Shown here piece after piece: positions 1 to 64,000 of a DNA stretch of 64,000 nt (positions within the stretch are counted from its first letter, which is position 1; each line of letters begins with the position of its first letter). Position numbers and translations under genes: made by a program. The notes under the pieces were generated by a model. It was not told the origin of the DNA. It saw only the letters and a list, made by a program, of their open reading frames with translations, and ran no database searches. Source of the stretch: an uncultured Eubacteriales bacterium (GTDB lineage: Bacteria > Bacillota > Clostridia > Oscillospirales > CAG-272); contig CAKSAC010000001.1 in the NCBI GenBank assembly GCA_934434925.1, forward strand, positions 20,029 to 84,028, written 5' to 3'.

Positions 1-52
1 GTGCCGCCGCCAGCGAGAGATTATAGAGAAACTGAAAATTGAGGAATAAAAA

Positions 53-937
53 ATGACAAAAACCGCATTTCTGACCATCATAGGCAGACCAAACGTAGGA
101 AAATCCACTTTGCTGAACAGCATCCTCGGCGAAAAAATCGCAATCGTATCCAAAAAACCGCAGACCACGCGGACCCGTATTACCGGGATCCATACCGTTT
201 CGGAAAGTCAATTTGTTTTCCTGGATACGCCCGGAATGCACCGCCCGCGCACCCGTCTTGGCGACTACATGGTCAGGACGGCGACCGAAACGCTCGGGGA
301 GGCGGATGCCGCCATTTTGGTGGTGGAAGCGCGCGACGAGGTGGGGGATATTGAAAAAGGACTGATTGAAAGACTGCGCGAAGGGCGGATTCCGGCGCTT
401 CTTGTCATCAATAAGATTGATACCACCACGCCGGAGCATATAGCCCGTACGATTGCTTCCTATGCGGCCGCTTATGATTTTGACGCGGTAATCCCCATGT
501 CCGCCAAAAACGGAAAAGGCGTTGATATTTTGCTTTCGGAGTGTGACCGGTATCTGACCGAGAGCGCATTTTTCTTCCCGACCGATGAAGTGACCGATCA
601 GCCTGAACGCCAGATTGCCGCCGAGATGATTCGCGAAAAACTCTTGCGCGTTCTGGAACAGGAGATTCCGCACGGAACGGCGGTCGTAATCGAGGATTTC
701 AAGGAAGAACAGAATCTTTTGCGTATCCGCGCGGAAATCTTCTGCGAACGCGATTCTCATAAAGGCATTATTATCGGGAAAAACGGTGCGACCCTGAAAA
801 AAATCGGCACGTATGCCCGGCAGGACATGGAAAAATTTTTCGGCATCAAGGTTTTTCTGGATTTGTGGGTCAAGGTGAAGGAAAAATGGCGCGACAGCGA
901 CGTGGCCGTGCGGAATTTCGGATACCGCGAGGAATAA
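53..937 (+). CDS. era: GTPase Era
   Basis: 294-aa ORF. G1 motif GRPNVGKST, plus DTPG and NKID motifs, with a C-terminal KH-like region. Immediately followed by recO, as in Firmicutes. Confidence 0.95.
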   Translation: MTKTAFLTIIGRPNVGKSTLLNSILGEKIAIVSKKPQTTRTRITGIHTVSESQFVFLDTPGMHRPRTRLGDYMVRTATETLGEADAAILVVEARDEVGDIEKGLIERLREGRIPALLVINKIDTTTPEHIARTIASYAAAYDFDAVIPMSAKNGKGVDILLSECDRYLTESAFFFPTDEVTDQPERQIAAEMIREKLLRVLEQEIPHGTAVVIEDFKEEQNLLRIRAEIFCERDSHKGIIIGKNGATLKKIGTYARQDMEKFFGIKVFLDLWVKVKEKWRDSDVAVRNFGYREE

Positions 938-938
938 A

Positions 939-1736
939 ATGCTGATCGAGGTCAAGGGAATCGTCGTGCGCACCCGGGAACTGCGCGGAAGCGACAAATA
1001 TCTGACGATATTCACCGAAGAGCGGGGGCTCGTCAGCGCAATCGCCAACGGGAGCCGTTCTCTGAAAAGCCGTTACCTTGCGGCAACGCAACTGTTTTCC
1101 TATGCCTCTTACATGCTCGAATACCGGAATGATTGCTATTATGTCCGGGATACCGAACTTTTGGAGAGTTTTTTTGCGTTGCGTCTGGACATCGTCCGTA
1201 CCGCGCTCGGCAATTATATATGCGAGGTTGCGTCCGATACCGTGGTGCCGGAACAGCCGGAATCCGAATTTTTGCGGCTGGTTCTCAATTCTCTTTACGC
1301 CATTGCGGCGGGGAAGCATTCTCTTACGTTGATCAAGGCGGCTTTTGAATTCCGCGCCGCCGCATTGCTGGGGTTCTCGCCGGAACCAAACGGTTGCGCC
1401 GCCTGCGGTTCTGATGAAGAAGAAATGTTTCTCGATATCATGAACGGGAACCTTCTTTGCCGCGCCTGTCGCGATCGGTTGCAGAACGAGCTGCCCACGT
1501 CGGAGGACGATTTTCGCGCGCGCACCCGGGTCGTGCTGGCCGTGCTGACACCGGCCGCGCTCCGCGCGGTCGATTACGTCATTCATGCGCCGCTGGAACG
1601 GCTGTTATCTTTTCGTCTTGAGCCGGAGGACAGCCGGCATTTTGCTCATGCGGCGGAGGAATATTTGTTGCATCATCTCGGGCGCGGATTCCGTACGCTC
1701 GCTTTTTACAAAGAGATGGCCGCTGAAACGGTCTGA
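939..1736 (+). CDS. recO: DNA repair protein RecO
   Basis: 265-aa ORF starting 2 nt after the era stop. Has an OB-fold-like N-terminus and a Cys-rich zinc motif (CAACGS...CRAC) typical of RecO. Confidence 0.85.
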   Translation: MLIEVKGIVVRTRELRGSDKYLTIFTEERGLVSAIANGSRSLKSRYLAATQLFSYASYMLEYRNDCYYVRDTELLESFFALRLDIVRTALGNYICEVASDTVVPEQPESEFLRLVLNSLYAIAAGKHSLTLIKAAFEFRAAALLGFSPEPNGCAACGSDEEEMFLDIMNGNLLCRACRDRLQNELPTSEDDFRARTRVVLAVLTPAALRAVDYVIHAPLERLLSFRLEPEDSRHFAHAAEEYLLHHLGRGFRTLAFYKEMAAETV

Positions 1737-1745
1737 GGTAGGAGT

Positions 1746-4136
1746 ATGCTCTATACGCAAAAAACTTTGACAGCCCTTGAATTTGACAAGATTTGTTTAC
1801 AACTTTCGCAATTTGCTCCCACAGAGGGGGCCAAAAACCGCGCCCTTTCTCTGACGCCGACCGACGATCCGGAGATGGTGGCGCGCCGCCAGCGACGCAC
1901 GGCAGACGCAAGACGGCTGATCGCCGTAAAGGGATATCCCCCCTTCGTTTCGGACGGCGGAGCGGAAGACGCGGTCGCCCGTGCCGAGAAGGGGGCGGTC
2001 CTTTCTCCGAGGGAACTCCTTACGGTTGCGTCGGTCCTCCGCGCCGCGCGGCTGTTTTCGGATTACATCAATACGGATAGGGTCGATTCCGCGCTCAACG
2101 AGTATTTTGACGGTCTGATAGCGGTGCGGCCTCTTGAAGACCGGATCACGAAAGTCATCATCGGGGAAGACCTGATTGCGGATGAAGCCAGCCCGCTTCT
2201 CGGCGAGATCCGCCGCAAAATCCGATCGGCCAATAATCGCATCAAAGACACCCTTGCCACGTATATCGGCGGGGCGCGTTCGCGTTTTTTGCAGGAGAAT
2301 ATCGTCACCATGCGGAACGGGCGTTACGTTGTTCCTGTCAAGGCCGAGTACCGCGGCGAAATCAAAGGGCTTGTGCATGATACGTCTTCTTCCGGAGCCA
2401 CGGTTTTTATTGAACCGATGGCGGTTGTTGAGGCAAACAATGAGCTGCGCGAACTCTCTTCCCGGGAAGAACGCGAGATCGAACGCATTCTTTCCGAACT
2501 TTCGGAAGCGGCCGCCGCGTCAGCCGGGGCTGTGCGCACGGATTGTCATTACATGACCGAGATTGCTTTCTGCTATACCTGCGCCGCCTATGCCGATGCG
2601 ACAGATGCCGTTCCGCCGATCCTTCTCGGCGAAAAACGCATTGAAATCCATCGGGGGCGACACCCGCTGATTGACCGGGAAAAAGTCGTGCCGATTGATA
2701 TATCGCTCGGCGGAGAATTTGATACCCTGATTATCACAGGGCCGAATACCGGCGGAAAGACGGTCGCCTTGAAAACGATTGGCCTTTTTGCCCTGATGGC
2801 GCAGGCGGGATTACAACTCCCCGCGGCGGAAAAGACCGCATTCGGTGTCTTTTCGGATATTTTGGTGGATATCGGCGACGAACAGAGCATAGAACAATCG
2901 CTTTCGACTTTTTCCGCGCATATGGTCAACATCGTGAATATGATCGGAGAAGTAGGGGAGAATTCCTTGGTTCTCTTCGATGAACTCGGCGCGGGAACAG
3001 ACCCGATAGAAGGGGCGGCCCTGGCCGAAGCGATCTTGATGGAAACGCGGGAACGCGGGGCGCTTTCTGCTTCCACCACGCATTATGCGGAATTGAAAGT
3101 TTACGCATTGGAAACGCCCGGCGTACAGAACGCGTCCTGCGAGTTTGATCTGGAAACATTGCGCCCGACCTATCGGCTCGTCATCGGTATGCCCGGAAAA
3201 TCGAATGCGTTTGCCATCTCGGAAAAACTCGGCTTGCCGCAAAAAATCGTCCGCCGCGCCGACGCGCTTCTTTCCAAAGACACCAAACGCTTTGAAGAGG
3301 TGATCTCCCGGTTGGAGGCTTCCCGCGTCGAGATGGAAAAACAGCGGGAAGAAGCCGCCCGCCTCCGTCGGGAATACGAGGCGTTCAAGGCCAACGCCGA
3401 AAAACGTCTGAAAGAGAAGACCGCCTCTTCCGAAAAAGAAATTGCCGCAGCCCTGACGCGCGCCCGCCAGCTTTTGGACAGCGCCCGTGCGGGGAGCGAA
3501 TATATCTTTCAGGAATTGGAACAATTGCGGAAAAAACGCGATTCCGCCAATCTGGCCGAGGAACTCAATCGTGCCAAAGCCGCCGTGCGCGAGCGCTTGC
3601 GGGAAGGCAATGAACTTTACGACAAGGCGGAATTCCGTGAAATCTCGTTGGAAGAAGATTATGTCCTTCCGCGTCCGCTTGTCAAAGGGGATCGCGTCTA
3701 CCTGGTGGACTACCGGCAGGAAGGCATTGTGACCGCTCCGGCCGATAAAGCCGGGAAATTTACAGTGCAGGCCGGGATTTTGCAGGCGAAAGTTCCGCCG
3801 TCCGGATTGCGCTTGCTGGAAGGAAAAGAAAAGGTTCGGGTGAAGGCAAAAACACCCCCGCCGCCGCGCCATACCGCCGCCGTCCATGCAGATTTCCACC
3901 CGGAGATCGATGTGCGCGGCATGATCGGGGAGGACGCATGGTTCCTGATAGACAAGTATCTGGATGACGCGCTTATGGCCGGAATGCGCAGTGTCCGCAT
4001 TATTCACGGGAAGGGAACCGGCGCGCTCCGCGCCGCAATACAAAAGTATCTGAAAACAGACAGCCGGGTGGCTTCTTATCGGATGGGAGCGTTCGGAGAA
4101 GGCGATGCCGGCGTGACGGTCGTAGAACTGAAATGA
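1746..4136 (+). CDS. mutS2: Endonuclease MutS2 (MutS-family ATPase with C-terminal Smr domain)
   Basis: 796-aa ORF. Walker A motif GPNTGGKT, a long coiled-coil middle section, and a C-terminal Smr-like block (IDVRGM...IIHGKGTGALR). Confidence 0.95.
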   Translation: MLYTQKTLTALEFDKICLQLSQFAPTEGAKNRALSLTPTDDPEMVARRQRRTADARRLIAVKGYPPFVSDGGAEDAVARAEKGAVLSPRELLTVASVLRAARLFSDYINTDRVDSALNEYFDGLIAVRPLEDRITKVIIGEDLIADEASPLLGEIRRKIRSANNRIKDTLATYIGGARSRFLQENIVTMRNGRYVVPVKAEYRGEIKGLVHDTSSSGATVFIEPMAVVEANNELRELSSREEREIERILSELSEAAAASAGAVRTDCHYMTEIAFCYTCAAYADATDAVPPILLGEKRIEIHRGRHPLIDREKVVPIDISLGGEFDTLIITGPNTGGKTVALKTIGLFALMAQAGLQLPAAEKTAFGVFSDILVDIGDEQSIEQSLSTFSAHMVNIVNMIGEVGENSLVLFDELGAGTDPIEGAALAEAILMETRERGALSASTTHYAELKVYALETPGVQNASCEFDLETLRPTYRLVIGMPGKSNAFAISEKLGLPQKIVRRADALLSKDTKRFEEVISRLEASRVEMEKQREEAARLRREYEAFKANAEKRLKEKTASSEKEIAAALTRARQLLDSARAGSEYIFQELEQLRKKRDSANLAEELNRAKAAVRERLREGNELYDKAEFREISLEEDYVLPRPLVKGDRVYLVDYRQEGIVTAPADKAGKFTVQAGILQAKVPPSGLRLLEGKEKVRVKAKTPPPPRHTAAVHADFHPEIDVRGMIGEDAWFLIDKYLDDALMAGMRSVRIIHGKGTGALRAAIQKYLKTDSRVASYRMGAFGEGDAGVTVVELK

Positions 4137-4150
4137 CGGCAAACCTCACA

Positions 4151-4250
4151 CGCCGCCCACCCCCTGGTTTCTCCGTCGGCTCCGCTTTTTTTACATCCTG
4201 CGCCGCCCACCTCCTGGTTTCTTTGGCAGTTCCGCTCCTGGCACGTTTTT
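4151..4250. repeat. Imperfect ~50-bp direct repeat x2 in the mutS2/rplA convergent spacer
   Basis: CGCCGCCCACC(C/T)CCTGGTTTCT occurs at 4151-4172 and 4201-4222 (21/22 identical). The following ~25 bp are more diverged. Confidence 0.6.
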
Positions 4251-4286
4251 GCCGGCTCGCTTGCCTGGCATGCAAAACGAAGCGAA

Positions 4287-4322
4287 TAAAAAAAGACATG
4301 TCTTTGAACATGTCTTTTTTTG
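4287..4322. terminator. Bidirectional intrinsic terminator between mutS2 and rplA
   Basis: A-run, then stem AGACATG (4294-4300) paired with CATGTCT (4309-4315), then a T-run. Lies between two convergent genes. Confidence 0.75.
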
Positions 4323-4336
4323 GAACCGCTATCGGT

Positions 4337-5029
4337 TCAGCTGAGTTTTGCGTAGTTGACTTTCACGCCGGGGCCCATCGTGGCGGCAAGAACACAGCTC
4401 TTGATATACTGGCCCTTTGCGCTGGCCGGTTTCGCCTTGATGATGGCACCCATCAGCGCATTGAAGTTTTCCAGCAACTTCTCGGCGCCGAAAGAGGCTT
4501 TCCCGATCGGGCAGTGGATGATGTTTGTTTTGTCGAGACGATATTCGATCTTACCGGCCTTGGCTTCTTTGACCGCTTTGGCCACGTCCGGGGTAACGGT
4601 ACCGGCCTTCGGGTTCGGCATAAGCCCCTTGGGACCAAGCACTTTACCGAGGCGACCGATCAGCCCCATCATGTCCGGCGAAGCAATCACCACGTCAAAC
4701 TCAAACCAGTTTTCACCGGTGATTTTCTTGACGTATTCGTCAGCGCCGACATAATCGGCACCGGCCTCTTCGGCGGCTTTGGCGGCATCACCGCGGGCAA
4801 AAACAAGGGTGCGGACGGTTTTGCCGGTTCCGTTCGGAAGAACGATCGCGCCACGAACCTGCTGGTCGGCATGGCGGGAGTCAACTCCGAGGCGGACATT
4901 AATTTCGATTGTCTCATCAAATTTTGCTTTGGCGGTCTGCACAACCAGTTCCAGCGCCTCGGCACTGTCATAAAGACGGGATTTATCAATCAGCTTTGCG
5001 CTGTCAACATATTTTTTTCCGTTAGCCAT
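4337..5029 (-). CDS. rplA: 50S ribosomal protein L1
   Basis: 230-aa ORF with the typical L1 sequence (MANGKKY...GKIEYR.DK). Directly downstream of rplK. Confidence 0.97.
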
Positions 5030-5046
5030 TGTTCTTTCCTCCTTAA

Positions 5047-5472
5047 TCAGTCAACCACCGAGATTCCCATGCTGCGGGCGGTTCCGGCAACCATGCTCAT
5101 GGCGGCCTCGATGGAACCGGCGTTCAGGTCGGGCATCTTGGTTTCGGCAATCTTGCGAACCTGCTCTTTGGTGATCGTTGCAACCTTGTCCTTGTTCGGA
5201 ACAGCGGAAGCGGTCTCAATGTTGCAGGCCTTCTTCAGGAGGACGGCTGCGGGAGGCGTCTTGGTGATGAAGGTGAAGGAACGGTCGGCATACACCGTGA
5301 TGACAACGGGGATGATAAGACCCATGTCGTTTTTGGTTCTTTCGTTGAACTCTTTGGTAAAGTTGGGGATGGAAACGCCGTACTGACCGAGGGCGGGACC
5401 TACGGGCGGCTGGGGCGTAGCTTTTCCGGCGGGAAGCTGAAGTTTGATATAACCGGTAATTTTCTTAGCCAT
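5047..5472 (-). CDS. rplK: 50S ribosomal protein L11
   Basis: 141-aa [33 protein letters not shown] is the canonical L11 N-terminus. Confidence 0.97.
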
Positions 5473-5574
5473 AATACTAATCCTCCGAAATGTGGTGAAA
5501 ATACGGGAGAATGAAACTTATTTTCTCCCTCCCACATGATATCCGCTGAAAGCGGACGGCGGGGCAAAGCCCCT
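5473..5574 (-). promoter_or_regulatory. Structured nusG-rplK spacer; candidate L1-binding autoregulatory leader
   Basis: On the minus strand, outer pairing ATGTGG/CCACAT encloses hairpin GGGAGA-N13-TCTCCC just 5' of the rplK RBS (GGAGGA). L1 autoregulation at the L11-operon leader is established in other bacteria. The assignment here is inference only. Confidence 0.3.
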
Positions 5575-6117
5575 TTATTCCGCAAGACGTGCGTCCTGCG
5601 TGTCGATCATAACGGCGATGTCCCGGCGCTCGGTAGAAACGAGCAGGGTCAGTTGTTTCTGATCTTCGCTGATTTCCTGAAGAACACCGCAATACCCCTC
5701 GAAAGCGCCCGAGACCACAGAAATCTTGTCACCGATCTTGAAGGCGAATTCCTGAGGCTTGGATTCAATGCGAAGGTTTTTCAGTTCGGCATCCGTCAGC
5801 GGAACGGGACGCGAACCGGGGCCGACGAAACCGGTGACGCCGGTGATATTCCGGACGACGTGCCAGCTTTCATCGTTCATGACCATGTGAATGAGAACAT
5901 AGGCGGGAAGCAGTTTGGTCTCCACTTCTTTTTGCTCACCTTTATCGTTGGTGACGATCCCTTTTTCCGTGGGAACAAGCACATCGAAAATCAGGTGACC
6001 GAGGCCTCTGTTTTTCACAATTTGCTCAATGCTGAGTTTGACTTTGTTTTCATAACCCGAATAGGTATGGGCAACATACCACCTGGGACCGAGGTTCATT
6101 TCATTGATATCGCTCAT
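5575..6117 (-). CDS. nusG: Transcription termination/antitermination factor NusG
   Basis: 180-aa ORF with an NGN domain (WYVAHTYSGYENKV) and a C-terminal KOW motif. Conserved position after secE. Confidence 0.95.
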   Translation of the reverse strand: MSDINEMNLGPRWYVAHTYSGYENKVKLSIEQIVKNRGLGHLIFDVLVPTEKGIVTNDKGEQKEVETKLLPAYVLIHMVMNDESWHVVRNITGVTGFVGPGSRPVPLTDAELKNLRIESKPQEFAFKIGDKISVVSGAFEGYCGVLQEISEDQKQLTLLVSTERRDIAVMIDTQDARLAE

Positions 6118-6130
6118 TCCGATGCCCTAC

Positions 6131-6472
6131 TCAGATCAATTTTGCCAACCAGGCAAAGAAAGCGCTGAAAGCAGTGTCAATGCCGAGAAGAATCGCGCTC
6201 AGTATAACAACAAGCACGATGACCACCGCGGAACTGCGGCAGACATTCTTCCAGGACATCCAGACAATCTTTTTGCGTTCACTCATGAAATCGCGCCAGA
6301 ATCTTGCAATGCGCTTTCCGAGGCGGACGAAGAAGTTTGGCTTTCCGTTCTTTTTCTTCTGCTTGACGGGTTTAGAGGAGACGGATGCTCCGGCAGTTTC
6401 CTCGACCGTGGTACGGTTTTCGGGAAGGTCCTGCTGATTCAGCTCATTGCTGTTTTCCATATCGGCCATCAT
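6131..6472 (-). CDS. secE: Preprotein translocase subunit SecE (with N-terminal hydrophilic extension)
   Basis: Single C-terminal TM helix plus the conserved KVVWPS-like block (KKIVWMSWKN). Start moved to the ATG at 6470-6472, preceded by AGGAGAA. The ORF-track GTG start at 6496 would overlap the rpmG stop. Confidence 0.8.
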   Translation of the reverse strand: MMADMENSNELNQQDLPENRTTVEETAGASVSSKPVKQKKKNGKPNFFVRLGKRIARFWRDFMSERKKIVWMSWKNVCRSSAVVIVLVVILSAILLGIDTAFSAFFAWLAKLI

Positions 6473-6482
6473 TCGTTCTCCT

Positions 6483-6632
6483 TTACTTGCTCTCACGATG
6501 CAGGGTATGCTTACGGCAGAAGGGGCAGAACTTGTTCATTTCAAGTCTGTCAGGATTGTTTTTCTTGTTTTTTTTGGTATCGTAGTTTCTCTGCTTGCAT
6601 TCCGTGCAGCACAATGTGATCTTGTCTCTCAT
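6483..6632 (-). CDS. rpmG: 50S ribosomal protein L33 (not in ORF track, <60 aa)
   Basis: Hand translation gives [49 protein letters not shown]. This has the CxxC...CxxC zinc-ribbon pattern of L33. GGAGG RBS lies 6 nt upstream. Conserved rpmG-secE-nusG order. Confidence 0.88.
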
Positions 6633-6762
6633 ATCGGCACCTCCTATTGAATTTGGGTGTTACCCCATGCGGCCCCGCGGGGCCTGTACCTCCCTCAGGA
6701 CAGAGGGGTACCGGAAGGTCCCTTTCCGGCACAACAAAAAAGCCTCTGACAGAGGTGCTTAC
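6633..6762 (-). promoter_or_regulatory. GC-rich structured 5' leader of the rpmG operon
   Basis: Between the predicted -10 and the rpmG RBS on the minus strand there are four elements. CCTCT-gtc-AGAGG followed by T6; CCGGAA-N7-TTCCGG; GTACC(C)CTC...GAGGGAGGTAC; and GGCCCC-gc-GGGGCC. Function unknown. Confidence 0.4.
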
Positions 6763-6792
6763 AGTATACCACTGTCTTAGGCTTTTTGTCAA
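6763..6792 (-). promoter_or_regulatory. Sigma-A-type promoter of rpmG-secE-nusG-rplKA
   Basis: Minus strand TTGACA (6787-6792), 18-nt spacer, TATACT (6763-6768). Confidence 0.6.
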
Positions 6793-6811
6793 GAGTTTTT
6801 ACAAAAAAATA

Positions 6812-7214
6812 ATATTTATAACAAACGGCTTACAAAAATGAATTTTTGTATTGCGTTCGCAACAGGTTCTTTGCGAAACGCAAAGAACAGCCGTTCGTTG
6901 AAATATGGCGAGAAAAAGCCCTTGCGAGCAAACTTTTTCTCTTATATTATAACAAACGGCTTACAAAAATAAATTTTTGTATTGCGTTCGCAATAGGTTC
7001 TTTGCGAAACGCAAAGAACAGCCGTTCGTTGAAATATGGCGAGAAAAAGCCCTTGCAAGCAAACTTTTTCTCTTATATTATAACAAACGGCTTACAAAAA
7101 TAAATTTTTGTATTGCGTTCACAATAGGTTCTTTGCGAAACGCAAAGAACAGCCGTTCGTTGAAATATGGCGAGAAAAAGCCCTTGCAAGCAAACTTTTT
7201 CTCTTATATTACAA
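6812..7214. repeat. Tandem array of ~3.07 copies of a 131-bp palindrome-dense unit
   Basis: Unit phase ACAAACGGC at 6821, 6952 and 7083, an exact 131-bp period. ORF-track starts 6846/6977/7108 share the same phase. Copies differ at about 4 positions. See finding 1 for internal structure. Confidence 0.95.
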
Positions 7215-7358
7215 GGTCATATCGGATTTTTTGCGCGGTTTCTTCCGGGACTTTCACGGTTTCTCTTGGGGCTTTCACGGTTTTCCCCGGGGGGCTTGCG
7301 ACTTCACCCCGGGGGCCTTGCACTTGACGACATCGGACCAAAACGCGGTTTTTATCGG

Positions 7359-9791
7359 TCAGCCGACCGGGGAAGGGTCCTTTTTCCGGATCGAAAACAC
7401 CGGTTCGCAATCGGCGACCGTTACGCTGATTTCCTCATTGTTTTCCGGCGGGCTTTCCAGAATGATTTCAGAGAGACGGTTCCCGATTTTTTGCGTCAGG
7501 GTACGGCGGAGCGCGCGCGCCCCGAAAGCCGGCGAATACCCCTCCCTGACAAGGTAAGCGGGAACATCGGCGGAAAATACGACGCGGATTCCCTGTTCCG
7601 CGAGGCGCGACGCGGTTTCAGAGAGCAAGAGTTCTGCAATCTGTTCCAGCTCCCGTTTTCCGAGCGGACGGAACCGGATAATCTCATCGATCCGGTTGAT
7701 AAGCTCCGGACGGAAATGTTCCTTCAGAAGCGGCATTCCGTGCGTGTCGTTTTCAGGTTCCGGCGTTTCTCCGACGGAGAAGCCGAGGGGGAGTTCCTGC
7801 CCGGTTCGTCCGGCACCGATATTGGAAGTCAGGATCAGGATTGTGTTACGGAAAGATACAGTCCGCCCCTCTGCGTCTGTCAGAATTCCGTCGTCCAGAA
7901 TCTGGAGAAGGATTCCGTAAATATCGGGATGCGCTTTTTCAATTTCGTCGAACAACACCACAGAATAAGGATGTCTCCTCACCCGTTTGGTGAGTTGACC
8001 GCCTTCGTCGTAGCCGACATATCCGGGCGGGGAACCGACCAGACGTGTGACGGAAAACTTCTCCATGTATTCCGACATATCAAAACGGATCAAGGCCTCT
8101 TCCGAACCGAAAAGAGCCAGGGCCAGCGCTTTTGCCAGCTCGGTTTTGCCGACGCCTGTCTGCCCGAGGAAGAGAAATGACCCGATCGGCCGCCGGGGGT
8201 CGCGGATTCCGCTTTTTGAGCGCCGGATGGCGGAGCAGAGGGCAAAAATCGCCTCAGATTGTCCGATGACACGGGATCCCAGAAGATTTTCAAGTTCCGC
8301 CAGCTTTTCTTTTTCCCGCGTTTTGAGCGTGCTGACCGGGATGCCCGTCATTTCCGAAAGCGTAGCGGCAACGCGTTCGGCGGTGACGGTGTCGCCTTGC
8401 TCTTTCTCTCTTTTGGCGTTTTCCTTTGCGATTTTATCATCAATATCCGCAATCTTATCGCGCCATTCGCATGCCTTTTCATAGGCCTGCGAGAGGACCG
8501 CTTCTTCCTTTTTCTTTTCTAATTCCCGCCGCGTTTTTTCAAGAGAACACCGGGTTTTATCCCCTTCGAGATTTTGCAGGCGAAGCCCGGCTGCCGTTTC
8601 GTCAAGCAGATCGAGAGCTTTGTCGGGCAGATAGCGGTCGGGAACATAGCGTTCCGACAAGCGGATGGCCGCGTCAATTGCGCCGTCGGAGATTTTGAGG
8701 CCGTGATGCGATTCATACTTCGCCCGCAACCCGGTCAGGATCGCGCGCGTCTGCTCTTTTGTAGGTTCTTCGACCGTGATCGGCTGAAAGCGACGTTCCA
8801 GCGCCGCATCCTTTTCGATATGCTTTCTGTATTCCTCGGCGGTCGTTGCGCCGATGACATGAATCTCTCCCCGGGACATCGCCGGCTTCAGAATGTTGGC
8901 GGCATCGATTGCGCCTTCTGCCGCCCCGGCTCCGACAATGGTATGAATTTCATCGATGAAAAGAAGGATACCGTGTGCGGCGCGCAATTGCTCCAGCATA
9001 TTTTTCATCCGTTCCTCGAATTCTCCCCGGTATTTTGCCCCGGCGATCATGGAACCGAGATCGAGGCTGAACAGGAGTTTGCCGCGCAGAGGAGGCGGAA
9101 CCTGTTCCTTGACAATCCGTTCCGCCAACCCTTCCACGACGGCGGTTTTTCCGACTCCGGGTTCGCCGATCAGGCAGGGGTTGTTTTTTTGCCGACGCGA
9201 GAGTACCCGGATTACACGCGCAATCTCTTCTTCGCGACCGATGACGGGATCGAGTTTCCCTTCGGCGGCCATGGCGGTCATATCACGTCCGAACCCTTGC
9301 AGTGCAGGGCAGATTTCCGCAATTTGAACATTGCGTTTTTTGCTCTTTTCGTTTTGCGCATTTTCAAGGATTTCTTCCAGGTCTGACTGTAATTCTTCAC
9401 AGAGAACGCCAAGGGAGGAAAGCAATTTCACCGCGACGCAGTCGCGCGTCCGGAGCAAAGCGAGCAGCAGATGTTCGGTTCCGATCAGCCCAAGCGTTGA
9501 AACGCCGGGGAGCTGCGCGCTATCCCGGAGAATTTTCCGCAGACGGGGGGTCATGTCGGCCGCTCCCGGCGCGGTTCTGTGACCGATCCCCGTAAAACGC
9601 GAGATGGCATCGCGAATTTTGTCGGCATGGATGCCGGCGCTGTCCAGTACCCGTGCGGCCACGCCGTCGCGTTCTGCGGCGAGGCCGAAAAGCAAATGCT
9701 CGGTTCCGATATAAGTATGGCCGAGTTCCGAAGCGGTTTCCTCCGCGCGTTTCAGGGCGGCTTGTGCTTTTGAGGTGAATTTTTGCGTCAA
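7359..9791 (-). CDS. clpC: ATP-dependent Clp protease ATP-binding subunit ClpC (class III stress AAA+ chaperone)
   Basis: 810-aa ORF. Two Clp_N repeats (GTEHLLFGL / GTEHLLLAL), two AAA+ modules (GEPGVGKTA, GQTGVGKTE) and a UVR-like linker. TTG start preceded by AAGGAGAA. Confidence 0.9.
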   Translation of the reverse strand: MTQKFTSKAQAALKRAEETASELGHTYIGTEHLLFGLAAERDGVAARVLDSAGIHADKIRDAISRFTGIGHRTAPGAADMTPRLRKILRDSAQLPGVSTLGLIGTEHLLLALLRTRDCVAVKLLSSLGVLCEELQSDLEEILENAQNEKSKKRNVQIAEICPALQGFGRDMTAMAAEGKLDPVIGREEEIARVIRVLSRRQKNNPCLIGEPGVGKTAVVEGLAERIVKEQVPPPLRGKLLFSLDLGSMIAGAKYRGEFEERMKNMLEQLRAAHGILLFIDEIHTIVGAGAAEGAIDAANILKPAMSRGEIHVIGATTAEEYRKHIEKDAALERRFQPITVEEPTKEQTRAILTGLRAKYESHHGLKISDGAIDAAIRLSERYVPDRYLPDKALDLLDETAAGLRLQNLEGDKTRCSLEKTRRELEKKKEEAVLSQAYEKACEWRDKIADIDDKIAKENAKREKEQGDTVTAERVAATLSEMTGIPVSTLKTREKEKLAELENLLGSRVIGQSEAIFALCSAIRRSKSGIRDPRRPIGSFLFLGQTGVGKTELAKALALALFGSEEALIRFDMSEYMEKFSVTRLVGSPPGYVGYDEGGQLTKRVRRHPYSVVLFDEIEKAHPDIYGILLQILDDGILTDAEGRTVSFRNTILILTSNIGAGRTGQELPLGFSVGETPEPENDTHGMPLLKEHFRPELINRIDEIIRFRPLGKRELEQIAELLLSETASRLAEQGIRVVFSADVPAYLVREGYSPAFGARALRRTLTQKIGNRLSEIILESPPENNEEISVTVADCEPVFSIRKKDPSPVG

Positions 9792-9848
9792 GGCCTGTTC
9801 TCCTTCTCGTTCATTTTGCTTATTCTTGACACGATTTTTTTCCTCTAT

Positions 9849-10394
9849 TCACTCGGCCGGGGCGCGTTCCGGCTTTTCGTTATACCGGATGCAATCCGGG
9901 TATCCGTAATCACGGAGCAGTTTGGCGTACAGAACGGCGCTGACTTCGCCGCTCTTCGGCAGGGCGTAGATTTTCTCGATAGCCGAAACGAGTGCGGCGG
10001 TGGTATATGTAAAAATCCCGTTCACATCGGTATGCAGGCCAATCCGGTAGCGATCCGCCAGCACATTCAGCATCTTCTGTAAAAGCCGTACGCCCTCTCC
10101 GCGGCTTCCGGACCGGACGGGGAAGGCGGTATCCGGCGGAATACAGGGCTTTCCGCTTCGTTCGTCGTATACGTGCCGATAAGCGCGGTGCAGGGCCGTC
10201 CAGGTTTCATAATCCACTTTTCCCGTCACGGGCAGGGAGGACTGTTCCTGAAAGAGCGAAACGGCCGCGCGGGTCTTTTCGCCGTATCTTCCGTCAACGC
10301 GTATGGCGGGGAGGTTCGCTCCGCTGTGATGGAGTTCGAGCAGGCAGACCTGTATCTGTCGGATCGCGTCTTGTTCGTTGATGGCTGTATTCAT
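9849..10394 (-). CDS. Peptidoglycan-binding (PG_binding_1 x2) protein
   Basis: 181-aa ORF with two repeats of the VDG.YG..T..AV..FQ....L...G.V...TW pattern. GGAG RBS. Lies 7 nt after the upstream gene's stop. Confidence 0.7.
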   Translation of the reverse strand: MNTAINEQDAIRQIQVCLLELHHSGANLPAIRVDGRYGEKTRAAVSLFQEQSSLPVTGKVDYETWTALHRAYRHVYDERSGKPCIPPDTAFPVRSGSRGEGVRLLQKMLNVLADRYRIGLHTDVNGIFTYTTAALVSAIEKIYALPKSGEVSAVLYAKLLRDYGYPDCIRYNEKPERAPAE

Positions 10395-10401
10395 ATTTCT
10401 C

Positions 10402-11802
10402 CTAACCGATGATATATCCCGGATATTGACCGGGATTTATCCGGCTTCCGAGATAGAGATCTTCGTAAACGGTGGTGATGATGTTCCAAGCGGCCGCGCC
10501 GACCACGCCGGCAGGGAGCGACGGAGCAAAAATGCGCTGAAACGCGATGACGGCGGCCTCGGTTCCGGGGCCGAACACACCGTCTGTTTCCGGTGCGGGA
10601 ATCTCGGGATAGAATTCGGCGATAAAGGAAAGGTATTCTTGCAACAAAAGCACATCCTCGCCGGAGTCACCGAGGGTCAGCGTGGTGCCGGGAAAGGGAA
10701 GCGTATTCCCTTCCGTATAAATCAGCGGGATAGAGGAGACCATCCCGAGATAAGTATTATAGAGGACATCCCATGTTTCCGGACCTACAATGCCGTCCGG
10801 GTCCAATCCGTATGCTTTCTGAAAAGCCAGAACCGCCTCGCGCGTCCGCGGGCCGAAATCTCCGTCAATCGCAACCGAAGGAACGGTGCTGACGAATTGG
10901 GCGATATAATTCAGATAATATTGCAGTACGCGAACGCCGGTTCCTTTTTCCCCTTCGGCAAGCACATCCGGATAAGAAGAGGGAAGCTCTTCGATTTTCA
11001 GCCCTTCGGAATTCAGATCGCTGAGTCTTTTCACTCCGTCGTAGATATAGAGAATCTCATACCAGGTCGTTCGCCCGACCACCCCGTCCTCCGTAAGGCC
11101 GAACAAACGCTGAAACGTGCGCACGGCGGTTTCCGTATCGCTGTTGAAGATGCCGTTTATCGGGTAGAGTTTCGGTATTTCCGGGAAGTTGGTGGAGATC
11201 CGGTTCAACCGCACTTTGATCAGCTGCACGTTGTTTCCGACGCTGCCGCGCCGCAGGGGGATTTTCGGAGCGCTGCCATCGCGGTTCTTGACAGGAACAT
11301 CGGTCATAATCTCAATATCGTTTCCGTAATATGACCGCAGTATTTGCAACGGCGAAAGACCGTTCTCCGCCAGCGAGACGCTCCCCCATTGGGAAAGACC
11401 GTCGCAACTGACCCGGATTCCGTCACAGTAAGCGGCAAAAAGCGGCTCTACGCGTCCTTTCCGACGGATGTAGGTGTCAAAGATTTCATCGACGATATGC
11501 GAGACGTTTTCAAAAAAGTTTCTTCCGTCCACATAGGCCTGATCAAAGGCCGTCAGATTCGTGATCTGGAAGTTGTAGCCCTGGCTGTAATAAAACTCGG
11601 TGTATACCCGGTTCAGCGCATAGGAGATCTGTGCGTGGATATTGGCGCGCAGGGAATTCTCCGGCCAGGTGGGGAACACTTCGCTCGACGCCACGTTTTT
11701 GATGTAATCCGGGAAGGAGACGGTGACATTGGCCGCGTCCGCGCTGGGGGCGCCGAGATGCACGGTGATAGTGGACGGGATGTAAGGCAAAAGATCAGGC
11801 AT
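10402..11802 (-). CDS. SpoIID/LytB-like domain + 3x PG_binding_1 protein; putative SleC-like spore cortex-lytic enzyme
   Basis: 466-aa ORF. The N-terminal ~190 aa resemble the SpoIID/LytB fold signature (DYIKNVASSEV.P.WP..SLRANIHAQISYALNR...CDG). Three PG-binding repeats follow. The SleC-like call is from memory of that architecture. Confidence 0.55.
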   Translation of the reverse strand: MPDLLPYIPSTITVHLGAPSADAANVTVSFPDYIKNVASSEVFPTWPENSLRANIHAQISYALNRVYTEFYYSQGYNFQITNLTAFDQAYVDGRNFFENVSHIVDEIFDTYIRRKGRVEPLFAAYCDGIRVSCDGLSQWGSVSLAENGLSPLQILRSYYGNDIEIMTDVPVKNRDGSAPKIPLRRGSVGNNVQLIKVRLNRISTNFPEIPKLYPINGIFNSDTETAVRTFQRLFGLTEDGVVGRTTWYEILYIYDGVKRLSDLNSEGLKIEELPSSYPDVLAEGEKGTGVRVLQYYLNYIAQFVSTVPSVAIDGDFGPRTREAVLAFQKAYGLDPDGIVGPETWDVLYNTYLGMVSSIPLIYTEGNTLPFPGTTLTLGDSGEDVLLLQEYLSFIAEFYPEIPAPETDGVFGPGTEAAVIAFQRIFAPSLPAGVVGAAAWNIITTVYEDLYLGSRINPGQYPGYIIG

Positions 11803-12247
11803 TGCGTTCCTCCGACAGAATAGACGGTTCCTGGTTCACAATCAGCAGTTCGTCGATCGGCCGGTTCCCGGCCGGGTCGTATTCGGGATGCGGAATCATA
11901 TCGATCCGCTGAACCGAGGTCACGGTAGGAAAGATCGGCAGATTCAAAAAGGTATTGACATAAAAACCCTCTTTGAAGACTTGCAGGTTATATCGCAGGT
12001 ACCCCGGCGGATTTCCGGGAGAACGGGAGAGGGAAATCGGCGGGGCCGGGAGAGCGATTTTCGCAGTCATTCCGCTTTGGTCGCTTGTAATCAGAAAGAA
12101 GATTTCCCGGTTGGCTTCTTCGGCTCCGTTGATACGGACATCGGCTCCTTCCAGCGGAAAGAATCCTCCCGCCGTGCGGACAATGGCGATAAGATAGCCG
12201 GGTTCCTCTCCGACAGCGGGCACTGCGGGGATCACATTTTCAGGCAT
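11795..12247 (-). CDS. Hypothetical protein, first gene of the putative cortex-lytic operon
   Basis: Internal ATG at 12245-12247 is preceded by GGAGG. The stop overlaps the next gene's start by 8 nt (ATGCCTGA). The longer ORF-track version (to 12799) runs through the prs promoter and coding region and is rejected. Confidence 0.5.
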   Translation of the reverse strand: MPENVIPAVPAVGEEPGYLIAIVRTAGGFFPLEGADVRINGAEEANREIFFLITSDQSGMTAKIALPAPPISLSRSPGNPPGYLRYNLQVFKEGFYVNTFLNLPIFPTVTSVQRIDMIPHPEYDPAGNRPIDELLIVNQEPSILSEERNA

Positions 12248-12357
12248 GGCGCATCCTCCGGTAAAAGATAGTACAGTATATGCCGGAAAGAGGCGGCGGG
12301 TGCCTGATACCGAAAAGAAAGCATTCGGAAAAAGGTCGTTTTTCGTCCGGTCTGCTC

Positions 12358-12386
12358 TTGACAAGTCGGAATTCATCCGATATAAT
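12358..12386 (+). promoter_or_regulatory. Consensus sigma-A promoter of prs
   Basis: TTGACA (12358-12363), 17-nt spacer, TATAAT (12381-12386). Confidence 0.7.
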
Positions 12387-12424
12387 TGATATGCAAATCG
12401 AATCATTACGGGGGACGTTTGAAT

Positions 12425-13546
12425 ATGAAAGAAAGTGCATACGGAGATCTCAGCCTCATCGCGATGCGCGGATGTGAAGAATTCGTGGAACAGGTGGATT
12501 CCTATATTCAGGAATGGCGCCGGCATGACAGTGAAGGAACTTTCATCGCGGAAGCGACCTGCCCGCGTTTCGGTAGCGGGGAAGGAAAGGGGCTGATCCG
12601 GGATTCCATGAGGAACCGTGATGTCTACATTATTTCGGATGTTTTCAACCACGGCGTGACCTTTAATATGTACGGCCATACGGTACCGATGAGTCCGGAC
12701 GATCACTTTCAGGACATCAAGCGGATTATCGGGGCGGTCGGCGGCAAGGCAAAACGCATTACGGTCGTGATGCCGATGCTGTATGAAGGCCGTCAGCACA
12801 AGCGCACCAGCCGCGAGTCTCTCGACTGCGCGATTGCGTTACAGGAACTTTCCCGTATGGGCGTTTCCAATTTCATCACCTTTGACGTACACGATACCCG
12901 GGTGCAGAATGCCATCCCGCTTTGCAGTTTCGACAACTTCCGCTCCACCTATCAGATGATCAAGGCGCTGGTGGCGGAATATCCGGACATTGATTTTGAC
13001 AAAGAAAAGATTATGATCGTCTCCCCGGACGAAGGCGCGATGGGGCGTTGCATGTATTATTCCTCCATGCTCGGGCTGGATCTCGGTACGTTCTATAAGC
13101 GCCGCAATTATTCGGTCATCATCGACGGGAAAAACCCGATTGAAGCGCATGAATATCTCGGCCATAACCCGAACGGCATGGACGTAATTGTGGTGGACGA
13201 TATGATCTCGTCCGGTGAATCGATGATCGATGTCGCCACGCAGCTCAAAGAACGCGGCGCAAACCGGATTTTCATCTTCACGGCTTTCGGTCTGTTTTGC
13301 AACGGACTTTCTCTGATGGACAAGGCATATGAAGAGGGCCTCTTTACCCGGATCATGACGACCAACCTGATTTACCGCACGCCGGAACTTCTTTCACGCC
13401 AGTGGTATCATGAGGTCAATATGTGTAAGTATGTCGCGTATATCATCGATACGTTGAACCATGATCAGAGCGTTTCCGGTCTGCTTGACCAGTCTAAACG
13501 GATCCGCAAACTGATTACGGAACATAATCGGAAAATGGGAAAATAA
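12425..13546 (+). CDS. prs: Ribose-phosphate pyrophosphokinase (PRPP synthetase family)
   Basis: 373 aa counted from the ATG at 12425 (in frame with the ORF track). PRPP-binding loop VVDDMISSGES and an N-terminal Pribosyltran_N-like region. Confidence 0.88.
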   Translation: MKESAYGDLSLIAMRGCEEFVEQVDSYIQEWRRHDSEGTFIAEATCPRFGSGEGKGLIRDSMRNRDVYIISDVFNHGVTFNMYGHTVPMSPDDHFQDIKRIIGAVGGKAKRITVVMPMLYEGRQHKRTSRESLDCAIALQELSRMGVSNFITFDVHDTRVQNAIPLCSFDNFRSTYQMIKALVAEYPDIDFDKEKIMIVSPDEGAMGRCMYYSSMLGLDLGTFYKRRNYSVIIDGKNPIEAHEYLGHNPNGMDVIVVDDMISSGESMIDVATQLKERGANRIFIFTAFGLFCNGLSLMDKAYEEGLFTRIMTTNLIYRTPELLSRQWYHEVNMCKYVAYIIDTLNHDQSVSGLLDQSKRIRKLITEHNRKMGK

Positions 13547-13587
13547 TCCCCGCGGGCTGTTATTTCGGAAAACGCGCGCCGGTTTGT

Positions 13588-13660
13588 CGGTTCTTGCTTT
13601 TTGGTTTCCCGGCTCCTGCTTTTTTGGGTTCCCGGTTCTTGCTTTTTGGTTTCCCGGCTC
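13588..13660. repeat. 45-bp direct repeat x2 (with internal ~22-bp sub-periodicity)
   Basis: CGGTTCTTGCTTTTTGGTTTCCCGGCTC occurs at 13588-13615 and 13633-13660. The spacer CTGCTTTTTTGGGTTCC is a degenerate third copy of the TTGCTTTTTGGTTTCCCGG core. Confidence 0.8.
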
Positions 13661-13685
13661 TTCCGACGGCCGCAATAGGACATAA

Positions 13686-13746
13686 AAAAGGTCTGCACTT
13701 TCTCTCGTTCGCACCGATACCGAGGAATGCAGACCTTTTCTTTTTA
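13686..13746. terminator. Long imperfect hairpin with flanking A/T runs (bidirectional terminator candidate, prs / M20 peptidase)
   Basis: AAAAGGTCTGCA (13686-13697) pairs with TGCAGACCTTTT (13728-13739). Inner pairing TCTCG/CGAGG. Followed by CTTTTTAT. Confidence 0.55.
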
Positions 13747-13867
13747 TCCGGACGGCCGGGTTCTGTACCGGGGCCTCTTTTTATCCCTTCACCCGTCCTT
13801 GCGCTCCGGAGACGTAAAACGCCGGTTTCAGCCGCAAAAGAAGCCGGCATACCGGGCATCCTTGCAA

Positions 13868-15013
13868 TCAACCACGGGAGGCAAACAAGGCAAGCAATTT
13901 TGCCCGTTTGGCAAGCGTTTCCGTGAAGATGAACTCTCCGGCCGTGTGACATCCGCCACCGGAAGGACCCAGGCCGCAAAGAGAAGGAACCCCCGCCAGT
14001 TGTGTGTAACAGGAATCCGATCCGCCGCCGGATTCTACCGGCGTTAAGGTTCCGAGACCATATTGCAGAGAAAGCGTCTGCATTTTTCGGAAAAGTTCCA
14101 TCGTGGCTTCGGTTTTTTCCATCGGCGGTCGCGCGCTGACGCGCGTCAGGACAGAGGAGGTTCCCGGAAGGAAGGCGGTATTCGTGATTTCCTCAGCCGT
14201 TTTTTCAGCCGTTTTCATTTCGGCAAGAGTCGGTACGCGGATATCCAGGGTGAAAGAACAGGTTTGAGGGATGATATTTCCGACCGTGCCGGCATGGATA
14301 ATATTACAACTGTATGTCGAACCGGACTTCCGGCTTTTTTCTTCCAAGGCGAGAATCTTGTGCGCGGCCTCTGCAATCGGGTTCCGACAGTCAAAATAAT
14401 GAATACCGGAATGTCCCGATATGCCCGTAATATCAATCCGATAGCGCAAAATCCCTTTGCGGGATACAACGACCTGATCGTTTTCTGTCACTTCGCAGTT
14501 GAGCGCGCAAGGGAACCCGGCCGATTGCGTGCGGAAAAAGTCCTGTTCCTGCTCCCCGCCCAGTATGTTGGAGATTTCTTCATCCGAGGTGAGCAGGAGG
14601 CGGATATGCTTTTCAAACCCGCAGTCACGGAGCGCGCGCATCATAAGGAGCGCTACGGCGATCCCTCCTTTGCAGTCGTTGACCCCGGGGCCGAAAATCC
14701 TCTTTTCATCGCGTGAAACAGGCGGATCTCCGAAGATTCCTTTCTCATGTACCGTGTCCATATGTGCGAGAAGCAGGCAGGCTCTTTCGGCTCCCGGGTT
14801 CAGATCAACGGTCAGAAAATCGCCGCATTGCGCAAATTGAAAGCGTGTGACCTGGAATCCTTCCCGCCGGGCGAAATTTTCAATAAAACCGGCCAATTCG
14901 TCCAGCGTCGCCTTGTCCGCCGCTTTTGCTTCAAAGCCGCAGATCGTACACAGAAAATCAAGGTAACGTTCTTGATGCAGTTCAACAGACCGCATGATTT
15001 CTTTCGGTTCCAT
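13868..15013 (-). CDS. M20-family metallopeptidase (carboxypeptidase G2 / glutamate carboxypeptidase-like)
   Basis: Metal-ligand motifs LAHMDTVH, DCKGG and SDEE. Start set to the ATG at 15011-15013, preceded by GGAGA. The ORF-track start at 15064 lies inside the upstream terminator. Confidence 0.8.
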   Translation of the reverse strand: MEPKEIMRSVELHQERYLDFLCTICGFEAKAADKATLDELAGFIENFARREGFQVTRFQFAQCGDFLTVDLNPGAERACLLLAHMDTVHEKGIFGDPPVSRDEKRIFGPGVNDCKGGIAVALLMMRALRDCGFEKHIRLLLTSDEEISNILGGEQEQDFFRTQSAGFPCALNCEVTENDQVVVSRKGILRYRIDITGISGHSGIHYFDCRNPIAEAAHKILALEEKSRKSGSTYSCNIIHAGTVGNIIPQTCSFTLDIRVPTLAEMKTAEKTAEEITNTAFLPGTSSVLTRVSARPPMEKTEATMELFRKMQTLSLQYGLGTLTPVESGGGSDSCYTQLAGVPSLCGLGPSGGGCHTAGEFIFTETLAKRAKLLALFASRG

Positions 15014-15061
15014 ACGTCTCCTCTTTATATGTTTTGTCTTGTATATTTCGTGGGGCCTGAG

Positions 15062-15086
15062 CAAAAAGGCGGCCGCGCGGCCGCCT
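15062..15086 (-). terminator. Intrinsic terminator after the response-regulator gene
   Basis: GC palindrome AGGCGGCCGCGCGGCCGCCT (15067-15086), followed on the minus strand by TTTTT. Confidence 0.7.
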
Positions 15087-15096
15087 CTTTCACCAA

Positions 15097-15786
15097 TTAT
15101 TGCAGGGTTTCAAATTTATAACCGACGCCCCACACGGTTTTCAGCGTCCATTTGTCGGAAACGCCTTCCAGCTTTTCCCGCAGACGCTTGATATGCACAT
15201 CCACGGTGCGGCTGTCTCCGTAATATTCAAACCCCCACACCTTGTCCAGCAACTGGTCGCGGGTGTATACAATATTGCAATGCGAGGCAAGGAAGTAGAG
15301 AAGTTCTAATTCCTTCGGCGGAATGTCGATCGGCTTATCTTTGATTTTCAGTTCATATTTCTGGCGGCTGATTTCAATGTTTTCAAAGCGCACAACCTCT
15401 TCGCCGGTACTGCTGTGCGCGTTGCAACGCCGCAAAATCGCCTTGACTCTGGCGGAAAGCTCGTTCAGGTCAAAGGGTTTGATGACAAAATCATCCGCCC
15501 CGAGTTCCAGCCCCAGCACTTTATCAAAGACTTCGCCTTTTGCCGTTACCATGATGATCGGTTTTTGCGAAATCTCCCGGATTTCTCTGCATACCTGGCG
15601 ACCGTCTTTTTTCGGCATCATGATGTCGAGCAGAACAATATCGGGGTCAAACGCCCGGAAGGTATTGAGAGCCTCCACCCCGTCATAGGCGAGTTTTACC
15701 TTATACCCTTCGTTCTCAAAATAGAGGCGCATCATATCGCAGATGTTGACATCATCATCCACAATCAACAGTTTTGTATCGGTCAT
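15097..15786 (-). CDS. OmpR/PhoB-family response regulator (no adjacent histidine kinase)
   Basis: 229-aa ORF. Receiver domain (DDD...D at LLDIMMP...K) plus a winged-helix trans_reg_C C-terminus (RTVDVHIKRLREKL...WGVGY). Confidence 0.9.
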   Translation of the reverse strand: MTDTKLLIVDDDVNICDMMRLYFENEGYKVKLAYDGVEALNTFRAFDPDIVLLDIMMPKKDGRQVCREIREISQKPIIMVTAKGEVFDKVLGLELGADDFVIKPFDLNELSARVKAILRRCNAHSSTGEEVVRFENIEISRQKYELKIKDKPIDIPPKELELLYFLASHCNIVYTRDQLLDKVWGFEYYGDSRTVDVHIKRLREKLEGVSDKWTLKTVWGVGYKFETLQ

Positions 15787-15931
15787 ATCAAACCCCTTTC
15801 CGTATCGCAGGTCACAACAAAGCGCGTATACTTTTTGTTAAAGTATACCACAAAAGCAAACGACTGTCAAGAAAGACCCGGAGAAAAGCAGGTGAAGAAA
15901 CGGTGAATTTTTCGCTTTTTCCCGAAAAGGC

Positions 15932-15960
15932 TGGACAAAAGCGGGGAAATATGCTATACT
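15932..15960 (+). promoter_or_regulatory. Sigma-A-type promoter of ychF
   Basis: TGGACA (15932-15937), 17-nt spacer, TATACT (15955-15960). Confidence 0.55.
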
Positions 15961-16004
15961 CACCGATATATAAGACAGAATATACAGGATCGGAAGAGAA
16001 AAAC

Positions 16005-17099
16005 ATGAAACTTGGTATCGTAGGATTGCCGAATGTCGGAAAAAGCACACTGTTCAACGCCCTGACCAATGCCGGAGCGCCGTCTGCCAACTATCCGTTT
16101 TGCACAATCGACCCGAATATCGGGGTGGTCGCCGTGCCGGATGTCCGGCTTGACCGGCTGGCCGAAATGTACAATCCGGAAAAATATACTCCCGCCGTCA
16201 TTGAATTTGTCGATATTGCCGGATTGGTGCGCGGCGCGTCTCGCGGAGAGGGCCTCGGGAACAAGTTTCTTGCCAATATCCGTGAAGTGGATGCTATCAT
16301 TCATGTGATCCGTTGTTTCGAGGACGGCAATATTATTCACGTGGACGGCGCGATCGATCCGGTGCGCGATGCCGAAACCATCAACCTTGAATTGATCCTT
16401 TCCGATCTGGAAATCGTGGAACGTCGTCTCGAAAAAACGCAAAAACTGGCGCGCAGCGATAAAGAAGCGGCCAAGGAAGCGGCTGTGCTTGAAAAACTGA
16501 AAGCCGCGCTGGAAAACGGGGCCTGCGCCCGGACGGTTGAATTGGATGAAGAGGAAGAGGCGTTGATTACCGAGACGCGTCTTCTCACACGAAAGCCGGT
16601 CATTTATGTCGCCAATATTGCGGAGGATGAAGTCGGCGGGGAATACGAAAACAATCCGGCATACCGTGCGCTCCGCGACCACGCCGCGTCGGAACACGCC
16701 GGGATTATCGCGGTCTGCGCACAGATAGAAGCCGAGCTTTCGGATATGACGGAGGAAGATAAGCAGGCATTTCTGACCGATCTCGGCATAGAGGAAAGCG
16801 GGCTTGATAAATTGATCCGCGAGAGTTACAGCCTGCTGGGGCTTATCAGTTTTCTGACTGCCGGGCCGAAAGAAGTCCGCGCATGGACAATCAGCCGCGG
16901 TACCCGCGCTCCGCAGGCGGCCGGCAAAATTCACAGCGATTTTGAACGCGGATTTATCCGCGCGGAAGTCGTTCCGTATGAGACCCTGATGCGGGAAGGC
17001 AGTATGAACGCCGTCCGTGAAAAAGGGCTTTTGCAAAGCGAGGGCAAAGAGTATGTGATGCGGGACGGGGATGTTGTCCTCTTCCGGTTCAATGTTTGA
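16005..17099 (+). CDS. ychF: Ribosome-binding ATPase YchF (redox-regulated Obg-family)
   Basis: [22 protein letters not shown]-terminus and a C-terminal TGS-like domain. The in-frame ATG at 16005 replaces the longer ORF-track start. Confidence 0.95.
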
Positions 17100-17181
17100 T
17101 TTTCAATCCGGAAGGGTCGCCGCGCGGGCTTTCGGTTGCCGGTTCGGGTTCCTTGGCGCAGCGCACCTCATCACAGAGAAA

Positions 17182-17212
17182 AGAGGCAAACCACAGCGGA
17201 TGCCTCTTTTTC
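17182..17212 (+). terminator. Intrinsic terminator after ychF
   Basis: AGAGGCA (17182-17188) pairs with TGCCTCT (17201-17207), followed by TTTTT. Confidence 0.7.
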
Positions 17213-17289
17213 ATTTTCGTCGGTTTTTTATATTCATCGGTTCTTTGTTTTCATCGGGTTTTTATATTCGGCCGGCGCTTTTGGCGTAT

Positions 17290-19470
17290 CTACGGTTTCA
17301 GGCAAAAGTGCGGTGGAGAGTAGAGGATTTTTCCGGCGCGAAAACCGGAAAGCCCGGGGGTGTCCGGCGTTTTTGCAATCAAGACCCCGACTTCGATTTC
17401 CCGGTCGGGGGAGATATATGTTTTTTCCGACGGGCAATCGCCGAGAATCAGAAGGTCCGTCCGCTTTTCGTTCCATGAAAGCGAATCAAGCCCGGATACG
17501 TACAGGATTGTTTTTCCCTTCAGACGGAAGCCTGCCAAATACGCCGGCGCAGAGGAAAAAGGCGACGAGGGGACATAACGGAGAAGATAGGAAAAAGAGC
17601 CGATTGTTGTCTCTTCGGCCGGGAGATGGCCGAAATCTGTCCTGGTTTTTGCCGCGGCGGCCGCGACGGAAGCATATATTTCCCATTCTTTCAGACTTGA
17701 AGGTTTTGGAAACAAAACTTTACGGATTTTGATAGATGTGCAGAAGGTTTGCAGGTATTTTGCGCTGTTTTTGCGGTATTCGGGAAGAATCAGAAGATCA
17801 ATTTCGCCGATTCCTTCCGATTTCATATCCGCGACGAGCGAAGAAACGGAAAAGGGGTCCTGCGAGGCGGAAAAGAACACGGTCCCGTCATCGGTACGGA
17901 AAAAGAGATATTCGCCGACGCTCCGGGCGCGATAGAAAGCGGCGTTTCCGGTCTGCGCCATGAAATGAAACCCCGAGCTGAAAACGCAGAAAGCAAGCGC
18001 CAGCGCAAGAAAATGATATCCGGCAGCCTTTTTCCGGCGGAACGGGAGTACAAGGAACAAAACGACCCCGACCGTTGTCAGCAGAACGGCGAACCGGATC
18101 ACGGGGTGCGAGAGCGGAAAGAGAATACCCGGCAGGGAAGAAAAAGCGCGCACGATACGGAGAAGCAAGGAAGCGACGGGAGAACAGAGCGCGCCGCATC
18201 CCGGAAAAATCAACGTCACGATACCGAGCGCCAGCAAAAGGCTCAGCAAAGGAGAGACAGCCAGGTTTGCTATCGGTGAAATCAGGGAGATTTCCCCGAA
18301 AAGAAACGCGGTTATTCCCGTCGTGAAAAGCATGGCAAAGAGGGTCAGCAAAAGACCGGTGAGAACACCGGAGAAGAACCGGCGGAAGAAACCGTGCGCA
18401 ACGCGGCGGAAAAGTTCCGATCCGACAAGGATTCCGAGCGTGGCGGTAAAGGAAAGCCACAGCCCGATATCGTATATCGCGCCGGGCGACAGCAGAAACA
18501 AGAGCGAGACGGCGACAAACAGCGAAGTGATCGGTTCGGCATCGCGGCGCACGAAAAACCCTGCTTGCGTAATCAGTAACATCAGCGTGGCTCTGACAAG
18601 GGAAGGAACAAATCCGGAGAGCGCGCCGTAGAGCGATACGAACAAAAAGAGAAAAAACGCCGATAACCAGCGGGGAGACCTGACCGCACGGAAAAAGGAG
18701 AGAAGCATAGAAGAAAGAACCGAAAGATGCAGACCGCTCAGGGCGAGCGTATGCGAAAGGCCGCTTCGCCGGAACGAAAGCGTTTCTTCCCCCGTGATTC
18801 CGCTTTTATCTGCCAGGAGCAATGCGCGCAACAATCCGGCTTCTTCCCGGCCCATGGCCTTGCCGAGGCGTTGCGAGAAAAGCGTGCGCAGGGCGGACAG
18901 AGAATCCTGTATTTTTTCCGTTACGCAAAGCGAATCGGGATGTTCGATACAGAGAAGGAGAGACAGGGAGGCATTCCCGGCAATCCCGTCGCTTTGACGG
19001 TAAGCGTCCGCCGGAGCCAGACGCGCAACGCATCGGACGGTATCGTGCAGACATACCTCTTCTTCTTCGGGCAGGTCAATGACGGCGCGGAGTGAAACCT
19101 CTTGTCCGTCCAACCGGCAAACGTGCAACAATAATTCATTTTCGCCGTTTTCCGGAGAGATACTCTCCACCTTTCCGCTGACGACATGCGGAGCTTTTTC
19201 CGCCGTGCGGAACGGGCGAAACGAAACAGAATCCCAAAGCAAAGTGACACAGCATCCGCTCACAAGTGCCAGCGCACAGAAGAAAAGCAAAAGGCGCTTT
19301 TTCTTTCCGAAAAAGGAGAAAAGCGCCGCCGTCAGCAAAAGAGACGCAGAGAGGATCGGCCATAACCCCTCGGGCATCTGCACATACCGGATGAGAAAAA
19401 CGGCGAGGAGACATCCCGCGATCAGGCAGGTACAGACCTGCGCTAACGGGCGGTTCTTGTACAGATTCAT
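17290..19470 (-). CDS. comEC: DNA internalization-related competence protein ComEC/Rec2
   Basis: Polytopic membrane core with the competence-domain signature (SGLSHTLALSGLHLS). Start set to the ATG at 19468-19470 (MNLYKNRPL), which forms an ATGA overlap with the upstream kinase stop. The C-terminal beta-lactamase-like region lacks HxHxDH. Confidence 0.8.
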   Translation of the reverse strand: MNLYKNRPLAQVCTCLIAGCLLAVFLIRYVQMPEGLWPILSASLLLTAALFSFFGKKKRLLLFFCALALVSGCCVTLLWDSVSFRPFRTAEKAPHVVSGKVESISPENGENELLLHVCRLDGQEVSLRAVIDLPEEEEVCLHDTVRCVARLAPADAYRQSDGIAGNASLSLLLCIEHPDSLCVTEKIQDSLSALRTLFSQRLGKAMGREEAGLLRALLLADKSGITGEETLSFRRSGLSHTLALSGLHLSVLSSMLLSFFRAVRSPRWLSAFFLFLFVSLYGALSGFVPSLVRATLMLLITQAGFFVRRDAEPITSLFVAVSLLFLLSPGAIYDIGLWLSFTATLGILVGSELFRRVAHGFFRRFFSGVLTGLLLTLFAMLFTTGITAFLFGEISLISPIANLAVSPLLSLLLALGIVTLIFPGCGALCSPVASLLLRIVRAFSSLPGILFPLSHPVIRFAVLLTTVGVVLFLVLPFRRKKAAGYHFLALALAFCVFSSGFHFMAQTGNAAFYRARSVGEYLFFRTDDGTVFFSASQDPFSVSSLVADMKSEGIGEIDLLILPEYRKNSAKYLQTFCTSIKIRKVLFPKPSSLKEWEIYASVAAAAAKTRTDFGHLPAEETTIGSFSYLLRYVPSSPFSSAPAYLAGFRLKGKTILYVSGLDSLSWNEKRTDLLILGDCPSEKTYISPDREIEVGVLIAKTPDTPGLSGFRAGKILYSPPHFCLKP

Positions 19471-20519
19471 GGCGCGACAGGATTTTCGGTCGCCGGGCAG
19501 GGGCCGCCATTTGCGCCCGCGTCTTCCGGAATTTCGCCCGCGTTTTCGGGGCCTGCGCCCGCGTCTTCCGGAGAGGGCGCGCATGCCGCGGCGTCCGTTC
19601 CGATCGAACGACAGGAAACACCGGCCGGCAATACAAATGACAAAACGCGCGGGCAAAGCGATACGCGAAGCTCCTGTGCCTGTTCGATTTCGCCGTCCAC
19701 ACAAATCGGAATTTCCTTCGGGAAACGGAGATAGAGAGAAGAGGCCTGCCGGTAGGTGACGATCTTGCCAGCCTGTTTCAGATGTGTGCCGGCCTTGTAG
19801 GAGCCGACGAGGGCAAGAAAGGTGAAACGGGAGACTTTTTCAATGATATTGACATCAAAAAGCCCGTCGTCGAGCGAAGCAACGGGGTTCGACATGAAAC
19901 CGCCGCCGCAGAATCTGCCGTTTGCGATGGTGATGAGAAGAAGCGGCCGTTCAATGACTTCGCCGGTGCTCAGCTCCAGATGCATCGGCGTTGTCATTTT
20001 GTGAAAAAGCGTGACGGCCACGCCGGATACATAGGCCATTTCGGAAGGGATGTACTTTTTCTTTTTCAGCGTAGTCGCGGCGTTTGCGACATTGCAGTCA
20101 AATCCGATGTTCAGCATATTGATCGAATAACGGTCGTTGTATTTGATAAGATCGAAACGCGCAGGGGTCCCGTCCAATTGCCGGTCTATATCAAGAAAGG
20201 CTGATCGCTCGTCAAAATTCCGGCAGAAATCATTGCCCGTTCCGATGGGAATCAGGGCGAATTCCGCCCGCGCGTCGGCCGGCGCGCCGTTGATGACCTC
20301 GCAGAGAGTTCCGTCTCCTCCGCAGGCGTAAAAACGGTGGAGATTGCCGTCTTCGGAAACGGTTTCGCGCACATAGCGTTCCGCGTCGCCGGGGGCCGTG
20401 GTTTCATAAATGGTATACTCCACGCCGCGGGAATCGCAGCGTTCCCGGATACGGGCGGCCAGCGAGCGGGTCAGCGTTCCTTTCCCGGCTGCCGGATTGA
20501 TGATAAAATGATGTTTCAC
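19467..20519 (-). CDS. Diacylglycerol/lipid kinase family protein (YegS/DagK-like)
   Basis: INPAAGKG N-terminus and GGDGT motif. GTG start at 20517-20519, preceded by GGAGGAG. The C-terminus is a low-complexity acidic/Pro-rich tail. Confidence 0.8.
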   Translation of the reverse strand: MKHHFIINPAAGKGTLTRSLAARIRERCDSRGVEYTIYETTAPGDAERYVRETVSEDGNLHRFYACGGDGTLCEVINGAPADARAEFALIPIGTGNDFCRNFDERSAFLDIDRQLDGTPARFDLIKYNDRYSINMLNIGFDCNVANAATTLKKKKYIPSEMAYVSGVAVTLFHKMTTPMHLELSTGEVIERPLLLITIANGRFCGGGFMSNPVASLDDGLFDVNIIEKVSRFTFLALVGSYKAGTHLKQAGKIVTYRQASSLYLRFPKEIPICVDGEIEQAQELRVSLCPRVLSFVLPAGVSCRSIGTDAAACAPSPEDAGAGPENAGEIPEDAGANGGPCPATENPVAP

Positions 20520-20669
20520 AGACACTCCTCCGATATGATGATGCCGACCGTAAAAAAGGCGGCGGAGAAAACAAGAGCAATACGGGCCGCCTATTCCGCT
20601 CTTCCGGTTTTCAAAAACCGGGGCGGCATTGTTTTGGCGATACGGCGGTTCCGGCGATGATACGCGGGT
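20520..20669 (-). promoter_or_regulatory. Leader with intrinsic terminator (attenuator or ~110-nt small RNA) upstream of the lipid kinase-comEC pair
   Basis: Minus-strand elements: CCGGTTT-ttga-AAACCGG; AAGAGC...GCTCTT; then AGGCGGC (20586-20592 on plus) paired with GCCGCCT (20557-20563 on plus), followed by TTTTTT. This ends ~30 nt before the RBS. Confidence 0.45.
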
Positions 20670-20698
20670 ATTATACAATAAATCTGCGGTTCTGTCAA
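20670..20698 (-). promoter_or_regulatory. Consensus sigma-A promoter
   Basis: Minus strand TTGACA (20693-20698), 17-nt spacer, TATAAT (20670-20675). Begins 14 nt after the rarA stop. Confidence 0.7.
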
Positions 20699-20711
20699 AT
20701 CTTTTGTGTAT

Positions 20712-21944
20712 TTACGGTTTTTTTTGCCGGATGAGGTCGTAATAAGCGCGTGCGGCCTGCTCGGTCTTATTTTGCCCGAATGTGTAGTAACGTTTTCCGA
20801 CGAGGTCTTCCGGCAGGTAGGTCTGCTCTGTATAGTGGTTCGGGTAATCGTGCGGATATTTATATCCCTTGAAAAGCGGGGAACGCAAATGCTCCGGGAT
20901 CGTTTGACCGCGCCCGGCTTCCACATCTTCCCGCGCGGCCCCGTATGCGACGTAAGCGCTGTTGGATTTCGGCGCGGTGGCCAGCATGATGACGGCGTTT
21001 GAAAGGGGGATGGCGGCTTCGGGGAGACCCAGTTCATTGGCGCTTTCCACGCAAGCGCGCACAATGACGGCGGCCATCGGATAAGCAACGCCGATGTCTT
21101 CGCTTGCAATGACCTGCAGCCGGCGCATTGCGGCGGACAGATCCCCGGCGGCCAGAAGTTTGGCGAGATAAAAAATTGCCGCGTCGGGGTCAGAACCGCG
21201 AATCGATTTCTGTAAGCAGGACATCAGATCGTAGTGACCGTCTCCATGGGGGTCAAAAGAACCGGAAAAAGAGGGAAAGAGCGCGTCACAATCTTCATTC
21301 CGGAGCGTTTCATCGGCGAGATAATAGGCGCTTTCCAGCAGGCCGACGGCCGCACGCACATCCCCGCCGGAACGCGATGCCAGCGTAAAGAGAAAGTCCT
21401 CTTTCGCCTTTTTTTGCGTGTCGTTTTCCTGATTCAGCCTTTCAAGCGCACGGGCGAGGAAAGGCAGCATTTCGGCAGGGGCAACAGGGCGGAATTCCAA
21501 GACCGCGGAACGTGACAGGACAGCCGGATAAATGGCGAAATAAGGATTTTCCGTGGTAGAAGCGATCAGGATCACGCGGCCGTCTTCCATATATTCCAGC
21601 AACGACTGCTGTTGTTTTTTATTGAAATACTGGATTTCATCCAGATAGAGCAGAACGCCGCCGGCCCCGAACATATTGGAAGTCTCGCCGATAACGGCCT
21701 TGACATCGGCAAGCGAAGCGGTGGTCGCATTCAGCCGGCAAAGATGGCGGTCGCTGGCGGCGGCAACGATCCGCGCGGCGGTCGTTTTCCCGGTTCCGGG
21801 AGGGCCGGAGAAGATCATGTTTCCGACAGAGCCGCTCTCCACCATGCGGCGTAAAATTCCATGCGGTCCGACAAGATGGTTCTGCCCGACCATTTCTTCA
21901 AAGGTTTCGGGGCGGACGCGGTCTGCCAGCGGCTGATAACTCAT
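20712..21944 (-). CDS. rarA: Replication-associated recombination protein A (RarA/MgsA AAA+ ATPase)
   Basis: 410-aa ORF. Walker [10 protein letters not shown] and a C-terminal MgsA_C-like region (HLRSPLFKGYKYPHDYP). Confidence 0.9.
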   Translation of the reverse strand: MSYQPLADRVRPETFEEMVGQNHLVGPHGILRRMVESGSVGNMIFSGPPGTGKTTAARIVAAASDRHLCRLNATTASLADVKAVIGETSNMFGAGGVLLYLDEIQYFNKKQQQSLLEYMEDGRVILIASTTENPYFAIYPAVLSRSAVLEFRPVAPAEMLPFLARALERLNQENDTQKKAKEDFLFTLASRSGGDVRAAVGLLESAYYLADETLRNEDCDALFPSFSGSFDPHGDGHYDLMSCLQKSIRGSDPDAAIFYLAKLLAAGDLSAAMRRLQVIASEDIGVAYPMAAVIVRACVESANELGLPEAAIPLSNAVIMLATAPKSNSAYVAYGAAREDVEAGRGQTIPEHLRSPLFKGYKYPHDYPNHYTEQTYLPEDLVGKRYYTFGQNKTEQAARAYYDLIRQKKP

Positions 21945-21956
21945 AGGAGACTCCTT

Positions 21957-24101
21957 TCAGGAAAGAGTATTTTCGTTGACGGTAAAGTGGCGGTGTACTT
22001 CTTCCCGGAGAGCAAGATGCTCCGGCCTTGACAGTTCCGGGTCTTCGGCGAGAAGGCGGCGCGCGTCGGAAAAAGCGTTCTCCATGAGGGCGGTTTCACG
22101 GCAAAGGGCGAGAAGTGGGAGATCGATCCCGCCACTCTGACGGAGAGAACGCCCTGATGCCGATGCAAGGAAATCTCCGGGGCCGCGCAGGGCAAGGTCA
22201 CGTTCCGCAATCTCGTACCCGTCGTAGGTCGTGCAGAGGGTGCGCAGGCGTTCACGCGTGATGTCCGCCGCGCTGTCGGACACAAGAAAGCAATAGGATT
22301 TTTTGGCTCCGCGCCCGACGCGCCCCCGCAACTGATGCAGTTGGGAAAGGCCGAATCTCTCGGCGTTTTCGACCACCATCAGGGTGGCGTTCGGAACATT
22401 GATGCCGACCTCGATCACGGTCGTGGAAACGAGAACCGAGATTTCCCCGGTCGAAAAACGGTGCATAATCTCCTCTTTCTCGGAAGATCTCATGCGGCCG
22501 TGCAGACAGCCGACCGAAATGCCGGGCAGGGCCCCGGAGAGTTCTTCGGCGCAACCGACAGCGCTCAAAAGAGGAGCGGAGGAAGAGAAGAGCTGCCCCT
22601 TTCCCGCAAAGGCGCTGATGGGAACGGTTCCGTCTGCGTCTTCAATGCTCGGGCAGACGACAAAAACCTGCCCGCCGTCTTTGACGGTCTTTCGGATAAA
22701 ATCATGCAGGCGATGGCGCAGGGCGTTTCCGATCAGATGCGTTTCCACCCGTTGTCTTCCGCGGGGCATTTCGGTAATGCGGGAAACGGCCAGGTCGCCG
22801 TAGAGCGCCAGTGCCAGCGTGCGCGGAATCGGGGTAGCGCTCATGACAAGCAGATGCGCCGCTTCGTTTTTTTCTTTCAGTACGGCGCGTTGCGCCACGC
22901 CGAACCGGTGTTGCTCATCTGTAACGGTCAGTCCGAGTTGCGAAAAAATCACATCTTCTTCCAACAATGCGTGTGTGCCGATAAGCACATCGCAACGGTC
23001 CTGCGGTTCCTCGGCCGTGAGCGCTTCCAGAATACGCTTTCTTTCGCTTTTCGGGGTAGAGCCGATCAGCAGTGCGGTTTTGACCCCGAGCCTTTCAAAA
23101 AGCGCGGAAAGATCGGCAAAATGCTGTCGGGCAAGAATTTCCGTCGGAGCGAGCAACGCGCCCTGCAACCCGTTCAGGAAAGCGATATAAAGCGCGATGG
23201 CGGCGCACACGGTTTTCCCGCATCCAACATCGCCGACAAGAATCCGCGCCATCGGTACGGCGCGGGTACCGTCTCCGCGCATATCGGCGGCAATCCCGCG
23301 CACGGCATCTTTTTGCGAATCGGTGAGTTCGTAAGGCAAAAGAGCAAGCAGAGCCGACACATTCTGCCGGACGCAGACAGGCGCGCTTTTTTCCCGGCGG
23401 CAAAAATCGGAGAGGGCGGTCGCCAAGGAAAAGGAGAGAAGCTCATCATAAACAATACGACGCAGGGCCGCGGAATTCCCTTCGGCATTTCCGGGTTCGT
23501 GCAGGGCGCGCAGTGCGGCCGGAAGAGAAGGAAATCCGTAGATTTTGCGCAGGGGTTCCGGTAAGGGGTCGGTCAACTGATCCACCAGAGGGAGCGCGGC
23601 GGCAACCGCCCGGCCGACGGCCTTGTGGGTCAGCCCTTCACTCAGCCCGTAACGCGGAACAAGATCCGGCAGACGGCCGCCTTCGGGAGCCTCTTCATAG
23701 GCGGGGTTTGAAAGTTGCAGTTTTTTACCCGACGTGAAAAATTTGCCGAAAAAACGGTACTGCTCCCCCACGCGAAACACCTTTTCGCAGTAAGGCTGAT
23801 TAAAAAAAACAATCTCGATTTTTCCGCTTTCGTCAAATGCGCGGAATTTTGTCAGGGTCATGCCGCGCCGGATGGTTACGCTTTTAGGCGGCGTATCGAC
23901 GGTCAGCAAAAAGGCATGCGTTTCTCCGTCTGCCATGACATCCGCAAGACGGCGGATATCTCCCCGGTTTTCATAGGCGGTGGGGAAGTGATACAAAAGG
24001 TCGCGCACGGTGAAAACCCCGATACGCGCGAAGGCCGCTTCCCGTGTTTTTCCGATCCCGGGCAACATCGATACGGAACTGTCGAGCGTCAGCGTAGCCA
24101 T
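21957..24101 (-). CDS. recG: ATP-dependent DNA helicase RecG
   Basis: Wedge/OB N-terminus and SF2 helicase motifs (GDVGCGKT, DEQH, TATP-like SATPIPRT). ATG at 24099-24101, preceded by AGGAGGGG. Confidence 0.9.
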   Translation of the reverse strand: MATLTLDSSVSMLPGIGKTREAAFARIGVFTVRDLLYHFPTAYENRGDIRRLADVMADGETHAFLLTVDTPPKSVTIRRGMTLTKFRAFDESGKIEIVFFNQPYCEKVFRVGEQYRFFGKFFTSGKKLQLSNPAYEEAPEGGRLPDLVPRYGLSEGLTHKAVGRAVAAALPLVDQLTDPLPEPLRKIYGFPSLPAALRALHEPGNAEGNSAALRRIVYDELLSFSLATALSDFCRREKSAPVCVRQNVSALLALLPYELTDSQKDAVRGIAADMRGDGTRAVPMARILVGDVGCGKTVCAAIALYIAFLNGLQGALLAPTEILARQHFADLSALFERLGVKTALLIGSTPKSERKRILEALTAEEPQDRCDVLIGTHALLEEDVIFSQLGLTVTDEQHRFGVAQRAVLKEKNEAAHLLVMSATPIPRTLALALYGDLAVSRITEMPRGRQRVETHLIGNALRHRLHDFIRKTVKDGGQVFVVCPSIEDADGTVPISAFAGKGQLFSSSAPLLSAVGCAEELSGALPGISVGCLHGRMRSSEKEEIMHRFSTGEISVLVSTTVIEVGINVPNATLMVVENAERFGLSQLHQLRGRVGRGAKKSYCFLVSDSAADITRERLRTLCTTYDGYEIAERDLALRGPGDFLASASGRSLRQSGGIDLPLLALCRETALMENAFSDARRLLAEDPELSRPEHLALREEVHRHFTVNENTLS

Positions 24102-24195
24102 TTCACACCCCTCCTTTTTCTCTATTTTACAATAAAAATCCCCGTAACACAAGAGGCATAAAACAAAATAAATTAAAAAAGCGCGTCTCTTTCTC

Positions 24196-24224
24196 TTTAC
24201 AAAAGCGTTGAACTCTGTTATAAT
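24196..24224 (+). promoter_or_regulatory. Promoter of gdpP-rplI-dnaB
   Basis: TTTACA (24196-24201), 17-nt spacer, TGT-TATAAT extended -10 (24219-24224). Confidence 0.6.
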
Positions 24225-24268
24225 AACTGTATTATGGGTGTATTTTCCGCTGAAAGGAGAAAAGCGCG

Positions 24269-26269
24269 GTGAAACAGCGTTTCCGCCGGAACTTTCCGGC
24301 CATAGATATCGCCGTTTGCGTCAGCCTCGGCTGCTGTATGCCGGTCATATTCCTGCTTCTGTCGGCGCTCTTCCCGGGCGTCCATGCAGCTTTCCCCGTT
24401 CTTGTTTCCGTTTTGGTATATTTGTCCTTGTTGTTCATATATGCCGGGTACCGTTTTCGCCAGCTGAGCGCAGACCGCGATATTTTTACGGCACAGACAG
24501 AGCCGGAGTCCCTGTACATCAGTCTGGAAGAGGTGCGTGCGCCCCTGCTGCTTTGTGACCGGAACGGCCGCGCCGTTTTCTGCAATCCCGCATTTCTGAC
24601 GCTTTCCGGCCGGGAAAGCGTTCCGGCAGGCACTCCTTTTTCGGAGATTTGCACGCTCCGTTTTCCGGATGAACGGTCTTTCCCGGAGACGACGTTCGGT
24701 TCCCGGCAATGCCGGATTCTGAAATCCCCGTTCTATATTCGGAAGGAAACCTACAATCTGTTCCTGTTTGAAGATGAAACCGAAAAACAGGAAGCGCTCC
24801 GGATGTATGCCGATGACCGTGCGGTGATTGCGTACGCGATTATCGACAATCTGGAAGAGCTTTCGCAATTCGTGCAGGACAAGTATACGCGCGTCACGGC
24901 CCTTGTGGAAGAAAAATTGCGGGAGTTCGCGGCGGAAGCCCGGGGAATTCTGCGCGCGTATGACCGGAACAAATATCTGATTATTTTTGATAATTCCTAT
25001 CTTGAACGGTGTCTGGACGACCGGTTTTCCGTTTTGGATGAGATTCGGAGCATCCGCGTCGGCGACAGCGTACCCGTCACGATCTCGATGGGGGTCTGCC
25101 GGATGCGGGGTGAAACGCTTGCTTCCCGCGAAGCGGCGGCGCAGTACGCGCTTGACCTCGCATTGCAGCGGGGAGGCGACCAGGTCGTATTTCGCGATGA
25201 CGGAGACGTTTCTTTCTTCGGCGGAAAGACAAAAGCCGGCTACAAGCGTATCAACATCCGCGCCCGGGTGGCGGCAAGGGAACTGCTTTCTTTGATTACG
25301 CGGGCGGACAACGTGCTGGTGATGGGCCACCGTTTCGGCGATTATGATTCTTTTGCTTCGGCGGTAGGGCTGGCTCGTCTGGCACTCAGCCAGGGGGCGC
25401 GAGTCAATATCGTGGTCAACCGGGATGACGCAAATCTTGAGTCCTGTTTTACCAAGGTGAACCGCCTTTCGGAATACGACGGGCTTTTCGTTGACGGCGC
25501 GCGCGCCGAAGATTTGCTCGGTAGCGGAACGCTTCTGATTGTTACCGACGTGAACAATCCAAACTATGTGGAAGCTCCCGCTTTGATGAAACGAGCCAAA
25601 ACCGTGGCGGTAATCGACCACCATATCAAAACCGTTACGTTCAATTCTGCGGTGAAGCTGGAATATATCGAGCCTTCCGCCTCCTCTGCATCGGAACTGG
25701 TATCCGAGATGATTGAATATGTGGCCGGGGAGCGCATCCTCCGTCCCGAAGAGGCCGAACTTCTGCTGTCCGGGGTGTTGCTGGACACCAAGCGGTTTAC
25801 GCGCAATACCGGAACGCACACCTTCTCGGTCGCCCGCTTTTTGCGCGGAGCAGGGGCCAACCCGGAGGGGAGTTATGAATTCTTCAAAGCTACGCCGGAG
25901 GATCTGGCAAAAGAAGCGCGTTTCAACAGCGGCGTGGTGATTTACCGGAGGCAGGTCGCAATCGCTTCCTGCGACGGAGAAGATGTCGATATTTCGTACC
26001 GGGTCGCGGCGGCCAAAGCGGCGGACGGATTGCTGGGCGTCAAAGGCGTTACCACCGCTTTCGCTATCGTTAAAATTGAAAACACTGTGTATATTTCCGC
26101 CCGTTCGGACGGGTCTGTCAATGTTCAGAGGATTCTTGAACCGCTGAACGGCGGCGGGCATTTTGATGTGGCGGGGGCGCAGATACAAGAAGGAACCGTG
26201 GAGGGCGTGGTTGAAACGCTCCGCGAGGCGATTGATAACTATTTTGAAACACAACACAAGGAGGAATGA
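24269..26269 (+). CDS. gdpP: GdpP/YybT-like cyclic-di-AMP phosphodiesterase (2 TM + PAS-like + degenerate GGDEF + DHH/DHHA1)
   Basis: 666 aa. N-terminal TM helices, a DHH motif (VIDHH) and a GGGH motif (LNGGGH). Conserved position upstream of rplI-dnaB, as in Bacillus yybT. GTG start after AAAGGAGA. Confidence 0.8.
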
Positions 26270-26271
26270 AT

Positions 26272-26715
26272 ATGAAGGTTGTACTGTTGCAGGACGTGAA
26301 AGGGCAGGGGAAGCGCGATCAGTTGATCGAGGTCTCCGACGGATACGCACGTAACTTCCTGTTGCCCCGCAAACTTGCCATAGAAGCGGATGCCAAGGTG
26401 ATGAATGAAATTCGCAATAAAGAGGAAGCACGACAGTACCGCGTGGCGGAAGAACAAAAAGCCGCCAAGGCGTTGGCCGCCCGCCTTTCTTCCGTTACGC
26501 TGAAGATTCGCTGTGCTTCCGGCGCGGACGGAAAGCTGTACGGCGCCGTTACCGCCAAGGATGTGGCTGACGCGCTTGAAAAAGATACGGGAATCACCGT
26601 GGATAAAAGAAAACTGACGCTGTCAGAGCCGATTCGCTCCTATGGGATGTATACGGCGGAAGTCCGTCTTTACACCGACATTGTCGGCAAATTCAGTATT
26701 GTCGTTCACGACTGA
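26272..26715 (+). CDS. rplI: 50S ribosomal protein L9
   Basis: [32 protein letters not shown] is the canonical L9 N-terminus. GGAGG lies 7 nt upstream of the ATG at 26272. Confidence 0.93.
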
Positions 26716-26723
26716 CAGCGGCC

Positions 26724-28082
26724 ATGAATGAAGAACTGGGAAAACGCCTTCCCATCTCGATTGAATCAGAGCAGGCGGTCCTCGGGAGCATTCTTTCAAG
26801 ACCGGACAGTTTTGAAAAAATCGCCGGTATCCTGAGTGAAGAGGATTTTGCCCAGGAAGAACACCGTAAGATTTTTTCCACCATGCGCTCCATGTTTACC
26901 GCCAGCAAGAGTATTGACCCGATCACACTGGTAAACAAACTGGTAGAGGACGGCGTGTACAACGAGTCCGGCGGGGTCGAATATATCCGCCAGATTGCCG
27001 TGAGCGTTCCGAACGCTTCCAATGTCGCGGAATATGCCCGCGCCATTCATGAAAAAGCGTTGCTCCGCCGGCTGATTTCCACCTGTGATGTCATTTCCGA
27101 CAACGCGTATGGTGAACAGGGAACCGCGGCGCAGATCATTGACGACGCGGAACAGCGGATTTTTGAGATTGCGGAAAAACGCGGATCCCGGGAAATGCGT
27201 CTGCTCCGGGATGTTGCGCAGAACGTATACGAAGACTTGCAGAGGCTTTCCGAAAATCCGTCGGAACTGCGCGGGGTCGCGACCGGATACTCCGGTCTTG
27301 ACAGCACCCTGGTGCAACTCGGGTACGGGGATTTTGTTATCGTCGGCGCGCGGCCGGCTATGGGTAAGACAAGTTTTGTTGTCAATATTGCGTCCAATGT
27401 TGCCAAGGCGACCAAAAAAGCGGTTTGCATCTTTTCTCTGGAAATGTCATCCGAACAGCTTGTCAACCGGATGCTTTCTTCCGAGGCACGTGTGGACAGC
27501 AGCGCCATGCGTCGCGGCTCTCTCACCCCCGACGACTGGGAGAGGCTTGCAAGCGCGGCGGCCGAACTTTCCGCCTGCGAAATATATCTGGATGATACCA
27601 CCAACATTTCGGTTACGGATATGAAGGGGAAACTCCGTCGCGTCAAAAATCTCGGCCTTGTGGTAGTCGATTATCTCCAACTTATGCAAAGCGGGCGAAA
27701 TATCGATAACCGGGTGCAGGAAGTATCGGATATTTCAAGGAACCTGAAATTGATGGCGAAGGAACTCGGCGTACCGATCCTTTGCTGTGCCCAGCTTTCC
27801 CGCAGTCCCGAAAAGAACCGCACCAGCAAAAAACCGATGATGAGCGACCTTCGCGACTCCGGTTCCATTGAACAGGATGCCGATGTCATCATGTTTCTGT
27901 ATCGTGACGACTATTACGCCGAAAACAAGGAAGAACCAATCTCCGAAAACGATACCAGCGCGATCGAGGTCATTATCGCCAAAAACCGCCATGGCTCTAC
28001 CGGAACGGTCAAAATGAATTTCGATAAAGCCTATACACGCTTCTATACAATCGATAATACAGGAGGAGCCCCGCCTGCATGA
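26724..28082 (+). CDS. dnaB: Replicative DNA helicase DnaB (DnaC in Bacillus nomenclature)
   Basis: 452 aa. DnaB N-terminal domain, Walker A GARPAMGKTS, and a RecA-like C-terminus. Confidence 0.95.
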   Translation: MNEELGKRLPISIESEQAVLGSILSRPDSFEKIAGILSEEDFAQEEHRKIFSTMRSMFTASKSIDPITLVNKLVEDGVYNESGGVEYIRQIAVSVPNASNVAEYARAIHEKALLRRLISTCDVISDNAYGEQGTAAQIIDDAEQRIFEIAEKRGSREMRLLRDVAQNVYEDLQRLSENPSELRGVATGYSGLDSTLVQLGYGDFVIVGARPAMGKTSFVVNIASNVAKATKKAVCIFSLEMSSEQLVNRMLSSEARVDSSAMRRGSLTPDDWERLASAAAELSACEIYLDDTTNISVTDMKGKLRRVKNLGLVVVDYLQLMQSGRNIDNRVQEVSDISRNLKLMAKELGVPILCCAQLSRSPEKNRTSKKPMMSDLRDSGSIEQDADVIMFLYRDDYYAENKEEPISENDTSAIEVIIAKNRHGSTGTVKMNFDKAYTRFYTIDNTGGAPPA

Positions 28083-29455
28083 ATTCTTTGCCGGACAGTC
28101 CGCTTTTTCGTTTTGCCTGTGAACGCGTATGCGGATTTATGGAAGAAACAGGCATGGCGGCGGGACTTTCAGGCGGCGTGCTTGTTGCGTTGTCCGGGGG
28201 TGCGGATTCGGTTTTTTTGCTGTATTTCCTTCATGCAATGAGGGAGAAAAAACCCTTTCCGCTGGCCGCTCTGCATGTGCATCATCATCTGCGCGGCGAG
28301 GAAGCCGACCGGGATGCCGCGTTCTGCGCGTCTTTGTGTCGCGAGTTATCCGTCTCTTTCTCCCTGTCACATGCCGATGTCCGGGCGGAAGCCGAGCGGT
28401 GCGGTCGCGGGATTGAAGAAACGGCGAGGATTGTGCGGTATCAGGCGCTTCGCAGGGAACTTTCGGCACACCCGGAGCTTTCCCGCATTGCGACGGCACA
28501 TAATGCGACCGACCGGGCAGAAACGATGCTTTTACACCTTCTGCGTGGCGGGGGGCTGCGTGCTTTATGCGGGATTCCGGCATTAACCGGAGAATTGATG
28601 AGACCGCTTTTGCCGCTCACGGGACGCGAAATCCGCGCCGCATTACGGGAGGCGGGAATCCGGTTCGTCGAGGACAGTACCAACGACGACACCGCATACG
28701 CCCGCAACTATCTGCGGCATGAGATTCTCCCCCGGCTGGAACCGCTTGCCCCGGAACCGGAAAAAATGTTCGGCCGGACGGCGGAAATTCTTTCGACAGA
28801 TGCCGCATATCTGGATTTTCAGACCGACGAAGCTCTGCGCCGCGGAAAAACCGACGAAGGCTTTCTTACGGAAAAACTGGCGGAATTGCCGGCCCCCATC
28901 CGGCGGCGCGTAATCGTCCGCCTTCATGAAGATGCGCGGGATGCGTGCGCATTTTCTCTTTCTCTCGGGCATACGCATATTTTGGAAATCGAAAAAAAAC
29001 TGACGGAGAAAAAGTCCTTTCGTCTTTCGGTTCCGGCGGGGCTTTCTGCCGTTTCGGAAAACGGGTTCTTTTCGTTTCTTCCTTCCGGGCAAGCGCAACC
29101 GGAGAAAGAGGAGATTCTTTTGCAGGAAGGGGAAAACGCCTTTCCGGGCGGCTATATATTGACCGTCCGGCGGGAAGAAAACAGGACTTTTCTCGCTTGT
29201 TTTTCAAATCTTCACAAAATTGACACCAAGACGGCAATTTCTTCTGCTACAATAAGAGGGAATTTGCGTGCGAGAGTGCGCCGCGGCGGGGATAAATACC
29301 GGTATCGCGGGCATGATCACACGGTGAAAAATGTTATGAACGAAGTCGGCATTCCCGCCGGGATTCGTGCAGGTTACCCGGTGGTTGCCGATGAAGCCGG
29401 GGTGCTCTGGATTCCGGGCGGCCCGGTGCGCGAAAACCGAACACGGCATGAATAA
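28079..29455 (+). CDS. tilS: tRNA(Ile)-lysidine synthase TilS
   Basis: PP-loop motif SGGADS. ATGA overlap with the dnaB stop. tilS-hpt-ftsH order as in Bacillus. Confidence 0.85.
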   Translation: MNSLPDSPLFRFACERVCGFMEETGMAAGLSGGVLVALSGGADSVFLLYFLHAMREKKPFPLAALHVHHHLRGEEADRDAAFCASLCRELSVSFSLSHADVRAEAERCGRGIEETARIVRYQALRRELSAHPELSRIATAHNATDRAETMLLHLLRGGGLRALCGIPALTGELMRPLLPLTGREIRAALREAGIRFVEDSTNDDTAYARNYLRHEILPRLEPLAPEPEKMFGRTAEILSTDAAYLDFQTDEALRRGKTDEGFLTEKLAELPAPIRRRVIVRLHEDARDACAFSLSLGHTHILEIEKKLTEKKSFRLSVPAGLSAVSENGFFSFLPSGQAQPEKEEILLQEGENAFPGGYILTVRREENRTFLACFSNLHKIDTKTAISSATIRGNLRARVRRGGDKYRYRGHDHTVKNVMNEVGIPAGIRAGYPVVADEAGVLWIPGGPVRENRTRHE

Positions 29456-29476
29456 AGCCATTCTTTGGAGGAAAAG

Positions 29477-30034
29477 ATGAATAAAGACATTGCAAGAGTT
29501 ATGATATCCGAGGAAGAACTGGATACGGTCATTACCCGGTTGGCAATCGAGATCGACCGAGACTATGCCGATACCGGCAGGCGCGTCCTGCTTCTCGGGA
29601 TTTTGAAAGGTTCGGTCATTTTCATGGGTGAACTGATGAAAAAAATCACCATTCCCGTAGAGATTGATTTTATGAAAGTGTCCTCTTACGGCTCTTCCAC
29701 AAAATCTTCCGGGAATATCAACATCCTGCTCGACCTCGTCCGTAAGGATATTGAAAAATGCGACATTATTATTGTGGAAGATATTATTGACAGCGGGCGC
29801 ACGTTGATGTACTTGGTCGAATATCTGCTTCACAAAGGGGCGCACAGCGTCCGCACCTGCACGTTGCTCGATAAAGCATCGCGCCGTGAGGTCGATTTCC
29901 AGCCTGACTATGTCGGGAAAGTCATTGAAGATGAATTTGTAGTCGGGTATGGGCTCGACTATGATGAAAAATACCGGACGCTTCCGTATATAGGGGTATT
30001 GAAACCCGAAGTGTACGGCGTTTCCGACAATTAA
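29477..30034 (+). CDS. hpt: Hypoxanthine phosphoribosyltransferase
   Basis: PRPP-binding motif IIVEDIIDSGRT. ATG at 29477, preceded by GGAGG. The ORF-track TTG at 29465 is less likely. Confidence 0.9.
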   Translation: MNKDIARVMISEEELDTVITRLAIEIDRDYADTGRRVLLLGILKGSVIFMGELMKKITIPVEIDFMKVSSYGSSTKSSGNINILLDLVRKDIEKCDIIIVEDIIDSGRTLMYLVEYLLHKGAHSVRTCTLLDKASRREVDFQPDYVGKVIEDEFVVGYGLDYDEKYRTLPYIGVLKPEVYGVSDN

Positions 30035-30063
30035 GCATGTAAAGAAAGGCACGGATACTCTGC

Positions 30064-32130
30064 ATGAAAGCGAACATGAAACATGTGGTCCTTCTTCTTC
30101 TGATGGTTGCCGTTTTCATTTTCGGAGCGGTTATCATTTCGGATATGGTGACGGAAAAAGAAACCTTCACCTACGGACAGCTTATCAAGCTGTTTGAGGA
30201 AGACAACGTAAAAAGTTTTTCCATTAACACGGACGGGTATATCACCATCGTCACAGCGGACGAAGTGCCGAAAAAGCACACGTATCGCTTTGCGTACCAG
30301 ATGCAACTGGAGCGTGTGGAAAAATATGTGGCAGAAGGGCGCACATTGCCCGACGGAACCAAACAGCCGCTTCAGAACCTGGATGTAGCGGCCTGCGATT
30401 TCGAGCAGCCGGTCAATCGCCCGTGGATACTGGAATATCTGCCGTATATCATTCTGGTCATTCTCGTCGGCGGGTTCTTCATTTATATGGTAAATCAGAC
30501 AACGGGCCGCGGCGGAAAGATGAATTCTTTTGCCCGGGCGCATGCCAAGGTCGGCGGTTCGCAGAAAAACCCCGTCAAGTTTTCCGATGTGGCGGGAGCC
30601 GATGAAGAAAAGGCCGAATTACAGGAAGTGGTAGAATTCTTGCGTGACCCGGGCCGATATACGAAGCTCGGCGCCAGGATTCCGCACGGCGTTCTGCTTG
30701 TTGGCCCTCCCGGAACCGGTAAAACCCTTTTGGCAAGAGCCGTGGCAGGGGAGGCCGGCGTTCCGTTCTATTCGATTTCCGGATCGGATTTTGTGGAAAT
30801 GTATGTCGGCGTTGGTGCGTCTCGTGTGCGCGACCTTTTTGAAACGGCGCGCAAATCCCCGGCCAGCATTGTCTTTATCGACGAAATTGATGCGGTAGGA
30901 CGGCATCGCGGTGCCGGCCTCGGAGGCGGACATGATGAACGCGAACAAACGCTGAACCAGCTCCTTGTCGAGATGGACGGCTTTGATAAGCATGAAGGCA
31001 TTATTGTAATCGCCGCCACAAACCGCCCCGATATTTTGGACCCGGCGCTTCTTCGCCCCGGCCGTTTCGACCGGCAGATCACCGTGAACTATCCTGATAT
31101 CAAGGGGAGAGAGGCCATTCTGCACGTTCACGCGCGCGGCAAGCCGTTTGAAAGCAATGTGGACTTTGCCAAGATCGCGCAAACGACCGTCGGATTTACC
31201 GGCGCGGACCTTGCCAATCTGCTCAATGAAGCGGCGTTGCTTGCCGCCCGCAACGGGCGTTCGCTTATCCGGAACGAGGATGTGCAGGACGCGTATATGA
31301 AGGTGGTCCTCGGGCCGAAAAAGAGCGCCAAAATACGCACGGAATATGACAACAGGCTCTGTGCTTATCATGAAGCCGGGCATGCGGTGGTTTCCTATTA
31401 TTGCAAACATTCCGACCCGGTCAAGCATATCACGATCGTTCCTTCCGGCATGGCCGGCGGCGTTACCCTGTTAGTACCGGAGAAAGACCGTATGACGACA
31501 TCGCGCGGGCAGATGACCGACGATATTATTGTCTCGCTCGGCGGCCGCGCGGCCGAGGAATTGGCGATGGATGATGTTTCCACCGGGGCTTCCAACGATA
31601 TCCAAAAGGCGACGGCGGTTGCCCGGAATATGGTCACCCGATACGGCATGAGCGAAAAGCTCGGCACGGTCCTGTACGGCTCCGAGCATTCCGCCGACGA
31701 GGTCTTCCTGGGGCGCGATTTCTCCTCCGGTAAGAATTATTCCGAAAAAACTGCCGCGGAGATTGATGACGAAATCCGTTCGATCATCGATAAGGCATAT
31801 GAAACCTGCCGCGAGATTCTGTCTCAGCATATGGATAAACTTGAATTGGTGGCCGGATATCTTCTGAAATATGAGACAATGGACGGCGATCAGTTCCTGG
31901 CGGCCATGGAGCGCGAAGGGATTACCTTTGCGGAGATTGAATCCATTGCCATCGAGAAAAAACGCAAAAGCGACGAAGAAGATGCCCGCGTGCGGGAAGA
32001 GGAAGAACGTCGCCGCGAGGAAGAGGAACGCCGCGCGCGCGAAGAATTTGAACGGCAATTCCCGGTTGCGGGACGAGATGATACCTCTGCCGGCCGCACC
32101 GACGACGACCAAAACAACGACAGAGGCTGA
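30064..32130 (+). CDS. ftsH: ATP-dependent zinc metalloprotease FtsH
   Basis: 688 aa. Two TM segments, an AAA module (GPPGTGKT), a zinc site HEAGHA, and an acidic/basic C-terminal tail. Confidence 0.95.
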
Positions 32131-32154
32131 CACGGCCGATATCGGTTATACGGA

Positions 32155-32187
32155 ACAGGGAACGGTGGCTACCGTTCCCTGTTTTTC
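32155..32187 (+). terminator. Intrinsic terminator after ftsH
   Basis: 12-bp perfect stem ACAGGGAACGGT-ggct-ACCGTTCCCTGT, followed by TTTTT. Confidence 0.85.
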
Positions 32188-32235
32188 AAAGCCCAAAAAA
32201 GCAAGAAGTGAACGCGCAATTCCTCGTCAAATTAC

Positions 32236-32263
32236 AAAAAGAAAGCGGCCGACAGGCCGCTTT
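32236..32263 (-). terminator. Intrinsic terminator after the decarboxylase operon
   Basis: AAAGCGGCC-gaca-GGCCGCTTT, with a T-run on the minus strand (the A-run at 32236-32240 on plus). Confidence 0.8.
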
Positions 32264-32287
32264 CGGATTTTATAAACATATGTCCGG

Positions 32288-33682
32288 TCAGACCGAATGA
32301 ATTCCGTTCTGCGGATCGCTGTTTGGGTCGATCTTGTGCCGCTGCATTTTGCGCCATTCAAAGAACTTGATGGCTACATTTTCAAAGAGTGCCAGAGAGA
32401 GAAGATCCTCTTCTTGCTCTTCGTAGGGCATTACGCGTTCGCGGAGCGACTCGATTTCGGGTTTCAGATCGTCTGCGGGGCGGTGGTCGATCGGGGGGAG
32501 GTCCCCGATGATCTTTTTCCGGAAGGAAGGATCGATCGGAGCCGGGGTCTTTCCGTACTCTCCGCGCACCAAACCGCGGAATTCTTTGGTGGTGCTGGAA
32601 TAGCGATTACCGGAGATCACATTCATGACAGCCTGTGTGCCGACAATCTGGGAAGTGGGTGTAACAAGCGGCGGATAACCGGCGTCTTCACGGACGCGCG
32701 GAACCTCAGCCAGCACTTCGTCCAGTTTGTTCAGCTGTCCGGCGGCTTTCAGCTGGGATACAAGGTTGGAAAGCATTCCGCCCGGAACCTGATAACGCAG
32801 GGCATTGACATCGACTTTCAGCACTTTCGGGTCGATCAGGCCGCTGGCAAGGTATTCGGCGCGGATATCGGCAAAATACTTGGAAACCACATTGAGTTTT
32901 TCAAGATCAAGGCCGGTATCGTAAGGCGTTCCGGCCAGGGTGGCAACAATGGATTCCGTCGGCATTTGGGATGTGCCCATGGCGAGAGGAGAAATGGCGG
33001 TATCGATAACGTCCACACCGGCTTCGACGGCTTTTAAGATGGTCATGGACGCAAGGCCGGTCGTATAATGTGTGTGAAGCTGAATCGGAACCTTGACGCG
33101 CGATTTGATGGCTTTAACAAGCTGGAAGGCATCATAAGGTTTGAGGAGGCCGGCCATATCCTTGATACAGATCGAGTTTGCCCCCATATCTTCAAGTTGC
33201 TTGGCATAGTTGGCAAAGAACTCATTGTTATGGACGGGGCTGGTCGTATAACTGATGGCCGCCTGCACATGGCCGCCTTCTTTAACGGTTGCCCGGATAG
33301 CGGTTTCCAGATTGCGGGGATCGTTCAGCGCATCGAAAATACGGATAATATCAATCCCGTTGGCAATAGACTTCTGCACAAAATATTCCACGACATCATC
33401 AGAGTAATGGCGATAGCCGAGGATGTTCTGCCCGCGGAAGAGCATCTGGAGTTTTGTGTTTTTCACACGGTTCCGGATTGCGCGAAGACGTTCCCACGGG
33501 TCTTCATGCAGGAAGCGGAGACAGGAATCAAAGGTCGCTCCGCCCCATGCTTCCAGCGAATAATATCCGACCTGATCCATGGCTTCGAGGATGGGAAGCA
33601 TCTGCTCGGTCGTCATCCGGGTGGCGGCAAGGGATTGGTGAGCGTCACGAAGGACGGTTTCTGTAATGAAAACTTTGGACAT
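32288..33682 (-). CDS. OadA / transcarboxylase-5S-type carboxyltransferase subunit (no biotinyl domain)
   Basis: 464 aa. N-terminus ITETVLRDAHQSL...EAWGGATFD is typical of oxaloacetate decarboxylase alpha, pyruvate carboxylase B and 5S subunits. No AMKM biotinylation motif in this ORF. Confidence 0.85.
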   Translation of the reverse strand: MSKVFITETVLRDAHQSLAATRMTTEQMLPILEAMDQVGYYSLEAWGGATFDSCLRFLHEDPWERLRAIRNRVKNTKLQMLFRGQNILGYRHYSDDVVEYFVQKSIANGIDIIRIFDALNDPRNLETAIRATVKEGGHVQAAISYTTSPVHNNEFFANYAKQLEDMGANSICIKDMAGLLKPYDAFQLVKAIKSRVKVPIQLHTHYTTGLASMTILKAVEAGVDVIDTAISPLAMGTSQMPTESIVATLAGTPYDTGLDLEKLNVVSKYFADIRAEYLASGLIDPKVLKVDVNALRYQVPGGMLSNLVSQLKAAGQLNKLDEVLAEVPRVREDAGYPPLVTPTSQIVGTQAVMNVISGNRYSSTTKEFRGLVRGEYGKTPAPIDPSFRKKIIGDLPPIDHRPADDLKPEIESLRERVMPYEEQEEDLLSLALFENVAIKFFEWRKMQRHKIDPNSDPQNGIHSV

Positions 33683-33710
33683 CGTATTTTCCCTTTCTTA
33701 ATAACGGTAA

Positions 33711-34955
33711 TCAGGCAAACCAGGTGAGAAAGACTCCGGCGGCAACGGCAGAACCGATAACGCCGGCCACGTTCGGCCCCATGGCATGCATAAGCAGGAA
33801 GTTGGTGGGGTTTTCTTTCCGGCCGACATCCTGCGCCACGCGCGCCGCCATCGGCACGGCGGAAACACCGGCACTGCCGATCAACGGGTTGATCTTTCCA
33901 TGGGTCATGGCGCACATGAGCTTCCCGAAAAGAAGGCCGCCGCAGGTGGAGAGAATAAAGGCGCAAAGGCCGAGGGCGATAATCTTCAACGTATCAACGG
34001 CGAGGAAGTTCTGCGCGTTGGCGGTAGCGCCTACCGAAACGCCGAGGAAGATTGTCACGATATTGATGAGTTCATTTTGCGCGGTCTTGGAAAGACGGTC
34101 CGTGACGCCGCAGACATTGAAGAGGTTGCCGAGCATCAGGAAACCGACCAGCGGGGCGGCATCCGGAACGATCAGAACGACGATCAATGTAACGATGATG
34201 GGGAAGAGAACCTTTTCCAGTTTGCTGACGGGACGGAGCGTGGACATAACGATGGAACGTTCTTTTTTGGTGGTCAGCAGTTTCATGCAGGGCGGCTGGA
34301 TCATCGGGATCAAGGCCATGTAACTGTAAGCCGCGATTGCAATGGCACCGAGGAGTTCGGGTGCCAGGATTTTGGTAACAAGAATGGCGGTAGGTCCGTC
34401 CGCACCGCCGATGATTCCGATAGCGGCAGACTGCATCGGAGAAAATCCGAGAATCAACGCAAAGAAGAAGGCGGCAAATACACCGAACTGCGCGGCCGCG
34501 CCGAGCAGAAGGCTTTTCGGGTTGGCAATCAGGGGAGAGAAGTCGGTCATGGCACCGATGCCGAGGAAGATCAGCGAGGGATAAACGCCGAGCTTCACAC
34601 CGAGATAAATAATATCCACAAGACCGCCGGTATTGATGACTTCTTTGATCATTGCCGAAAGCATTACATGCCCGTTGGAAAAGACCTGGGCGTTATCGAT
34701 ACCGTATTTGGCGATATAATATTCATCAAAAAAGAGATCGGAATGCATGAGATTGGCACCGGGAAGATTGGCAAGTAACATACCGAAAGCAATCGGGATA
34801 AGGAGCATCGGTTCAAACTGTTTTACCACCGCGAGATAGAAAAGCACACCGATAATGACATACATGACCAGCGTTTTCCATCCCCCGTTCTGAAACAGTT
34901 GGGCGACCCCTGTATTGCTACAAAAGTTGCCTATGTTTTCGAGGATCTGATTCAT
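33711..34955 (-). CDS. Na+-transporting decarboxylase beta subunit (OadB/MmdB/GcdB family)
   Basis: 414-aa polytopic membrane protein with typical family sequence throughout. Confidence 0.9.
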   Translation of the reverse strand: MNQILENIGNFCSNTGVAQLFQNGGWKTLVMYVIIGVLFYLAVVKQFEPMLLIPIAFGMLLANLPGANLMHSDLFFDEYYIAKYGIDNAQVFSNGHVMLSAMIKEVINTGGLVDIIYLGVKLGVYPSLIFLGIGAMTDFSPLIANPKSLLLGAAAQFGVFAAFFFALILGFSPMQSAAIGIIGGADGPTAILVTKILAPELLGAIAIAAYSYMALIPMIQPPCMKLLTTKKERSIVMSTLRPVSKLEKVLFPIIVTLIVVLIVPDAAPLVGFLMLGNLFNVCGVTDRLSKTAQNELINIVTIFLGVSVGATANAQNFLAVDTLKIIALGLCAFILSTCGGLLFGKLMCAMTHGKINPLIGSAGVSAVPMAARVAQDVGRKENPTNFLLMHAMGPNVAGVIGSAVAAGVFLTWFA

Positions 34956-34972
34956 ACCGGGTATCCTCCCTG

Positions 34973-35365
34973 TCAGTTCAAGGAGAAGAGGATATCACCG
35001 GCGGCAACAGAGGAACCCTTGGAAGTATTGATTGCGGCAACTTTGCCGTCGCAGGGAGCGGGAATATCATTTTCCATCTTCATGGCTTCTAACACGCACA
35101 GGGTCTCGCCTCTTTTGACAGTGGCGCCGACGGCGACCTTGATTTCAAGAATCGTGCCGGGCATCGGGGAAGCGACGGGGGTAGAACCGGCAGGAGCGGC
35201 GACAGGCGCAGCTTTCGGAGCGGCGGGAGCGGCAGGGGCCGCGGCAGGGGCCGGAGCGGCGACGGGAGCCACAGGGGATACAGGAGCGGACGCGCCTGTG
35301 GCATCGGCTTCTTCAACCAGAACCTCGTAGGTGGTACCATTGACGGTGATATTGTATTTTTTCAT
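34973..35365 (-). CDS. Biotin carboxyl carrier subunit (MmdC/GcdC-like)
   Basis: 130 aa from the ATG at 35363-35365. Ala/Pro linker and biotinylation motif EAMKM. Confidence 0.85.
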   Translation of the reverse strand: MKKYNITVNGTTYEVLVEEADATGASAPVSPVAPVAAPAPAAAPAAPAAPKAAPVAAPAGSTPVASPMPGTILEIKVAVGATVKRGETLCVLEAMKMENDIPAPCDGKVAAINTSKGSSVAAGDILFSLN

Positions 35366-35399
35366 TTTGATTTCTCCATTTCTCCGCGTGTGCGGCACT

Positions 35400-35741
35400 T
35401 TATTTTCTTTTGAAGGACACCACGCGGAAGCGGGTGGCGGGGGCGGATTCCGAGGCGGCGACTGCGGCACTCAGGACGGCAATCAGCTCACTGTCGTCCG
35501 TTGTCCGGTCGGAGACCTGAACGGTTGCGGCCGGAGCCGGGGTCGGGGCGGCGGGTTTATCCGGAATGCGGCGCATCGCATAACCGAGCAGTTCCAGCAT
35601 AAGCCAGAGCAGAGCCAAAACGGCAAAAACGATCAGCATACCGATCAGCAACATCTGGGCCCCGTAAAGGACCGCGTCGCCAAAGGGAACGTTTTGTTGT
35701 CCTTTATCGATTTCCAGGAGAAGAAAAACAGGAAGTTTCAA
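35400..35741 (-). CDS. OadG / MmdD-like small membrane anchor subunit
   Basis: 113 aa. One TM helix (LLIGMLIVFAVLALLWLML), then an Ala/Pro-rich linker. Its position between the carboxyltransferase and carrier genes matches the mmdADCB layout. Start uncertain. Confidence 0.6.
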   Translation of the reverse strand: MKLPVFLLLEIDKGQQNVPFGDAVLYGAQMLLIGMLIVFAVLALLWLMLELLGYAMRRIPDKPAAPTPAPAATVQVSDRTTDDSELIAVLSAAVAASESAPATRFRVVSFKRK

Positions 35742-35753
35742 GGTCTTACCTCC

Positions 35754-37193
35754 TTACAGGGGATTGACATTGTGCAGACGGGAGCGGACGGAACTTTTCG
35801 CCGCCAGCATCTGCAAAGCCGAGCAGATACATACGCGCAACTCGTTGACACTGACAATGTCGTCGATCTCGCCGAGGGAAGCCGCGGCTACCGGAGAGGC
35901 AAGAGAAGCGCGCCATTCGTTCATCAGGTCCTCGCGCGATTTATCGGGCGTGATCAGATTGTTCCATGCAAAGGCCACAGAGACTTCGGTGGAAAGAGCG
36001 CCGATTTCGCTTTCGTCAAGCGCATAGGCAATATCCGCGCCGAGGGCTTTGGAGCCGAGCAGGGAGAAGGCGGCGCCGATTGCGTGACCGAGGATTACGG
36101 TAACCTTCGGATTGACCGATTTCGCATAGGCCATGGCGAGCCGGGCAAGATCGGCGGAGAAGGGCGCGTTTTCGGATTCATCACAGACGGTAAGCCCCAT
36201 GGAGTCAACCAAGGTGACGAGCGGAATCGAGAAAGCGTCGCAGAATTCGACAAAGCGGGCGGCCTTGCGCGCCGCGTCGGCAGTCAGCCGGCCTTCTTCA
36301 ATGGCGTAAGAGGTTCCGAGAAAGCCGCATTTGACGCCGCCGACGGTTGAAAAAGCAGTCGTCAGTACCGGTGCGAATTCATGGGAGACTTCCAGGAAAA
36401 TCCCGTTGTCGGCCACGGCGGAGATCGCCGCGTTGACATCTCCCGCAAAATCACGGTTGCCGAGCATCCGGTTCAGGTTGTCGGCCGTACCTTCCATATG
36501 TACGCCTTCTCCCGCGCAATCGGGCAGATAGGAGAGAAGATTGCGGGCATATACGATCGCTGTCTGGCGATCTTCTGCCGCATAGGCGGTGATAGGCGCT
36601 TGCGAGTCACGGCTGCCGGCAAATTCGGGCGAAGTAACGTACAGATTGGCGTTTCTCGCTTTTACGGTGAAGTCAAACATGGCGGCGACGGATGCCATCG
36701 TTCCGATACAGTTGCCGGTGATAACGGCGATCTGCGGAACGGTACCCGACGCGGCGGAAACCGCTTTCATAATCCGGCTGTAAGCCGCGAGTGCGGCGGC
36801 TCCCTCAAAAATATCGGCTCCGGCACAATCAAACATCCCGACAACGGGCGCGCCGTTTTTCAGAGCCATATCGTAAAGCATGCAGATTTTTTTGGCGTGG
36901 TTTGCATCCATTGCGCCCCTCATGCGCGCTCCGTCCTGGGCAAAGGCATACACAAGACGGCCGTCCACGGAACCGTAGCCGCAAAGCACCCCTTCCAGTT
37001 CGTCGTGTTCCGCTTCCGCATATTCGCAAAAGTTCCTCTTTGTGAAAGCGCCCAGCTCCACGAAGGTGTCCTTATCGAAAAGCGTGCCGAGATTGTTTCT
37101 GGCCTCCGACTGAGACAGATCGGAAAGCGACGCTTTCAGCTCCTCCGCCGTCGGTAAAACAAAAGCGGTTTTCAGATTTTTGTACTTGTCCAA
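35754..37193 (-). CDS. Acyl-CoA carboxyltransferase subunit (MmdA / GcdA / 12S-like)
   Basis: Carboxyl_trans family sequence throughout. The ORF-track TTG at 37305-37307 is the last three bases of the predicted -35 box (TTGACA, 37302-37307), so the real start must lie downstream. The in-frame TTG at 37191-37193 is a tentative choice. See finding 5. Confidence 0.75.
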   Translation of the reverse strand: MDKYKNLKTAFVLPTAEELKASLSDLSQSEARNNLGTLFDKDTFVELGAFTKRNFCEYAEAEHDELEGVLCGYGSVDGRLVYAFAQDGARMRGAMDANHAKKICMLYDMALKNGAPVVGMFDCAGADIFEGAAALAAYSRIMKAVSAASGTVPQIAVITGNCIGTMASVAAMFDFTVKARNANLYVTSPEFAGSRDSQAPITAYAAEDRQTAIVYARNLLSYLPDCAGEGVHMEGTADNLNRMLGNRDFAGDVNAAISAVADNGIFLEVSHEFAPVLTTAFSTVGGVKCGFLGTSYAIEEGRLTADAARKAARFVEFCDAFSIPLVTLVDSMGLTVCDESENAPFSADLARLAMAYAKSVNPKVTVILGHAIGAAFSLLGSKALGADIAYALDESEIGALSTEVSVAFAWNNLITPDKSREDLMNEWRASLASPVAAASLGEIDDIVSVNELRVCICSALQMLAAKSSVRSRLHNVNPL

Positions 37194-37278
37194 GATACTG
37201 TACGATTTGCCATAGGCAAATCTTCTCCTTCCGTAAATTTTTCGGACTTCCGGGAAAGTCCAAATTCCACCGCATATC

Positions 37279-37307
37279 ACTATATCACAGAAAATCGGCT
37301 CTGTCAA
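37279..37307 (-). promoter_or_regulatory. Sigma-A promoter of the decarboxylase operon
   Basis: Minus strand TTGACA (37302-37307), 17-nt spacer, TATAGT (37279-37284). Confidence 0.65.
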
Positions 37308-37382
37308 GAATTTACTGTTTATATTTAAGAAATTTATAGGTTTCCCGCGCGTGAGCCGACAAAGACGCTCCGGAAAGAGAAA

Positions 37383-37407
37383 TAAAAAGAACGCCGGAGC
37401 GGCGTTC
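37383..37407 (-). terminator. Intrinsic terminator after the XRE-family regulator
   Basis: Minus strand GAACGCC-gctcc-GGCGTTC followed by TTTTT. The stem overlaps the stop codon. Confidence 0.75.
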
Positions 37408-38251
37408 AGGATTGAAAGGCCGAAAGCAACGTAATGCGCTTGGAGGCGTAACGGTAGGCCGCTTCAAAGTTCCCGGCTTCCCGATGGCAGGTTTCGAGAT
37501 CGGAATACAGGCGGAAAAGAAGGTAGGCCGATGCTTCCGGCGCGGTCTTTTCTTCCTCCACGGCCAGAAGGAGCGGGAGAGCTTCCGTATATTTCCGGTT
37601 CCGGATCAGCGTACGCGCCTTGACATGCTGTCCGAGTAAACGGTTGCGATAGGGATAATCGGGATCATCGGTAAGATACGCATAGGTTTCTTTTCCCGTA
37701 GCGTCAGCCGCTGCAAGCAGGTATTTTTCTTCCGGAAAATCGCGGCGCGGCGCGTTGACGTTCTCACAAATGGCGATATACAACATGGCCTGCGCAGTGA
37801 TCGCCCCGGTCGGATATACGGTCTTTCCGGCGTAGTTGGTCGCCTCGTTGCAGTAAACGAGCGCGGTCTCCATGTTCCCGCAGTGGAAGGCCTGCTTCCC
37901 GCACTCCAAAGCCGAGGACGCTAAGATCAGGGCCAATTCATCATCGGGTTCCCCCGGCAGGGATTCACAAAGGCGAAAACATTCATTGAACTTTTTTTCC
38001 CGATACAAGCTGCTGATTTGCGGCATGGCTTCGCGTTTTTGGTATGCGGAGCTGTCTTCCTCGTCGTCGATCAAATAAGAAAGCGGAACCGATAGCTCAT
38101 GCGCCAGATAGCGCAAAGTGGGCAGAGACGGATTGGCGGTGTTACGTTCAATGGCACAGAGCATATTGGGCGTTATCCGGTCTCCCGCCAGGGTGGCCTG
38201 CGTCATTTTTTGCTCACGCCGGAGCATTTTGATTTTTTCGCCGAGTTTCAT
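37406..38251 (-). CDS. XRE-family HTH regulator with C-terminal TPR-like domain
   Basis: 281 aa. N-terminal HTH_3 (LRREQKMTQATLAG...ERNTANPSLPTLRYLAHEL), followed by a ~210-aa helical repeat region. Confidence 0.75.
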   Translation of the reverse strand: MKLGEKIKMLRREQKMTQATLAGDRITPNMLCAIERNTANPSLPTLRYLAHELSVPLSYLIDDEEDSSAYQKREAMPQISSLYREKKFNECFRLCESLPGEPDDELALILASSALECGKQAFHCGNMETALVYCNEATNYAGKTVYPTGAITAQAMLYIAICENVNAPRRDFPEEKYLLAAADATGKETYAYLTDDPDYPYRNRLLGQHVKARTLIRNRKYTEALPLLLAVEEEKTAPEASAYLLFRLYSDLETCHREAGNFEAAYRYASKRITLLSAFQS

Positions 38252-38281
38252 GGAATCCTCCGGATTTTTAACTTTTTCGTT

Positions 38282-38310
38282 ATTGTACCATGCCGGAGCC
38301 GGGAAAGCAA
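38282..38310 (-). promoter_or_regulatory. Promoter of the XRE-family regulator
   Basis: Minus strand TTGCTT (38305-38310), 17-nt spacer, TGG-TACAAT extended -10 (38282-38287). Confidence 0.5.
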
Positions 38311-38379
38311 GGTGAAAAGTAAAAATAATTTACTTTTTTATAAGCAGGGCCGGGCCGGCAGTACGGACTGGCCCCCCTG

Positions 38380-39135
38380 TCAGGAAGCGCCGGCACCGAA
38401 ATCATAAATATCATCGATTTCGGTTTCCGTGATGTCATCGCTCAGACGGTGAATGCGCGTATAGGCTTCCGGTACTGTACCGACGATGATCGTCTCGGAA
38501 ATCGGATAATCGTTTCCGAGAGGGAGTTGCACCGGGTGGCTGGGGATCAGCAAAACCGTGCCGATGCTGATATGGAAATTGACGCGATGCAGGGTCTGAT
38601 TGATACCGACCTCCGTGAATTCACTGGTAAAATAGGCATGCAGATCGCGCGAAAGATGAACGGGGATTGAAAGGGTGTTTTCGCTTTTCCAGAAATTGAT
38701 TCCGAACAGGGAAGTAACGGGAATACGGACGGTCAGGGAGCTTTCTTTTTCCATGCGGTCGAGAATTCTCAAAACCAGTAAGGTACGCAATTCGGCAAGA
38801 GAAGCCGTATCGGTCTCAAGAGAAGAAACGGTTCCGTCCTCTTTGTAGCGGATCCGGATGGTACGGGAGAGTAATTCTTTGTATTGCGGGAGCGATTCTT
38901 CTATCGTACCTTCAATGGCACGGTTCACGGAAATCCGGAGCTGTTTTTCGCAAAGGCTTTCCAGGATGGATGCAAACTGGCGGTTGACGAGCAGAAAAAT
39001 AAGAAGAAAAACGAGTGCTGAAAAAAGTGCGGCGATGACGGGCGAATTTTTTCTCCTTCTTTTCCTTTTGCGTTCCGAAAGATAAAAATGCCGTGTGCTA
39101 CTCAAAATATCACCCCCGTACAGCATATGCCGCAC
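38380..39135 (-). CDS. yunB: Sporulation protein YunB-like
   Basis: 251 aa. Basic N-terminus, one TM segment, then a conserved YunB-like body (...GINQTLHRV.F.I...). Recalled family resemblance. Confidence 0.6.
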   Translation of the reverse strand: MRHMLYGGDILSSTRHFYLSERKRKRRRKNSPVIAALFSALVFLLIFLLVNRQFASILESLCEKQLRISVNRAIEGTIEESLPQYKELLSRTIRIRYKEDGTVSSLETDTASLAELRTLLVLRILDRMEKESSLTVRIPVTSLFGINFWKSENTLSIPVHLSRDLHAYFTSEFTEVGINQTLHRVNFHISIGTVLLIPSHPVQLPLGNDYPISETIIVGTVPEAYTRIHRLSDDITETEIDDIYDFGAGAS

Positions 39136-39147
39136 GGGGGCAAAAGG

Positions 39148-40227
39148 TTATCGGCAGGCAGGCTCGGTCTTCTCGTCGTTCTGCGGTTCTTTCGGTTCTT
39201 TTTGGCTTTCTTCCGACCATGTGACGGCGGCCAACGGGTTTTTGCGCATGGCGTCCTCCATGTCCCGGTCGGAAAGGTGGGTATAGATTTGCGTGGTATT
39301 GAGTTGCGCATGGCCGAGAATGTCTTTCAGCACACGCACATCCACCTGCCCGGTCTGATACATCAGGGTGGCCGCGGTGTGCCGCAGTTTATGCACCGAC
39401 ATGCCTTTTTGCGCAAGCCCGGCCTTTTCAAGATATTTATAAACGATATGCTGTACCGATTTGTTTGAGATGCGGTTTCCCTGACCGCTGATGAAGAGCG
39501 CGTTTGCGTCGGCTTCTTTCGGATGTTCCTGTATCCGGATTTCCAAATAACCGGCGAGGGCATCCCGGCAGGCATCATTCAAATAAATGATACGTTCCTT
39601 ACTGCCTTTTCCGAAAACGCGCAAAGAACGGAGAGAACGGTCAATATCCGTCAGGCTGATCCCGACCAATTCGGAAAGGCGCATCCCGCAGTTCAGGAAA
39701 AGCGTCACAATTGCAAAGTCTCGTTTACGAAAACGCGAGTTTTCATCCTGTGCAATGCTGGCAAGTAACGCCATACTTTCCTCTGCCGACAGATATTTTG
39801 GCAGGGGCTGATCCTGTTTCGGGGATTTAATATTTTTGGTCGGATCAAAGTTCTCATAGCGGCTGTCCAAGGTGGAAACATAGCGGAAGAAAGATTTCAG
39901 TGCGGAAAGTTTCCGTGCGCGGCTGCGTTTTTCGTTTTCGCGGTCTGTGGCGGCATAGGACAAAAAATCAATGATATCTTCGCGTGTCAGACAGAGCACA
40001 TACGCGAGGTCAACGGTGGAAATGTCGGTTTTCCGGAACGCGTCTCCATGCAGCGGAAGATCCTTTTCACTTGCGATAAGATAACGGAAAAAAGTACGCA
40101 GGTCCAGCAGATATTCGAGCGCCGTTTTTTCGGAGCAACCCTCGATGGCAATTTTGTGGCGGATGAAGTTCTGCACAACGGCGGGAACGGTTTTGAATTC
40201 TTCGGAGCGGAGCAGTTTGCCTTGCAT
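39148..40227 (-). CDS. Tyrosine site-specific recombinase (XerC/XerD family)
   Basis: Catalytic signature R...HKLRHTAAT...GHAQLNTTQIYTH. ATG at 40225-40227, preceded by AAGGAGAA. The longer ORF-track start would overlap the divergent gene. Confidence 0.8.
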   Translation of the reverse strand: MQGKLLRSEEFKTVPAVVQNFIRHKIAIEGCSEKTALEYLLDLRTFFRYLIASEKDLPLHGDAFRKTDISTVDLAYVLCLTREDIIDFLSYAATDRENEKRSRARKLSALKSFFRYVSTLDSRYENFDPTKNIKSPKQDQPLPKYLSAEESMALLASIAQDENSRFRKRDFAIVTLFLNCGMRLSELVGISLTDIDRSLRSLRVFGKGSKERIIYLNDACRDALAGYLEIRIQEHPKEADANALFISGQGNRISNKSVQHIVYKYLEKAGLAQKGMSVHKLRHTAATLMYQTGQVDVRVLKDILGHAQLNTTQIYTHLSDRDMEDAMRKNPLAAVTWSEESQKEPKEPQNDEKTEPACR

Positions 40228-40374
40228 AAGTTCTCCTTGTAAATGGTATTTCTCAAAGAAATTATACAAAACCGGCAGATTGAGAAGTGTACAATTTGTA
40301 AACATTTCGACTTCGTCTTGCAATCCTTCCGAAAAGGCGATATCATAAATGATGAAGTAAAAAGGAGACAGCAA

Positions 40375-40938
40375 ATGGGATTTATTAAAAAGAACTCATA
40401 CCATATCACCCGCCTTGTCATCAATCAGGTCGGGATCATTGTTTTTTCGCTTGTCATCAACATGACCGTGACCGTCATGCCGAAAAATCTGCAGGAAAGC
40501 ATGTCGATCGTCGCGTCGGCTTTTGCCTCGGTGTTTTACCTTTTCCTTGTGTTTTATGCCATGCGGGAAGCCGGAAACCGGGATAGCGTGAAAATTAACG
40601 ACGGCCGGATGAAGCATGACGCAATCTTCGGATTGAAGGTGGGGCTTCTTGCCGCGGTCGTGAATTATTTCTTTTCGTTCCTCATGCTTATCGGACTGAT
40701 TTTTACCGGAACGGCTTTTGGCGAAACGTTGTTTGAGACGGCGCTCACGGTGACGAATTTTATTTTACAACCGATGTACAGCGGGATGATTTATGCGGTG
40801 CTTCGTGCGCTACCGCAAACGCTGATACGCGCCGGGGCGGTCGTTTGCTATTTGATCACGCCTGCGCTGGCCGCAGTTTCCGCGTGCATCGGCTACAATT
40901 ACGGTTGCCGGCATCCGCAAGTCGAAAAAAAACGCTGA
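40375..40938 (+). CDS. Hypothetical multi-pass membrane protein
   Basis: 187 aa from the ATG at 40375 (AAAGGAGA RBS). About 5 hydrophobic segments. No recognisable family. Confidence 0.5.
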   Translation: MGFIKKNSYHITRLVINQVGIIVFSLVINMTVTVMPKNLQESMSIVASAFASVFYLFLVFYAMREAGNRDSVKINDGRMKHDAIFGLKVGLLAAVVNYFFSFLMLIGLIFTGTAFGETLFETALTVTNFILQPMYSGMIYAVLRALPQTLIRAGAVVCYLITPALAAVSACIGYNYGCRHPQVEKKR

Positions 40939-40999
40939 ACCGGACTTCTCAATCGGTTTATTCCTTCATATATTGTAGCAAACTGTATGGGGGGATTTT

Positions 41000-41758
41000 A
41001 TGATGAGAAGATCTGAGAACGAGAAAAGACGCCCGTTCTGTCAGACGGCCGGCGTCTTTTTTCTCTTGCTTTTATTTCTGGCGGCCGGATTCCTTGCCGC
41101 ATATCTTTCGGGAACACGTGCGGGAACCGCGTCGGTTTCTCCGGCGGCGGTCGGTTACCCGACCGTCATCATTGACGCAGGGCACGGCGGGGAAGACGGC
41201 GGGGCGGTCGGCGTGAACCGCGTGCTGGAGAAAGACCTGAACCTCACAGTCGCCCTGCAACTTTCCGACCTTTTGCGTGTGGCGGGCGTTCCGGTCATCT
41301 TAACGCGGACGGAAGACCGGATGCTGTACGGGGAAGAGGGGAACCGGAAAGGCCGGAAGAAGGAATTTGATCTGAAAAACCGGCTTCGCGTTGCCAAGGA
41401 ACATCCCGATGCCATCTTCGTCAGCATTCATATGAACAACTTTCCGGAGGCGAAATATCATGGCTTACAGGTCTATTACGCCGGTCGGACAGAAGGAAGC
41501 CGGGCGCTGGCCGAAGCCATTCAGCGCGCGGTCGTTTCCTCTTTGCAACCGGAAAATAAGCGCGAAGTGCAGGAAGCGACTTCCGCAATCTATCTTTTGG
41601 ACGGAGCTGTCGGGAGAGCGGTACTGGTCGAATGCGGCTTTCTTTCAAACCCGGAAGAATGCGCCCGCCTTTGCGAAAAAGATTATCAGAAGCGATTGTG
41701 CTTTTCCTTATTTTGTGGTATCATGGAATATATCAATCAAACAGGGGGTTGGGGATGA
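41000..41758 (+). CDS. cwlD: N-acetylmuramoyl-L-alanine amidase, CwlD-like (germination-specific)
   Basis: Signal/TM N-terminus and Amidase_3 motifs (IDAGHGGEDGGAVG, SIHMN, VECGFLSN). The size and single-domain layout are typical of CwlD. Confidence 0.8.
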   Translation: MMRRSENEKRRPFCQTAGVFFLLLLFLAAGFLAAYLSGTRAGTASVSPAAVGYPTVIIDAGHGGEDGGAVGVNRVLEKDLNLTVALQLSDLLRVAGVPVILTRTEDRMLYGEEGNRKGRKKEFDLKNRLRVAKEHPDAIFVSIHMNNFPEAKYHGLQVYYAGRTEGSRALAEAIQRAVVSSLQPENKREVQEATSAIYLLDGAVGRAVLVECGFLSNPEECARLCEKDYQKRLCFSLFCGIMEYINQTGGWG

Positions 41759-43119
41759 AAGCGCCAAAACCGGTCTTTACTTGCCGCGAGTGCGGTTGCT
41801 GTGTGTCAAACTGGGTAGGACGTTGTCCGGAATGCGGGATGTGGAATACCATGGAAGAGGAAATGCCCGCCCCGCCCCCCGGCACGCCCGCATCCGGGGG
41901 CAGGGTTGCCGTTCCGCATAAACTTTCCGAACTGGAAATCCCGTCTTATATGCGGACCCCGAGCGGAACCGGTGAACTTGACCGCGTCCTCGGGGGCGGG
42001 ATTGTGTCCGGTTCAGTCATTCTGCTGTGCGGCGAACCGGGAGTCGGAAAATCCACGCTGCTTTTGCAGATTTGTAACAGCCTGTGTCGGGATAAGCGGG
42101 TGCTGTATGTCTCGGGCGAAGAGTCGCGCGGGCAGATCAAACTCCGTGCAGAGCGGCTCGGCGTCGGGGAAGGGGAACTCTATCTCGTCAGCGAGACAGA
42201 CCTGGACGCGATTCTTGCGGCTACCCAGAAGTTGCGCCCCGACATCCTGATTGTTGATTCCATCCAAACGATATACAGCGCCCGTTCCCGCTCGATGGCG
42301 GGGAGTATCGCACAGGTCCGGGAATGCGCCGCCGCTTTTATTGGTCTTGCAAAATCCGACGGGCCGGCCGTTTTTCTCGTTGGCCATGTCAATAAAGAGG
42401 GCGGCATCTCCGGGCCGAAGGTCCTTGAACACATGGTGGATTCCGTGCTGTATTTTGAGGGGGACAAGCAACAGACATACAGGATTATCCGCGCCATGAA
42501 AAACCGTTACGGTTCTACCAACGAGATCGGGGTCTTCGATATGACGGAAGGCGGTCTTCGCGAAGTTCCGAACCCGTCCGAAGTATTGCTGCATGACCGC
42601 ACATCGGCCGCCGGCACCTGTATCGGGTGTGCCATGGAAGGCACAAGACCTCTGATTACCGAGATACAGGCGCTTGTGTGTCCAACCGTCTTCCCGGCTC
42701 CGCGCCGGACATCGGACGGGTTTGATTATAACCGGATGTGCCTGCTTCTTGCGGTACTGGAAAGACGGTTAAGCCTGCGTTTTTCCGTCCATGATGTGTA
42801 TTTGAATATTGCCGGTGGAATCCGCCTTTCCGAGCCGGCGGCCGACCTGGCAGTGGCCTGCTCACTGATCTCGGGTATTCTGAATCGTGCTTTCCCCTCG
42901 GAACTCATCGCCTTTGGGGAAATCGGTCTGGCCGGAGAAATCCGCCCCGTGACGCATGCAGAAGCGCGTGTGAATGAAGCCGTTCGCCTCGGGTTTAGGC
43001 AGATTCTTCTCCCCTCCCGTTCGGTGAATGAACGCGTCCGGGTGCCGGAAGGGGTTTCTTTGATCGGAATTTCTCATGTTGCGGGGGTTTTGCCGCATCT
43101 TTTGAAAAAAGAGTCCTAA
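41755..43119 (+). CDS. radA: DNA repair protein RadA/Sms
   Basis: Zinc finger CRECG...CPECG, Walker A GEPGVGKST, KNRYG motif, and a Lon-like C-terminus. ATGA overlap with the cwlD stop. Confidence 0.93.
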   Translation: MKAPKPVFTCRECGCCVSNWVGRCPECGMWNTMEEEMPAPPPGTPASGGRVAVPHKLSELEIPSYMRTPSGTGELDRVLGGGIVSGSVILLCGEPGVGKSTLLLQICNSLCRDKRVLYVSGEESRGQIKLRAERLGVGEGELYLVSETDLDAILAATQKLRPDILIVDSIQTIYSARSRSMAGSIAQVRECAAAFIGLAKSDGPAVFLVGHVNKEGGISGPKVLEHMVDSVLYFEGDKQQTYRIIRAMKNRYGSTNEIGVFDMTEGGLREVPNPSEVLLHDRTSAAGTCIGCAMEGTRPLITEIQALVCPTVFPAPRRTSDGFDYNRMCLLLAVLERRLSLRFSVHDVYLNIAGGIRLSEPAADLAVACSLISGILNRAFPSELIAFGEIGLAGEIRPVTHAEARVNEAVRLGFRQILLPSRSVNERVRVPEGVSLIGISHVAGVLPHLLKKES

Positions 43120-43172
43120 AAAGACCTGCTGCGGCATACATATCTTGTAAGGGATATTTTCTCGGAGGGGAT

Positions 43173-43883
43173 ATGGTATTTTTATCGGTCTTTTCGCTGG
43201 TCTTTCTGGCGGAATTAGGTGACAAAACACAATTACTCATGGTCAGTCTCGCTTCCCGGTACGGGCTATGGCGCATCCTCGGCGGCGTACTGCCGGCCAT
43301 CGTTCTCCTGTCTTTGTTGGGGACCGGCGTCGGCGGCCTGCTTTCCGCTGTTTTGTCTGCCGGCATCATACGCTTTTTCAGCGCGCTGGCTTTTCTGATT
43401 TTTGCCCTGCTGTGTTTGCGGCGTGAAGAGGAAAAGACGGAAAAAAGGAGCCGCGGTTCGGTGTTTTTCATATTTTTCACTTTTTTTCTCGCAGAGCTGG
43501 GAGATAAAACACAGTTCTCCGTCATTGCGTCTTCCGCTTCCGCGCTTCCCGGGGAACGGTGGCAGGTGGCGCTTGGCGGGATGGCCGGCCTTGTTCTCGC
43601 GGATGCCGTCGGGATATTTATCGGTCGTCTGCTAAAAAAACGAGTGAATGATCGCATTTTTTCGGCACTTTCTTATGCGGTCTTCACGCTTTTCGGCTTT
43701 TTCGGACTTTACCGGGCGCTCCCCGCCGTGTGCGGAGGATCCTTTTTCCTTTGGCTTACGGGCGCGGCGTTCCTTTTTGCGCTTCTCAGCGCAGGAATCT
43801 ATCGAAATAACAGGAGACGGAAAAACAATGAAAAAACCGACCGAACCGGAGCGCAATCCCTTCCCGTACACCGATTCCAATAA
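43173..43883 (+). CDS. GDT1/TMEM165 (UPF0016) family cation transporter
   Basis: Two copies of the signature E-L-G-D-K-T-Q (LAELGDKTQ x2) separated by an acidic/basic loop. GGAGGGG RBS. Confidence 0.7.
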   Translation: MVFLSVFSLVFLAELGDKTQLLMVSLASRYGLWRILGGVLPAIVLLSLLGTGVGGLLSAVLSAGIIRFFSALAFLIFALLCLRREEEKTEKRSRGSVFFIFFTFFLAELGDKTQFSVIASSASALPGERWQVALGGMAGLVLADAVGIFIGRLLKKRVNDRIFSALSYAVFTLFGFFGLYRALPAVCGGSFFLWLTGAAFLFALLSAGIYRNNRRRKNNEKTDRTGAQSLPVHRFQ

Positions 43884-44832
43884 GCGATATCATACCTATA
43901 ATTATTATTTGCGCCGCCGTTACGGAGGGAAATGCGTCAAAATCCCTCTCGATGGCGGCTTTTCCTGCCCGAACATCGACGGACGCGCGGGATACGGAGG
44001 TTGTATCTATTGTTCCGCGAGGGGAAGCGGCGATTTCACCTTTCCGGGGTTACCTGTCGCCGAGCAGTTCCGCCTGCAACGGGAACGGATGGGGAAGAAG
44101 TGGGAGACGGCACGTTGCATTCCGTATTTGCAATCGAATACAAACACCTATGCGCCTGTCGAACGGCTCCGTGCGCTCTATGATGAAATACTGGCGTTGC
44201 CCGATTGCGTCGCCTTTCATATTGCGACCCGCGCGGACTGTCTGCCGGAAGAGGTGACAGAACTTCTCGCCGAGATTTCCGAAAAAATTGATCTGACGGT
44301 GGAACTCGGCCTGCAAAGCGTGTCGGACGCGACGGCCGAACGAATCAATCGCGGCCACACATTCGCGGATTTTTTATCTGCGTTTTCCCGTCTGCGCCGT
44401 GAAGCGCCCGGCGCGCGCATTGCCGTTCATCTGATTGACGGGTTGCCCGGGGAAGACCGTGACGCAATGATCGGGAGCGCGGTGACAGTCGGCGAACTGA
44501 GGCCGGACGAAATCAAATTTCATCTTTTGGATGTGTTGCGCGGAACGGAATTGCATCGACTGTATTCGGCAGGGGAGTATCGCCCGCTTGAAAAAGAGGC
44601 GTATACCGAGATTCTCGTCAGCCAGATCGAACGGCTTGACCCGCGCATTGTCATCAGTCGCGTGACCGGAGACGCCCCTTTTTCGGAACTTGTGGCTCCC
44701 GACTACACAAGGAAAAAATTCACGCTTATGAACGCAATCGACCGGGAATTTGTCCGCCGGGACACGTATCAAGGGAAAAAAGTGGTTAAAACGCACAAAG
44801 AAACGGAGAATATTTCTACAAGCGTTGATTAG
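43828..44832 (+). CDS. Radical SAM protein, TIGR01212-like family
   Basis: N-terminal block IPLDGGFSCPNIDGRAGYGGCIYCS. ATG at 43828 after GGAGA. Overlaps the 3' end of the upstream transporter ORF by 56 nt. Confidence 0.8.
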   Translation: MKKPTEPERNPFPYTDSNKRYHTYNYYLRRRYGGKCVKIPLDGGFSCPNIDGRAGYGGCIYCSARGSGDFTFPGLPVAEQFRLQRERMGKKWETARCIPYLQSNTNTYAPVERLRALYDEILALPDCVAFHIATRADCLPEEVTELLAEISEKIDLTVELGLQSVSDATAERINRGHTFADFLSAFSRLRREAPGARIAVHLIDGLPGEDRDAMIGSAVTVGELRPDEIKFHLLDVLRGTELHRLYSAGEYRPLEKEAYTEILVSQIERLDPRIVISRVTGDAPFSELVAPDYTRKKFTLMNAIDREFVRRDTYQGKKVVKTHKETENISTSVD

Positions 44833-44849
44833 AACTTACAAATATTCCG

Positions 44850-44878
44850 TTGCATTTCAAGAGAATTTCCTGTATAAT
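44850..44878 (+). promoter_or_regulatory. Promoter of the EF-G paralogue
   Basis: TTGCAT (44850-44855), 17-nt spacer, TGT-TATAAT (44873-44878). Confidence 0.6.
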
Positions 44879-44976
44879 ATAGATATGCGGCGTGGCATGT
44901 ACACATCGCCGCCGGACAGTACATCCCGGGCGCACAGCGCACTCGGTTTACAGAAATACAGAAAAGGAGACTTCTT

Positions 44977-47049
44977 ATGCAAACCTATCCCACCAAAATG
45001 TTACGCAATGTATGCCTGCTCGGCCATAGCGGAGCCGGGAAAACTTCGCTGGCGGAAGCAATGCTGTTTTTAGGCGGAACGACCGACCGCCTCGGAAAGA
45101 TTCCTGATGGGAATACAGTTTGTGATTTTGATTCCGAAGAGATCCGGCGCGGATTTTCGCTTTCCGCTTCCGTAGCCACGGTCGAATACCGTGATGTAAA
45201 GATCAATATTCTGGACGCACCCGGCTATTTTGATTTTGAGGGTGAGATGCGCCAGGTCGTTCGTGTTTCTGACAGCGCCATCATCGTGGTTGACGGAAAG
45301 AACGGGCCGGAAGTCGGCACGGATATTGCATGGGAATATGCCACCGCCGCCGGAATTCCGCGCACCTTCTTCATCAACCGTTTTGACGACGGGGAAGCGC
45401 GTTTCAAAAAAGCCTATGATAAGCTGACAGAGCGTTACGGCAAAAAACTCTGCCCGTTGCTGATTCCCTGCATTGACGGCGATAAGGTCACGGGATTCCT
45501 CTATCTGGTCGATATGCAGGTATATACGTTTGATTCTCACAGCGGCGAGGTCGTCAGTACGCCGATTCCCGAGCAGTTCATGTCTGTGGCCGGGGAATAT
45601 CGTGAAAAACTGGTCGAAGCCGCCGCCGCCACCAGCGAGACGCTGATGGAAAAGTACTTTGACGGGGAAGAAATCTCCCATGAAGAACTGGTGGAAGCCA
45701 TTCATGAAGGCATTATCCACAATGAAATCATCCCTGTTTTCTGCGGTGCGGCCGCAAAATTATGGGGTATCAAATCGCTTCTCAATACCATCGTGGATTC
45801 CTTTCCGCGCCCGACCGTCCGCGGCGTTGAAAGAATTATCCGCGACGGGGAAGAAGCCACCCTTCCGATCGATCGCGACAGCGCGGAAACATCGATTTTC
45901 GTTTTCAAGACCGTTGCCGACCCGTTCGTCGGGAAAATGTCCTATTTCCGCGTGATGGAAGGCACGCTTTCGCGCGATGCTGCCCTGCGTAATACACAAA
46001 ACGGCGGAACCGAGAAATTCAGCCGGTTGTTTGTTCCGTGCGGGAAAAAACAGAGCGAGGTCGATGCGCTTTCCTGCGGCGACATCGGGGTCATCACCAA
46101 ACTCAACGCCACCGGAACGAACGATACGCTGACCACCCGGCAGGAAAACTTCGCCTATGTACCGACCGAGTATCCGCATGCGTATTACGGCCGTTCCGTC
46201 AGCGCGGCCAAGGGTGAAGAAGACAAACTTTCGTCCGCACTTGCACGTTTTCTCGAAGAAGATTCCACTCTTCGACTTGAAAATAACCCCGAAACCCGTC
46301 AGTTGCTGGTCTTCGGGCTGGGAGACATCCATCTGGACGCGCTGGCCTCCAAGTTGAAATCGCGTTTCAATCTGTCGGTCACGCTCGGAGAACAGCGTAT
46401 CCCCTATCGCGAAACTATCCGAAGCCGTGTGGAAGCAGAAGGAAAACACAAAAAGCAATCGGGCGGGAGCGGCCAATACGGCCATGTCAAAATTACTTTC
46501 TCGCCCGGGGAAGAGGAAGGGCTTACCTTCACCGAGAGCGTTTTCGGCGGCGCGGTTCCGCGCAATTTCTTCCCGGCGGTTGAAAAAGGTATCCAGGAAT
46601 CGATGCAACGCGGCGTTTTGGCAGGCTACCCGATGGTACGGCTGGCGGCGGATCTCTTTGACGGTTCCTACCATCCGGTAGACAGCAACGAAATTTCCTT
46701 CAAACTGGCGGCTGTTCTTGCTTATAAAGACGGTATTCCGCGGGCCAATCCGGTTCTTCTGGAACCGGTCGGAGAATTGCGCGTCAGCATCCCGGATGAA
46801 TACGTCGGGGATGTAATGGGCGATCTTAACAAGCGCAGAGGCCGCGTCATGGGCATCGAGCCGACAGAGGAAAGGCCCGGATATCAGACGGTTCTTGCCG
46901 AGGTGCCGCAGGCGGAAATGACCGATTACGTGATTGCGCTTCGCGCTGCAACGCAGGGGCGCGGCCGTTTTGATTACACCTTTGCCCGGTATGAAGAGGT
47001 TCCGTCCTCGGTAGCGGAGAAGGTCATCAAGGCGGAAAACGCCGGATAA
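44977..47049 (+). CDS. Elongation factor G paralogue (EF-G II-like translational GTPase)
   Basis: 690 aa. G1 motif GHSGAGKTS, G3 motif DAPGYFDF (Tyr where canonical trGTPases have His), G4 motif NRFD. Domains II-V are recognisable. Confidence 0.85.
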   Translation: MQTYPTKMLRNVCLLGHSGAGKTSLAEAMLFLGGTTDRLGKIPDGNTVCDFDSEEIRRGFSLSASVATVEYRDVKINILDAPGYFDFEGEMRQVVRVSDSAIIVVDGKNGPEVGTDIAWEYATAAGIPRTFFINRFDDGEARFKKAYDKLTERYGKKLCPLLIPCIDGDKVTGFLYLVDMQVYTFDSHSGEVVSTPIPEQFMSVAGEYREKLVEAAAATSETLMEKYFDGEEISHEELVEAIHEGIIHNEIIPVFCGAAAKLWGIKSLLNTIVDSFPRPTVRGVERIIRDGEEATLPIDRDSAETSIFVFKTVADPFVGKMSYFRVMEGTLSRDAALRNTQNGGTEKFSRLFVPCGKKQSEVDALSCGDIGVITKLNATGTNDTLTTRQENFAYVPTEYPHAYYGRSVSAAKGEEDKLSSALARFLEEDSTLRLENNPETRQLLVFGLGDIHLDALASKLKSRFNLSVTLGEQRIPYRETIRSRVEAEGKHKKQSGGSGQYGHVKITFSPGEEEGLTFTESVFGGAVPRNFFPAVEKGIQESMQRGVLAGYPMVRLAADLFDGSYHPVDSNEISFKLAAVLAYKDGIPRANPVLLEPVGELRVSIPDEYVGDVMGDLNKRRGRVMGIEPTEERPGYQTVLAEVPQAEMTDYVIALRAATQGRGRFDYTFARYEEVPSSVAEKVIKAENAG

Positions 47050-47057
47050 AATACAAG

Positions 47058-47085
47058 GGCGGGAAAATTTCCCGCCTTTCTTTTT
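47058..47085 (+). terminator. Intrinsic terminator after the EF-G paralogue
   Basis: GGCGGGA-aaatt-TCCCGCC followed by TTTCTTTTT. Confidence 0.8.
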
Positions 47086-47115
47086 GACAACTCTTAACTT
47101 TCTTTTTGTCAACCC

Positions 47116-47144
47116 TTGACAAAATGTGAACTGTTTGTTACAAT
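47116..47144 (+). promoter_or_regulatory. Sigma-A promoter
   Basis: TTGACA (47116-47121), 17-nt spacer, TGT-TACAAT (47139-47144). Confidence 0.65.
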
Positions 47145-47176
47145 ATCTCTGAAAACTTATGAAAGAGGTTATTTTT

Positions 47177-48124
47177 GTGGCAGATATACGAAACGAGACC
47201 GAAGGCATTGTCACCGTGCAGGAGAACGGCGCAGAAGCAGGGAAAGAAACAAAAAAGAAAAAACGTCGCCGCTTCGGAGACCGCCGTGACGGCCGTCGCA
47301 TCCGCACACTGCCGGCGATGACCGCGTTGATTCCGTTTTTGATGAAAGTGCGTTCTGACGCGCAAAATCATTTTGAAGATGAAATTGATATTACCAATAT
47401 TGAAACATACCTTGAAAAGAAACATGAAGAAGGGTATATCAATATGGGGATTCTTCATCTGATCCTGGCAAGTTATGTGCGCGCCGTGGCGCAGCGCCCC
47501 GGGATTAACCGCTTCGTTGCCGGACAACATATCTATTCAAGGCCCGATGTTGTCGGCGTTATGGTCGTCAAGAAGAAAATGTCGCTCGATTCTCCCGACA
47601 CGACCATCAAAGTGAAGTTCGACCAGCGGGATACGGCGGTGCAGGTATACGAGAAGTTTGAGGCCACGGTAAAAGAAGCCTTATCACAGACGACAAACTT
47701 TGATAAAACCGCAGGGATTTTGCGCCGTATTCCCGGTTTACTTCTTCGTTTTACGGTCGGATTTATGCGTTTTTTGGATTATTTTGGCCTTTTACCGAAA
47801 AAATTACTCGACGTCAGCCCATTTCACGGGTCTTTCATCATCACCAGCATGGGCTCGCTCGGGATCAATGCCATCTATCACCATCTGTATGATTTCGGAA
47901 CGCTTCCCGTCTTTCTTTCCTATGGAAAAAAGTATACAAAGGATGTCATTAACGAAGACGGCACCGTGGAACGCCGGCACTTTATTTCTTTCCGCGTAGT
48001 GACGGACGAGCGGATCTGCGACGGATATTATTACGCTTCTGCGTTTAAGATCATCAAGCGACAGCTCCTTCATCCGGAACTTCTGGACGCCGAAATGGAG
48101 ACATATCTGGAGGATATTGACTGA
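47177..48124 (+). CDS. 2-oxoacid dehydrogenase acyltransferase (E2 catalytic domain)-like protein, no lipoyl domain
   Basis: The C-terminal block ISFRVVTDERICDGYYYASAFKIIKRQLLHPELL aligns with the E2/CAT motif ...DHRxxDG...P..LL. GTG at 47177 follows AAAGAGG. The ORF-track ATG at 47159 has no RBS and sits ~14 nt from the -10. Confidence 0.6.
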   Translation: MADIRNETEGIVTVQENGAEAGKETKKKKRRRFGDRRDGRRIRTLPAMTALIPFLMKVRSDAQNHFEDEIDITNIETYLEKKHEEGYINMGILHLILASYVRAVAQRPGINRFVAGQHIYSRPDVVGVMVVKKKMSLDSPDTTIKVKFDQRDTAVQVYEKFEATVKEALSQTTNFDKTAGILRRIPGLLLRFTVGFMRFLDYFGLLPKKLLDVSPFHGSFIITSMGSLGINAIYHHLYDFGTLPVFLSYGKKYTKDVINEDGTVERRHFISFRVVTDERICDGYYYASAFKIIKRQLLHPELLDAEMETYLEDID

Positions 48125-48157
48125 TTGCCCGGTAGTTGCAACGCTTTCACTCTCAAA

Positions 48158-48180
48158 AGCCGCCCGAGGCGGCTTTTTTG
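48158..48180 (+). terminator. Intrinsic terminator
   Basis: AGCCGCC-cga-GGCGGCT followed by TTTTT. Confidence 0.8.
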
Positions 48181-48207
48181 TTTTTTTGTTTATTTTTTCG
48201 CGCGCTC

Positions 48208-48236
48208 TTTACTTTCCGGCCGGAATCTGCTACAAT
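48208..48236 (+). promoter_or_regulatory. Promoter of the AraC-family regulator
   Basis: TTTACT (48208-48213), 17-nt spacer, TACAAT (48231-48236). Confidence 0.5.
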
Positions 48237-48271
48237 ATTATTATGTCGATTACACGGGAAACCGGAGGAGA

Positions 48272-49123
48272 ATGATGGATAAAACCGCCTGCTTTGCCGA
48301 ATTTGTGCGCGGAAAAAGGACGTTGCTTGTGCCGCACGCGCATGAAGACTCTTTGGAGTTTATCGAAGTCTTACGCGGTACCGCGCGGATTCATGCGGGG
48401 CTGGACGAATTTTCCGTCTCCGCCGGAGAAATCCTTCATCTTGTGCCGGGAATCGTGCATTATGCCGAAGCGGAAAACGGGGAATGCTATCTTCGCACCC
48501 TGACTTATCGGCAATCCGCCGTTTTCCTCGCGGGCCGGTTCGAGCGCGAGATTTTTTCTCTCTTTTTGATGCAGACGGAAAACCGGATTCTGCGTTTTTC
48601 CGCGGAGGATCCGCTCCGCGCGCAACTTTCCGCACATATGGAAAATGCCGTTTCGGAATATCTCGGAAAAGAATTGATGTACGGGAGCCTGGTACTGGCA
48701 GAAGTCTGTCACATGGCGGCCTTGCTCCTGCGTTCTTACAGTTACGGTACGGAAGGGGAACTTCCGCTTGACGGGATGATGCGCCTGCGTCCTGCGCTGG
48801 AGTATATTGAAGGGCATTATGCGGAAAAGCTGACGCTTGCCGGGCTTTCTTCGCTCCTTTCTCTGTCACCGGACCGGTTTGGCCGCTTCTTTCGCGAGAC
48901 GGTAGGAGTAACGCCGATCGATTATATCAATACCGTCCGTATCGGCCATGCGATGCAGGAGCTTCTGCGTTCCGACGAACCTGTTTTTGCGGTGGCGCAT
49001 GCATGCGGCTTTCCGGACAGCGGACATTTTCATCGCGTATTCCGTGAGCGTTGCGGAACAACACCGGCATCGTTGCGTTTGCTTCGCCGCCGGATGCGCG
49101 AGGACCGAGGTGAAGAAGAATGA
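48272..49123 (+). CDS. AraC-family transcriptional regulator (cupin + HTH_AraC)
   Basis: ATG at 48272 after GGAGGAG. The C-terminal double HTH (LSPDRFGRFFRETVGVTPIDYINTVRIGHAM...GFPDSGHFHRVFRERCGTTP) is typical of AraC/XylS. Confidence 0.8.
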   Translation: MMDKTACFAEFVRGKRTLLVPHAHEDSLEFIEVLRGTARIHAGLDEFSVSAGEILHLVPGIVHYAEAENGECYLRTLTYRQSAVFLAGRFEREIFSLFLMQTENRILRFSAEDPLRAQLSAHMENAVSEYLGKELMYGSLVLAEVCHMAALLLRSYSYGTEGELPLDGMMRLRPALEYIEGHYAEKLTLAGLSSLLSLSPDRFGRFFRETVGVTPIDYINTVRIGHAMQELLRSDEPVFAVAHACGFPDSGHFHRVFRERCGTTPASLRLLRRRMREDRGEEE

Positions 49124-49836
49124 CCCCTGTTGTATACGATTTGATAAAACTGCTCTGTCTTTTTTTCATCGGGAGCTTTTTCGGCTGGGTGCTTGAGTTG
49201 TTCTATCGGCGCTGTGCGCACAAAAAATGGCAGAATCCCGGATTTTTATTAGGACCGTGTCTCCCGATTTACGGTTTTTCCACAATTTGGCTTTATTTTT
49301 TGTGTTCACGGGATCTTTCGTTTATTTCTTCGCCGTTTTTGCGCGTTTTGTTTCTTCTGTTTCTGATTACGCTTTCCATGACGTTGATTGAATATCTGAC
49401 CGGTTTGTTTTTCACCAAAGTCATGAAGGTGAAATTGTGGGATTATTCCTCCTGCAAGTGGAATATCGGCGGTATTATTACTCCGGTCTTTTCGCTGGCA
49501 TGGGGTGGGATCGGTCTCCTTTATTATTATCTGCTTCATCCGCATATTGAAGCGATTCTTGCATATGTGCTGGCCAGGCCGATTTTTCTCTTCCCCCTGG
49601 GCATATGTTTCGGGATTTTTACGGTTGACGTATTCTTTTCCTTTCAACTGGTGGCCAGGATTCGCGCATGGGCGATCCGCAACAAGATTACGGTGCGGTA
49701 TGGCATGTGGCAGGAAAGCATGGCCAAGCGCGCGCACGGCGTTGGCATTTGGCTGATGTGGCTTATAAGTATCCGGAACCGTATCAGAAGTCATCTTTCG
49801 GAAAAAACAGAAAACAAAAAAGAAAATAACGAATAA
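49120..49836 (+). CDS. Membrane protein, putative ABC-transporter type IV (DUF1113-like) family
   Basis: 238 aa. N-terminal motif FFIGSFFGWVLELFY and multiple TM segments. ATGA overlap with the AraC stop. Family assignment from memory. Confidence 0.55.
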   Translation: MTPVVYDLIKLLCLFFIGSFFGWVLELFYRRCAHKKWQNPGFLLGPCLPIYGFSTIWLYFLCSRDLSFISSPFLRVLFLLFLITLSMTLIEYLTGLFFTKVMKVKLWDYSSCKWNIGGIITPVFSLAWGGIGLLYYYLLHPHIEAILAYVLARPIFLFPLGICFGIFTVDVFFSFQLVARIRAWAIRNKITVRYGMWQESMAKRAHGVGIWLMWLISIRNRIRSHLSEKTENKKENNE

Positions 49837-49843
49837 AAATCCG

Positions 49844-49872
49844 GCGAGGACGATAAAAAGTCCTCGCTTTTT
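49844..49872 (+). terminator. Intrinsic terminator
   Basis: GCGAGGAC-gataaaaa-GTCCTCGC followed by TTTTT. Confidence 0.8.
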
Positions 49873-49979
49873 ATATGATTTGCACAAAAACGTTGCGGAT
49901 TTCATTGTGCAATATGGAAAAACGGTGATACTATTAATTTTTGTAATACAAATATAAAAAATATTCAATCAAAAACCCA

Positions 49980-50008
49980 TTGACAAATGGTTTTTGCTCA
50001 TTTATAAT
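49980..50008 (+). promoter_or_regulatory. Consensus sigma-A promoter of the liv operon
   Basis: TTGACA (49980-49985), 17-nt spacer, TATAAT (50003-50008). Leaves a ~175-nt leader. Confidence 0.7.
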
Positions 50009-50188
50009 ATGTCCATATTTCAATTTTCCGTCCGGTTAGACAGGTTTTTGCCGATAGCGGGCGAGATTTTGAAAGTATGTAAAAAATTCATCCATCCTAT
50101 ATGTATGAAGATTTGTAATACAATGTGCTTTTCGGATTGTGAGCGGTTCGCTTATCAATAAATAAAAATCAAGAAAGAGGTAAAGGAA

Positions 50189-51322
50189 ATGAAACAGTTT
50201 TTCAAGAAGTGCATGTCCGTGTTATTGGCCGGCTCCATGTTGGCTGTAGCGTTGCTCGGCTTTTCGGGTTGCGGGAAAGAAGTCGGCTTTTTCATCGGAG
50301 CGTCCGGACCGCTGACCGGTGACGCTGCTTCGTATGGTATTGCCGTTCAGAGAGGCGCTCAGCTTGCGGTAAAACAATTGAATGAAAAAGGCAACGTAAA
50401 ATTCCGTTTTGAGATCAAAGATGATGCCGCTCTGGCCGGAACTGCCGGAGCCAACTACGATCTGCTGTTCGATGCCGGGATGCAGGCATCTCTTTCCGGA
50501 GTGACCTCCGGTGCGGCAGAGGCTTTCGTGGACAAAGCCGGAAAAGACAAACTTTTCTGCCTGTCTCCTTCCGCTTCGGCCGATCCTGTTATCGAAAAAA
50601 ATGACTATTCTTTCCGCCTTTGCTTCGGGGATCCCGACCAGGGGAAACTGGCGGCGCAGTGGATTAAAGAAAATATGCCTACCGGCAAAATCGGCGCGCT
50701 CTATAACACCAGCGATTCGTATTCTTCCGGTATCTATACCGCTTTCCAGGCAGAAATGGGAACGCTCGGGCTGAGTTATACGGAAAAAACCTTTGACAAC
50801 GAGAACAAGTCCGATTTTTCTTCGCAGGCGGATGCTCTCAAAGATTGTGACGTGATTTTCCTTCCGTTCTATTACACGGAGGCTTCTCTTTTCACAAAGG
50901 CCGCGACGCTGAAGGGATGCCGCGCTACTTACTTCGGTTGCGATGGATTTGACGGGATTTCCGATATGATTTCCGATGTCAAACGGACGAATCGCGTTAT
51001 GTATATCACGCCTTTTGATATTGAATCCCAGGACCCGAACACGAAGGCCTTTGTTGAGGCGTTCCGTGCGGAATACAACGCGGACCCCGACCAGTTCGCA
51101 GCGGACGCTTATGACGCGATGATGGTCATTGCCGACGCAATATCCAAAGCCGGGATCACCGATTACACCGTGAAACCCGATGTCCTCAGCGAAGCGATCA
51201 TCAAAGTAATCACAGCGAACGAATATTCTTACACCGGGCTTACAGGCACGATGAAATGGCAAAAGAACGGCGCTTGCGTCAAAGCTCCGGTCATCAAAGT
51301 GCTTTCCGATCCCGAACGATAA
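50189..51322 (+). CDS. Branched-chain amino acid ABC transporter substrate-binding lipoprotein (LivJ/K-like)
   Basis: Lipobox LLGFSGC. Periplasmic-binding type I fold pattern. First gene of a five-gene liv-type operon. Confidence 0.85.
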   Translation: MKQFFKKCMSVLLAGSMLAVALLGFSGCGKEVGFFIGASGPLTGDAASYGIAVQRGAQLAVKQLNEKGNVKFRFEIKDDAALAGTAGANYDLLFDAGMQASLSGVTSGAAEAFVDKAGKDKLFCLSPSASADPVIEKNDYSFRLCFGDPDQGKLAAQWIKENMPTGKIGALYNTSDSYSSGIYTAFQAEMGTLGLSYTEKTFDNENKSDFSSQADALKDCDVIFLPFYYTEASLFTKAATLKGCRATYFGCDGFDGISDMISDVKRTNRVMYITPFDIESQDPNTKAFVEAFRAEYNADPDQFAADAYDAMMVIADAISKAGITDYTVKPDVLSEAIIKVITANEYSYTGLTGTMKWQKNGACVKAPVIKVLSDPER

Positions 51323-51400
51323 TTTACGGTCTTCGGTTTTAGGCTCGCGCAGGCTTTCCGGGCTTGCGCGGGCTTATGCTGTTATATATGAGGAGAAAAC

Positions 51401-52273
51401 ATGAGTACAATCATTGACGGCCTTAGCCTCGGCAGCATTTACGCGCTGATCGCCCTCGGATATACCATGGTGTACGGTATCGCCAAAATGCTGAATTTTG
51501 CCCACGGAGACATTATTATGGTCGGGGCGTATACAATCTTTTCGGTTTTGATGATGGGGAATTCCACGTTTCTCAAAATTGTTGCCATTCTGCTTTCCGT
51601 GCTGATTTGCACGGTGTTGGGCGTATCGGTAGAACGGATCGCGTATCGCCCGTTGCGCGGAGCGTCACCGCTTGCCGTGCTGATTACGGCTATCGGGGTC
51701 AGTTATTTTCTGCAAAGCCTTGCGCAACTGCTTTTCGGTGCAAAATCCCATACAATCGAAACCCTGATCCCCGGTGCTTTTTTGGTTGGTTCGATCCGCA
51801 TCACTTACTCCACATTGCTGACGCTTCTTGTCGGTGCGGCAGTGATGGCCGGGCTGACTCTCTTTGTGGCCAAAACCAGGATCGGGCGCGCTATGGTTGC
51901 TGTTTCCGAAGACCGCGGCGCGGCCGAACTCATGGGGATCAATGTAAACGCTATCATTGCGCTGACCTTCGCCATCGGTTCGGCGCTGGCGGCGTTGGCC
52001 GGGTTCTTTTATCTTATGCAGATTCCGGCGGCCAATCCCACCCTCGGCTCTATGCCCGGGATTAAGGCTTTCACGGCGGCTGTCATCGGAGGAATCGGGT
52101 CGATTCCCGGCGCGATGATCGGCGGGATTCTTCTCGGCGTTATTGAAAAACTCTGCCTCAGTATCACGCCGCTGGCACCCTATACCACGTCCATCGAATT
52201 CAGCTTGTTGATTCTGATCCTGCTCGTGAAACCGACCGGCTTACTCGGGCGGAAGCGCAGAGAGAAAGTGTGA
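51401..52273 (+). CDS. livH: Branched-chain amino acid ABC transporter permease LivH
   Basis: 290-aa polytopic protein with the typical LivH N-terminus (GLSLGSIYALIALGYTMVYG). Confidence 0.9.
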   Translation: MSTIIDGLSLGSIYALIALGYTMVYGIAKMLNFAHGDIIMVGAYTIFSVLMMGNSTFLKIVAILLSVLICTVLGVSVERIAYRPLRGASPLAVLITAIGVSYFLQSLAQLLFGAKSHTIETLIPGAFLVGSIRITYSTLLTLLVGAAVMAGLTLFVAKTRIGRAMVAVSEDRGAAELMGINVNAIIALTFAIGSALAALAGFFYLMQIPAANPTLGSMPGIKAFTAAVIGGIGSIPGAMIGGILLGVIEKLCLSITPLAPYTTSIEFSLLILILLVKPTGLLGRKRREKV

Positions 52274-52282
52274 GGTGCCGGA

Positions 52283-53455
52283 ATGAAGATAAAAGCATAT
52301 TTTGCGGCAGTAAAAAAGAACTTTAAGCCGAAGCATTATTTCAATTACGCGCTTGTTTCTGCCGTGCTGATTCTTTTCTTCCTGCTGGAGATGAGCGGAT
52401 TGCTCAAACGTTCGCACGCCAACCTGCTCGCGCAGATCGGATTCAGCATCATTTTGGCGGTTTCTTTGAACCTTGTGGTCGGCTTTCTCGGGGAGCTAAG
52501 CCTGGGGCATGCCGGATTCATGTGTATCGGGGCCTATATCGGCACATGGTTCTCGTCGCTCCTTGCGCCGGTTATTTCTTCTTTTGCCATACGCCTCGTG
52601 CTGGCCATGCTTGTCGGCGGGGCTGCTGCCGCGCTTTTCGGTATTCTGGTCGGGATACCGGCGCTTCGGCTGAAAGGCGACTATCTGGCAATCGTAACCC
52701 TGGCTTTCGGAGAAATTGTGCGTAACATTTTCAAAAATCTGCCCTGGTTCGGAAAATCCTTCGGTATGCAGACCGAAACGTACGGAACAAAACTTTTCAT
52801 CATCGCGTTTTTTGCGGTACTGTTTACGCTGATTATCATTCAGAACCTGATGCGTTCCAAACACGGACGTGCCATTACGGCAATCCGTGACAGCGAAATC
52901 GCGGCAAAATCCATGGGAGTTAACGTCACGTTCTACAAGATTCTTGCTTTCTCCGTGGCGGCGTTTTTCGCGGGGATCGCCGGCGTCATATACGGAGCTT
53001 ACACCACGCCGATCCTCTATTCCTTCTTTTCCTTTAACTATTCGATAGAAATCCTCGTCATGGTCGTGCTCGGCGGGATGGGAAGCATTACCGGTTCCAT
53101 TATTTCCGCCGCATTGTTGACCTACATCAACTTTTTGCTGTCTGCAAACCTTTCCGGCGATATGGCGGCATTGAAATATATGATTTATGCGTTGATTCTC
53201 ATCGGAATGGTCATCTACAACAACGCCCCTGCCTTCAAAAAATACCGGGATCGGTTCGGCTTTCCCGTTCTCATGGATCGGATACGCGAACGGTTCGTCC
53301 GTACAACGCCGGCGACGGTTAAGGATGACGCGGCGGCCTGGGATCGCGTTCCCACCAAGATTCTTTCCGATGAAGTGCTGTCCACCGATCTGCAACTGAT
53401 GACATCCGCGCCGGATAAACCCGACAAACCCGGAAAACCGAAAGGAGATGAGTGA
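52283..53455 (+). CDS. livM: Branched-chain amino acid ABC transporter permease LivM
   Basis: 390-aa polytopic protein with a LivM-type core (GELSLGHAGFMCIGAY). Has an unusually long hydrophilic C-terminal tail. Confidence 0.88.
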   Translation: MKIKAYFAAVKKNFKPKHYFNYALVSAVLILFFLLEMSGLLKRSHANLLAQIGFSIILAVSLNLVVGFLGELSLGHAGFMCIGAYIGTWFSSLLAPVISSFAIRLVLAMLVGGAAAALFGILVGIPALRLKGDYLAIVTLAFGEIVRNIFKNLPWFGKSFGMQTETYGTKLFIIAFFAVLFTLIIIQNLMRSKHGRAITAIRDSEIAAKSMGVNVTFYKILAFSVAAFFAGIAGVIYGAYTTPILYSFFSFNYSIEILVMVVLGGMGSITGSIISAALLTYINFLLSANLSGDMAALKYMIYALILIGMVIYNNAPAFKKYRDRFGFPVLMDRIRERFVRTTPATVKDDAAAWDRVPTKILSDEVLSTDLQLMTSAPDKPDKPGKPKGDE

Positions 53456-53456
53456 C

Positions 53457-54230
53457 ATGCAAAGTCCTTATGTGCTGGAAACGCGCGACCTCGGCATTTC
53501 ATTCGGCGGGTTGAAGGCGGTTCAGCATGTCAATCTGAAGGTGGAAAAAAATGAAATTTACGGTCTGATAGGACCGAACGGAGCAGGGAAGACCACGGTC
53601 TTCAATATGTTGACCGGGGTATATCAACCGACATACGGAACCTTTTTTCTGAACGGACAGGAATTGCGCGGATATACACAGGAACAGATCAATCATCGCG
53701 GCATTGCCAGGACTTTTCAGAACATCCGGCTTTTCAACAATATGACGGTCGTCCGGAATGTGATGGTCGGCCTCCAGAACCAACCGGAATTCCGATGCAG
53801 TTTTCTGACCAGCATGTTTCGTCTGCCGCGCCATTTCACGGTAGAGGAAACCATGCGCGCCCGCGCCAAAGAGATTCTGGCTATTTTCGGGTTGGAAGAG
53901 GAACGTAACAGTCTCGCCTGCAATCTTCCCTACGGAAAACAGCGCAAACTTGAGATTGCCCGCGCCTTGGCGACTAACCCCAGCCTGCTGTTGCTGGACG
54001 AACCGGCCGCCGGAATGAATCCGCAGGAGACCGAGGAACTGATGCAAACGATCCGTTTTGTGCGGGATCACTTCGATATGACAATCCTTCTGATTGAACA
54101 TGATATGAAACTCGTTTCCGGTATCTGTGACCGTTCCACCGTTCTGAACTTCGGCACGGTGCTGGCGGAAGGACAGACCGCCGATGTTCTGAATGATCCG
54201 GAAGTAATCAAGGCGTATATAGGAGACTGA
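53457..54230 (+). CDS. livG: Branched-chain amino acid ABC transporter ATP-binding protein LivG
   Basis: Walker A GPNGAGKTT, signature motif, and a LivG-specific C-terminus. The ATG at 53457 has better RBS spacing than 53448. Confidence 0.9.
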   Translation: MQSPYVLETRDLGISFGGLKAVQHVNLKVEKNEIYGLIGPNGAGKTTVFNMLTGVYQPTYGTFFLNGQELRGYTQEQINHRGIARTFQNIRLFNNMTVVRNVMVGLQNQPEFRCSFLTSMFRLPRHFTVEETMRARAKEILAIFGLEEERNSLACNLPYGKQRKLEIARALATNPSLLLLDEPAAGMNPQETEELMQTIRFVRDHFDMTILLIEHDMKLVSGICDRSTVLNFGTVLAEGQTADVLNDPEVIKAYIGD

Positions 54231-54233
54231 AAG

Positions 54234-54944
54234 ATGGCATTACTGGAAGTCAGAAATATCGAGGTCGCTTACGGGCTGATTAAGGCGATCAAAGGTATTT
54301 CCTTTGAAGTGAATGAAGGGGAAGTGGTCTCCCTCATCGGCGCGAACGGCGCCGGAAAAACGACCACCATGCATGCGGTGAGTTGCCTTTTGCCGAAACT
54401 TTCGGGACAGGTGTATTTTTGCGGAAATGATATTACCGCCGTCCCCGCGCATAAATTGGTGGGGATGGGGATGGCACATGTACCGGAAGGCCGTCGCATT
54501 TTTCAGGAACTGACGGTTTTCGATAACCTGCAAATGGGGTACTACATCAAAAGCGATAAAGAAAAATTCAAAGAAAAACTGGAGTATATTTACGGCTGTT
54601 TCCCCGTTCTTGCGGAGCGTGCCAATCAGATTGCCGGAACGCTTTCGGGCGGAGAACAGCAAATGCTTGCCATGAGTCGGGCGTTGATGTCCGACCCGAA
54701 ACTGCTTCTTTTGGATGAACCGAGCATGGGGCTTTCGCCGCTTTATGTGAACACCATCTTTGACATGATTAAAAAAGTGAACGAGGCGGGAACGACGATT
54801 CTGCTCGTGGAGCAAAATGCCAATAAAGCGCTTGCAATTTCCGACAGGGCCTATGTGCTGGAAACCGGAAAAATCACAAAGACCGGAACCGGTACCGAAC
54901 TTCTTTCGGACGATTCGGTGAGGGCGGCCTATCTCGGCGGATAA
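54234..54944 (+). CDS. livF: Branched-chain amino acid ABC transporter ATP-binding protein LivF
   Basis: Walker A GANGAGKTT, signature LSGGEQQ, Walker B LLLLDEPS. Confidence 0.9.
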   Translation: MALLEVRNIEVAYGLIKAIKGISFEVNEGEVVSLIGANGAGKTTTMHAVSCLLPKLSGQVYFCGNDITAVPAHKLVGMGMAHVPEGRRIFQELTVFDNLQMGYYIKSDKEKFKEKLEYIYGCFPVLAERANQIAGTLSGGEQQMLAMSRALMSDPKLLLLDEPSMGLSPLYVNTIFDMIKKVNEAGTTILLVEQNANKALAISDRAYVLETGKITKTGTGTELLSDDSVRAAYLGG

Positions 54945-54951
54945 AAAGAAA

Positions 54952-54987
54952 ACAGTCAGTATGCTTGCGGCATACCGGCTGTTTTTA
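54952..54987. terminator. Bidirectional terminator between livF and clpX
   Basis: 13-bp stem (one mismatch, one G-T pair) ACAGTCAGTATGC-ttgc-GGCATACCGGCTGT, flanked by A-rich and T-rich runs. Confidence 0.75.
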
Positions 54988-55013
54988 CTTTTGCTCTTCA
55001 CGGAAAATGCCGT

Positions 55014-56294
55014 TCAGGCATTTTTCCGAACGATGACGGGCGGCTCTTTCCCGAGGACGCAGGCCTCGGTGATGATAACCTTTTCAACATCTTTTTCCGA
55101 AGGGATGGAATACATCGGGTCAATCATGATTCCTTCGAGGATCGAACGCAACCCACGGGCCCCGATCTCTCTTTCAAGGGCCATGCGGGCGATGGCGCGA
55201 AAAGCGCCGTCCTCAAATTCAAGGTCTACGCCGTCGATGGAAAAGAGTTTTTTATATTGACGGTACAGGGAATTTTTCGGGTCGCGGATGATACGGACCA
55301 GCGCCTCTTCATCCAGGTTTTCCAACGATACGATGATAGGGAGCCGACCCACTAATTCGGGAATCAGCCCGTATTTGACGATATCGTGTGAAATCACGTC
55401 ACGGTAAACGCCGCGGCCGATCCTCTCATTTTTCTTCAGAACATCGCCGCCGAAACCGATGGTCTGATTTCCGCGCCGTTGTTCGATGATCGATTCAAGT
55501 CCGTCAAAAGCACCGCCGCAAATGAAGAGAATATTTTCGGTGTGGATCTGAATGAATTCCTGGTTGGGGTGCTTGCGTCCGCCCTGCGGCGGAACATTGG
55601 CGACCGTACCTTCCAATATCTTCAAAAGCGCTTGCTGAACTCCTTCACCGGATACGTCGCGCGTGATGGAACGGTTTTCACTTTTCCGGGAGATTTTGTC
55701 GATTTCATCAATATAGATAATCCCCCGTTCGGCGCGTTCAATATCATAGTCGGCCGCCTGAATCAGGCGCAGGAGAATGTTTTCAACGTCTTCGCCTACA
55801 TAGCCGGCTTCCGTCAGCGTAGTGGCATCCGCAATGGCAAAAGGAACCTTCAGTGTGCGGGCAAGCGTTTGCGCGAGGAACGTTTTTCCGACGCCGGTAG
55901 GGCCGAGGAGCAAAACATTGCTCTTCTGAATCTCCACGGGATCATCGGCCGGGGCATCCTTCTCCTTTTTCTTGTTGAGAGAAAGAATGCGCTTGTAATG
56001 ATTGTATACCGCGACGGAAAGCACACGCTTCGCGGCATCCTGCCCGATGACGTATTCATCGAGTTTTTCTTTGATTTGCGGGGGTTTCGGAAGGGTTTCA
56101 AAGGTTAGTTCTTCGCTCTGTTTTTCACGATTTTGCAGAGCAAGGCCCTCATCAATCAGTTCGGAACAGGCATGAACGCATTCATCGCAGATATATGTGC
56201 CGCTCTGGGATGGGATGAGAAACATGACCTGATTTTCATTCCGACCACAGAAGGCGCACTGGCGAAGTCTTTTTTGATTGTTGTTGTTTGGCAT
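55014..56294 (-). CDS. clpX: ATP-dependent Clp protease ATP-binding subunit ClpX
   Basis: N-terminal zinc ribbon CAFCG...CDEC, Walker A GPTGVGKT, and IGF-type loop region. Confidence 0.95.
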
Positions 56295-56347
56295 ATACTG
56301 TTCGCCCTTTCATAAAGAAAGCGCGGGGTGCCCCACGCTTTTCTCTC

Positions 56348-56932
56348 TTATAAACGGTTGGCAATCACCTTATCGATCAGCCCGTAGGAGGCGGCCTGAT
56401 CCGCGGTCATGAAATTGTCTCTTTCGGTGTCGCGGTCGATCACTTCCAGCGGTTGACCGGTTCGCTCGGAAAGAATACGATTTAATTTTTCGCGGGTGCG
56501 GAGAATATGGTCGGCGTGGATTTTGATATCGGTCGCCTGCCCCTGCGTGCCGCCGAGCGGCTGGTGAATCATGATTTCGCTGTTGGGCAGGGCGAGCCGT
56601 TTTCCCTTTGTACCGGCTGCCAGAAGGAAGGCGCCCATACTGGCGGCCATACCGATGCAGATGGTAGAAACATCGCACTTGATGAAGTTCATCGTGTCAT
56701 AGATGGCAAATCCGGCCGAGACAGAACCCCCTGGACTGTTGATATAAAAGGAAATATCTTTGTCGGGATCCTGCGCTTCGAGATAGAGCATCTGCGCGAC
56801 TACAAGCGAGGCGGTCACATCATTGACTTCATCGGCAAGAAAAACAATTCTGTCGTTCAAAAGGCGGGAATAAATATCGTATGAACGTTCTCCTCTGTTG
56901 GTCTCTTGAATGACCATTGGAACAAGTGCCAT
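56348..56932 (-). CDS. clpP: ATP-dependent Clp protease proteolytic subunit ClpP
   Basis: 194 aa. The Ser-His-Asp triad context (GMAASMG, IHQP) is typical of ClpP. Confidence 0.95.
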
Positions 56933-56955
56933 GTTTATACCTCCGGTTGGTAGGA

Positions 56956-58578
56956 TTATTCTTCGGTCTTCTTTGCGGTGGTTTTCTTTGCGGTGGTTTT
57001 CTTCGCGGCGGGTTTCTTTTCGGTGGCCGGCTCGGCATCGCCTTCGGCTTCCAGCGCGGCTTTCTTCGCGGTGGTTTTCTTGGCCGGGGCCTTTTTTGTT
57101 TCGTCAGCGGGCGAAGCCTTTTTGGCGGTGGTTTTCTTCGCGGCGGGTTTCTTTTCGGTGGCCGGCTCGGCGTCGGTTTCGGCTTCCAGCGCGGCCTTCT
57201 TCGCGGTGGTCTTCTTGGCCGGGGCCTTTTTTGTTTCGTCAGCGGGCGAAGCCTTTTTGGCGGTCGCTTTCTTTGCGGTCACTTTCTTTGCGGCAACAGG
57301 GGCGGCGGCAACGGCGTTTTTCTTGACGAGTTCAGCCGCGGCTTTCACGCGCAGATCGTTGCGAACGCCGTCTTCCTCCGCAATCTTGCGGACCTCTTCT
57401 TCAGGCATATTATATGTCTCTGCCATCCGCTTATATTCGGCGGCAATCTCATCTTCCGTAACCTTGACATCTTCAAGCTCGGCGATCTTTTCAAGGGCGA
57501 GACGAAGTTTGACCTGCTGTTCGGCCTGCGGGCGGAGTTGCGCGCGCATGGAATCAAGGTTCATGCCGGTATACTTGAAATAGGTGTTGAGATCAAGCCC
57601 CTGCATACGCAGACGGTTATCATAATCGCGCAGGAAGTTTTCGGTCTCGGCTTCAAACATGCATTCGGGAATGTCGGCTTCCATCTTTCCGATGACGGCA
57701 AGCATAACATTTTCTTCAAACTGGCTGTCGGCGGCATTTTTGTTTCTTTCTTCCATTTTTGCCTTTTTATCAGCCCGATATGCGTCCAGCGTATCGAATT
57801 CGGAAACATCTTTTGCAAATTCATCGTCCAGGGCGGGAAGTTCCTGCCGTTTGATGGCATGAAGTTTGACGGCAAACACAGCGGCCTTGCCGGCAAGAGA
57901 TTTTTCATGATAATCTTCGGGGAAGGTGACGTTCACATCAAAAGCGTCGCCGACGGATTTACCGACAATCTGTTCTTCAAATCCGGGGATAAACTGTCCG
58001 CTTCCGAGTTTCAGCTCATGCCCTTCTGCCTTTCCGCCGTCAAAGTGATTTCCGTCCACGCTGCCGTCAAAATCGATGACAACGGTGTCGCCGGTTTCGG
58101 CAGGGCGGTCGGTCACATCGACCGTGCGGGCGTTGCGTTCAAGATCGCGTTGAATCTCGGCATCCACATCGGCATCGGTGACGGCCTTTTCGTCACGAAC
58201 GGCTTCGATACCGAGATAGTCGGTAATCCTGACATCCGGCTTTACATAGACTTTGACAGTCAGAACAAGCCCGTTTTCGTCCACGGATTTTATGTCAAAA
58301 TCCGGGCGACCGACAATTTCAAGACCGGCTTCTTTAACGGCCGGCTCAAAAGCGCCGGGAATGCAATCGTTGATCGCGTCTTCATAAAACACGCTCTTCC
58401 CGTACATTTTTTCAATAACCACGCGGGGAGCTTTGCCCTTGCGGAAGCCGGGAACATTGATCTTTCCGACATTCTTTCTGTAGGCACGATTGACAGCGGC
58501 TTCAAAGGTATCCTTGTCCACACCGATCTCCAGAGTATAGAGATTCTTGTCTGTCAATTCTTTGCTGATGAGACTCAT
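56956..58578 (-). CDS. tig: Trigger factor with 117-aa Lys/Ala/Thr-rich C-terminal extension
   Basis: 540 aa from the ATG at 58576-58578 (GGAGGAAA RBS). The ribosome-binding motif GFRKGKAP and the FKBP-like middle domain are present. The core of ~423 aa is followed by a repetitive basic tail. Confidence 0.9.
56983..57252 (-). repeat. 135-bp (45-codon) in-frame tandem duplication inside the tig 3' region
   Basis: CTTCGCGGCGGGTTTCTTTTCGGTGGCCGGCTCGGC recurs at 57001 and 57136. The peptide [25 protein letters not shown](T/G)[19 protein letters not shown] appears twice. Confidence 0.9.
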
Positions 58579-58631
58579 GCTATTTCCTCCGAAAAGTAAA
58601 TAATTAAAATAAATATATATCAATCCGTATC

Positions 58632-58660
58632 ATTCTACCGCATTCTGAGACGATTGTCAA
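58632..58660 (-). promoter_or_regulatory. Sigma-A promoter of tig
   Basis: Minus strand TTGACA (58655-58660), 17-nt spacer, TAGAAT (58632-58637). Confidence 0.65.
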
Positions 58661-58821
58661 GCCGTTTTCGGAGAATTTCTTCTGAATTCGGCAGGATAAT
58701 GCGGTTGGCATAAAGCGCAGGCGGTTTTTCCGGCGCTTTGTTGAACGCGGCTGTTCCGTAAGCGTCGGCAGACCGGAAAGCGATTGCTCCCGGTTCCGGT
58801 AGAATTTGTCGGCAACATGAC

Positions 58822-58975
58822 CGTGTGCCGGGGCAGACATTGTCGTGTGCCGGGGCAGACATTGCCGTGTGCCGGGGCAGACGTAGCCGTGTGCCGGGGC
58901 AGACGTAGCCGTGTGCCGGGGCAGACATTGCCGTGTGCCGGGGCAGACATTGTCGTGTGCCGGGGCAGACATTGC
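58822..58975. repeat. Seven head-to-tail 22-bp direct repeats (iteron-like array)
   Basis: CGTGTGCCGGGGCAGAC + (ATTGT | ATTGC | GTAGC). Copies start at 58822, 58844, 58866, 58888, 58910, 58932 and 58954. No spacers. Confidence 0.95.
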
Positions 58976-59025
58976 CCCCGATTCCGAACCCGGGGCCAGC
59001 CCTTGCTTTTCGTGCAGAGCGGCGT

Positions 59026-60792
59026 TCAGCCCCGGTGTTTTTTCTCGATTGCCGCTTCCCGCGTGTTGATGGCATGCAGGAGCGCGGGATCAAATTTGAA
59101 TTCCCGTTCGTAGGTCATCAGGCCGTTCTGCTCCTGTTCCACGTCAAACAGTTGGGTATAGCAGAAGCCCATAACGTCTTCGTTATCTAAGAGCGCGTCG
59201 GTCAGCCCTTTGTAGCGATCCAGAAATTCCTGCTCGGTTTTCGGCCCCGAGCCGTACCCCCAGCCACCCTGTTTGTCCGTCCAGAGAATGCCGCCGTATT
59301 CACTGACAAAGAGCGGTTTTTTCCCGTCATAGTGTTGTCTGCCTCGTATCGAACGGTCAGAGATGCGTTCGCACGGTTCGTTCACAATCCCTTCTGCGAT
59401 CCGCGCATAGTAGGTTGCAAATTTTGCCGGATCCTGCTCGTAGTCATGAACGTCGTAAATGTCGGTTACCACATGGAAGTTTCCGCTGGTGTCAATCACC
59501 GGACGGGTTGCATCCAACGCTTTGGTCACACAAAAAATCTGCGCAAGTACACAGTCTGCCTGTCGTTTACCGCGATAATCCCATGTCTCGTTGAACGGAC
59601 ACCAGCCGATGATGGCGGGATGGTTATAGTCGCGCTCCACAGCTTCCAGCCACTCCGGCAGAAAGTGCGCGATTGCCTCCGGCGTGTCGATGCTCAACTC
59701 CCCGTTTGCGTGTTCGCCCCAGCAGAGATAGCCCAGCCGGTCCGCCCAGTAGAGAAAACGCGGCTCAAAAATCTTCTGATGCAGGCGCGCTCCGTTGAAG
59801 CCGAGTTCCATAGACTTCAGAATGTCGTTTTTCAAATCTTCGTCGGTCGGCGCGGTGTAAATGCCGCCCGGATAAAAGCCCTGATCCAGCACCCAACGAC
59901 CGAACACCACCCGCCCGTTCAGCCGGAAGGTCCTGCCAACCAACGAAACGCTCCGCAGGCCGAAATAACTGGTTGCGTAATCAACGGTTTTTCCGTTCTT
60001 TGTCAGGGTCAGCTCCACGTCGTAGAGGTTTCCGATGCCGACCTCCCACAGGTGCTTTTCCGAAAGCGGAATGGTCAGCGTCACGCTGTTTCCGGTAATG
60101 CCGGCCGCTGACGCGAAGCCGACTTCCCGGCCGTCGTAGGTCACACGCACCGTCAGCGCGGTGTTCTCGGGGTCTCCCGTGAGGCGACATTCGGTCGTTA
60201 CGGCGCAGGCGGCGGTGTCCGGAGTCATACGCAGGTTGCCGATATGCACGTCCTCTACCGCCTCCATCCACACCGTTTGCCAGATACCGGTGGTGCGGGA
60301 GTAGGAACAGTCGTAGGACGCAAGGCGGGTAGACTGCTTGCCCGCCGGCTGGTTGTGTGAGCGCACGTCATCGAATGCCGACAGCACGATGCGGTCATTT
60401 GCAAAATTCAGCATGTCGGTAATATCAAAGACAAAAGGGGTGTAGCCGCCGGTATGCATTCCCGCCTTTTTACCGTTGACCCAAACCGTTGCGACATAGT
60501 CAACCGCGCCGAAATGGAGCAGAATGCGTTTGCCCTTCCATTCTGCAGGCACAGACAGATTTTTCGCATACCAGACGCACCGCATGAAATCCTTGTGTTC
60601 TATGCCGGAGAGCTTGCTTTCGGGGCAGAAGGGAACCGTGATGGTTCCCGATAGCTTTTCGGCGTCGATCAGACCGCGTTCTTCGCCGCTCTCGCCCGCG
60701 TCAATTTCAAATTCCCACTCGCCGTTGAGGCAAAGCCATGCGTCGCGCACCAATTGCGGACGCGGATATTCGTTTCTCGGAAGTTTCGTCAT
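59026..60792 (-). CDS. Glycoside hydrolase family 2 enzyme (beta-glucuronidase/beta-galactosidase-like)
   Basis: 588 aa. GH2 sugar-binding N-terminus (NGEWEF...), candidate acid/base NE (CPFNETW) and nucleophile E (FVSEYGG). Substrate not assignable. Confidence 0.8.
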   Translation of the reverse strand: MTKLPRNEYPRPQLVRDAWLCLNGEWEFEIDAGESGEERGLIDAEKLSGTITVPFCPESKLSGIEHKDFMRCVWYAKNLSVPAEWKGKRILLHFGAVDYVATVWVNGKKAGMHTGGYTPFVFDITDMLNFANDRIVLSAFDDVRSHNQPAGKQSTRLASYDCSYSRTTGIWQTVWMEAVEDVHIGNLRMTPDTAACAVTTECRLTGDPENTALTVRVTYDGREVGFASAAGITGNSVTLTIPLSEKHLWEVGIGNLYDVELTLTKNGKTVDYATSYFGLRSVSLVGRTFRLNGRVVFGRWVLDQGFYPGGIYTAPTDEDLKNDILKSMELGFNGARLHQKIFEPRFLYWADRLGYLCWGEHANGELSIDTPEAIAHFLPEWLEAVERDYNHPAIIGWCPFNETWDYRGKRQADCVLAQIFCVTKALDATRPVIDTSGNFHVVTDIYDVHDYEQDPAKFATYYARIAEGIVNEPCERISDRSIRGRQHYDGKKPLFVSEYGGILWTDKQGGWGYGSGPKTEQEFLDRYKGLTDALLDNEDVMGFCYTQLFDVEQEQNGLMTYEREFKFDPALLHAINTREAAIEKKHRG

Positions 60793-60870
60793 CAGATGAT
60801 CTCCTCGTTTGTTTCATCTTTCTCATCTTTCGGTTTTGCGTGACGGCGCATACAAATCGCCGTCTCTTTT

Positions 60871-60899
60871 TTTATACCATGTTTTTTGTGCGAAAGCAA
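60871..60899 (-). promoter_or_regulatory. Promoter of the GH2 gene with overlapping inverted repeat
   Basis: Minus strand TTGCTT (60894-60899), 17-nt spacer, TGG-TATAAA (60871-60876). The inverted repeat TTGTGCG-N16-CGCACAA overlaps the -35 region. Confidence 0.45.
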
Positions 60900-61098
60900 T
60901 GGAATTTCCGCACAAAGGAAAAAATCAACAAGACTGTCGGCGGTTGAAATCCGATAAAACAACAGCAACAGAAAAAAGCGATCGGGTTTTGGCGGCATGT
61001 TTGGGCGGAAACCAATCTGCCGGAAAGGCCACGATCGCTTTTTGTTTTCCGGGATCGGCATTTTGCCGGTCTCGCAACAAGGCAATATCCCGTCGTTT

Positions 61099-61824
61099 TC
61101 AGTTTGGCAGGATGATGCGGGGGATAAAATCAAGATAGTCCGCGGAAATCAGAATGAAATCGATTCCGTGCGCTGTAAAATACGGTCGGGCCGTGTAATT
61201 TCCGTGTATATGGCCGTAATAAACACGTCGGATGCCGAATTCTTCCAGCGCGTCGAGAAAAGGCCCGGTCTCGCGACCGGCAACGACCGGAGGATAATGG
61301 AAGAAGACCAGCAGTTCCTTCTGCCCGGCAGCCGGATGCCCGGCAGCAGCGGTAAGGCCGAGCCGCAGGCGTATGGTTTCACGCGCAATCATCTTTTCAT
61401 AGTCATCCGTATTTTGGCAATCAAGGTCGCCTTCCGGCATCCAGCCGCGCGTTCCGGTCAGCAGAAATTCATCTGTTTCCAGCACATTATTATGAAGAAA
61501 AGAAAGAGAACGAATCTGCCTTTCTTCCAGGAACGCCTGCATTTTGGAGAGGGTGGACCACCAGAAATCATGGTTCCCCTTGCCGAGAATTTTGCGTCCG
61601 GGCAGGGCATCGATAAATCGCAGATCGGCCTCGGCCCCTTCCAGAGAAAGCGCCCAGGAAATATCGCCGGGGATGACGACCGTATCCTCCGGCTCCACAA
61701 GGGAACACCAATTCCGGCGGAGTTTTTCGGTGTAACCGGCCCAACGCCGGCCAAAGACCTCCATAGACTTGTTACAGCCGTCGGCCGTAGAGAGATGTAA
61801 ATCGGAAATCACATAGGTAGACAT
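61099..61824 (-). CDS. Metallophosphoesterase (calcineurin-like)
   Basis: 241 aa with motifs DLHL, GDISW, GNHD and GHIH. Confidence 0.75.
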   Translation of the reverse strand: MSTYVISDLHLSTADGCNKSMEVFGRRWAGYTEKLRRNWCSLVEPEDTVVIPGDISWALSLEGAEADLRFIDALPGRKILGKGNHDFWWSTLSKMQAFLEERQIRSLSFLHNNVLETDEFLLTGTRGWMPEGDLDCQNTDDYEKMIARETIRLRLGLTAAAGHPAAGQKELLVFFHYPPVVAGRETGPFLDALEEFGIRRVYYGHIHGNYTARPYFTAHGIDFILISADYLDFIPRIILPN

Positions 61825-61895
61825 ATCATTCGCCTTCTGAATAAAGCATACTGGTTGGGGGAGAATAAGTGAAAACCACGAAAGGAGATGAAAAA

Positions 61896-62081
61896 ATGAA
61901 AGAAACGGGAAAAAAAGAAAAGCAATTGAAGGGGGTCTGCTGTGATGCCTGCAATTGCATCCATCACGGGCAGGATCATTCCTGCCACGCGGACGAGATT
62001 TCCGTCGGCCCTCACAATGCCTGTTGCAGTGCCGAAACGATTTGCGCCACCTTTAAGCCGAAAGACGAAACAAACGGCTGA
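61896..62081 (+). CDS. DUF1540-like small Cys/His-rich protein
   Basis: 61 aa from the ATG at 61896 (AAAGGAGA RBS). The pattern C..C.C.HH....C.A..I.V....A.C...T.C.TF is recalled as DUF1540. Confidence 0.6.
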   Translation: MKETGKKEKQLKGVCCDACNCIHHGQDHSCHADEISVGPHNACCSAETICATFKPKDETNG

Positions 62082-62094
62082 AAATGAAGAAACG

Positions 62095-62118
62095 GAGGCG
62101 GGGTTGCCGCCTCTTTTT
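62095..62118 (+). terminator. Intrinsic terminator after the DUF1540 gene
   Basis: GAGGCGG-ggttg-CCGCCTC followed by TTTTT. Confidence 0.8.
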
Positions 62119-62133
62119 CATTTCTGACTTCAC

Positions 62134-62178
62134 GGCGGACATCGCGGTGGAAAGCATGGCGGACATCGCGGTGGAAAG
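62134..62178. repeat. 24-bp direct repeat x2 (plus a degenerate third copy)
   Basis: GGCGGACATCGCGGTGGAAAG occurs at 62134-62154 and 62158-62178. A related CGCGGCGGAAAG follows. Confidence 0.75.
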
Positions 62179-62218
62179 TGCGGCCTTCGGAACCGCGGCG
62201 GAAAGCGCGAGGCTCGGG

Positions 62219-63700
62219 TTATTCGCCGGCAAAAGCGAGTACGCGCGCGGCCATTTCGGAGGGTGCAATCGAATCCGGGAAACGCACCGGCTTGTTTTCC
62301 AGGTCTGCAAGCGGAGCGGGAATGGCGGTTCCGCTCAGCCGGGCAAGCGCTTCCAGCGGATGTTGGGGTTCTTCGGTACGCCCGGTAATGTCGGCCAGCA
62401 CCGCGGGAGCGAATTTATAGGGGCTGGCAGTCGAGACGATGAAGAGCGGGGCGGTACTGTGGCTGTCGGCCAAATATTTTTGGGCGCACCCATAGGCAAC
62501 GGCGGTGTGCGTGTCCATAAGATAGCCGTGATTATTAAAAGCGTCATGGAGATAAAGCGCCGTTTCCGCTTCGTCGCAACAGTACCCGACGAAGTTTTGG
62601 CGGATTTTGGCCATTTCTTCTTCTGCCACGGTATAACTAGCGTTTTTTGCAAGAGAACACATGTATTCGGCGGTTTTTTCACTCCCGCATACGGTGTAAA
62701 GGAGCCGTTCCAGATTGCTGGAGATAAGAATATCCATCGAGGGGGATGTCGTCAGGTGGAAGTCGCGTAAACGGTTGTAGGTTCCGGTCCGCAGAAATTC
62801 GGTCAGCACATCGTTCCGGTTGGAAGCGCAGACCAGCTTCCCGAGCGGGAGCCCCATTTGCTTTGCGAGATACGCGGCAAAAATATTTCCGAAGTTTCCG
62901 GTCGGTACCACAACGTCCGGCTTGTCCTCCGGCCGGATGCGGCCGTCGTTCAACATGTCGCAATAGGCGGAGACATAGTATGCGATCTGCGGTGCGAGCC
63001 GCCCCCAGTTGATGGAGTTGGCACTGGAGAGAAAATATCCGCGCCGATCCAGTTCCGAGGCGATGGCGGTATCGGAAAAGATTTTCTTTACGCCGCTTTG
63101 CGCGTCATCGAAATTCCCGTAGATCCCGCACACCCCGACATTGTTTCCTTCCTGTGTGGTCATTTGCGCTTTTTGAATACGGCTGACACCGCCGGTCGGG
63201 AAAAAAACGAGGATTTTGACGTGCGGAACATCGCGGTACCCCTCCAGGGCGGCCTTTCCGGTGTCTCCCGAGGTAGCCACAAGGATCAGCGCCGTCCGGT
63301 CTTCGCCGGTCTTTCTCAGCGCGCGGGAAAGCAAGCGCGGCATAATCTGTAAGGCCATATCCTTGAATGCACAGGTAGGACCGTGCCAGAGTTCAAGGGA
63401 AGAGAGTTGGCGATCGATCTGCACGAGAGGAGCCGCGCCTCCCGGAAAACGGTCGTCTGCGTAGGCCGCCCGGCAATCGTCCAGAAGTTCCTCTTCCGTA
63501 TAATCGGTAAGGAACAGCGAAAGGATTTTTGCGGCGCGCTCCGGATAATGCAGACCGGCGAGGACGCGAAGGTCCTCTTCGGTGAGCGTCGGAATCTTTT
63601 CGGGCATATACAGCCCGCCGTCCGGCGCCATACCGTTTTTGATGGCCGTGGCGGAACTGACCGTCGCGGCATTTTTACTTCTTGTGCTTCTGTAATTCAT
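62219..63700 (-). CDS. thrC: Threonine synthase (long form)
   Basis: 493 aa. PLP-lysine context (PTCAFKDMALQ), with N- and C-terminal regions typical of long ThrC. Confidence 0.9.
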   Translation of the reverse strand: MNYRSTRSKNAATVSSATAIKNGMAPDGGLYMPEKIPTLTEEDLRVLAGLHYPERAAKILSLFLTDYTEEELLDDCRAAYADDRFPGGAAPLVQIDRQLSSLELWHGPTCAFKDMALQIMPRLLSRALRKTGEDRTALILVATSGDTGKAALEGYRDVPHVKILVFFPTGGVSRIQKAQMTTQEGNNVGVCGIYGNFDDAQSGVKKIFSDTAIASELDRRGYFLSSANSINWGRLAPQIAYYVSAYCDMLNDGRIRPEDKPDVVVPTGNFGNIFAAYLAKQMGLPLGKLVCASNRNDVLTEFLRTGTYNRLRDFHLTTSPSMDILISSNLERLLYTVCGSEKTAEYMCSLAKNASYTVAEEEMAKIRQNFVGYCCDEAETALYLHDAFNNHGYLMDTHTAVAYGCAQKYLADSHSTAPLFIVSTASPYKFAPAVLADITGRTEEPQHPLEALARLSGTAIPAPLADLENKPVRFPDSIAPSEMAARVLAFAGE

Positions 63701-64000
63701 ATTGACTTCCTGCCTTTTGGAAATATCGGAAAAAGTTTTCCGCGTTTTTATAAAAGAGGTTGCGTATCAGCGCGTCGGGGTATCCTGCGGTCTGTAAAAC
63801 GGGGATCAGCCGCGCCATGTCCGCAAGATGGGAAACGCCGGCCGGATGAGAAGAAATCCCGTCAAGATCAGTGCCGAGGCAAACGGTATTTTCTCCGCCG
63901 AGGGCGAGATAATGTTCAAGGTGCAGAAGGAAATGCTCTTCGTCTGCCACGCCGGAAACGGTAAGATGTTCCGGACACAGGCAAAGCCCCACGATCCCGC
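63675..64000 (-). CDS. Membrane dipeptidase (peptidase M19)-like protein, 3' part only (runs off the window)
   Basis: The C-terminal fragment ...LGTDLDG...NLFYKNAENFF resembles the renal-dipeptidase family end. It overlaps the thrC start by 26 nt. The 5' end is outside the window. Confidence 0.5.
   Translation of the reverse strand, partial: GIVGLCLCPEHLTVSGVADEEHFLLHLEHYLALGGENTVCLGTDLDGISSHPAGVSHLADMARLIPVLQTAGYPDALIRNLFYKNAENFFRYFQKAGSQYELQKHKK

Follow-up and report, generated by a model that had tools for sequence, protein, structure and literature searches.

A TATWATA-bounded small repeat with a covarying fold, probably a non-autonomous mobile element, arrayed upstream of the rpmG operon of an uncultured Eubacteriales bacterium

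Three near-identical, palindrome-rich units of 131 bp lie between clpC and the rpmG-secE-nusG-rplKA operon of an uncultured Eubacteriales bacterium, which raises the question of whether they belong to the operon, encode small RNAs, or arrived from elsewhere. The whole stretch of DNA analyzed, here called the window, is 64 kb long. The genes for a ClpC-type ATPase (7359-9791) and ribosomal protein L33 (rpmG, 6483-6632) flank the units and, like those for SecE, NusG, L11, and L1 at the rpmG locus, are all on the minus strand. Tandem Repeats Finder (TRF) delimits 3.0 copies with a period of 131 at 6816-7211 (98% matches, 0 indels), and exactly 4 columns vary in the alignment of the window's three units. 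A previous sequence-only reading of this DNA had described the three-copy tandem, about 4 differences among the copies, a series of inverted repeats, and the gene context from clpC to the rpmG operon, and TRF, the alignment, and the sequence bear out this description. The array has a GC content of approximately 35%, compared with 50 to 60% in its surroundings, and the ORFs across it have no Pfam match.

The whole array occupies 6814..7213 on the minus strand, co-directional with rpmG, and consists of three head-to-tail units and four bounding or junction heptamers, as delimited by TRF, the alignment, and nhmmer and covariance model (CM) matches. On the clpC side, it is bounded by TGTAATA (7207..7213), a degenerate form of the family consensus TATAATA that recurs in L005 and L024 (L numbers denote individual loci). 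The alignment places the clpC-proximal unit 3 at 7083..7206 and the rpmG-proximal unit 1 at 6821..6944, and unit 2 (6952..7075) is defined by its inverted repeats, its fold, and the family pair counts; in each, the element proper is 124 bp. Units 3 and 2 share the junction heptamer TATAATA at 7076..7082, and units 2 and 1 share another TATAATA at 6945..6951, so that one heptamer per junction accounts for the period (124 + 7 = 131). The rpmG-side heptamer, TATAAAT (6814..6820), was assigned from the sequence and by comparison with the unit-free spacers L027, L028, and L031, and lies approximately 22 bp upstream of the rpmG -35 and at about -58 from the putative transcription start. On the plus strand, ACAAACGGC begins at 6821, 6952, and 7083, and the inverted repeats include a 10-bp stem GTTCTTTGCG/CGCAAAGAAC at 6866-6888, 6997-7019, and 7128-7150, an inverted repeat GAGAAAAAG/CTTTTTCTC, and a long-range pair AACAAACGGCT/AGCCGTTCGTT. 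In plus-strand coordinates, unit 2 comprises hairpin 1 (7041-7072) and a closing stem of 6 to 11 bp (6951-6961 with 7020-7030) around the 10-bp hairpin (6997-7019), ATTGCG/CGCAAT (6982-6995), and TACAAAAAT/ATTTTTGTA (6962-6981). The variant ATTGTG of unit 3 leaves a T.G pair in hairpin 3. The cloverleaf-like junction and the promoter-like hexamers on both strands that had been proposed previously are thus present in the sequence.

The resident promoter of the rpmG operon, TTGACA-18-TATACT (6763..6792, minus strand), matches 11 of 12 consensus positions, has a TG before its -10, and is kept in species without the unit. It is outside the element, as is the conserved leader hairpin CCTCTGTCAGAGG with the U-run that follows it (6733..6755, minus strand), just past the inferred rpmG transcription start, and both remain intact beside the array. 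Facing rpmG on the minus strand are the extended -10 sequence TGTTATAAT at 6946-6954 and 7077-7085, which is the junction heptamer with its preceding TGT, and TGTTATAAA at 6815-6823. The plus strand carries promoter-like TTGCGA-17-TATTAT at 6922..6950, with its -35 within the loop of hairpin 1 and its -10 within the heptamer, and TTGCAA-17-TATTAT at 7053..7081. In single copies, the site equivalent to 6922..6950 faces the flanking gene, glyA in L014 and a GH123 gene in L039/L040. Judged by motif, the array contributes three extended -10-like sites that point in the direction of rpmG, together with two promoter-like sites inside it on the opposite strand. Such a stack of auxiliary promoters is a possible local consequence of insertion and not the reason for the existence of the sequence.

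The unit is dispersed outside the window. A 20-mer taken from it retrieved seven further loci in 3 to 5 metagenome-assembled genomes (MAGs), and another, degenerate 25-mer retrieved six more loci in metagenomes; all of them are intergenic with unrelated flanking genes, and dispersed copies in relatives, which the sequence-only reading had suggested looking for, therefore exist. In total, approximately 13 independent sites were found across MAGs and metagenomes, with at least 2 to 3 in the window's own species, where another copy precedes a GH123 gene and L004 gives a third left flank. Members of the family are 124 to 136 bp long with 30 to 39% GC. The family sample is small (19 units with a mean identity of 86%), closely related, and partly found through conserved stretches of the unit, and as far as sampled, the family is confined to a few related uncultured gut Eubacteriales/Clostridia. 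Within the 64-kb window, no fragments of the unit match elsewhere (0 expected by chance), and neither the window nor the loci of related species yielded further degenerate copies to nhmmer or the covariance model. The phage collection has no match to the unit, the plasmid collection has only a 42-bp AT-rich chance match on Borrelia plasmids, and pattern scans of viral contigs found no unit. At least 8 independent assemblies end inside a unit, and the rpmG flank is joined to three different left flanks, of which the alternatives L001 and L004 may have been misjoined across the repeat during assembly; these two flanks, sought in the window for an internal empty site, are absent from its 64 kb. 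[quoted passage not shown]

Orthologous sites without the unit were found at two loci. Relatives whose NusG is 84 to 91% identical keep the clpC-rpmG synteny, the promoter (TTGACA-17/18-TATACT), and the leader, and the unit is absent; by both nhmmer and CM searches, L027, L028, and L031 have no unit at the rpmG site. The spacer between glyA and an Exo_endo_phos gene is likewise empty in L038 and L033/L035, where it has one heptamer, located inside the glyA promoter TTGACG-17-TATAAT. In L014, the same site holds one unit in one orientation, and in L036/L037, it holds a divergent unit in the opposite orientation with a perfect 7-bp flanking repeat. The element thus occupies one and the same glyA-promoter heptamer in either orientation, and it is present at unrelated intergenic sites while absent from the orthologous sites of close relatives.

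Empty sites have a single near-palindromic heptamer TATWATA, and filled sites have two, which bound the element. The central base is not the same in both flanking heptamers (TATAATA ... TATTATA) at about 5 of 12 sites, contrary to what a simple target duplication of 7 bp would give. The internal repetition of the target lets several duplication models fit the empty sites: all lengths from 2 to 7 bp are compatible, and TA, TAT, and 7-bp models each reproduce them. Pairing between the ends is limited to the near-palindromic heptamer, approximately 8 bp (TATAATAT/ATGTTATA), and the search for terminal inverted repeats beyond it found no further end complementarity. TTGAC[AGT] is located 16 to 17 bp from the heptamer in the flanks of L016, L004, L013/L018, and L014/L036. 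As a control, 17 of the 77 TATAATA heptamers in the DNA examined also have a -35 matching at 5 of 6 positions at the right distance; control heptamers are often embedded in promoters too, and targeting of promoters beyond the heptamer sequence is unproven. Arrays occur outside the window as well, with two units in L011 and mixed arrays of subtypes A-B or B-A in L015, L020, and L023, and all of these, like that of the window, have one heptamer per junction. If new copies inserted repeatedly into the heptamer beside a resident one, head-to-tail arrays of this kind, sharing one heptamer per junction, would result.

The fold of the unit, a 5' hairpin followed by a four-way junction of three hairpins, is far more stable than that of shuffled sequence, with z scores of -6.8 (minus strand) and -5.3 (plus strand) as RNA and -6.85 as DNA. 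Across the family, 95% of stem cells are paired. Changes on both sides were found in 10 of 42 pairs, compared with 4.2 ± 1.3 in shuffles, of which 0 of 500 reached 10, and with at most 3 pairs in slid controls. The L036 unit, for instance, has compensating changes in its closing stem (ACGGCG/CGCCGT) and its hairpin 2 (GTTATTTGC/GCAAATAAC), and subtype B, although different in sequence, has an identical layout of the fold. The hairpins are therefore maintained by compensatory substitutions, which answers the question about covariation in the stems left by the sequence-only reading. One of the covarying pairs (8-56) reaches into the AATAT of the supposed -10 box. Several copies (L019, L023A, and L024) have uncompensated mismatches or a deleted hairpin arm. 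An apparent excess of G.U pairs favoring the rpmG-direction strand was dropped, as the full count of G.U versus A.C site types is 9 versus 8 and prefers no strand. Searches of Rfam 15 over the window returned nothing at the gathering threshold; the best subthreshold matches have E values of 0.07 to 1, and idnO, ctRNA, and CRISPR-DR50, which appear at permissive E values, score far below the cutoffs. A tRNA/tmRNA scan returned no match; the cloverleaf-like fold is no tRNA. The earlier statement that the unit was not recognizable as a known RNA family or as a REP or MITE therefore holds for Rfam, but the exclusion of a REP/MITE type of sequence does not hold, since the unit is a dispersed, insertion-polymorphic repeat.

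We consider that each 131-bp unit is probably a single copy of a mobile element that is small, non-coding, and non-autonomous and is bounded by TATWATA, with a probability of approximately 0.75; the presence/absence patterns are the sole basis on which we infer mobility. In the loci examined, no transposase, recombinase, or other shared gene adjoins the copies, and no autonomous partner was seen: apart from translated repeat sequence, an all-against-all comparison of the ORFs of the loci matched no genes other than orthologs. The element resembles a MITE in being small, AT-rich, and non-coding, in having dispersed copies, and in having filled and empty orthologous sites. It is not a classical MITE, because terminal inverted repeats of approximately 10 to 40 bp matching an insertion sequence are missing and the ends have nothing beyond the palindromic heptamer of about 8 bp.

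Alternatively, the units may be a multicopy small-RNA gene family, such as LhrC1-4 or Qrr, that spread by duplication and whose product is the folded RNA, either the 5' hairpin with the four-way junction or, from the other strand, a junction with a terminator-like hairpin. This is compatible with mobility and agrees with the covarying stems, the very stable fold, the TATAAT that immediately precedes hairpin 1 in nearly all copies, and, on the plus strand of the arrays, TTGCAA-17-TATTAT with a hairpin and U-rich tail approximately 110 nt downstream. However, the plus-strand cassette, which had been taken as possibly self-contained, lacks a -35 in single copies and exists only at unit-unit junctions, because there the neighboring unit supplies the -35; it is not a property of the family. 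The units showed no intrinsic terminator in the direction of rpmG, and the promoter and terminator in every copy and the preferred strand that characterize stand-alone small-RNA genes were not observed. Moreover, both orientations occupy one chromosomal site, the G.U/A.C count favors neither strand, and the covarying AATAT lies outside any RNA begun from that -10 box. The decaying copies and the empty orthologous sites better fit a selfish repeat, and we regard a small-RNA family as an unlikely explanation.

The position of the array, immediately upstream of the operon promoter and co-oriented with it, with two perfect TGTTATAAT elements and a CGAAC-GGCT-GTTC similar to the Firmicute LexA box, would suit a module evolved by the host to regulate rpmG-secE-nusG-rplKA through auxiliary promoters, a UP-like region, or operator palindromes bound by a dimeric regulator such as LexA. 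The sister species contradict such a role, which the sequence-only reading had considered, since with an identical promoter and leader they have no unit, and elsewhere the unit adjoins unrelated genes. The LexA (Cheo) site proposed there is likewise not supported: the candidate CGAACGGCTGTTC, which reads CGAAC-GGCT-GTTCT in the window copies versus CGAAC-N4-GTTCG in the Firmicute box, has at least one half-site changed in 7 of the 7 units found without using the GAAC-N4-GTTC motif (L019, L020A, L023A, L024, L025, L026, and L036), and none of these members keeps both half-sites. Operator sites, too, do not take the form of three different long palindromes with compensating changes. The unit does not belong to the rpmG operon as a built-in regulator, and we give a host-evolved module very little credence. 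We give marginally less to an assembly artifact in which a single unit was wrongly triplicated, even though a metagenome contig of the same species (L005/L041) links clpC to rpmG via a single unit and short-read assemblies end at the unit. The 4 differing positions and the distinct junctions of the end copies are not made by collapse or expansion artifacts, tandems were assembled independently from other organisms as well (L011, L015, L020, and L023), and the single-copy contig, assembled at k = 141, is equally explained by real variation in copy number.

If the units are copies of a mobile element, their folded form, whether single-stranded DNA, a cruciform, or RNA, may be recognized by a trans-acting enzyme. 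Many of the targets would be real promoters, because TATAATA is also a sigma-A -10 box. The right end would then provide the neighboring gene with TGT plus TATAAT, an extended -10, and the left end would provide TTGCAA at 17 to 18 bp from TATTAT on the other strand; with both ends rebuilding the promoter of the neighbor, insertions should be tolerated. In the window, one insertion would have gone into the AT-rich stretch approximately 22 bp upstream of the -35 of rpmG-secE-nusG-rplKA, and the single insertion would then have become three copies by reinsertion or by slippage or unequal exchange. A more specific and rather doubtful version is a mobility mechanism so far undescribed, in which the unit is cassette-like DNA read via its folded four-way junction and hairpin instead of terminal inverted repeats, integrates at the near-palindromic -10-type TATWATA in either orientation, possibly by recombination at the core heptamer, and rebuilds the split promoter on both sides by the TG extension at one end and a -35 at the other. 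Integration at a core heptamer would explain why the central bases mismatch and why heterotypic arrays have a single heptamer at each junction.

Several known systems share some of these properties. The Correia elements of Neisseria (CREE/NEMIS) are non-coding intergenic repeats of approximately 100 to 150 bp with AT-rich or TA targets, often by gene starts, and carry or create sigma-70-type promoters at their ends (PMC10969869). The unit is like them in size, non-coding nature, intergenic location, AT-rich targets, proximity to gene starts, and promoter-like ends, whereas it has no inverted repeat past the heptamer, its fold is a 5' hairpin with a four-way junction, and its copies can be arrayed head to tail. 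In Correia elements, the terminal inverted repeats are 26 bp long, TA is duplicated, an IHF site is present, and the fold is one long hairpin. ERIC/IRU sequences are 127-bp imperfect palindromes between enterobacterial genes, occurring in either orientation, with structure-preserving substitutions and with presence/absence differences among relatives, and the unit resembles them in all of these respects, including a similar size. ERIC, however, forms one long hairpin with inverted repeats at its ends, has neither the TATWATA heptamer nor heterotypic tandem arrays, belongs to another phylum, and has no sequence similarity to the unit. The pneumococcal BOX elements (boxA-boxB(n)-boxC) are, like the unit, small modular Firmicute repeats near genes with tandem modules and stable predicted folds, but BOX repeats an internal 45-bp module between fixed ends, whereas here whole units share a 7-bp junction, and the two have no sequence relationship.

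Elements derived from IS200/IS605 (PATEs) and the REP/REPIN-RAYT system depend on HUH Y1 transposases that act on single-stranded-DNA hairpins and have no terminal inverted repeats; IS200/IS605 inserts beside a fixed short AT-rich sequence, and REP/BIME sequences form arrays. The unit is like the IS200/IS605 PATEs in its conserved hairpins and lack of terminal inverted repeats, but in those there is no duplication and there is one hairpin per end rather than a four-way junction. The L036 site fits an insertion 3' of TATAATA and the L014 site does so only with an extra change, and the heptamer mismatches, as at L014, are not those expected if insertion simply took place 3' of a fixed target. 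REP/BIME, which are GC-rich palindromes of 20 to 40 nt with a GTAG-type head in inverted pairs, were rejected for units that are 124 bp, AT-rich, and head-to-tail with four different hairpins. Integron cassette arrays, or other arrays that a recombinase builds on a shared core site, are heterotypic and head-to-tail, with a short core per junction and folded single-stranded recombination sites. The heterotypic head-to-tail units with one core copy per junction recall them by analogy only, since the units have no cassette ORFs, no integrase is seen nearby, and there is no attC/attI consensus.

For uncultured gut Clostridia, the catalogue of small non-autonomous repeats is poor. Recognizing the array as copies of such a repeat avoids its misannotation as a ribosomal-operon regulator, a LexA site, or a small-RNA locus. 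Short-read assemblies break at the element, which may give rise to chimeric joins or rearrangements, and its location in or beside the promoters of core genes (the rpmG operon and glyA) may alter their expression. Three of its features, a target like a -10 box, ends that would rebuild promoters, and a covarying fold without terminal inverted repeats, are unlike those of a textbook MITE and point to an enzyme that reads DNA structure.

The spacer between clpC and rpmG in the window holds a single tandem array (6816-7211) with a period of 131 bp, 3.0 copies, 98% matches and no indels according to Tandem Repeats Finder, and alignment of its three units shows only four variable columns. These results, together with an inverted-repeat check in which every listed palindrome was found, bear out the palindrome-packed 131-bp array described in the sequence-only reading. 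The GC content is approximately 35% in the array versus 50 to 60% in the surrounding region, and the neighboring genes all lie on the minus strand, with that for a ClpC-type ATPase (9791..7359) upstream of the array and that for L33 (6632..6483) after it, followed by those for SecE, NusG, L11, and L1. In the gene direction, each unit consists of the heptamer TATAATA, TAAG and hairpin 1 (GAGAAAAAG...CTTTTTCTC), the linker GCCATATTTC, and a closing stem (ACGGCT/AGCCGT, extendable to 11 bp) around three hairpins (a 10-bp stem, ATTGC/GCAAT, and ACAAAAAT/ATTTTTGT), and it ends with TGT and another TATAATA. For both strands, and whether treated as RNA or DNA, a single unit folds far more stably than shuffled controls (z, -5.3 to -6.9). 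The rpmG-proximal heptamer, TATAAAT (6814-6820), is about 22 bp upstream of the rpmG -35 box (6787-6792); the array leaves the rpmG promoter, the AT-rich stretch proximal to it, and the leader intact. Short direct repeats of 21/22 bp (resembling GAAACCGTGAAAGCCCC on the minus strand) and CCCCGGGG palindromes are found at 7236-7325, between the array and the clpC stop codon. No unit fragments were found elsewhere in the 64-kb window, where none are expected by chance either. Other repeats in the window are a 22-bp tandem repeat (CCGTGTGCCGGGGCAGACATTG; 58821-58976, 7.1 copies, 94% identity) in the spacer that separates a trigger-factor-like gene from a large one (59026-60792), and a 135-bp (45-amino-acid) repeat (56990-57316) forming the Lys/Ala-rich C-terminal extension of the trigger-factor-like ORF (56956-58623, minus strand).

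Dispersed copies occur in other genomes. A 20-mer of the unit matched seven real loci in species-representative genomes, all of them metagenome-assembled genomes (MAGs) of uncultured Eubacteriales/Clostridia, and a different, degenerate 25-mer yielded six more loci from metagenomes. All of these copies are intergenic, and their flanking genes are unrelated. Some are single, L011 has a homotypic pair (143-bp period), and others lie in arrays mixed with a second subtype, B (L015, L020, and L023), which shares its left-hand ~55 nt and its right end with the window's subtype A and carries different internal hairpins in the same layout. Searches of the window and of ~0.29 Mb of related loci with nhmmer and a covariance model found no further copies. 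The contigs L011 and L018, from one sample (H07675-L1), were binned as Bifidobacteriaceae and Coriobacteriaceae; they look misbinned rather than indicative of cross-phylum spread, since L018 and L013, the latter from a Eubacteriales MAG, are the same locus. In L019 (8203-8260), a subtype A unit is followed by an extra heptamer and ~35 nt resembling the left module (CAAGCGAAAAAATTTGCCCGCAAGGGC) before divergence; this stretch may be a remnant or may represent a third subtype.

The clearest comparison of empty and filled sites is the divergent glyA/Exo_endo_phos spacer, in lineages with GlyA proteins 92 to 97% identical. The site is empty in L038 and L033/L035, and in L038 a lone heptamer forms the -10 box of the glyA promoter, TTGACG-17-TATAAT. 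At that heptamer L014 carries a subtype A unit, and L036/L037 carry a divergent unit in the opposite orientation, with a perfect 7-bp direct repeat on its flanks. That one heptamer received two separate insertions, facing opposite ways, is strong evidence for a mobile element that has a defined target and against an orientation-dependent cis function. At the window's own locus, species with NusG 84 to 91% identical keep the gene order clpC-rpmG-secE-nusG-rplKA-mutS2, the promoter TTGACA-17/18-TATACT, and the conserved leader, and their clpC-rpmG spacers lack the unit (276 to 278 bp in L028 and L031) or contain an unrelated insert (L027). The unit is therefore a lineage-specific insertion, located in AT-rich sequence immediately 5' of the rpmG -35 box, and does not belong to the regulatory design of the operon. 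The L027 insert (8960-9300) is ~300 bp long with an inverted repeat (CTGTCTCATTAAGAAT/ATTCTTAATGAGACAG); small elements seem to land in this spacer repeatedly.

The left boundary of every copy is TATAATA, and the right boundary is either TATAATA or its reverse complement, TATTATA. Empty sites have one heptamer, filled sites two, and array junctions exactly one, which gives the window's period of 131 bp (124 + 7). The mixed A-B and B-A arrays would most simply arise if a second element inserted into the heptamer beside a resident copy, and the window's near-identical triplet could equally have arisen by slippage or unequal exchange. TA, TAT, and 7-bp duplication models regenerate the observed empty sites alike, and at about 5 of 12 sites the two flanking heptamers have different central bases, contrary to what a simple 7-bp duplication would give. 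Apart from the heptamer, the copies lack terminal inverted repeats, and ORF comparison among the compared loci found no gene common to their neighborhoods; the element is thus, as judged from its sequence context, non-autonomous.

In contigs of the window's own species (identical NusG), the unit lies directly upstream of the rpmG promoter, and the same rpmG-side flank is joined across it to three left flanks, clpC (L005), a GH123 gene (L001, 3050-3310), and an SDR gene (L004, 2980-3310). The differing flanks reflect either real rearrangements through recombination between copies or chimeric short-read joins. The unit is the break point of many of these contigs, which end inside it. It lies 45 nt before the GH123 start codon, and two independent assemblies (L039/L040, 1-90) end within that copy, which confirms a second site in this species. 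A single unit bridges clpC and rpmG in one k=141 contig (L005/L041), and copy number probably varies between strains.

The structure was assessed in a 19-unit alignment, in which 95.2% of cells pair. Both-sided changes occur in 10 of 42 pairs, compared with 4.2 ± 1.3 in column shuffles (observed value reached in 0 of 500) and 0 to 3 in slid controls, among units that are closely related (86% mean identity) and were partly ascertained via conserved stretches. Compensation is seen in hairpin 1 (GAG/CTC, GTG/CAC, and GCG/CGC, where L011 has an entirely different 10-bp stem), in an internal hairpin (ACAAAAAT/ATTTTTGT versus GCAAAAAT/ATTTTTGC), and in L036 (ACGGCG/CGCCGT and GTTATTTGC/GCAAATAAC). 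Several copies have uncompensated mismatches, and L019 lacks one arm. G.U-type and A.C-type departures are balanced (9 versus 8 site types) and therefore give no indication of which strand folds or whether RNA or DNA is involved.

The unit had been proposed to contain a LexA box, to be a small-RNA cassette, or to form a promoter stack. The LexA-like motif, CGAAC-GGCT-GTTC, is present in the window, but none of the seven units found independently of it retains it, and the LexA reading is not supported. The small-RNA cassette exists only at unit junctions and favors no strand, and the unit occurs in both orientations at one site, which makes the cassette improbable as the family's function. The right end is always TGT plus TATAAT/TATTAT, which with the heptamer makes an outward-pointing extended -10 consensus, 35 nt before a start codon in L016 and 33 nt before glyA in L036. 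On the other strand, TTGCAA in the hairpin 1 loop is 17 to 18 bp from the left heptamer, which reads TATTAT in that direction. This site also points outward, and it faces glyA in L014 and GH123 in L039/L040. From the sequence, we infer that both ends could rebuild a promoter. Consensus -35 boxes also lie in the flanks, 16 to 17 bp from the heptamer (TTGACA in L016 and L013/L018, TTGACT in L004, and TTGACG in L014/L036), which indicates that some insertions split real promoters at the -10 box. We do not claim that promoters are favored beyond the match to the heptamer, because 17 of 77 TATAATA heptamers in the examined DNA are similarly placed. The window's array adds TGTTATAAT twice (6946-6954 and 7077-7085) and TGTTATAAA once, all codirectional with rpmG, and two internal opposite-strand sites (TTGCGA/TTGCAA-17-TATTAT); at its clpC end the matching -10 box is spoiled (TATTAC). 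The promoter stack is possibly a side effect of insertion. Downstream of the rpmG promoter (TTGACA-18-TATACT; 6633-6792 region, minus strand), the window and three related species have in common a leader hairpin, CCTCTGTCAGAGG, at about +8 with a U7 run after it, followed by the blocks GAGGGAGGTACA and CCCAAATTC..AGGAGGTGCCG, with no Rfam match; this may be an uncharacterized attenuator or ribosomal-protein leader of the rpmG-secE-nusG-rplKA operon.

For the unit, the Rfam search suggested in the sequence-only reading gave no match, a tRNA scan found none, phage and viral collections had no match, and the sole plasmid match, 42 bp of AT-rich sequence in Borrelia plasmids, is due to chance; the literature searched, including MITE surveys, likewise holds no description. 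The opinion that the unit is not a REP/MITE was wrong in spirit, because it is a dispersed mobile repeat, and right in that it fits no described family. As a classical MITE it fails on terminal inverted repeats. The element resembles ERIC in size and structure-preserving evolution and BOX in modular tandem organization, and it behaves functionally like Correia elements, which are likewise promoter-bearing small intergenic repeats. σ70-like promoter sequences have been reported in MITEAba12, BrickBuilt, QMITE1, and SonMITE_1 (PMC10969869). With IS200/IS605-type hairpin elements the agreement is mixed, as the L036 site fits insertion 3' of TATAATA and the L014 site would need an extra change. 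The more interesting possibility is that the element may integrate by a structure-read, heptamer-specific mechanism.
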